From an uncultured Clostridium sp. (GTDB lineage Bacteria > Bacillota > Clostridia > TANB77 > CAG-508): a stretch of 64,000 nt of DNA. Positions 1 through 64,000 of this stretch are shown piece by piece (within the stretch, counting starts at the first letter, position 1; the number at the start of each line of letters is the position of its first letter). The position numbers were made by a program, and so were the translations under genes. The DNA lies in assembly GCA_947087745.1 (NCBI GenBank), contig CAMUDX010000004.1:307-64306 (forward strand), in the 5' to 3' direction. Under the pieces are notes generated by a model. That model searched no databases and was not told the DNA's origin. It worked only from the letters and a program-made list of their open reading frames with translations.

Positions 1-40554: not shown

Positions 40555-41898
40555 GTGAAAAAAGTGGCAAAAGAAAAAGTAGAAAATATAAATAAAAGGG
40601 AAAGAATAGATAAAAGGGGAAAAAATAAAAAACAAAAGAAGAAACACAGAGTACTAAAAGCATTCTTAATAATAATATTACTAGTAGCAATAGCAATAGG
40701 AGCATTTGTAGCATACAGTACATGGAAAAATGGATGGGGTATAACAGGAATGATACAAACAGCATTAGGTCATGACCAAGACACAGTTAAAACCATGGAA
40801 GAGTTTAAAGTATTAGTATTAGGAGTAAGCACAGATACATCAGCAGTATTAACAGATACAATAATAGTAGCATCGTATGACCCTAAAACACAAACAGCAT
40901 CAATGTTATCAATACCAAGAGACACATTTATAGGAAAAAATGAGAGTTCAGCCACATCTTATAACAAAATAAATGCGTTATATCAAAAAGACATAAACAA
41001 AATTTTATCAACAGTAAATGATATAACAGGATTAGAAATAGAATACTATGTAGTTGTAGATACAGAAGCATTAATAAAATTAGTAGATACAATAGGAGGA
41101 GTAGAATTCAATGTACCTATAAATATGGACTATGATGACTCAAGCCAAAATTTACACATACATTTAAAAGCAGGACCACAAAAACTAAATGGAGAGAAAT
41201 CAGAAAACTTAGTAAGATTCAGGCATAATAATAATGGAACATCATATCCTGCATCATATGGAGATAATGACTTAGGAAGAATGAGAACACAAAGAGAATT
41301 CATAACACAAGTAATAAAACAAACAATACAATTAAAAAACATCACAAAAATTGGTGAGATAATGGATATAGCATATAAATATGTAAAAACAAATGTAGAC
41401 TTATCTGTTGCGAAAGACTATATACCATATGCTTTAGAATTTAATGTAGAAAATATACAAACAGGAACACTTCCAGGAACACCAACAAAAATTAATGGAT
41501 TATGGTTTTATAAATATGATAAAGCAGAAACAAAAGAATTAGTACAACAATTATTTGAGACAAAGGGAGAAAATCAGGATGACGGGCAAAGTCAAGAGAA
41601 AGATGACACTAAAATAAAAGAAAATGCAAAAATAAAAATAGAACTAATAAATGGAAGTGGAGTAGATAGCACTTTAACAGCAGTAGAAACTATATTAAAA
41701 AAGGAAGGCTATACAATATCTAAAAAAACAACAACAAAAGAAACAAAAAATACAGCAATTATAAACAATACAAAAGTTGAACAAAGTGTTACTGAAGATA
41801 TAAAAGAAGTACTAAATGCAGGAATAATACAAAACAGTAATAACAGTTCAAGCACAGCTGATATAACAATTGTAATAGGAACAAATTACAATAAATAA
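40555..41898 (+). CDS. LytR-CpsA-Psr (LCP) family cell-envelope phosphotransferase with a C-terminal LytR_C-like domain
   Basis: Basic N-terminus and a TM helix. FKVLVLGVSTD...TDTIIVASYDP...MLSIPRDT is the LCP core. The start could be the GTG at 40555 or the one at 40564. Confidence 0.85.
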   Translation: MKKVAKEKVENINKRERIDKRGKNKKQKKKHRVLKAFLIIILLVAIAIGAFVAYSTWKNGWGITGMIQTALGHDQDTVKTMEEFKVLVLGVSTDTSAVLTDTIIVASYDPKTQTASMLSIPRDTFIGKNESSATSYNKINALYQKDINKILSTVNDITGLEIEYYVVVDTEALIKLVDTIGGVEFNVPINMDYDDSSQNLHIHLKAGPQKLNGEKSENLVRFRHNNNGTSYPASYGDNDLGRMRTQREFITQVIKQTIQLKNITKIGEIMDIAYKYVKTNVDLSVAKDYIPYALEFNVENIQTGTLPGTPTKINGLWFYKYDKAETKELVQQLFETKGENQDDGQSQEKDDTKIKENAKIKIELINGSGVDSTLTAVETILKKEGYTISKKTTTKETKNTAIINNTKVEQSVTEDIKEVLNAGIIQNSNNSSSTADITIVIGTNYNK

Positions 41899-41902
41899 AT
41901 AT

Positions 41903-41931
41903 ATATAGCGGTTGTTATACAACCGCTATAT
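41903..41931. terminator. bidirectional terminator between convergent genes
   Basis: ATATAGCGGTTG / CAACCGCTATAT form a perfect 12-bp stem with a 5-nt loop. Confidence 0.6.
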
Positions 41932-41939
41932 AAAAAGTA

Positions 41940-43235
41940 TTAATATTTAATTTCACTATATTTTTTTCTAACTACCTTTTTTTTCTTATTAGAAGGATGT
42001 TTAGAATTCTTACGATTACCATACATAAATTTATAAGCTATATACAATAGTATTAAAGCAACTATTATTTTTAATAAATTCAATATAGTAGAAGAAGGTT
42101 TTATTGAACTCCCAGCTAATAAATTTTGAGTATAGGAAGTACCATCAATTGTATATGTAACTGTACCAACTATGTCATTTGCAGAGATTGGTGCAGATAA
42201 ACCATCTTTTATCTCTATTTTCATATTTGATGATATAGAATTCATATCAAAGGAGCTAGGAACTATGGCATATACTTCATTTTCAAGTATTACATCTAAA
42301 CGATTAGAACCTATTTCAGCGTTTTTTATATTAATAGTATCTAAAACTGAAGATTTTTCAGCAATTTGTATCTTTTTATAATTTTCCATACCAAAATTAA
42401 ATAAATTTGTTGTATCTATAAATCTTGCACCAATGTTATCCGCCGTGTTTTGAGGAGCACCTAAAACAACAGAAATTAACTCTATTCCATTTTCATAATA
42501 TCCAGAAATTAGACAGTGTTTTGCAGGAGTTGTAAATCCTGTTTTTATTCCAGTAACATTTGGATCATAATATGTACTAGATGGAATTAGTAATTCATTG
42601 GTATTTGAAAAATGTCTCTGTTCAGATTTATTAGTAGGAGCTATGGTACAAGATGGCATAGAAACATAATTTCTAAATATTGGATTTTGCATACAATATC
42701 TAGCAATTAAGCACATATCATATGCTGTACTATAATGGTTGGTATCATGTATACCACTTGGATTAGTAAAATTACTATTTTTACATCCAATCTCTTTTGC
42801 CTTTTCATTCATTAATTTAGCGAATTCATTAATTGACCCAGATAGATGTTCAGCTAATATAAATCCAGCTTCATTTGCAGAATGAACAAGAAATACTTGC
42901 AAAAGTTCATCTGCCGTTAAAACTTCTCCTACCTTTATAGAAGCATTTGAATATCCAGATGGTATTGACTTTATTGCACTATAACTAGCTGAAATTTCAT
43001 CTTCAAGATTACACTTTTCTATTACTAATATAGCAGTTAATATTTTTGTAGTGCTAGCTGGGTATTTAGTAACTTCTGCATCTTTTGAATACAAAATTTT
43101 ACCAGTAGAAGCCTCTATTAATATTGCTGCTTGAGAATACAAATTTAGCTTATCTTCATTATATGAGTAACTATAATTATTTATAAAAAACAACAATAAA
43201 ACTAATATACCAATGATAAATCTTTTTAATTTCAT
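41940..43235 (-). CDS. D-alanyl-D-alanine carboxypeptidase (peptidase S11, PBP5-like) with a C-terminal membrane anchor
   Basis: Signal peptide. ASTTK (SxxK), SAN (SxN-like) and KTGFT (KTG) motifs. Confidence 0.88.
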   Translation of the reverse strand: MKLKRFIIGILVLLLFFINNYSYSYNEDKLNLYSQAAILIEASTGKILYSKDAEVTKYPASTTKILTAILVIEKCNLEDEISASYSAIKSIPSGYSNASIKVGEVLTADELLQVFLVHSANEAGFILAEHLSGSINEFAKLMNEKAKEIGCKNSNFTNPSGIHDTNHYSTAYDMCLIARYCMQNPIFRNYVSMPSCTIAPTNKSEQRHFSNTNELLIPSSTYYDPNVTGIKTGFTTPAKHCLISGYYENGIELISVVLGAPQNTADNIGARFIDTTNLFNFGMENYKKIQIAEKSSVLDTINIKNAEIGSNRLDVILENEVYAIVPSSFDMNSISSNMKIEIKDGLSAPISANDIVGTVTYTIDGTSYTQNLLAGSSIKPSSTILNLLKIIVALILLYIAYKFMYGNRKNSKHPSNKKKKVVRKKYSEIKY

Positions 43236-43338
43236 ATATATCTCCTAAATAATATTTTAGTGATTATGTTTATTAAAATAATCTACTTGTCTACTATATA
43301 TTATTTAGAAATAAATTTCAATAAAAAAGGAGGAATTC

Positions 43339-44022
43339 ATGAAGAAAATAAATAAGAAAAATAGTATTATTTTGTTAAGTATTTGTATTTTATTAGGAAT
43401 AATATCGTATGGTATACATTTCTATAATAGTCGTACTTATGAAGAATTTGAAAAGACAGAAAATGTAAAAGAATTAATCCCATATGAAGAAGAAATACAA
43501 AATTCTGACAATACTGAAAAAATAGATAATTCAAATGATGAAGTCATAATAGTACATATAACAGGAGCAGTTAAAAATTGGGGCATTATTGAATTGCCAA
43601 CGAACAGTAGAATAGCAGATGCCATAGAAAAAGCAGGAGGGCTTACAGAAGAAGCTGATATTAGTAATGTAAATTTAGCGTACCAATTAGAAGATGGAAT
43701 GAAAATTAAAATTCCAACTATTAATGAAACTGTAGATAATAAAGAGATTGATAGTATAAAAGATTATATAAGTATGGAAAGTGGAGAGAATGTAACAAGT
43801 TCTAACAAAAATAAGACTACGAGTAAAATAAATATTGTTAATATAAATAGTGCTACACAAACAGAACTAGAGACTCTACCTGGAATTGGTACATCTACTG
43901 CTCTAAAGATTATTAATTACCGTAATGAAAATGGTAAATTTACTAGTATAGAGGATATAAAAAATGTTAGTGGTATAGGAGAAAGCAAGTTTGAGGCTAT
44001 TAAAGAATTAATTTGTATATGA
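43339..44022 (+). CDS. comEA: ComEA-family DNA-binding competence protein (TM anchor, SLBB-like region, C-terminal helix-hairpin-helix)
   Basis: VHITGAVKNWGIIELPTNSRIADAIEKAGG is the SLBB-like part. INSATQTELETLPGIGTSTALKIINYRNENGKFTSIEDIKNVSGIG is the tandem HhH part. Confidence 0.88.
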   Translation: MKKINKKNSIILLSICILLGIISYGIHFYNSRTYEEFEKTENVKELIPYEEEIQNSDNTEKIDNSNDEVIIVHITGAVKNWGIIELPTNSRIADAIEKAGGLTEEADISNVNLAYQLEDGMKIKIPTINETVDNKEIDSIKDYISMESGENVTSSNKNKTTSKINIVNINSATQTELETLPGIGTSTALKIINYRNENGKFTSIEDIKNVSGIGESKFEAIKELICI

Positions 44023-44104
44023 ATATAGAAGTTATTATAAATTATATAAGAAGACTCTAAAAACACAGGAAAGTTAGTTATGTATACAATTTTATCATTA
44101 AAAC

Positions 44105-44133
44105 TTGCTAAATTATGTAAAATGTGCTATAAT
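44105..44133 (+). promoter_or_regulatory. sigmaA-type promoter (TTGCTA-17 bp-TGcTATAAT)
   Basis: Hexamers at 44105-44110 and 44128-44133 with an extended -10 TG. Confidence 0.5.
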
Positions 44134-44203
44134 TAACCTTGAAAGTCTATATTTTATGACTTCGACGTCACATCCACTAAAAAAATATTAGGAGGACAAA
44201 GGA

Positions 44204-44665
44204 ATGACAGGATGGAACAATGTGGTTTACAGAGGAGAGGATACGGAAATCCTGAAAAACGGAACACCTTATGAGGTGGTAGGTATCATTAAAAAAGGTG
44301 AAAATGACGCCGAGTATGCCTTAAAAGGCATACAGGGTAAGTTTGACAGTAGCCTCTTCCAGGCGCCTAAGGGAAAACGGCCAACGTCCACTGGCGTTTT
44401 GAAATGTAGCAATCCGCCGGCTAAGGGGATGATATTGGAAAACCTTGAGGTGATTAACGATAAGGGCAAACTGGAGCCAGTACTGGAAGAAGAGGTAACA
44501 GCTGTTCATGTTATCTGGGGGAATGTGTATGGTGTGCATACCAAAAAGGGAAATGCGTATATAGTAAGACATTGCCCTGATGCAGAATCCAGTACAGTAT
44601 CCAGTGAAGCAATTACCGAGGCAGTTGATGACAATGCGGAGGTCGATGAAAAAACCACAGAGTAA
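44204..44665 (+). CDS. hypothetical protein (153 aa) with atypically high GC and foreign codon usage
   Basis: ORF with RBS AGGAGG. It uses CTG, GCC, CCG, GGC and ACG codons, which are rare elsewhere in the window. Confidence 0.6.
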   Translation: MTGWNNVVYRGEDTEILKNGTPYEVVGIIKKGENDAEYALKGIQGKFDSSLFQAPKGKRPTSTGVLKCSNPPAKGMILENLEVINDKGKLEPVLEEEVTAVHVIWGNVYGVHTKKGNAYIVRHCPDAESSTVSSEAITEAVDDNAEVDEKTTE

Positions 44666-44686
44666 GCTACTGCAGAAGCAGTAGGG

Positions 44687-44729
44687 CTTTCTCCCACAAA
44701 CCTTAATGGTAAGTGGGAGAAAGTTTTTT
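44687..44729 (+). terminator. rho-independent terminator
   Basis: CTTTCTCCCAC / GTGGGAGAAAG form a perfect 11-bp stem, followed by TTTTTT. Confidence 0.7.
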
Positions 44730-44730
44730 A

Positions 44731-45981
44731 TTATATAATATCTTCAAAGTAATTAATATAGTTGCTAAAGAACATATAAAAATAATCACTAATACTTCTT
44801 TTATCTATGGTAAATAAATTATAAAAATCAAGAGAAAATATAATTTTATTATCAACAATTATATCAACATTACCAATTTTAGAATCTTTGTAAAAAGGTG
44901 CATCAAAATTAAATGTTGCTGTGATATCAGTAGAAATGGTATCTATATTTTTATTCACGGGATAATAATCATAAGGCAATTCAGGCAAATACACATCAAT
45001 ATTTGAATTTGAACATTTATCCACATTAAATCTATTCAAATTATTAATCTTCCAATTTTCAAAATCCTTCATAATTGGCTCTTTGATATTCATCATTTTA
45101 AAATTACTAAAAGCATATTCTATAAGCTTTACACTATCTTGAGTTCTAAATTTTTTAGTATCAGCCCCCAAGACAACGCAAATAACATCTAAATCACCTC
45201 GTTTACATGATGAAACCAAACATCTATTAGCACCATTTGTAAAACCTGTTTTAACACCATAAACACCATTTAAATTACCCAATAATTCATTTGTTGAATG
45301 TATATTTTTAGGACTACCATTTATATAAACAGTATAATTCGAAGTGCCAACAAGTCTACAAAATGTTTCATTTTCTAAGGCATAGTTAGTTAATAAAGCA
45401 AGTTCGTATGCAGTAGTATGATGCTCATCATCATCTAAACCATGAGGAGTAACAAAGTGAGTGTTTGATAATCCCAAAAGTTTAGCCTTTTCATTCATTA
45501 AATTTGCGAAATTTTCTACACTACCACCAATATGTTCTGCTAAAGCAATAGCAGCATCGTTACCAGAGCACAACATCAATCCATATAGTAAATCATTCAC
45601 AGTAACTTTGCAATTTGTGGAAAGACCCAACCTAGATCCATGGATTCTAGCAGCTTTACTAGACACAGTTACAATATTTGATAAATTTTTTTCATTTTCT
45701 ATAACTATAATGGCAGTCATTATTTTAGTAGTAGAAGCCATTTTCCTAACATCTAATTCATTTTTACCAAATAAAATTGCACCAGTCGAACGTTCTATAA
45801 CAACAGCAGATCTGCAATTAATATTTGGCAGAGAAGAGACAGAAGAAGAAGTTACAATAGAATTAACATCTACAAAATCATCTATAGGCTCTATATAATC
45901 ATCTGCGAAACAACATGTTGGTAATATGGTTATAAGAGATAATAAAACAATAAAACAAATAATTTTTTTAGAAAAAAACAT
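44731..45981 (-). CDS. D-alanyl-D-alanine carboxypeptidase (peptidase S11), second paralog
   Basis: ASTTK, SGN and KTGFT motifs, with a signal peptide. The ATG at 45981 follows AGGTGA; the GTG at 45990 is an alternative start. Confidence 0.88.
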   Translation of the reverse strand: MFFSKKIICFIVLLSLITILPTCCFADDYIEPIDDFVDVNSIVTSSSVSSLPNINCRSAVVIERSTGAILFGKNELDVRKMASTTKIMTAIIVIENEKNLSNIVTVSSKAARIHGSRLGLSTNCKVTVNDLLYGLMLCSGNDAAIALAEHIGGSVENFANLMNEKAKLLGLSNTHFVTPHGLDDDEHHTTAYELALLTNYALENETFCRLVGTSNYTVYINGSPKNIHSTNELLGNLNGVYGVKTGFTNGANRCLVSSCKRGDLDVICVVLGADTKKFRTQDSVKLIEYAFSNFKMMNIKEPIMKDFENWKINNLNRFNVDKCSNSNIDVYLPELPYDYYPVNKNIDTISTDITATFNFDAPFYKDSKIGNVDIIVDNKIIFSLDFYNLFTIDKRSISDYFYMFFSNYINYFEDII

Positions 45982-46001
45982 AATAGTCACCTGTACAATT
46001 A

Positions 46002-46034
46002 TATGTCATAGGGACGTGTTTTTTGACACACTTT
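46002..46034 (-). promoter_or_regulatory. conserved leader motif, copy 2 (AAAAGTGTGTCAAAAAACACGTCCCTATGACATA on the minus strand), upstream of the dac gene
   Basis: See 27077..27111. It has the same orientation relative to its downstream gene and ends 20 nt before the ATG. Confidence 0.5.
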
Positions 46035-46216
46035 TAATATTTAATTTAAAATTTTTATAACAATGTATTTATACAATGGATTATATAATTCAAAATATAA
46101 AAGATATTTTGAAAACTTAATATTCTTCTGCACTAAAAGAGTATATAGGGATGACGTTCATATTACTAATCCGTAACATTAAAAGATTCGGAAAAAATCA
46201 CATAAACACTTGAAAA

Positions 46217-46266
46217 TGTAATGAAAATGTAATATAATTGTAATGCGTTTGTAATATTAATGTAAC
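46217..46266 (+). promoter_or_regulatory. array of five direct TGTAA(T/C) hexamers with exact 11-bp phasing (fits the WalR/OmpR-family half-site consensus TGTWAH-N5-TGTWAH)
   Basis: TGTAAT at 46217, 46228, 46239 and 46250, and TGTAAC at 46261. The array lies in the divergent intergenic region between the dac gene and the first adhesin gene. Confidence 0.55.
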
Positions 46267-46362
46267 ATTATAAAACGAATAAACTTTACAAGAAAATCAT
46301 AAATAATAAACTCTTATAAAAATAAAGAGCATAAAATAAATACTAATTAAGGAGAAGCGAAA

Positions 46363-49300
46363 ATGAAATTACAAAAATTAATACAAAAATTGATAGCAAG
46401 TTTGCTATTAACAATAATAGTAATTAATAATTTAGAAGGGTTAAAAATTGTAACTGATGCAATAACAATAAATAGTAAAGATGGAGATAACTTGCATCTG
46501 GGATTATCTGCTGTAGGAAATGGCATAGGATATGGAATAGACATGACATCAAGTGGAACTGAAGGGAAATACATATGGAATATAAAATCATATGAGACAG
46601 CTTCAGCAAGTAGTAATTCAGTGGTAACATCTAATTTATATTGTATAAAAGCAGGTTTTGGGTATACATGGGAGAACTTAAAACAACCAAATGCAGTATT
46701 AACATATGACCAATCAACATTTAATGAGAATACAGTAGATGGATATTATAATGAGATATTATGGATAATAGACCATATGTATATTCCACAAGAAGACAAT
46801 AAAGAAAAATTCTTAAAATCTATAGGAATTGAACTATATGAAGATGCAGAGTATAAGTTATATTACTACAATCCAGATTTAACACCAGAATATGATTATA
46901 CAGACTTATCAAGTGGAAACGAATATGCATATACACTAACAGATGATGACATAGTTGCAGTACAACAAGCAGTAATATGGTATTACACAAACTATAAAGT
47001 AAATCCATCAACATATGGAATATATAATAAATTAGGAAAGAACTCATCATGGCTAAAATACACAACAAATGGAACAAATTATTCCGAATTGAGTTCATTA
47101 AATAGAACATCAGGAGAGGGACCAGCAAGGAATGAATTTGCGACTATACTATATAATTACTTAATAGATGCTGCAACAAAAGAAGTAGCAAAAGCAGGAG
47201 GAACATATAAGTTAAAAAATAATACAGTAAAATTATGGACAGCAACAACATATGGAAATCAAGAACAACCAATAATAGAAGTACACAAAAAACAAAAGAT
47301 AGGAGAATATGATTTAATATTAGTAAAAGAAGATGAAAATGGAGAACAATTAAACAGTACAGCAACATTCATAGTAAATGATGTAGAAAAAGTAGTAACA
47401 GGGAAATTAACAGTAGCAAGTAAGGTGCAAATAACAGAAAGTAATTTAAATAGAACAGACACATATATAATAAAAGAAAAAATACCACCAGATGAATACT
47501 GCGAATTTAATGGAATAATAATGGTATCAGTAACAAAGAAAGAGACAGCAGATGGATATGAAGTAGACCAAGTAACATATGTAGTAAGAGATGAAGAGGG
47601 AAATGATATAACCCAAGAAATAGGAGATACAGTAAAAGTATATTTAAAAGATGGAAACATATATGTAAAAGTAAAAAACTACCCAGAAGAGAAAGCATTT
47701 GATTTAGCATTAAGAAAAGTAATAACACAAGTAAAAGATGCAGAAGGAAATATAAAAAGAATAGTAGATGCAAATGGAAACAGTGCTACAAGAAATGTAA
47801 CAGTAGATACAAGTACATTAAACAATGAAGATGACAATAGAAATACAGACACAGCAACATATAGACACAGAAAAGACCCAGTGCTAGTAGAAAAAGGAGA
47901 TAAAGTAAAATACACAATAACAATATACAATGAAGGAGAAGAAGCAGGATATGCAAGAAAAATAGTAGACCAATTACCAGGAACATGGGGAGCAGGACTA
48001 AGACTATTAAGTACAGCAGATGTAACATCAACAACAGGAAATGTATATGCAGTAGAATATAGTACAACAACAAATAAAGTAACATTCACATTAAAAAGTA
48101 CATCACCAAGAGAAATACCAGCATATAATGGAAAAACATTATCAAAAGAAACAATAGAATTAGAATGTGAAGTAATGGCAACAGCAGACAGGTCACAAAA
48201 CATGACATTAACGAATATAGCATATATAGCAGAAGAATACAATAGCAAAACAAATCAAGTAATTACAATAGAAGGAGACAGAGATTCACAGCCATCAAAA
48301 TACCCAACATATAATGGAGAAAATGATATAACACAAGATGGAATAACATATGGGGAAGACATAGGATATAAAGGACATAAGAGTAATTCATCTATTTTAT
48401 CACAAAACGATACATATTATAAAGGAGAAGAAGATGATGATGACTTTGAAAAAGTAGTAATATTACCAGAAGCAAAAGAATTTGATTTAGCATTAAGAAA
48501 ATTCATAACAGAAATAGAAGAAACAGGAGTAAACGAGAACAAGAAACCAAATGAAGAAATAACAAAAACGAAGGTAACAAGTAGAATACCAGAAGTAAGT
48601 TATAACAAAGAAACAAACCAAATAACATACACCCATAGCAAAGCCCCATTAGTAGTACATGTAGGAGACACAGTAATATATACAATAAGAGTATATAATG
48701 AGGGAGATATAGCAGGATATGCAACAGAAATAACAGATGATATACCAGAATATTTAGAATATTTACCAGAGCATGAGACAAATGAAAAATATGAATGGAA
48801 GATGTATGACAAAGAAGGAAAAGAAACGAAAGATGTAAGAAAAGCAGTAAAAATTAAGACAACACATCTAGCAAAAGGAGAAGGAGAAGAAAAAGGAGCG
48901 ATATTAGGAAGTAGCAAATATACAGCAAACTTAATAAAAGCATTTAATCCAAAAGCAGGAATAAGTGGGACAAATCCAGACTATAGAGACATAAAAGTAG
49001 CATTCAAAGTAAAAGACCCATCTTCATCAGAATATGTAATAACGAACTTTGTAGAGATATCAGAAGACAGTGATGAATACGGAGACCCAATAAAAGACAA
49101 AGATTCAATACCAGGAAATGGAGAAGGATATCCAAAAGAAGATGATGAAGACATAGAAAACATAAGAGTAGAATACTTCGATTTAGCATTATTAAAATAT
49201 GTAACAAAAGCAATAGTAACAGAAGAAGGAAAAGAAACAGTAATAGAGACAGGGAATATAGGAGACGAAAATGATATAATACCAAAAGTAGAAATAAACA

Positions 49301-49794
49301 GAAAGAAAATAAAACAAACAGTAGTAAAATTTGCATATACAATAAAAATAACAAACGAAGGAAATATAGCAGGATATGCAACAGAAATAACAGACTATAT
49401 ACCAGAGGGATTAGAATTTAAGAAAGAAGATAATGAAAACTGGGAAGATGAAGGAAACAGAGTAATATCAACAAGACAATTAGAGAAAGTGTTATTACAA
49501 CCAGGACAAAGTGCAGAAGTAGAAGTAGTACTAAGATGGGTAAATGAAGAGAATAATTTAGGATTAAAGAGAAACACAGCAGAAATATCAGAAGACTATA
49601 ATGAAAAAGGAATACCAGATAGAGATTCAACACCAGACAACCAAAAAGAAGGAGAAGATGATATAGACAATGCAGAAGTAATATTATCAATAAAAACAGG
49701 AGGAGAAGTAAACAGAATATACTATAGCTTAGGTATAGTAGTGTTATTAATAATATCAACAGGAATAGTGTTAATAAAGAAATATGTAATATAG
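46363..49794 (+). CDS. surface adhesin paralog A (1143 aa): signal peptide, thioester-domain (TED)-like head, SpaA/CnaB-like domain, DUF11-like repeats and a C-terminal TM anchor
   Basis: LYCIKAG (Cys94) and QQAVIWYYTN (Gln202) resemble the TED motifs [YFL]C-psi-[DNE] and TQxA-psi-W. Four repeated FDLALRK...Y(T/K)I.(I/V)(Y/T)NEG..AGYA..I.D..P modules are followed by D(R/K)DS.P(S/G/D) segments, and three end in (E/D)DD acidic motifs. The C-terminus is hydrophobic. Confidence 0.8.
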   Translation: MKLQKLIQKLIASLLLTIIVINNLEGLKIVTDAITINSKDGDNLHLGLSAVGNGIGYGIDMTSSGTEGKYIWNIKSYETASASSNSVVTSNLYCIKAGFGYTWENLKQPNAVLTYDQSTFNENTVDGYYNEILWIIDHMYIPQEDNKEKFLKSIGIELYEDAEYKLYYYNPDLTPEYDYTDLSSGNEYAYTLTDDDIVAVQQAVIWYYTNYKVNPSTYGIYNKLGKNSSWLKYTTNGTNYSELSSLNRTSGEGPARNEFATILYNYLIDAATKEVAKAGGTYKLKNNTVKLWTATTYGNQEQPIIEVHKKQKIGEYDLILVKEDENGEQLNSTATFIVNDVEKVVTGKLTVASKVQITESNLNRTDTYIIKEKIPPDEYCEFNGIIMVSVTKKETADGYEVDQVTYVVRDEEGNDITQEIGDTVKVYLKDGNIYVKVKNYPEEKAFDLALRKVITQVKDAEGNIKRIVDANGNSATRNVTVDTSTLNNEDDNRNTDTATYRHRKDPVLVEKGDKVKYTITIYNEGEEAGYARKIVDQLPGTWGAGLRLLSTADVTSTTGNVYAVEYSTTTNKVTFTLKSTSPREIPAYNGKTLSKETIELECEVMATADRSQNMTLTNIAYIAEEYNSKTNQVITIEGDRDSQPSKYPTYNGENDITQDGITYGEDIGYKGHKSNSSILSQNDTYYKGEEDDDDFEKVVILPEAKEFDLALRKFITEIEETGVNENKKPNEEITKTKVTSRIPEVSYNKETNQITYTHSKAPLVVHVGDTVIYTIRVYNEGDIAGYATEITDDIPEYLEYLPEHETNEKYEWKMYDKEGKETKDVRKAVKIKTTHLAKGEGEEKGAILGSSKYTANLIKAFNPKAGISGTNPDYRDIKVAFKVKDPSSSEYVITNFVEISEDSDEYGDPIKDKDSIPGNGEGYPKEDDEDIENIRVEYFDLALLKYVTKAIVTEEGKETVIETGNIGDENDIIPKVEINRKKIKQTVVKFAYTIKITNEGNIAGYATEITDYIPEGLEFKKEDNENWEDEGNRVISTRQLEKVLLQPGQSAEVEVVLRWVNEENNLGLKRNTAEISEDYNEKGIPDRDSTPDNQKEGEDDIDNAEVILSIKTGGEVNRIYYSLGIVVLLIISTGIVLIKKYVI

Positions 49795-49857
49795 CATGTG
49801 AGAAACAAATAGTAGATACTAAGAAGTATAAGGACAAATATATATTTTAAAAGTTAA

Positions 49858-49910
49858 AGCTAATTTTCAAGATTACGCAAAAATGCGCACATTTGAAAAT
49901 TAGCTATTTT
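49858..49910 (+). terminator. terminator hairpin after adhesin A (duplicated at 53752..53804)
   Basis: AGCTAATTTTCAA / TTGAAAATTAGCT form a perfect 13-bp stem with a 22-nt loop containing an inner GCGCA/TGCGC stem, followed by ATTTT. Confidence 0.55.
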
Positions 49911-49987
49911 ATTGAATAGAATACAATATAAAATTGTGAATTTAGAACAAAAAGAATGACAGTAATGTATGTATTTTTTAAAATTAA

Positions 49988-50031
49988 CTTATTCTCCAGT
50001 GAGCGGGAATTCCCGCTCACTGGAGAATAAG
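49988..50031. repeat. 44-bp perfect palindrome CTTATTCTCCAGTGAGCGGGAA|TTCCCGCTCACTGGAGAATAAG
   Basis: 22+22 nt with no mismatch. The GC-rich core is AGCGGGAATTCCCGCT. Confidence 0.95.
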
Positions 50032-50256
50032 AGGTTTTATAAAAATATATAGTAATGTAAGGAACACTCCCATAACACATGATACATAAAAGTAAAGAAA
50101 AAGTAAAGAAAATGTAATATAAAGAAAGAAATGCCTAAAAGGAACTTCCGTAAGTTGCTAATAAGCCATTAAGATTAATAAAGAAATCTATTAAAAATAG
50201 TATATTGACTAAGGAAAAATAAATAGTAAAATATAATTATAAGGAGAGATAATTAT

Positions 50257-53200
50257 ATGGAACTACAAAAAATACTAAAGAAATTAATAGCAAGTCTGCT
50301 ATTAACAATAATAATAATAGGACAAATGAGTGGTTTGCGATTTGAAACAGATGCAACAACTATAAGAAGTTCAGGAGAACATTTATATCTGGCTCTGTCT
50401 GCACTTAGACAAAGTGGAATGGGATATGGAATTGACATGGATGCAAATGGAACAACAGGAAAACAATTATGGGGAATTAGGTCGTATGAAACAGCTTCAG
50501 CGAGTAGTAATTCAGTTGTGGCATCTAACTTGTACTGTATAAAAGGATCATATGGGTACACTTGGGAAACTTTGGGTAGACCAACAGATGTGTTAACATA
50601 TAGTCAATCATCAGCAAATTTAAGTACAATAGTTCAATATGCAAATGAGTTATTATGGGTAGTAGATCATATGTATGTTCCAGGAGAAATAGATAAAAAC
50701 AAATTTTTAGAGCAAATAGGAATAGAATCATATGATGATTCAGGCAATAAGCTATATTACTACAATCCAGACTTAACACCAGGATATGATTATACAGACT
50801 TATCAAGTGGAAACGAATATGCATATACACTAACAGACGATGATATAATAGCTATACAACAAGCAGTAGTATGGTATTACACAAACTACAAAGTAGATTC
50901 ATCAACTTATGGAATATATAATAAATTAGGAAACAATAGTTCATGGTTAAAATATACAACAAATGGAACAAACTATTCAGAATTAAGTTCATTAAATAGA
51001 ACAACAGGGGAGGGACCAGCAAGGAATGAATTTGCGACTATACTATATAATTACTTAATAGATGCTGCAACAAAAGAAGTAGCAAAAGCAGGAGGAACAT
51101 ATAAGTTAAAAAATAATACAGTAAAATTATGGACAGCAACAACATATGGAAATCAAGAACAACCAATAATAGAAGTACACAAAAAACAAAAGATAGGAGA
51201 ATATGATTTAATATTAGTAAAAGAAGATGAAAATGGAGAACAATTAAACAGTACAGCAACATTCATAGTAAATGATGTAGAAAAAGTAGTAACAGGGAAA
51301 TTAACAGTAGCAAGTAAGGTGCAAATAACAGAAAGTAATTTAAATAGAACAGACACATATATAATAAAAGAAAAAATACCACCAGATGAATACTGCGAAT
51401 TTAATGGAATAATAATGGTATCAGTAACAAAGAAAGAGACAGCAGATGGATATGAAGTAGACCAAGTAACATATGTAGTAAGAGATGAAGAGGGAAATGA
51501 TATAACCCAAGAAATAGGAGATACAGTAAAAGTATATTTAAAAGATGGAAACATATATGTAAAAGTAAAAAACTACCCAGAAGAGAAAGCATTTGATTTA
51601 GCATTAAGAAAAGTAATAACACAAGTAAAAGATGCAGAAGGAAATATAAAAAGAATAGTAGATGCAAATGGAAACAGTGCTACAAGAAATGTAACAGTAG
51701 ATACAAGTACATTAAACAATGAAGATGACAATAGAAATACAGACACAGCAACATATAGACACAGAAAAGACCCAGTGCTAGTAGAAAAAGGAGATAAAGT
51801 AAAATACACAATAACAATATACAATGAAGGAGAAGAAGCAGGATATGCAAGAAAAATAGTAGACCAATTACCAGGAACATGGGGAGCAGGACTAAGACTA
51901 TTAAGTACAGCAGATGTAACATCAACAACAGGAAATGTATATGCAGTAGAATATAGTACAACAACAAATAAAGTAACATTCACATTAAAAAGTACATCAC
52001 CAAGAGAAATACCAGCATATAATGGAAAAACATTATCAAAAGAAACAATAGAATTAGAATGTGAAGTAATGGCAACAGCAGACAGGTCACAAAACATGAC
52101 ATTAACGAATATAGCATATATAGCAGAAGAATACAATAGCAAAACAAATCAAGTAATTACAATAGAAGGAGACAGAGATTCACAGCCATCAAAATACCCA
52201 ACATATAATGGAGAAAATGATATAACACAAGATGGAATAACATATGGGGAAGACATAGGATATAAAGGACATAAGAGTAATTCATCTATTTTATCACAAA
52301 ACGATACATATTATAAAGGAGAAGAAGATGATGATGACTTTGAAAAAGTAGTAATATTACCAGAAGCAAAAGAATTTGATTTAGCATTAAGAAAATTCAT
52401 AACAGAAATAGAAGAAACAGGAGTAAACGAGAACAAGAAACCAAATGAAGAAATAACAAAAACGAAGGTAACAAGTAGAATACCAGAAGTAAGTTATAAC
52501 AAAGAAACAAACCAAATAACATACACCCATAGCAAAGCCCCATTAGTAGTACATGTAGGAGACACAGTAATATATACAATAAGAGTATATAATGAGGGAG
52601 ATATAGCAGGATATGCAACAGAAATAACAGATGATATACCAGAATATTTAGAATATTTACCAGAGCATGAGACAAATGAAAAATATGAATGGAAGATGTA
52701 TGACAAAGAAGGAAAAGAAACGAAAGATGTAAGAAAAGCAGTAAAAATTAAGACAACACATCTAGCAAAAGGAGAAGGAGAAGAAAAAGGAGCGATATTA
52801 GGAAGTAGCAAATATACAGCAAACTTAATAAAAGCATTTAATCCAAAAGCAGGAATAAGTGGGACAAATCCAGACTATAGAGACATAAAAGTAGCATTCA
52901 AAGTAAAAGACCCATCTTCATCAGAATATGTAATAACGAACTTTGTAGAGATATCAGAAGACAGTGATGAATACGGAGACCCAATAAAAGACAAAGATTC
53001 AATACCAGGAAATGGAGAAGGATATCCAAAAGAAGATGATGAAGACATAGAAAACATAAGAGTAGAATACTTCGATTTAGCATTATTAAAATATGTAACA
53101 AAAGCAATAGTAACAGAAGAAGGAAAAGAAACAGTAATAGAGACAGGGAATATAGGAGACGAAAATGATATAATACCAAAAGTAGAAATAAACAGAAAGA

Positions 53201-53688
53201 AAATAAAACAAACAGTAGTAAAATTTGCATATACAATAAAAATAACAAACGAAGGAAATATAGCAGGATATGCAACAGAAATAACAGACTATATACCAGA
53301 GGGATTAGAATTTAAGAAAGAAGATAATGAAAACTGGGAAGATGAAGGAAACAGAGTAATATCAACAAGACAATTAGAGAAAGTGTTATTACAACCAGGA
53401 CAAAGTGCAGAAGTAGAAGTAGTACTAAGATGGGTAAATGAAGAGAATAATTTAGGATTAAAGAGAAACACAGCAGAAATATCAGAAGACTATAATGAAA
53501 AAGGAATACCAGATAGAGATTCAACACCAGACAACCAAAAAGAAGGAGAAGATGATATAGACAATGCAGAAGTAATATTATCAATAAAAACAGGAGGAGA
53601 AGTAAACAGAATATACTATAGCTTAGGTATAGTAGTGTTATTAATAATATCAACAGGAATAGTGTTAATAAAGAAATATGTAATATAG
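50257..53688 (+). CDS. surface adhesin paralog B (1143 aa). The TED-like head is diverged from A. From codon 252 onward it is identical to A.
   Basis: It has the same motifs (LYCIKGS, QQAVVWYYTN). By eye the first ~251 aa are about two-thirds to three-quarters identical to A. The remainder is identical. Confidence 0.8.
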   Translation: MELQKILKKLIASLLLTIIIIGQMSGLRFETDATTIRSSGEHLYLALSALRQSGMGYGIDMDANGTTGKQLWGIRSYETASASSNSVVASNLYCIKGSYGYTWETLGRPTDVLTYSQSSANLSTIVQYANELLWVVDHMYVPGEIDKNKFLEQIGIESYDDSGNKLYYYNPDLTPGYDYTDLSSGNEYAYTLTDDDIIAIQQAVVWYYTNYKVDSSTYGIYNKLGNNSSWLKYTTNGTNYSELSSLNRTTGEGPARNEFATILYNYLIDAATKEVAKAGGTYKLKNNTVKLWTATTYGNQEQPIIEVHKKQKIGEYDLILVKEDENGEQLNSTATFIVNDVEKVVTGKLTVASKVQITESNLNRTDTYIIKEKIPPDEYCEFNGIIMVSVTKKETADGYEVDQVTYVVRDEEGNDITQEIGDTVKVYLKDGNIYVKVKNYPEEKAFDLALRKVITQVKDAEGNIKRIVDANGNSATRNVTVDTSTLNNEDDNRNTDTATYRHRKDPVLVEKGDKVKYTITIYNEGEEAGYARKIVDQLPGTWGAGLRLLSTADVTSTTGNVYAVEYSTTTNKVTFTLKSTSPREIPAYNGKTLSKETIELECEVMATADRSQNMTLTNIAYIAEEYNSKTNQVITIEGDRDSQPSKYPTYNGENDITQDGITYGEDIGYKGHKSNSSILSQNDTYYKGEEDDDDFEKVVILPEAKEFDLALRKFITEIEETGVNENKKPNEEITKTKVTSRIPEVSYNKETNQITYTHSKAPLVVHVGDTVIYTIRVYNEGDIAGYATEITDDIPEYLEYLPEHETNEKYEWKMYDKEGKETKDVRKAVKIKTTHLAKGEGEEKGAILGSSKYTANLIKAFNPKAGISGTNPDYRDIKVAFKVKDPSSSEYVITNFVEISEDSDEYGDPIKDKDSIPGNGEGYPKEDDEDIENIRVEYFDLALLKYVTKAIVTEEGKETVIETGNIGDENDIIPKVEINRKKIKQTVVKFAYTIKITNEGNIAGYATEITDYIPEGLEFKKEDNENWEDEGNRVISTRQLEKVLLQPGQSAEVEVVLRWVNEENNLGLKRNTAEISEDYNEKGIPDRDSTPDNQKEGEDDIDNAEVILSIKTGGEVNRIYYSLGIVVLLIISTGIVLIKKYVI

Positions 53689-53751
53689 CATGTGAGAAAC
53701 AAATAGTAGATACTAAGAAGTATAAGGACAAATATATATTTTAAAAGTTAA

Positions 53752-53804
53752 AGCTAATTTTCAAGATTACGCAAAAATGCGCACATTTGAAAATTAGCTA
53801 TTTT
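53752..53804 (+). terminator. terminator hairpin after adhesin B (duplicate of 49858..49910)
   Basis: Identical sequence at offset 3894. Confidence 0.55.
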
Positions 53805-53881
53805 ATTGAATAGAATACAATATAAAATTGTGAATTTAGAACAAAAAGAATGACAGTAATGTATGTATTTTTTAAAATTAA

Positions 53882-53925
53882 CTTATTCTCCAGTGAGCGG
53901 GAATTCCCGCTCACTGGAGAATAAG
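53882..53925. repeat. 44-bp perfect palindrome (duplicate of 49988..50031)
   Basis: Identical sequence inside the duplicated block. Confidence 0.95.
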
Positions 53926-54138
53926 AGGTTTTATAAAAATATATAGTAATGTAAGGAACACTCCCATAACACATGATACATAAAAGTAAAGAAAAAGTAA
54001 AGAAAATGTAATAACAAAAAGCAAATGCTAGAAATAAATATCCGTAAGAGCTACAAAGTAATGGAAAAACCTGTGAAAAACAACATATTGACTATAAATA
54101 AAGAAAGTGTAAAATATATATTATAAGGAGAGAAAAGT

Positions 54139-56877
54139 ATGGAACTACAAAAGATAATGCGAAAATTTATAGTCAGTTTAATATTATCTATGCTAGTTAT
54201 ATGTCAGGTAGAATTTAATTTAAGTTCAAACGGTACAAATGCAAATAAAGGACAAGAAACACAACAAGACGAAGAACAACGTACACAGCAAAAAGTACAA
54301 AGCCAACAAAACCAACAGACCATAGAGCTAGACAATGAATTCAATTTAGCATTAAGAAAAGTAATAACACAATTAAAAGACAAAGAAGGAAACACAAAAG
54401 AAATAGTAAATGAAATAAAACAAACAGCAAAAAGAAACGTAGTAGTAAATAAAGAGAATGAAGAATTAATATATAGACATAGAAAAGACCCTGTATTAGT
54501 AGAAAAAGGAGATATTGTTATATATACAATAACAATATATAACCAAGGGAAAGAAGAAGGATATGCAACAAAAATTGTAGACCAACTACCAGGGACACCA
54601 ATGACAGGATTACGATTATTAAATACAAAAGAAGTAAAATCAACAACAGGAAACATATACACATTGGAATATAGTACAGCCACAAATACAGCAACATTTA
54701 CACTAAAAAGCACAAGTCCAAAAGCTATACCAGCATTTAATGGAAGACAATTATCAAAAGAAGAAATAATATTAGAATGCCAAGTAATGGCAGATATAAA
54801 TACCAGAGAATCAACAATATTAACAAATATAGCATATATAGAAGAAGCATATAACAAAAAGACAAATGAAGCAGTAATAATGTATGAGAATAATGACTTG
54901 CAAGGATTGACATCTCCTATATATCAAAATGAGGATGACACAAAGCAAGATGGAATAACATATGGAGATGATATAGGATATATAGGGAATACAGATAACT
55001 TAACAGATTTATCTCAAAGCAAAACATATTATAAAGGACAAAAAGATTGCGATGACTTTGAAAAGTTAATAATATCACCAAAATTATTTGATTTAAGCTT
55101 AAGACAAGTAGTAACAGAGATAGATGGAATACCAACAGAAGAAAATAGAAAAATAACAATAACAGGATTAGAAGATTTACAAGAGGAAAATTCAATAGTA
55201 ACAACAGCACAGTATAATCATGTAAAAACACCTATAGTTGTAAAAAATGGAAGTAAAGTAACATATAACATAAATATATATAATGAAGCATCAATAGATG
55301 GAACAGCAAGTATAGTAAAAAGTCAATTACCAATAGGCTTAGAACTAAATGTATCTAAATTATCAACACAATTAATAGATGGAAAGACACAATATTATAT
55401 AATTACAGAAAAGGGAAATAAATACATAGTACAATATGATGAGGCGAAAAATAATATAACTTTTAAGTTAGATACAACTATTGAAATTGCAAATATAGAG
55501 GCATTTAGTGCAAGAAAAACACTAGACTTTGATACATTGGAATTTGAATGTATAGTACAATGTGTAGCTGATGAAGAACAAAATACATATCTAACAAGTA
55601 TATCATATATATATGAACAACAGAAGGCAGATGGAACAATAATAACAGACCAAAAGGGTGAAGATAGAGATTCAGAGCCACATACAATATCAATAAAAAC
55701 AGCTAAGGAACTAAAAACAATAAATGATATAGGATATATAGGAAACATAGAAAATACAAGTGATTTAGAACAAGAAGAAACATATTACAAAGGAGAACAA
55801 GATGATGATGACTTTGAAAAACTAGTAATATTACCACAAGTATTTGATTTAAAGCTAATTCAATATGTAGATAAAATAAATAAAAAAGATGTAGGAGAAA
55901 GACTAATAAAAGTAGATACATCTAAGTTAAATACAACAGACGCAACAGGGAAAAAGATAACGACAGCAGAGTATGAAATGGAAAAAAATCCAGTATCCGC
56001 AAAAAGCCTAGACTTTGTAAAATATACATTTAGAGTATACAATGAAGGAGATTATGATGGATATGTAGAAGAGATATCAAGCAATATACCAGAAGGATTA
56101 GAAGCTTTAATGATAGGAAAAGATTCATCAAACAACATAATAATATATAGTTGGGATGGAATACTATTAAAAGATGTAACAGAAGAAATAAAAGCAACAG
56201 ACATGTATGATATAGTAATTGATACAAATAGTATATGGGGATATAATGCAAACAATTCAATAATAAAAACAACAAACTTAAAAGAAGAATTGATAAAAGC
56301 ATTTGGAAATAAAGATTATGAGGATTATGCAGACAAAGAGAATAAAATAGATTATAAAGAAACATCAGTAATATTTAGAGTAAAAGAAGAAATAACTTCA
56401 AGCGAAAAGACAATAGTAGTTGAATCAGCAATAACATCAGAAAAGGCAGTAAATCAAAATGGAGAAGAAGTAATAGATTTAGAAGGAAATAAAATAAAAG
56501 ATAGAGATTCAGATTGTGACCAATGGAAAAGAGAATATTCAGATTCAGTTTATAATAAAGACCAATGGAAAATATATAAAGAAGATGATGAAGACTATGA
56601 TAATATTGTAGTACAAGAGTTTGATTTTAAAGTAAGTCAATCTGTAGCAGAAGAGGAAGAAATTAATGAGCCACCAACAGTATATGTAGGAAATATAGAT
56701 AAATACACAACAGGATTATATGGTGAAGAAGAAACAGAAGATGATATTGATATTGCAGAGAATACAATATCAACAAAGACAGACGAAAGAATAAGAAAAA
56801 TATATGTTGTTTTAATATTAGTATCATGTATTATAATTATAGTTGGAGTAATTTTAATAAAAATATTTATATTATAA
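54139..56877 (+). CDS. surface protein paralog C (912 aa): signal peptide, Q-rich linker, DUF11-like repeats and a C-terminal TM anchor; no TED-like head
   Basis: The signal peptide MELQKIMRKF... and the upstream region are homologous to paralog B. FNLALRK/FDLSLRQ/FDLKLIQ modules are present. The LYCI and QQAV.W motifs are absent. Confidence 0.75.
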   Translation: MELQKIMRKFIVSLILSMLVICQVEFNLSSNGTNANKGQETQQDEEQRTQQKVQSQQNQQTIELDNEFNLALRKVITQLKDKEGNTKEIVNEIKQTAKRNVVVNKENEELIYRHRKDPVLVEKGDIVIYTITIYNQGKEEGYATKIVDQLPGTPMTGLRLLNTKEVKSTTGNIYTLEYSTATNTATFTLKSTSPKAIPAFNGRQLSKEEIILECQVMADINTRESTILTNIAYIEEAYNKKTNEAVIMYENNDLQGLTSPIYQNEDDTKQDGITYGDDIGYIGNTDNLTDLSQSKTYYKGQKDCDDFEKLIISPKLFDLSLRQVVTEIDGIPTEENRKITITGLEDLQEENSIVTTAQYNHVKTPIVVKNGSKVTYNINIYNEASIDGTASIVKSQLPIGLELNVSKLSTQLIDGKTQYYIITEKGNKYIVQYDEAKNNITFKLDTTIEIANIEAFSARKTLDFDTLEFECIVQCVADEEQNTYLTSISYIYEQQKADGTIITDQKGEDRDSEPHTISIKTAKELKTINDIGYIGNIENTSDLEQEETYYKGEQDDDDFEKLVILPQVFDLKLIQYVDKINKKDVGERLIKVDTSKLNTTDATGKKITTAEYEMEKNPVSAKSLDFVKYTFRVYNEGDYDGYVEEISSNIPEGLEALMIGKDSSNNIIIYSWDGILLKDVTEEIKATDMYDIVIDTNSIWGYNANNSIIKTTNLKEELIKAFGNKDYEDYADKENKIDYKETSVIFRVKEEITSSEKTIVVESAITSEKAVNQNGEEVIDLEGNKIKDRDSDCDQWKREYSDSVYNKDQWKIYKEDDEDYDNIVVQEFDFKVSQSVAEEEEINEPPTVYVGNIDKYTTGLYGEEETEDDIDIAENTISTKTDERIRKIYVVLILVSCIIIIVGVILIKIFIL

Positions 56878-56938
56878 TAAAAATATGTCTACCTTTTCAT
56901 ATGGAAAAAAATACTTTTCTTTGAAGCCAAAAATCTAA

Positions 56939-56967
56939 TTGACTACAAAAAAGTGTTATGCTATAAT
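56939..56967 (+). promoter_or_regulatory. sigmaA-type promoter (TTGACT-17 bp-TGcTATAAT)
   Basis: Hexamers at 56939-56944 and 56962-56967 with an extended -10 TG, about 80 bp upstream of the 57048 start. Confidence 0.55.
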
Positions 56968-57047
56968 CTAAAATGAAAGATAAAAAATATAAAGGTTTAT
57001 AGGCAAAACCTTAGAAAAACCTAAATATGTGATATAAGGTGGAACAA

Positions 57048-57734
57048 ATGAATCAAATTTTATATACAGGGAAAAACAAAAGCAAAACAGATGTAAGTAA
57101 AGTATTAAAAGTATTCACAGCGATATTGGTAATATTTGCTATATGCTTTATAGCATTGGGAATATACCTATACAATGGAACAAGACCACAAGAAGAGATT
57201 GTAAATAATAAACCAGAGCCAGAGCCAAAAGTAGAATCAAAAATAGATATAGCATTCTCATCAATTGCAGATGGAGTAAGGATAAAAATAAAAAGTAATT
57301 TACAAGTAACAAGTGCCACATATAGATGGGATGATGAGCCAGAAAATACTATAGACATAGGTAGCAACCTAAATGAGATTATAAAAGAAATAGCAATAAA
57401 ACAGGGAATACATAAACTATATGTTACAGTAGTAGATGAAGAAGGAAATACACAAACAAAAGAGCAACCAGTAATAGGTGATAAAGAGCCAGATTTAGTA
57501 ATAACAACAGATGGAGTAAATAATTTTATAATACAAGCAAAAGATGACGAGAGTTTATCAAGAATAAAAATTGTTTTAAATGACGAAGTAATATTAGAGC
57601 AAGAATTAAATACAGCAACATTTGAATACAAAGTAGAAATACCACAAGGAGATAGTGTAATAGAAGCAACTGTTTATAATTTGAATGATTTAGTAAGCAC
57701 TAAGAAGGGAAGAATAACAGGATTTTCTAGATAA
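57048..57734 (+). CDS. membrane-anchored hypothetical protein (228 aa) with a beta-rich extracellular part
   Basis: ORF with RBS AAGGTGG and one N-terminal TM helix. Confidence 0.6.
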   Translation: MNQILYTGKNKSKTDVSKVLKVFTAILVIFAICFIALGIYLYNGTRPQEEIVNNKPEPEPKVESKIDIAFSSIADGVRIKIKSNLQVTSATYRWDDEPENTIDIGSNLNEIIKEIAIKQGIHKLYVTVVDEEGNTQTKEQPVIGDKEPDLVITTDGVNNFIIQAKDDESLSRIKIVLNDEVILEQELNTATFEYKVEIPQGDSVIEATVYNLNDLVSTKKGRITGFSR

Positions 57735-57826
57735 GAATAATGAGATAGGAGCATTAAATATGTTCCTTTCATTCATAATCACACAAAGGCTAGATAAATC
57801 AAAATAAATTAAGAAATGGAGAGAAT

Positions 57827-58780
57827 ATGTTACAAGAAATATATATTATCGATGATGATGATTCTTCGATTGCAGTATTTAGAGAACTATTCAAAAATGA
57901 AGAAAATTATAAATTTACAAATATAAAATCAGAACAAATAGATATAGCATTAAAAAATATACCGTCATTAATAATTATAAATGAAGATGCGATACAAAGA
58001 GATATAATAGAATTATGCCATCAGATAAGACAAGATGAAGACAATACAATAACACCAGTTATAGTAGTCTCATCCAATAAAGAAAAAGAACACAGAATAA
58101 AGATATTAAATGAATCAATAGAATATTATATCAGAAAACCCGTAGATGAAGACTATTTGTTTTATACAATAAAAAATTTAGGTAGATTATTATCAATAAA
58201 CAGAACAATAAGTCCACTAACAGGATTGCCAGGAAATGTACAGATACATGCTGAACTAAAAAAGAGATTATCAAATAAAGAAGAATTTGCAGTATTGTAT
58301 TTAGATTTAGATAATTTTAAACCATACAATGATGTATATGGATTCTTAAAAGGAGATCAAGTAATACAGTATACTGCAGAAGTAATATTAAGCAGTATAC
58401 ATAGCAATGATACTAAAAACAATAAAAGTAGCAATAGTTTTGTTGGGCACATAGGTGGAGATGATTTTTTAGCTATAGTACCATATGTAGATGTTGATGA
58501 ATTATGCCAAATAATAATAGGAACTTTCGATAAAGGAATAAAGAACTTTTTTAGTAAAGAAGATTTAGAAAAAGGATATATAGAAAGCGAGAACAGAAAG
58601 GGAAATATAGAAATATTTCCAATAACAGGAATTTCAATAGGAGTAGTTATTGCAGAAAAGGATAGATTCACTAATATACTAGAGATTTCTGAAGTAGGTA
58701 CACAGGTAAAACATTTAGCAAAATCAATACAAGGAAGTAGTTATGCAATAGACAGAAGAAAACATAATAGATCAGTATAA
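57827..58780 (+). CDS. response-regulator receiver domain fused to a GGDEF-type domain with a variant GGDDF motif
   Basis: REC-like N-terminus (IIDDDD..., VVSS, IRKP). PLTGLPGN...LDLDNFKPYNDVYGFLKGDQV...GHIGGDDFLAIV is the GGDEF fold. Confidence 0.75.
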   Translation: MLQEIYIIDDDDSSIAVFRELFKNEENYKFTNIKSEQIDIALKNIPSLIIINEDAIQRDIIELCHQIRQDEDNTITPVIVVSSNKEKEHRIKILNESIEYYIRKPVDEDYLFYTIKNLGRLLSINRTISPLTGLPGNVQIHAELKKRLSNKEEFAVLYLDLDNFKPYNDVYGFLKGDQVIQYTAEVILSSIHSNDTKNNKSSNSFVGHIGGDDFLAIVPYVDVDELCQIIIGTFDKGIKNFFSKEDLEKGYIESENRKGNIEIFPITGISIGVVIAEKDRFTNILEISEVGTQVKHLAKSIQGSSYAIDRRKHNRSV

Positions 58781-58822
58781 TATAGAAACTAAAACTTAGA
58801 ATTTATTATATAATATAAATAA

Positions 58823-58863
58823 GAGCCCTCAAAAGGTATTAGTAACCTTTGAGGGCTTCTTTT
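58823..58863. terminator. bidirectional terminator between convergent genes
   Basis: GAGCCCTCAAAAGGT / ACCTTTGAGGGCTTC form a GC-rich stem with one bulge, followed by TTTT. Confidence 0.6.
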
Positions 58864-58890
58864 CAGGAGTACAACTGCAAGATTGATTAA

Positions 58891-59484
58891 TTAATCGTAA
58901 GTAGTATCAATATACTGGCTTTTAATTAATTCATTCCTTGATTGTGCTGTTGGATAGTTCTTTACATATTCCTCAAATCGGGAAATGGTTATCAGTAAAT
59001 CTGCCTTCAACTGTGTCAAGAAACTATATACATATTTTATGCTTATATCCAAATTAATAAAATCAATAGGACTGTTCTTTTTCGAAAGAAGAGAATTTGT
59101 AATGTTGATAGCTTCATCCGAAAAATAGTGAAATATGTAGTAATGTATATCATCATTAGGAACATCATTTGCAGAAAGAAGATTTATATTAATATTACAC
59201 TTCTTTGAAAAATCAACTATATCTTCAGTAATACAATATATAGAACTCAAGGTAAGTTGCAGAGAATCCAAATAGTCTTCAGGATTGTTTAAAACTTTAT
59301 CTACTTTAGTCCTCCGTTCATCACCAGGTAATATGGTACTTTTAGCTTGCTGTTCGTTTAATGGTAATAAAATATTCTTATTTCTATTAAACAACAGAAA
59401 ACTTAATTCACGATTGTGGTAACCTAGCTCTAAGATGACTACAGCATCTTTAAAGCTAATACTAGTACTGGCATTGTCTACCAT
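58891..59484 (-). CDS. hypothetical protein (197 aa)
   Basis: ORF with a GGGAGGAAATCA RBS-like sequence upstream. No motif recognised. Confidence 0.55.
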   Translation of the reverse strand: MVDNASTSISFKDAVVILELGYHNRELSFLLFNRNKNILLPLNEQQAKSTILPGDERRTKVDKVLNNPEDYLDSLQLTLSSIYCITEDIVDFSKKCNININLLSANDVPNDDIHYYIFHYFSDEAINITNSLLSKKNSPIDFINLDISIKYVYSFLTQLKADLLITISRFEEYVKNYPTAQSRNELIKSQYIDTTYD

Positions 59485-59630
59485 AATTGATTTCCTCCCG
59501 CTTATTTTAATATGTTGTCAGTATATCATATTTTACAGGTCAAGTCAATAATTTATGTAATCTGAACTTGACAAATAAGAAAGAATAAAAACAATAAAAA
59601 CACATATAAATAAGATATGGGGGGAATAAC

Positions 59631-60341
59631 ATGATAATAATAAATAAGAAAAGAATAACCGCAATATTAACATGTATACTAATAGGAGTATTTGTATTTA
59701 TATTACAAACTGGAGAGAAAGAAAAAGAGATAATAGAAACAGTCACATTACCAGTGAGTGGAAAAACTGTAGTAATAGATGCAGGACATGGAATACCAGA
59801 TGAAGGAGCAGAGAGTTCCAAAGGAACTACAGAAGCACAAACAAATTTGGCAATAGCGTTAAAGCTACAAAATTTATTAGAACAAAGTGGGTGTACAGTA
59901 ATATTAACACGTTCAGACGAAAATGCAATATATGATATAGACAGCAAGACATTAAAACAAAAGAAAATATCAGATATACGAAACAGAGTAAAAATAGGAA
60001 ATGAGTCGTCAGCAGATATTTTTGTATCAATACATTTAAATAAAATACCACAACAACAATATTATGGATGGCAAACTTTTTATAAAGAAGGAAGTGAAGA
60101 AGGAAAAAAATTAGCAACATCAATACAAGACCACTTAAATGAAGCAATACAAAAGGAAAATCATAGAGTAGCACATACAATAGAAAATATATACATAATA
60201 AAACATGTAGAAATACCAATAACAATAGTAGAATGTGGATTTTTATCAAACCAAGAGGAAGAAAAACAACTATTAGAAGACGATTACCAAAACAGGTTAG
60301 CATGGGGAATATATAATGGAATAATAAACTATTTTTATTAA
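59631..60341 (+). CDS. cwlD: N-acetylmuramoyl-L-alanine amidase, germination-specific CwlD type
   Basis: N-terminal TM helix. VVIDAGHG...E...NLAIALKLQNLLEQSGCTVILTR...R....N...ADIFVSIHLN is the Amidase_3 core. The size and architecture are typical of CwlD. Confidence 0.8.
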   Translation: MIIINKKRITAILTCILIGVFVFILQTGEKEKEIIETVTLPVSGKTVVIDAGHGIPDEGAESSKGTTEAQTNLAIALKLQNLLEQSGCTVILTRSDENAIYDIDSKTLKQKKISDIRNRVKIGNESSADIFVSIHLNKIPQQQYYGWQTFYKEGSEEGKKLATSIQDHLNEAIQKENHRVAHTIENIYIIKHVEIPITIVECGFLSNQEEEKQLLEDDYQNRLAWGIYNGIINYFY

Positions 60342-60367
60342 TAAAAGTAAGGGGATAATAGTATACA

Positions 60368-60437
60368 TTTTTTATTTTAGCTTTTTTTCTAGTCAGCGGG
60401 AATTCCCGCTGACTAGAAAAAAAGCTAAAATAAAAAA
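60368..60437. repeat. 70-bp perfect palindrome with the same AGCGGGAATTCCCGCT core as 49988..50031
   Basis: 35+35 nt checked base by base, with no mismatch. The centre lies between 60402 and 60403. Confidence 0.95.
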
Positions 60438-60501
60438 ATAAACATTATCTCCTAGTGTCTTCTGTACTATAAACGCACTATAAAAAAGTAGAAAAATAAA
60501 T

Positions 60502-64000: not shown

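Follow-up and report, generated by a model that had tools for sequence, protein, structure and literature searches.

Five head-to-tail copies of the hexamer TGTAAY, repeated every 11 bp, lie across the promoter of a thioester-type adhesin gene in the genome of an uncultured Clostridium sp. Judged by comparison with related genomes, this array (positions 46217-46271) is a real conserved operator, and the description that fits it best is that of a WalR box variant with multiple half-sites. Together with its counterparts elsewhere in the genome, it probably serves an OmpR/PhoB-family regulator, the most likely reader being a WalR (YycF/VicR)-like protein encoded on another contig.

Hexamers repeated head to tail every 11 bp are the signature of the winged-helix OmpR/PhoB regulators. 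To this family belongs WalR of the WalRK system, which is a drug target and the only two-component system that is essential in Bacillota. The direct regulon of WalRK has been poorly charted beyond Bacillus, staphylococci and streptococci.

Throughout, the window is the whole stretch of 64,000 nucleotides that was analysed, and window positions are counted from its first letter. It corresponds to C4:307-64306 of a 1.68 Mb genome in 72 contigs with a GC content of 27.2%. The organism belongs to an uncultured lineage of gut Clostridia, and its relatives are deposited as Clostridium sp. CAG:389, CAG:343 and CAG:575 together with many MAGs. DNA of the window recurs in mouse gut metagenomes. A search of public runs for RNA evidence of the adhesin transcription start returned DNA-type assemblies only, with even contig coverage in which 5' ends were not seen.

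The array at the adhesin promoter

Direct reading places TGTAAT at 46217-46222, 46228-46233, 46239-46244 and 46250-46255, and TGTAAC at 46261-46266, all on the + strand. The register is exactly 11 bp, four times over. An earlier, sequence-only reading of this DNA had given these hexamer positions, their shared strand and their spacing, and all of them proved exact. The array comprises five 11-bp units, TGTAATGAAAA TGTAATATAAT TGTAATGCGTT TGTAATATTAA TGTAACATTAT (46217..46271, + strand; direct read, pattern search and shuffles), with the spacers GAAAA, ATAAT, GCGTT and ATTAA between the hexamers. Position 7 is A in three of the five units and G in the other two. A search with the WalR-type pattern TGTWAH-N5-TGTWAH returns four overlapping matches at 46217-46266, which bears out the claim that all five hexamers fit this rule.

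The presumed regulated gene is adhesin gene 1 (46363..49794, + strand), which encodes a protein of 1143 aa with a thioester TED domain and DUF11 repeats, and whose start codon lies 97 bp past the array. On the other side, a divergent DD-carboxypeptidase gene of the Peptidase_S11 family (44731..45990, - strand) starts ~227-235 bp from the array, the likely ATG being at 45981; it is a possible second target of the 46217-46271 array. We sought a promoter for it in the intergenic region and found no convincing one, and an Rfam scan of the intergenic region holding the array gave zero matches. Both flanking genes are thus as the sequence-only reading had identified them.

A predicted sigma-A-type promoter, TTGAAA (46210-46215)-17-TATAAT (46233-46238), points toward the adhesin gene (46210..46238, + strand; score 11/12). 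Its -35 box abuts unit 1, with the array beginning 1 bp after it, and its -10 box sits in the spacer of unit 2, so that the array spans roughly -30 to +25 with respect to the predicted adhesin promoter. In all four species that have the locus, TTGAAA or TTGATT and TATAAT are in register with the array. The earlier description of the array as upstream of the adhesin gene therefore needs qualifying: it does lie between the two genes, but it is not merely upstream, as it overlaps a conserved promoter. Separately, we considered TGTAATATAAT as a general extended -10 element and rejected this, as the intergenic regions hold just six copies and the 5-mers commonly found ahead of TATAAT do not include TGTAA.

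A tandem repeat over the promoter of a surface adhesin is a classic phase-variation setting, and the number of units varies between species (five versus three). The array could on these grounds be taken for a contingency locus, in which slipped-strand gain or loss of 11-bp units switches the adhesin. We consider this highly improbable. The units are imperfect and each spacer is different, which disfavours slippage, and the -35 and -10 boxes lie within units 1-2, which makes promoter spacing independent of unit number. Additionally, contigs covering the array in three runs of one study carry zero indels, and the arrays before essential division genes keep stable unit numbers across 80 species.

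Several further features of this region were recorded. The adhesin genes at 46363-49794 and 50257-53688, both encoding 1143 aa, are near-identical tandem duplicates offset by 3894 bp; of the two, only the first has a Pfam-detectable TED match and the full five-unit array. Metagenome contigs break at ~46919, the start of the adhesin duplication. Directly 3' of the three adhesin genes is an RR-GGDEF (diguanylate cyclase) gene (57827-58780), a hint that the surface is also controlled at a second level, through c-di-GMP.

Two repeat families are also present. The first is a ~30-nt element, TGTGTCATGGGGACGTTCTTTTTGACACAC, with a GTGTCA...TGACAC stem, found at window positions 46004-46040 (genome C4:46310-46346). 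The genome has ~30 copies, frequently arranged in inverted pairs with 60-80 bp between the partners, and one copy lies in the 5' leader of the DD-carboxypeptidase gene, just ahead of the ribosome-binding site. The element has no Rfam match, and its depth is elevated in mouse-gut assemblies. The second family consists of long perfect palindromes with the common core AGCGGGAATTCCCGCT at 49994-50030, 53888-53925 and 60386-60425, past adhesin genes 1 and 2 and ahead of the minD region; they resemble a shared terminator or repeat family.

Departure from random expectation

In a genome of 27% GC, pairs of TGTWAH hexamers are equally common at other spacings (31-105, against 40 at 11 bp), so base composition has to be weighed as a source of the array. 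The single hexamer has no intergenic enrichment (density ratio 0.96-1.00). The three-unit pattern occurs three times in the window, against 0.00 expected from 100 dinucleotide-preserving shuffles, and allowing one mismatch adds one further window match, at 60502-60529. Across the whole genome, runs of at least three TGTAAY hexamers are found at period 11 only, as three runs of three and two runs of five, with none at periods 7-10 and 12-15. Tolerating one or two mismatches gives 10 loci in the genome at period 11 and 0-1 at each other period.

These results and the cross-species conservation described below refute a chance product of an AT-rich genome, to which we assign a negligible probability. 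In the genome scan with TGTWAH-N5-TGTWAH that the sequence-only reading had proposed, pairs are not enriched at 11 bp; runs of at least three TGTAAY are confined to that period. The special feature is the multi-unit phased arrangement and not the hexamer itself. That reading had also named, as grounds for abandoning it, phased arrays at the frequency expected from base composition; the arrays found are period-specific, intergenic and phylogenetically conserved.

Arrays elsewhere in the genome

In-phase extension gave 16 candidate arrays in the genome, 15 of them intergenic, and we put the number of such arrays at about 15; the coding fraction is 86% of the genome by a crude ORF-based gene call. 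The genes behind arrays include ftsA, sepF, minD, rsmD, veg and the divergent nrdD/crp-like pair. Others are a SAF-domain (CpaB-like) gene heading a pilus-like operon, a conserved 305-aa gene of unknown function, and genes for three kinds of large surface protein, namely the TED/DUF11 adhesin, an NPCBM/F5_F8/dockerin protein and a 2938-aa protein. None of the phosphate-uptake genes adjoins an array in the genome's array list, and the M23 peptidase and mreB genes of this genome are without a strong array.

Four of the additional arrays are in the window. Two degenerate three-unit arrays on the + strand share the form AGTAAA-N5-AGTAAA-N5-TGTAAT: one, at 50091..50118 (direct read; 11-bp tandem repeat), lies upstream of adhesin paralogue 2 (50257-53688), with a promoter-like TTGACT-16-TAAAAT ~90 bp downstream of it, and the other, at 53985..54012 (sequence read), lies upstream of adhesin-like gene 3 (54139-56877). 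A four-unit array on the - strand (CGTAAA, TGTAAT, TGTAAT, TGTATT; 60502..60540) ends ~20 bp upstream of the minD promoter, TTGACT-17-TATTAT. A weak three-unit array (TTTAAC, TTTAAC, TGTAAC; 9756..9783, + strand), 40 bp ahead of the 1591-aa NPCBM/F5_F8/dockerin gene, is the lowest-scoring member and may be of chance origin. With a minD/ParA-family gene as neighbour, a plasmid-type centromere or iteron was also considered; it was rejected, as the arrays are chromosomal, there are many of them, and 80 species keep one ahead of ftsA.

The arrays of ftsA, sepF, minD and rsmD run in the opposite direction, and ~10-30 bp downstream of where they end is a TTGACA-type -35 box, itself at about -67 to -77 from the start codon. 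A different layout was seen at the crp-like gene (C30:10780-10850, outside the window), where the promoter TTGCAA-17-TATAAT gives way directly to an array of 3-4 units extending as far as the start codon; this array is also ~95 bp upstream of the divergent nrdD. With one array abutting the crp-like promoter at such a distance from nrdD, it may repress one of the two genes while activating its divergent partner.

The unit and the WalR box

In profile, the unit reads TGTAAY and then A at position 7, and positions 8-11 carry little information. Among the 54 units of this genome, T, G, T, A and A occur at positions 1-5 in 48-53 units (A at position 4 in 53) and T or C at position 6 in 52. An A stands at position 7 in 44 of the 54 units and in 207 of the 246 ftsA-array units of 80 species (81-84%). 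Relative entropy per position is ~0.8-2.9 bits at positions 1-6, compared with 0.06-0.8 in the spacers.

For Streptococcus mutans VicR, DNase footprinting and mutagenesis refined the site to TGTWAHA-N4-TGTWAHA (PMC4168254). The unit found here, TGTAAYA-N4, matches this VicR/WalR consensus of TGTWAHA-N4. The array thus has the half-site hexamer of a WalR box, its 5-nt-spaced direct repeats, its position-7 A and its location in the promoter of an envelope gene. It departs from the box in the number of half-sites, which is two per site in the latter; five contiguous ones here and 3-5 at other loci of the genome agree with the earlier remark that five is far above the usual two. The difference is one of architecture and not of recognition.

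The profile also bears on whether a protein is needed at all. Phased A/T tracts, curved DNA or UP-element-like contacts with the alpha subunit could in principle boost promoters, and the ftsA, minD and sepF arrays do lie just upstream of consensus -35 boxes, with spacers that are A-rich in the direction of the gene (ACAAAAATATTACAAAAAT), like phased A-tracts. We judge such a protein-independent structure to be very improbable. The conservation sits in the G/C-containing hexamer and not in the spacers, and the spacers of the window array are not A-tracts. Furthermore, both orientations occur, arrays are also found downstream of promoters (adhesin and crp-like), and identical hexamer arrays exist at 45-54% GC.

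Conservation in relatives and across the order

The footprint set comprised 80 related species fetched by FtsA, with 71-97% amino-acid identity. All 80 have an ftsA array of 4-5 in-phase units on the strand opposite to ftsA, with the fixed promoter sequence AAAATATAACA-AATTCTA-TTGACA-17-TATATA at a constant distance after it. Across these species, the hexamers hardly vary and the 4-5 spacer bases drift, which makes this a classical phylogenetic footprint of a sequence-specific protein.

Nearly every ftsA promoter (L001-L080; genome C29:7960-8020) has an extra TGTAAT in the opposite orientation, directly before the -10 box (AAAATGTAATATATATA). The offset of this extra hexamer from the -35 box equals that of unit 2 in the window array.

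The array of the window is found in fewer relatives. It has five units in the closest relative (L081) and three in L145 and L104; in L145, the divergent DD-carboxypeptidase/adhesin pair is again present together with its three-unit array. Among 51 loci of DD-carboxypeptidase homologues, the array is kept in the closest relative and one other only. As it is this rare, it appears to travel with the adhesin-side promoter or with the gene pair and not with every Peptidase_S11 gene.

Three genomes of the same genus have arrays ahead of veg, the 305-aa gene, nrdD and ftsA, and additionally ahead of mreB and an M23 (LytM-type) peptidase gene. Across the order, exact triple arrays were found in 97 of 151 sampled genomes, with up to 21 per genome, compared with 0-2 for a reversed-pattern control in the 151 genomes. 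The ftsA promoter varies between families: in the host's own family, there are 4-5 units and a consensus -35 box, and in a sister family (f3), a canonical two-unit box lies ~20 nt upstream of a weak ftsA -35 (TTGATT). In family f2, the gene for the candidate regulator is present and arrays are absent.

Arrays in other Clostridia

Among Clostridia outside the order, we found exact triple arrays, 1-3 per genome, in 32 of the 241 genomes; reversed controls gave zero. Twenty such loci were fetched from genomes of 36-54% GC, picked irrespective of gene content. The adjoining genes identified with Pfam encode a DUF348-G5-3D protein of the YocH/YabE type, a Peptidase_S11 DD-carboxypeptidase, an SH3-NlpC/P60 endopeptidase, a LysM-G5-M23 peptidase and two Amidase_3 amidases. 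MreB is next to an array at five loci (one checked with Pfam and four read by eye), as are SLH surface proteins at another five (two checked with Pfam and three read by eye). In L154, from another Clostridia family, a Peptidase_S11 gene has its own array.

On these annotations, the neighbours of arrays outside the order are a textbook WalR-type regulon, which ties the motif to wall homeostasis in the class. The suggestion that the genes flanking the window array are plausible envelope targets is borne out by this, as arrays in other Clostridia precede Peptidase_S11, NlpC/P60, M23, Amidase_3, 3D-domain, MreB and SLH genes.

A candidate regulator

The genome has only four OmpR-family genes. Two of them adjoin BceAB-type ABC transporters, and a third encodes a PhoB-like regulator (C19:32448-33134) with the recognition helix SRTIDSHIKKIRHKL. 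The fourth, at C28:9037-9798 and outside the window, encodes a WalR-like regulator whose best NCBIfam model is YycF, with 311.3 bits, which is below the equivalog cut-off of 340 bits. In PDB, the top five matches to its DNA-binding domain are VicR/WalR/YycF-like without exception (E ~1e-33), and the next family member follows at 5e-24. Its recognition helix, RTVDVTVRRIREKIE, differs from RTVDVTVRRLREKIE in the solved domains solely by I for L; a longer comparison sets DIRTVDVTVRRIREKIE against DVRTVDVTVRRLREKIE in PDB 2d1v, 2hwv and 2zxj. A helix of this type is conserved in families f1-f5 of the order.

The gene for the partner kinase (C28:7704-8852; 382 aa, with one N-terminal membrane segment and a PAS domain) is upstream of that of the regulator. 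The kinase scores 334 bits against WalK, for which the cut-off is 725, and 331 against PnpS, for which it is 400. The pair (C28:7704-9798) is flanked by murG-like and polC/dnaE-like genes, unlike the walRK-yycHIJ layout. Of the features that define WalRK, we find a WalR-type recognition helix on an OmpR-family regulator, and we miss the walR-walK gene order with yycH/I/J-type genes, an extracytoplasmic sensor kinase and scores above the equivalog cut-offs. Given the scores below cut-off, the kinase-first order and the short kinase, orthology of the C28 pair to WalRK is not established. The WalR-like gene is present in 150 of the 151 genomes of the order, and a regulator that is nearly universal, including in the array-free f2, cannot be linked to the motif by co-occurrence.

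This leaves room for another reader, either the PhoB-like C19 regulator or an unrelated tandem-repeat factor, with WalR uninvolved or only sharing the sites. Both the gene order of the WalR-like pair and the architecture of its kinase are atypical, and the regulator occurs without arrays in f2. In addition, the targets (veg, nrdD, rsmD and adhesins) exceed wall hydrolases and are not classical WalR ones, and arrays of several units are seen more typically with PhoP-type regulators than with WalR. We nevertheless hold another reader to be rather unlikely. The C19 helix is unlike the WalR type, the phosphate-uptake genes are without an adjoining array, and the T or C found at position 6 in 52 of 54 units disagrees with a Pho-box reading, which needs A. 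The motif, including the A at position 7, matches footprinted VicR sites, and arrays in other Clostridia precede classical WalR-type targets. We therefore retain the WalR-like C28 protein as the probable reader, on the strength of its helix and of the motif.

Proposed mechanism

In our model, the phosphorylated regulator would bind head to tail, with one winged-helix domain per 11-bp unit, and would occupy the units cooperatively, in the manner of other family members at complex operators. The arrays found here resemble such operators in consisting of at least three contiguous 11-nt direct repeats, some of them degenerate, in a promoter region. A precedent comes from Streptomyces, where PhoP occupies operators with as many as six 11-nt units in a cooperative manner, starting from conserved core units (PMC2275107).

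The direction of regulation can be proposed from position. In Staphylococcus aureus, WalR sites upstream of the -35 box are associated with activation, and those between or downstream of the -35 and -10 boxes with repression, in any orientation (PMC10746227). By this rule, the adhesin and crp-like promoters would be repressed, and ftsA, sepF, minD and rsmD, where the array has the geometry of activation, would be activated. Repression is the likelier mode at the adhesin gene because the array overlaps its conserved promoter; an occupied array would occlude RNA polymerase. We accordingly lean, if only slightly, toward the adhesin gene being repressed through the array. Its activation from an unrecognised downstream promoter appears doubtful. 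An active wall-growth signal would then switch the division genes on and the adhesin off.

Evolution and significance

At 27% GC, dimer-sized A/T-rich sites are indistinguishable from background, and we infer that expansion into arrays is a plausible route to specificity. It is conceivable, though we put it forward only tentatively, that the WalR operator was re-engineered in this order from a two-half-site box to arrays of 3-5 units, and that the regulon was widened into a growth-coupled master circuit. Such a circuit would switch on ftsA, sepF, minD and mreB, and would shut off or tune the thioester adhesins, the pilus-like operon, the giant surface proteins and nrdD.

The arrays also have practical value. 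A consensus search in Clostridioides difficile gave little resolving power, and the long arrays described here stand out from background, so the whole direct regulon could be read from sequence in hundreds of uncultured gut species. Should WalR be the reader, wall-growth signalling would be wired directly both to cell division and to the display of adhesins and pili in Clostridia that are abundant in the mouse and human gut, and the arrays would be a case of an operator whose architecture has adapted to an extreme base composition. Should the reader be another protein, a new regulator that acts globally on division and surface genes is still to be discovered.

Comparison with known systems

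PhoP and WalR are close paralogues, and the Pho boxes of Bacillus subtilis PhoP consist of at least four TT(A/T/C)ACA repeats at 11-bp periodicity, upstream of the -35 box. They share with the arrays the 11-bp phase and a high number of half-sites, and the hexamers are related when read on the other strand, RTTACA here and TTHACA there. They differ in that the Pho box needs A at position 6, where the arrays have T or C. Unlike the B. subtilis Pho regulon, the set described here has no phosphate-regulon targets, and the helix of the genome's PhoB-like regulator is different.

The class III PHO operators of Streptomyces coelicolor PhoP likewise have up to six 11-nt units, some of them degenerate, and an OmpR/PhoB-family reader (PMC2275107). 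The unit sequence, the regulator, the phylum and the phosphate signal are different, and cooperativity is known for PhoP (PMC2275107) and inferred for the arrays.

We found no relevant report of multi-unit WalR arrays in Clostridia in the literature searched. The WalRK of C. difficile is clostridial, follows the same site rule and has a regulon that reaches envelope genes beyond hydrolases (PMC9210968). Its sites were predicted with TGTWAH-N5-TGTWAH, giving 29 exact intergenic matches; among the regulated genes that were discussed, predicted sites were noted for just a handful, and multi-unit arrays were not reported (PMC9210968).

WalR/VicR/YycF sites in general remain the closest match. Described sites are pairs of half-sites, occasionally two separate pairs, whereas the arrays have 3-5 contiguous half-sites, and the hexamer TGTAAY is narrower than the WalR rule. 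The targets in this genome are mostly ftsA, minD, sepF, veg, nrdD, pilus and adhesin genes, while those of WalR are classically autolysins, and the operon of the presumed regulator has the kinase first and no yycHIJ-type partners nearby, unlike walRK. In common with WalR/VicR/YycF sites, the arrays have the same hexamer in direct repeat, the 11-bp register and the position-7 A, and they occur on either strand. In both, whether a gene is activated or repressed appears to depend on where the site lies with respect to the promoter, and the targets of the arrays in relatives (peptidoglycan hydrolases, DD-carboxypeptidase, and division and morphogenesis genes) are those that WalR/VicR/YycF also has.

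What the first reader, a model, noticed from the sequence alone, without database searches (positions are those of the whole stretch)
46363..54013. Tandem adhesin paralogs with divergent heads but a 3-kb perfectly identical stalk and spacer
Genes A (46363..49794) and B (50257..53688) are both 1143 codons long and lie 3,894 bp apart.

The first ~750 nt have no indels but many substitutions, both synonymous and non-synonymous. From 47116/51010 onward the sequences are identical for 3,004 bp, running through the stop codon, the terminator, the 44-bp palindrome and into the spacer. They diverge again at 50120/54014.

A sharp switch from about 25% divergence to 0% implies recent gene conversion or unequal crossing-over that homogenises the stalk while the head stays diverged. 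That would be expected if the two heads have different binding specificities.

Such long identical repeats are also an assembly hazard and a substrate for copy-number change.
Basis: seen in the sequence. Interest (0 to 1): 0.7.

Follow-up and report, generated by a model that had tools for sequence, protein, structure and literature searches.

The report
Gene-converted tandem thioester adhesin genes
Two neighbouring genes for covalent-binding (thioester-domain) surface adhesins in an uncultured gut Clostridia bacterium keep anciently different tips, but one gene's stalk was recently overwritten by the other's; this is a clear but ordinary case of gene conversion between adhesin paralogs.

Summary
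Genes A (46363-49794) and B (50257-53688) are both 1143 codons long and lie 3894 bp apart. They are identical over 47116-50119 = 51010-54013 (3004 bp).

Both are fibrillar adhesins. Each has an N-terminal thioester domain (TED), a stalk of CLIPPER/DUF11 repeats, and a C-terminal tail like an LPXTG anchor. A third paralog, C (54139-56877), has no TED.

Gene conversion is supported by conflicting phylogenies:
- Head A (codons 1-165) is 93% and 73-76% identical to heads at the same position in other MAGs, but only 60% identical to head B.
- The shared stalk is of the A type, so A most likely overwrote B.

The switch is stepwise, not sharp: 32% nucleotide divergence (codons 1-165), then 10% (codons 166-251), then 0. 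The breakpoint lies inside the TED, not at the head/stalk boundary.

Head dN/dS is 0.40 overall (up to 0.71 locally), so the divergence is not mostly synonymous, but positive selection is not shown either.

The same 3' homogenisation recurs in other tandem arrays of this family.

Caveat: all assemblies of this locus look like short-read assemblies, so exact identity and copy number are unverified.

This is a new member of a known kind, of modest interest.

The parts
46210..46238 (+). Promoter-like site of gene A (TTGAAA-17-TATAAT). It is overlapped by five TGTAA(T/C) motifs at 11-bp spacing (46217-46266).
   Evidence: consensus match only
46363..49794 (+). Gene A, a 1143-aa TED-CLIPPER fibrillar adhesin. 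It is the likely donor of the converted tract.
46363..46857 (+). Deeply diverged part of head A (codons 1-165): signal peptide and the N-terminal half of the TED, including Cys94 (46642-46644) in YCIK. It differs from B at 31.7% of nt, with dS 0.73 and omega 0.48.
46858..47115 (+). Intermediate zone of A (codons 166-251, including Q201 and W206 of the TQXA-like motif). It differs from B at 10.1% of nt, with dS 0.37 and omega 0.14. This is the trace of an older conversion.
47116..50119 (+). Copy 1 of the 3004-bp identical tract. It holds the C-terminal part of the TED (including candidate bond-forming Gln302, 47266-47268), an unassigned domain (residues about 311-445), three CLIPPER/DUF11 modules (residues 446-705, 706-944, 945 to about 1100), the sorting-like tail, the stop codon, the terminator hairpin at 49858-49905, the palindrome at 49988-50031, and 88 further nt.
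50120..50256 (+). Unique promoter and 5'UTR of gene B (TTGACT-16-TAAAAT at 50205-50232). It is homologous to the region upstream of B-type genes in relatives and paralogous to the promoter of C.
50257..53688 (+). Gene B, a 1143-aa TED-CLIPPER adhesin. It is the likely recipient of the converted tract.
50257..50751 (+). Deeply diverged part of head B (codons 1-165). This is a B-type head lineage: 64% aa identity to P0002 and 60% to P0005.
50752..51009 (+). Intermediate zone of B (codons 166-251).
51010..54013 (+). Copy 2 of the 3004-bp identical tract, including the terminator hairpin at 53752-53799 and the palindrome at 53882-53925.
54014..54138 (+). Promoter and 5'UTR of gene C (TTGACT-16-TAAAAT at 54088-54115).
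54139..56877 (+). Gene C, a 912-aa third paralog. It has a similar signal peptide, a Gln-rich N-terminus in place of a TED, CLIPPER/DUF11 modules and a TM tail. It is not part of the recent conversion: in the repeat families that extend into C, C's copies are 61-85% nt identical to the A/B or reference copy.

Best explanation
A, B and C form a chromosomal tandem array of surface-adhesin genes in an uncultured, low-GC (29%) gut Clostridia bacterium. Each gene has its own promoter-like site, and A and B are each followed by the terminator hairpin that lies inside the identical tract.

A and B encode fibrillar adhesins of the TIE type. Each has a signal peptide, an N-terminal thioester domain (TED), a stalk of one unassigned domain plus three CLIPPER/DUF11 modules (a family described as CnaA-like isopeptide domains), and a C-terminal tripartite sorting signal (LSIKTG, a hydrophobic helix, and a KK tail). 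In characterised homologs the TED forms an internal Cys-Gln thioester and reacts covalently with a host ligand.

The two head lineages are older than the species. Each has relatives in the corresponding position in other MAGs.

In this lineage a RecA-type, non-reciprocal recombination copied 3.0 kb from A into B. The copied segment runs from the middle of the TED, through the whole stalk and anchor, to 326 nt past the stop codon. It replaced B's own stalk, which in relatives is longer and of the B type.

The tract ends where homology runs out on both sides. On the 5' side this is the roughly 32%-diverged N-terminal half of the TED. On the 3' side it is the diverged promoters of B and C.

An older conversion, since re-diverged to 10%, reached codon 166.

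Shown here: the mosaic structure, the domain identities, the incongruent phylogenies, the synteny, and the recurrence in the family.

Inferred: the RecA mechanism, the A-to-B direction, thioester and isopeptide formation, sortase anchoring, and different ligand specificities of the two heads.

Protein identity:
- Pfam TED scores 26.1 bits against a cutoff of 22 for A.
- CLIPPER/DUF11 scores 44.6-47.4 bits against 24.6, and TIGR01451 scores 66 bits against 24.
- A homolog is named by NCBI 'Cys-Gln thioester bond-forming surface protein'.
- The AF2 model of head A has pLDDT 91.9. The 16 best PDB fold matches are all thioester domains (4C0Z, 5A0L, 5DCQ, 5A0G), with probability up to 1.0.
- Cys94, Gln201 and Trp206 are conserved in 97-99% of 110 heads, and Gln302 in at least 90% of alignment A2.
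- The C-terminal tail scores 16.8 bits against TIGR01167 (cutoff 15.9).

Conversion:
- Over codons 1-165, A is 92.5% nt (93% aa) identical to L038 and 73-76% aa identical to P0003/P0004, but 60% aa identical to B.
- B is 64% identical to P0002.
- Over residues 252-445, A equals B (100%) while both are 81-82% identical to P0003/P0004.
- The stalk is closer to A-type orthologs (77-82%) than to B-type orthologs (68-76%).
- The repeat portion of A is 95.4% identical to the A-type gene in L038, against 93.9% for the flanks.
- B-type orthologs are 1861 and 1614 aa and A-type orthologs are 1400 and 1397 aa. Here both genes are 1143 aa.

Synteny:
- A-type genes follow the PBP5 gene. B-type genes directly precede the C-type gene and a GGDEF regulator.
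- The promoter of B is homologous to the region upstream of B-type genes in relatives.

Independent assemblies:
- L001 and L002 come from two other samples. They are 99.88% identical to the window and carry the same 3004-bp repeat and the same junctions.

Recurrence in the family:
- In L034 the last 1350 nt of genes g1 and g2 are 98.1% identical, whereas g1 is 86.8% identical to its ortholog in the HiFi circular MAG L023.
- Perfect runs of 1085 bp (L015) and 653 bp (L012) lie in the 3' parts of other tandem pairs.
- P0004 and P0005, from one genome, are 85% identical over residues 252-445, against 78% for the orthologs P0004/P0003.
Against: - No reads were available. The contig names ('scaffold_96', 'NODE_...') suggest that all assemblies of this locus are short-read metagenome assemblies. 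Resolving a simple de Bruijn loop would print the collapsed repeat twice, so exact identity and a copy number of exactly two are not established.
- The two strains differ at 18 events in the 13.6 kb of unique sequence but at none in the 6 kb of repeat. Depending on how the cluster in gene C is treated, p is about 0.001 to 0.03. This fits either a very recent or ongoing conversion, or hidden collapse.
- The A-to-B direction rests on modest identity differences and on only 345 nt of L038.
- The 326-nt spacer does not resemble the sequence downstream of A-type genes in relatives. It weakly resembles the sequence downstream of B-type genes (54 nt at 74%). The history of the spacer is therefore unresolved.
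- The head of B scores 19.0 bits against Pfam TED, below the cutoff of 22.
- Profile and sequence searches of the PDB found nothing.
- TM-scores to solved TEDs are only 0.45-0.57.
Confidence: 0.8

Rival explanations
1. Assembly artefact. The two stalks are only similar, or the copy number differs, and a short-read assembler collapsed them into one graph node and printed it twice. In the extreme version, heads A and B are alleles from two strains that were chained into a false tandem.
For: - The repeat (3 kb) is much longer than a short-read insert.
- There are no differences between strains in either copy, despite 18 events in the flanks.
- A related contig stops 345 nt into the repeat.
- Head B occurs as an orphan 757-bp contig in a third sample.
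Against: - The repeat is followed by two different unique sequences (50120... and 54014...) and preceded by two different heads. The B promoter joins the end of the repeat, not the upstream PBP5 gene, so a two-allele bubble does not fit.
- Relatives carry both an A-type and a B-type gene at the corresponding positions.
- The same structure appears in three assemblies.
- Other short-read MAGs keep 98%-identical paralog tracts distinct.
- A HiFi circular MAG shows real tandem arrays of this family.
- This rival can at most blur identity from about 99% to 100%, or hide extra copies.
Confidence: 0.1
2. Recent duplication of a whole gene unit, followed by replacement of one head through import of a foreign or allelic head (head swapping) rather than stalk conversion.
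For: - The end product would look the same.
- Head B is a long branch (at most 64% identical to any head found).
- Head B has a somewhat higher GC content: 33.3% against 28.3% for head A.
Against: - Head B comes with its own promoter region. That region is homologous to the one upstream of B-type genes in two relatives and sits in the same place, directly before the C-type gene.
- Head A likewise sits in its syntenic place.
- Both heads are therefore in their expected positions, and it is the stalk that differs from the relatives in type and length.
- The intermediate zone (10% divergence, with L038 matching A at 13 informative sites and B at 10) indicates repeated A/B exchange, not one import.
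Confidence: 0.07
3. The identity is kept by strong purifying selection on the stalk after an old duplication, with no recombination.
For: Stalk and anchor modules are conserved across the family.
Against: - Synonymous sites and 326 nt of non-coding spacer are also identical.
- Orthologous stalks differ by 18-32% at the protein level.
Confidence: 0.01

Closest known systems
Helicobacter pylori babA/babB/babC adhesin paralogs (RecA-dependent intragenomic gene conversion; review PMC5483490)
   Same: These are paralogous adhesin genes with extensive homology outside the binding region and a divergent ligand-binding part. Non-reciprocal recombination between paralogs creates chimeras and homogenised segments.
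   Different: The bab genes encode Gram-negative outer-membrane proteins at dispersed loci. Their 5' and 3' ends are conserved around a divergent middle, and they also show CT-repeat phase variation. Here the genes encode Gram-positive-type wall adhesins in direct tandem, only the 5' roughly 500-750 nt stay diverged, and no phase-variable repeat was seen.
TIE proteins (thioester-isopeptide-ester adhesins): S. pyogenes SfbI and Cpa, C. perfringens CpTIE, B. anthracis BaTIE (PMC4450167, PMC6194298)
   Same: They share an N-terminal TED displayed on a stalk of cross-linked Ig-like domains, with a C-terminal sorting signal. They also share the [YFL]C-phi-zeta Cys motif and the Gln/Trp helix motif. 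Solved TEDs are the only significant fold matches.
   Different: Sequence identity to solved TEDs is only 10-13%, and the domain is about 285 aa against 175-205 aa. The stalk is made of CLIPPER/DUF11 (CnaA-like) modules rather than CnaB or ester domains. The sorting motif is LSIKTG, not LPXTG. No biochemistry exists for this clade.
CLIPPER (DUF11) stalk domains of fibrillar adhesins (PMC12617251; PDB 9IFR)
   Same: Tandem PF01345/TIGR01451 modules lie between an adhesive head and an anchor. This is the architecture that paper describes for fibrillar adhesins, which includes TED heads.
   Different: The modules here are long (about 240-260 aa per unit, with inserts) and only about 30-41% identical to each other. 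Whether each carries the Lys-Asn isopeptide was not tested.
Concerted evolution of prokaryotic paralogs in general (for example PMC6053082)
   Same: Paralogs within a genome are more alike than orthologs between genomes over a defined tract.
   Different: Here the pattern is partial (a mosaic gene), very recent, and includes non-coding spacer.

Membership tests
Thioester domain (TED) adhesins / TIE proteins | Match to the Pfam TED model PF08341 at or above the gathering score | tested here: met
   A scores 26.1 bits against a cutoff of 22, so the feature is met. B scores 19.0 bits, below the cutoff, but is 78% identical to A over residues 25-320.
Thioester domain (TED) adhesins / TIE proteins | Bond-forming Cys in a [YFL]C-phi-zeta motif (PMC6194298) | tested here: met
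   Both A and B have YCIK with Cys94. The Cys is conserved in 99% of 110 homologous heads and is invariant in alignment A2.
Thioester domain (TED) adhesins / TIE proteins | TQXX-phi-W helix motif next to the thioester | tested here: met
   A has VQQAVIW and B has IQQAVVW. Gln201 is 97% conserved and Trp206 99%. The motif lies on a predicted long helix (residues 194-211). The Thr is replaced by Val or Ile, and the spacing is one residue longer.
Thioester domain (TED) adhesins / TIE proteins | [quoted passage not shown] | tested here: inconclusive
   The candidate is Gln302 in EQPIIEV, just before the last predicted strand. It is at least 90% conserved in alignment A2, but only 30% conserved in another alignment of 110 heads, where a subgroup has Gly-Pro there. 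No model coordinates were available to measure the Cys-Gln distance.
Thioester domain (TED) adhesins / TIE proteins | TED fold | tested here: met
   The AF2 model has pLDDT 91.9 and pTM 0.91. The 16 best Foldseek matches in the PDB are all TEDs (Cpa 4C0Z, SfbI 5A0L, FNE 5DCQ, CpTIE 5A0G). The best E-value is 6e-4, probability 0.63-1.0, and TM-score 0.38-0.57 normalised to the target. The next hits have E > 1.
Thioester domain (TED) adhesins / TIE proteins | An actual internal thioester (a 17-Da mass loss) and covalent ligand capture | not testable with these tools
   This needs mass spectrometry of the recombinant head and binding assays.
CLIPPER/DUF11 fibrillar-adhesin stalk | PF01345 / TIGR01451 repeats between head and anchor | tested here: met
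   PF01345 scores 44.6 bits (A) and 47.4 bits (B) against a cutoff of 24.6, in 3 stretches. TIGR01451 scores 66 bits against 24. The internal repeat periods are 768 and 657 nt.
CLIPPER/DUF11 fibrillar-adhesin stalk | Intramolecular Lys-Asn isopeptide with a catalytic Asp | not tested
   Motifs that could fit this are visible (FDLALRK..., YNEG, TN.A.I). No structural or Isopeptor-type test was run.
Sortase-anchored (LPXTG) wall proteins | LPXTG pentapeptide | tested here: not met
   The motif is LSIKTG. Of 122 homologs, 112 have a T-G motif here, nearly all of the form L[SA][IV]xTG, and 10 have no T-G motif, those seen reading LS[VIA](N/A)QGGG.
Sortase-anchored (LPXTG) wall proteins | Hydrophobic helix plus basic tail after the motif, with a match to TIGR01167 | tested here: met
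   TIGR01167 scores 16.8 bits against a cutoff of 15.9 on the last 48 aa of A, which is marginal. The match starts at model position 4, the TG. No sortase gene lies in the window.
Interparalog gene conversion (concerted evolution) | [quoted passage not shown] | tested here: met
   Over codons 1-165, A is 92.5% identical to L038 and 68.3% to B at the nucleotide level. In the tract, A is 100% identical to B and 95.4% to L038.
Interparalog gene conversion (concerted evolution) | The two copies are physically present and identical in the genome (read-level proof) | not testable with these tools
   Only assemblies were available. Three concordant assemblies exist, but all may share the same limitation.

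The most novel reading that the evidence does not exclude
Homogenising the 3' stalk while keeping the heads apart is not a one-off. It may be a family-wide property of tandem thioester-adhesin arrays in gut Clostridia. Under this reading, a shared stalk-and-anchor 'chassis' is kept recombination-competent so that different covalent warheads (TED heads with different specificity loops) can be swapped, duplicated or popped out at high frequency. This would amount to a cassette system for varying host or glycan targets in commensals.
Probability: 0.15. Interest if true: 0.55.

Novelty: new member of a known kind. Interest (0 to 1): 0.3.

Why it matters
It documents a clean example of partial concerted evolution in covalent (thioester) adhesins of uncultured gut Clostridia, and the pattern recurs across the family. 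No such case was found in the searched literature.

In practical terms, the 3-kb direct repeats flanking head B are a substrate for RecA-mediated loss or amplification of B, and they are a known cause of MAG fragmentation or mis-assembly. Gene counts and adhesin repertoires from short-read MAGs of this clade will therefore be unreliable.

Biologically, two TED heads differ mainly around the first predicted strand and the following loop, the region where the literature places a hypothetical specificity loop. Mounted on an identical stalk, they form a natural matched pair for testing what determines TED ligand choice.

Tried and rejected
- megablast of 45000-58000 against the plasmid and phage collections found no match. 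The locus is chromosomal: neighbours include rpoC, PBPs, minDE, rodA and hydrogenase genes.
- Sequence (phmmer) and profile searches of the PDB found no hit.
- The first AF2 run, with a 13-sequence alignment, failed (pLDDT 37). A 55-sequence alignment gave pLDDT 91.9.
- An exact look-up of protein A in the gene-position index found nothing on record, although the sequence is in the protein collection as P0128, from a 66,004-bp contig.
- A search for a 31-mer from the repeat in the JGI metagenome contigs found no match.
- A homolog search with head B alone returned only 6 proteins. The best, P0121, turned out to be an A-type head.
- Unequal crossing-over as the sole mechanism was considered and rejected. 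One crossover between the stalks of A and B gives either a single chimera (loss of head B) or a three-gene product, not two genes with an identical 3' part.
- Positive selection on the heads was considered. Nei-Gojobori omega is 0.40 overall and at most 0.71 locally, so no support was found. A pairwise test is weak, however.
- The origin of the 326-nt spacer was examined. It does not match the sequence downstream of A-type genes in relatives and matches the sequence downstream of B-type genes only weakly. This is left unresolved.

Full report
**Observation**

- A is 46363..49794 and B is 50257..53688. Both are 1143 codons long.
- The longest exact run is 47116-50119 = 51010-54013, which is 3004 bp.
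- Nothing comparable exists elsewhere in the window; the next longest exact repeat is 208 bp.

The run covers:
- the 3' 2.7 kb of the genes;
- the stop codon;
- a terminator hairpin at 49858-49905 (-19.7 kcal/mol, z = -4.9);
- the 44-bp palindrome at 49988-50031 (20-bp stem, -41.8 kcal/mol, z = -11);
- 88 further nt.

The first 753 nt align without gaps. 183 nt and 79 aa differ.

Two refinements apply.
- First, the transition is stepwise: 31.7% nucleotide differences in codons 1-165, 10.1% in codons 166-251, then zero. Fisher tests give p = 9e-12 and p = 7e-30.
- Second, a third paralog, C (54139-56877, 912 aa), follows directly. Its promoter region is paralogous to that of B.

**What the genes encode**

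- Pfam finds the thioester domain (TED, PF08341) in the head. A scores 26.1 bits against a cutoff of 22; B scores 19.0 bits.
- Pfam and NCBIfam find CLIPPER/DUF11 repeats in the stalk.
- DUF11 was recently renamed CLIPPER and shown to be a CnaA-like isopeptide domain that forms stalks of fibrillar adhesins (PMC12617251).
- NCBI names close homologs 'Cys-Gln thioester bond-forming surface protein'.
- Both heads carry YCIK, which fits the [YFL]C-phi-zeta Cys motif. They also carry (V/I)QQAV(I/V)W, a TQXX-phi-W-like motif as defined in PMC6194298.
- Cys94, Gln201 and Trp206 are 97-99% conserved in 110 homologous heads. A candidate bond-forming Gln302 (EQPII) is at least 90% conserved in one alignment but not in another.
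- An AF2 model of residues 25-320 of A built with 55 homologs has pLDDT 91.9. Its 16 best PDB fold matches are all thioester domains (Cpa, SfbI, FNE, CpTIE), and no other fold reaches E < 1.
- The last 48 residues (LSIKTG, a hydrophobic helix, KKYVI) marginally match the LPXTG-anchor model: 16.8 bits against a cutoff of 15.9. Of 122 homologs, 112 have a T-G motif at this position, nearly all of the form L[SA][IV]xTG.
- No sortase gene lies in the window.
- Gene C has a Gln-rich N-terminus in place of a TED.
- The context is chromosomal: LytR-CpsA-Psr, two PBP5 genes, comEA, a GGDEF regulator, an amidase, minDE and rodA.
- The nearest genomes are uncultured gut Clostridia MAGs.

**Is it gene conversion?**

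The decisive test is phylogenetic incongruence.
- Over codons 1-165, head A is 93% aa (92.5% nt) identical to the gene at the same position in GCA_022794615.1 (L038). It is 73-76% identical to P0003/P0004 in two further MAGs, but only 60% identical to B.
- B is closest to P0002 and P0005 (64% and 60%). Those proteins share B's signal-peptide type (MELQ...).

Synteny agrees.
- A-type genes follow the second PBP5 gene.
- B-type genes directly precede the C-type gene, a 230-aa ORF and the GGDEF regulator.
- The promoter of B is homologous to the region upstream of B-type genes in relatives.
- So both heads are old and in their expected positions.

By contrast, from codon 252 onward A equals B.
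- This shared stalk is closer to A-type orthologs (77-82%) than to B-type orthologs (68-76%).
- The first 345 nt of the tract are 95.4% identical to the A-type gene of L038, against 93.9% for the flanks.
- B-type orthologs are much longer (1861 and 1614 aa).

The simplest history is that A's 3' 3 kb overwrote B's.

In the intermediate zone (codons 166-251), A, B and L038 are about equidistant. L038 matches A at 13 informative sites and B at 10. This indicates an older A/B exchange at about the time of that split.

The tract ends where homology ends on both sides. No selection is therefore needed to explain why the head escapes conversion.

**Head divergence**

- Nei-Gojobori counts give 119 non-synonymous and 64 synonymous differences. 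Omega is 0.40 overall.
- By segment, omega is 0.71 (codons 31-80), 0.27 (81-130), 0.67 (131-165) and 0.14 (166-251).
- dS is 0.73 for codons 1-165.
- Mapped on the model, the most changed block is residues 36-55: the first predicted strand (7 of 7 residues differ) and the loop after it (5 of 6 differ).
- If that strand is beta-strand A, this loop is the A-B loop that the TED literature calls a hypothetical 'specificity loop' (PMC6194298). This is an inference.
- The thioester Cys lies in the diverged part and is conserved in both heads. The Gln/Trp helix motif lies in the intermediate zone and is conserved in both. The candidate bond-forming Gln302 lies in the identical tract.

**Recurrence in the family**

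Tandem arrays of these genes are common in related MAGs.
- In L034 the last 1350 nt of genes g1 and g2 are 98.1% identical. L034 g1 is only 86.8% identical to its ortholog in the HiFi circular MAG OZ006973.1 (L023), where g1 and g2 are 87.7% identical. This is a second, independent conversion of a 3' part after the two lineages split.
- Other tandem pairs contain perfect 3' runs of 1085 bp (L015) and 653 bp (L012) behind heads of 57-81% identity.
- The A-type and B-type proteins of one MAG (P0004, P0005) are 85% identical over residues 252-445, against 78% for the orthologs P0004/P0003.

**Is it real or an assembly product?**

Evidence that the tandem is real:
- Protein B is found exactly in two other metagenome assemblies (L001 and L002, from two samples). 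These are identical to each other and 99.88% identical to the window, with the same A-R-B-R-C order and the same 3004-bp repeat.
- The repeat has two different unique continuations and two different unique predecessors. The B promoter joins the end of the repeat. A two-strain bubble therefore does not explain the structure.
- The window contains no Ns.

Evidence for caution:
- The contig names suggest short-read assemblies.
- A related contig stops 345 nt into the repeat.
- Head B appears alone on a 757-bp contig in a third sample.
- The two strains differ at 18 events in the unique 13.6 kb but at none in the 6 kb of repeat.

A graph-loop traversal would print a collapsed consensus twice. 'Perfectly identical' and 'exactly two copies' therefore remain unverified. 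Near-identity and the tandem order are well supported.

**Comparison and verdict**

- Mechanistically, the closest known case is intragenomic, RecA-dependent gene conversion among the H. pylori babA/B/C adhesin paralogs, which have conserved ends and a divergent binding region (PMC5483490).
- In protein type, these are TIE/TED fibrillar adhesins (PMC4450167, PMC6194298) with CLIPPER stalks (PMC12617251).
- I found no paper linking bacterial TED adhesins with gene conversion. The phenomenon is nonetheless standard for surface-protein families.

This is a real, well-delimited and correctly interpreted feature. It is a new member of a known kind and of modest interest.

Noticed in passing
window 46217-46266: Five TGTAA(T/C) motifs sit at exactly 11-bp spacing (46217, 46228, 46239, 46250, 46261). 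They overlap the promoter-like site of gene A. A single TGTAAT forms almost the last bases of the identical tract upstream of the B and C promoters (50113, 54007). This may be a phased regulator-binding array.
   Followed up: partly
window 49988-50031, 53882-53925, 60368-60437: A palindromic element with the same 16-bp core, AGCGGGAATTCCCGCT, occurs three times; 0.01 occurrences are expected by chance. The third copy lies after the amidase gene. Its arms differ from the other two but are still perfectly complementary (33-bp stem, -49 kcal/mol). This suggests a conserved hairpin, such as a bidirectional terminator or REP-like element, or a binding site for a dimeric protein.
   Followed up: partly
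window 54139-56877 (gene C) vs L001 10102-12834: Half of all differences between the two strains in 19.6 kb fall in gene C: 8 SNPs, 7 of them non-synonymous, plus a 6-nt in-frame indel at 56742-56747. This could reflect diversifying selection, relaxed constraint, or an imported segment.
   Followed up: partly
L003/L004 (CAOKXF010000010.1) and L036/L037 (GCA_022794195.1): In two related MAGs the A-type and B-type genes are not adjacent. In CAOKXF01 they lie about 30 kb apart on one contig, with giant surface-protein ORFs of 2037 and 3067 aa in the sequenced ends of the gap. In GCA_022794195.1 they lie on separate contigs, and the B-type gene is preceded by a giant RCC1/Big_2 gene of at least 4861 aa. 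The window lineage either lost such genes or never had them.
   Followed up: partly
L034 vs L023 (OZ006973.1, HiFi circular MAG); L015; L012: Other tandem TED-adhesin arrays show independent 3' conversion tracts. In L034, paralogs are 98.1% identical over 1350 nt against 86.8% for orthologs. L015 has a perfect run of 1085 bp and L012 one of 653 bp.
   Followed up: yes
window 34883-36055 and 36036-40373: A Big_13 ORF (390 aa) and a MucBP ORF (1445 aa) overlap by 20 nt on the same strand. They may be one giant adhesin gene split by a frameshift or a sequencing error. The first ORF also contains a 208-bp exact internal repeat at 35686-35893.
   Followed up: no
window 50257-50751 vs 46363-46857: The diverged part of head B has 33.3% GC. 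Head A has 28.3% and the window as a whole 29.2%.
   Followed up: no
C-termini of 122 homologs (P0001-P0120): The family has a conserved non-canonical sorting-like signal: GEDDID.A.V(I/L)L(S/A)(I/V)xTG, followed by a TM helix and (I/L)IKK(F/Y)V. Ten members have no T-G motif there; those seen read LS[VIA](N/A)QGGG instead.
   Followed up: partly
window 9823-15335 and 19071-20630: A 1591-aa protein with NPCBM, F5/8-type-C and dockerin domains lies next to a cohesin-domain protein. A large serine recombinase gene lies a few kb downstream.
   Followed up: no
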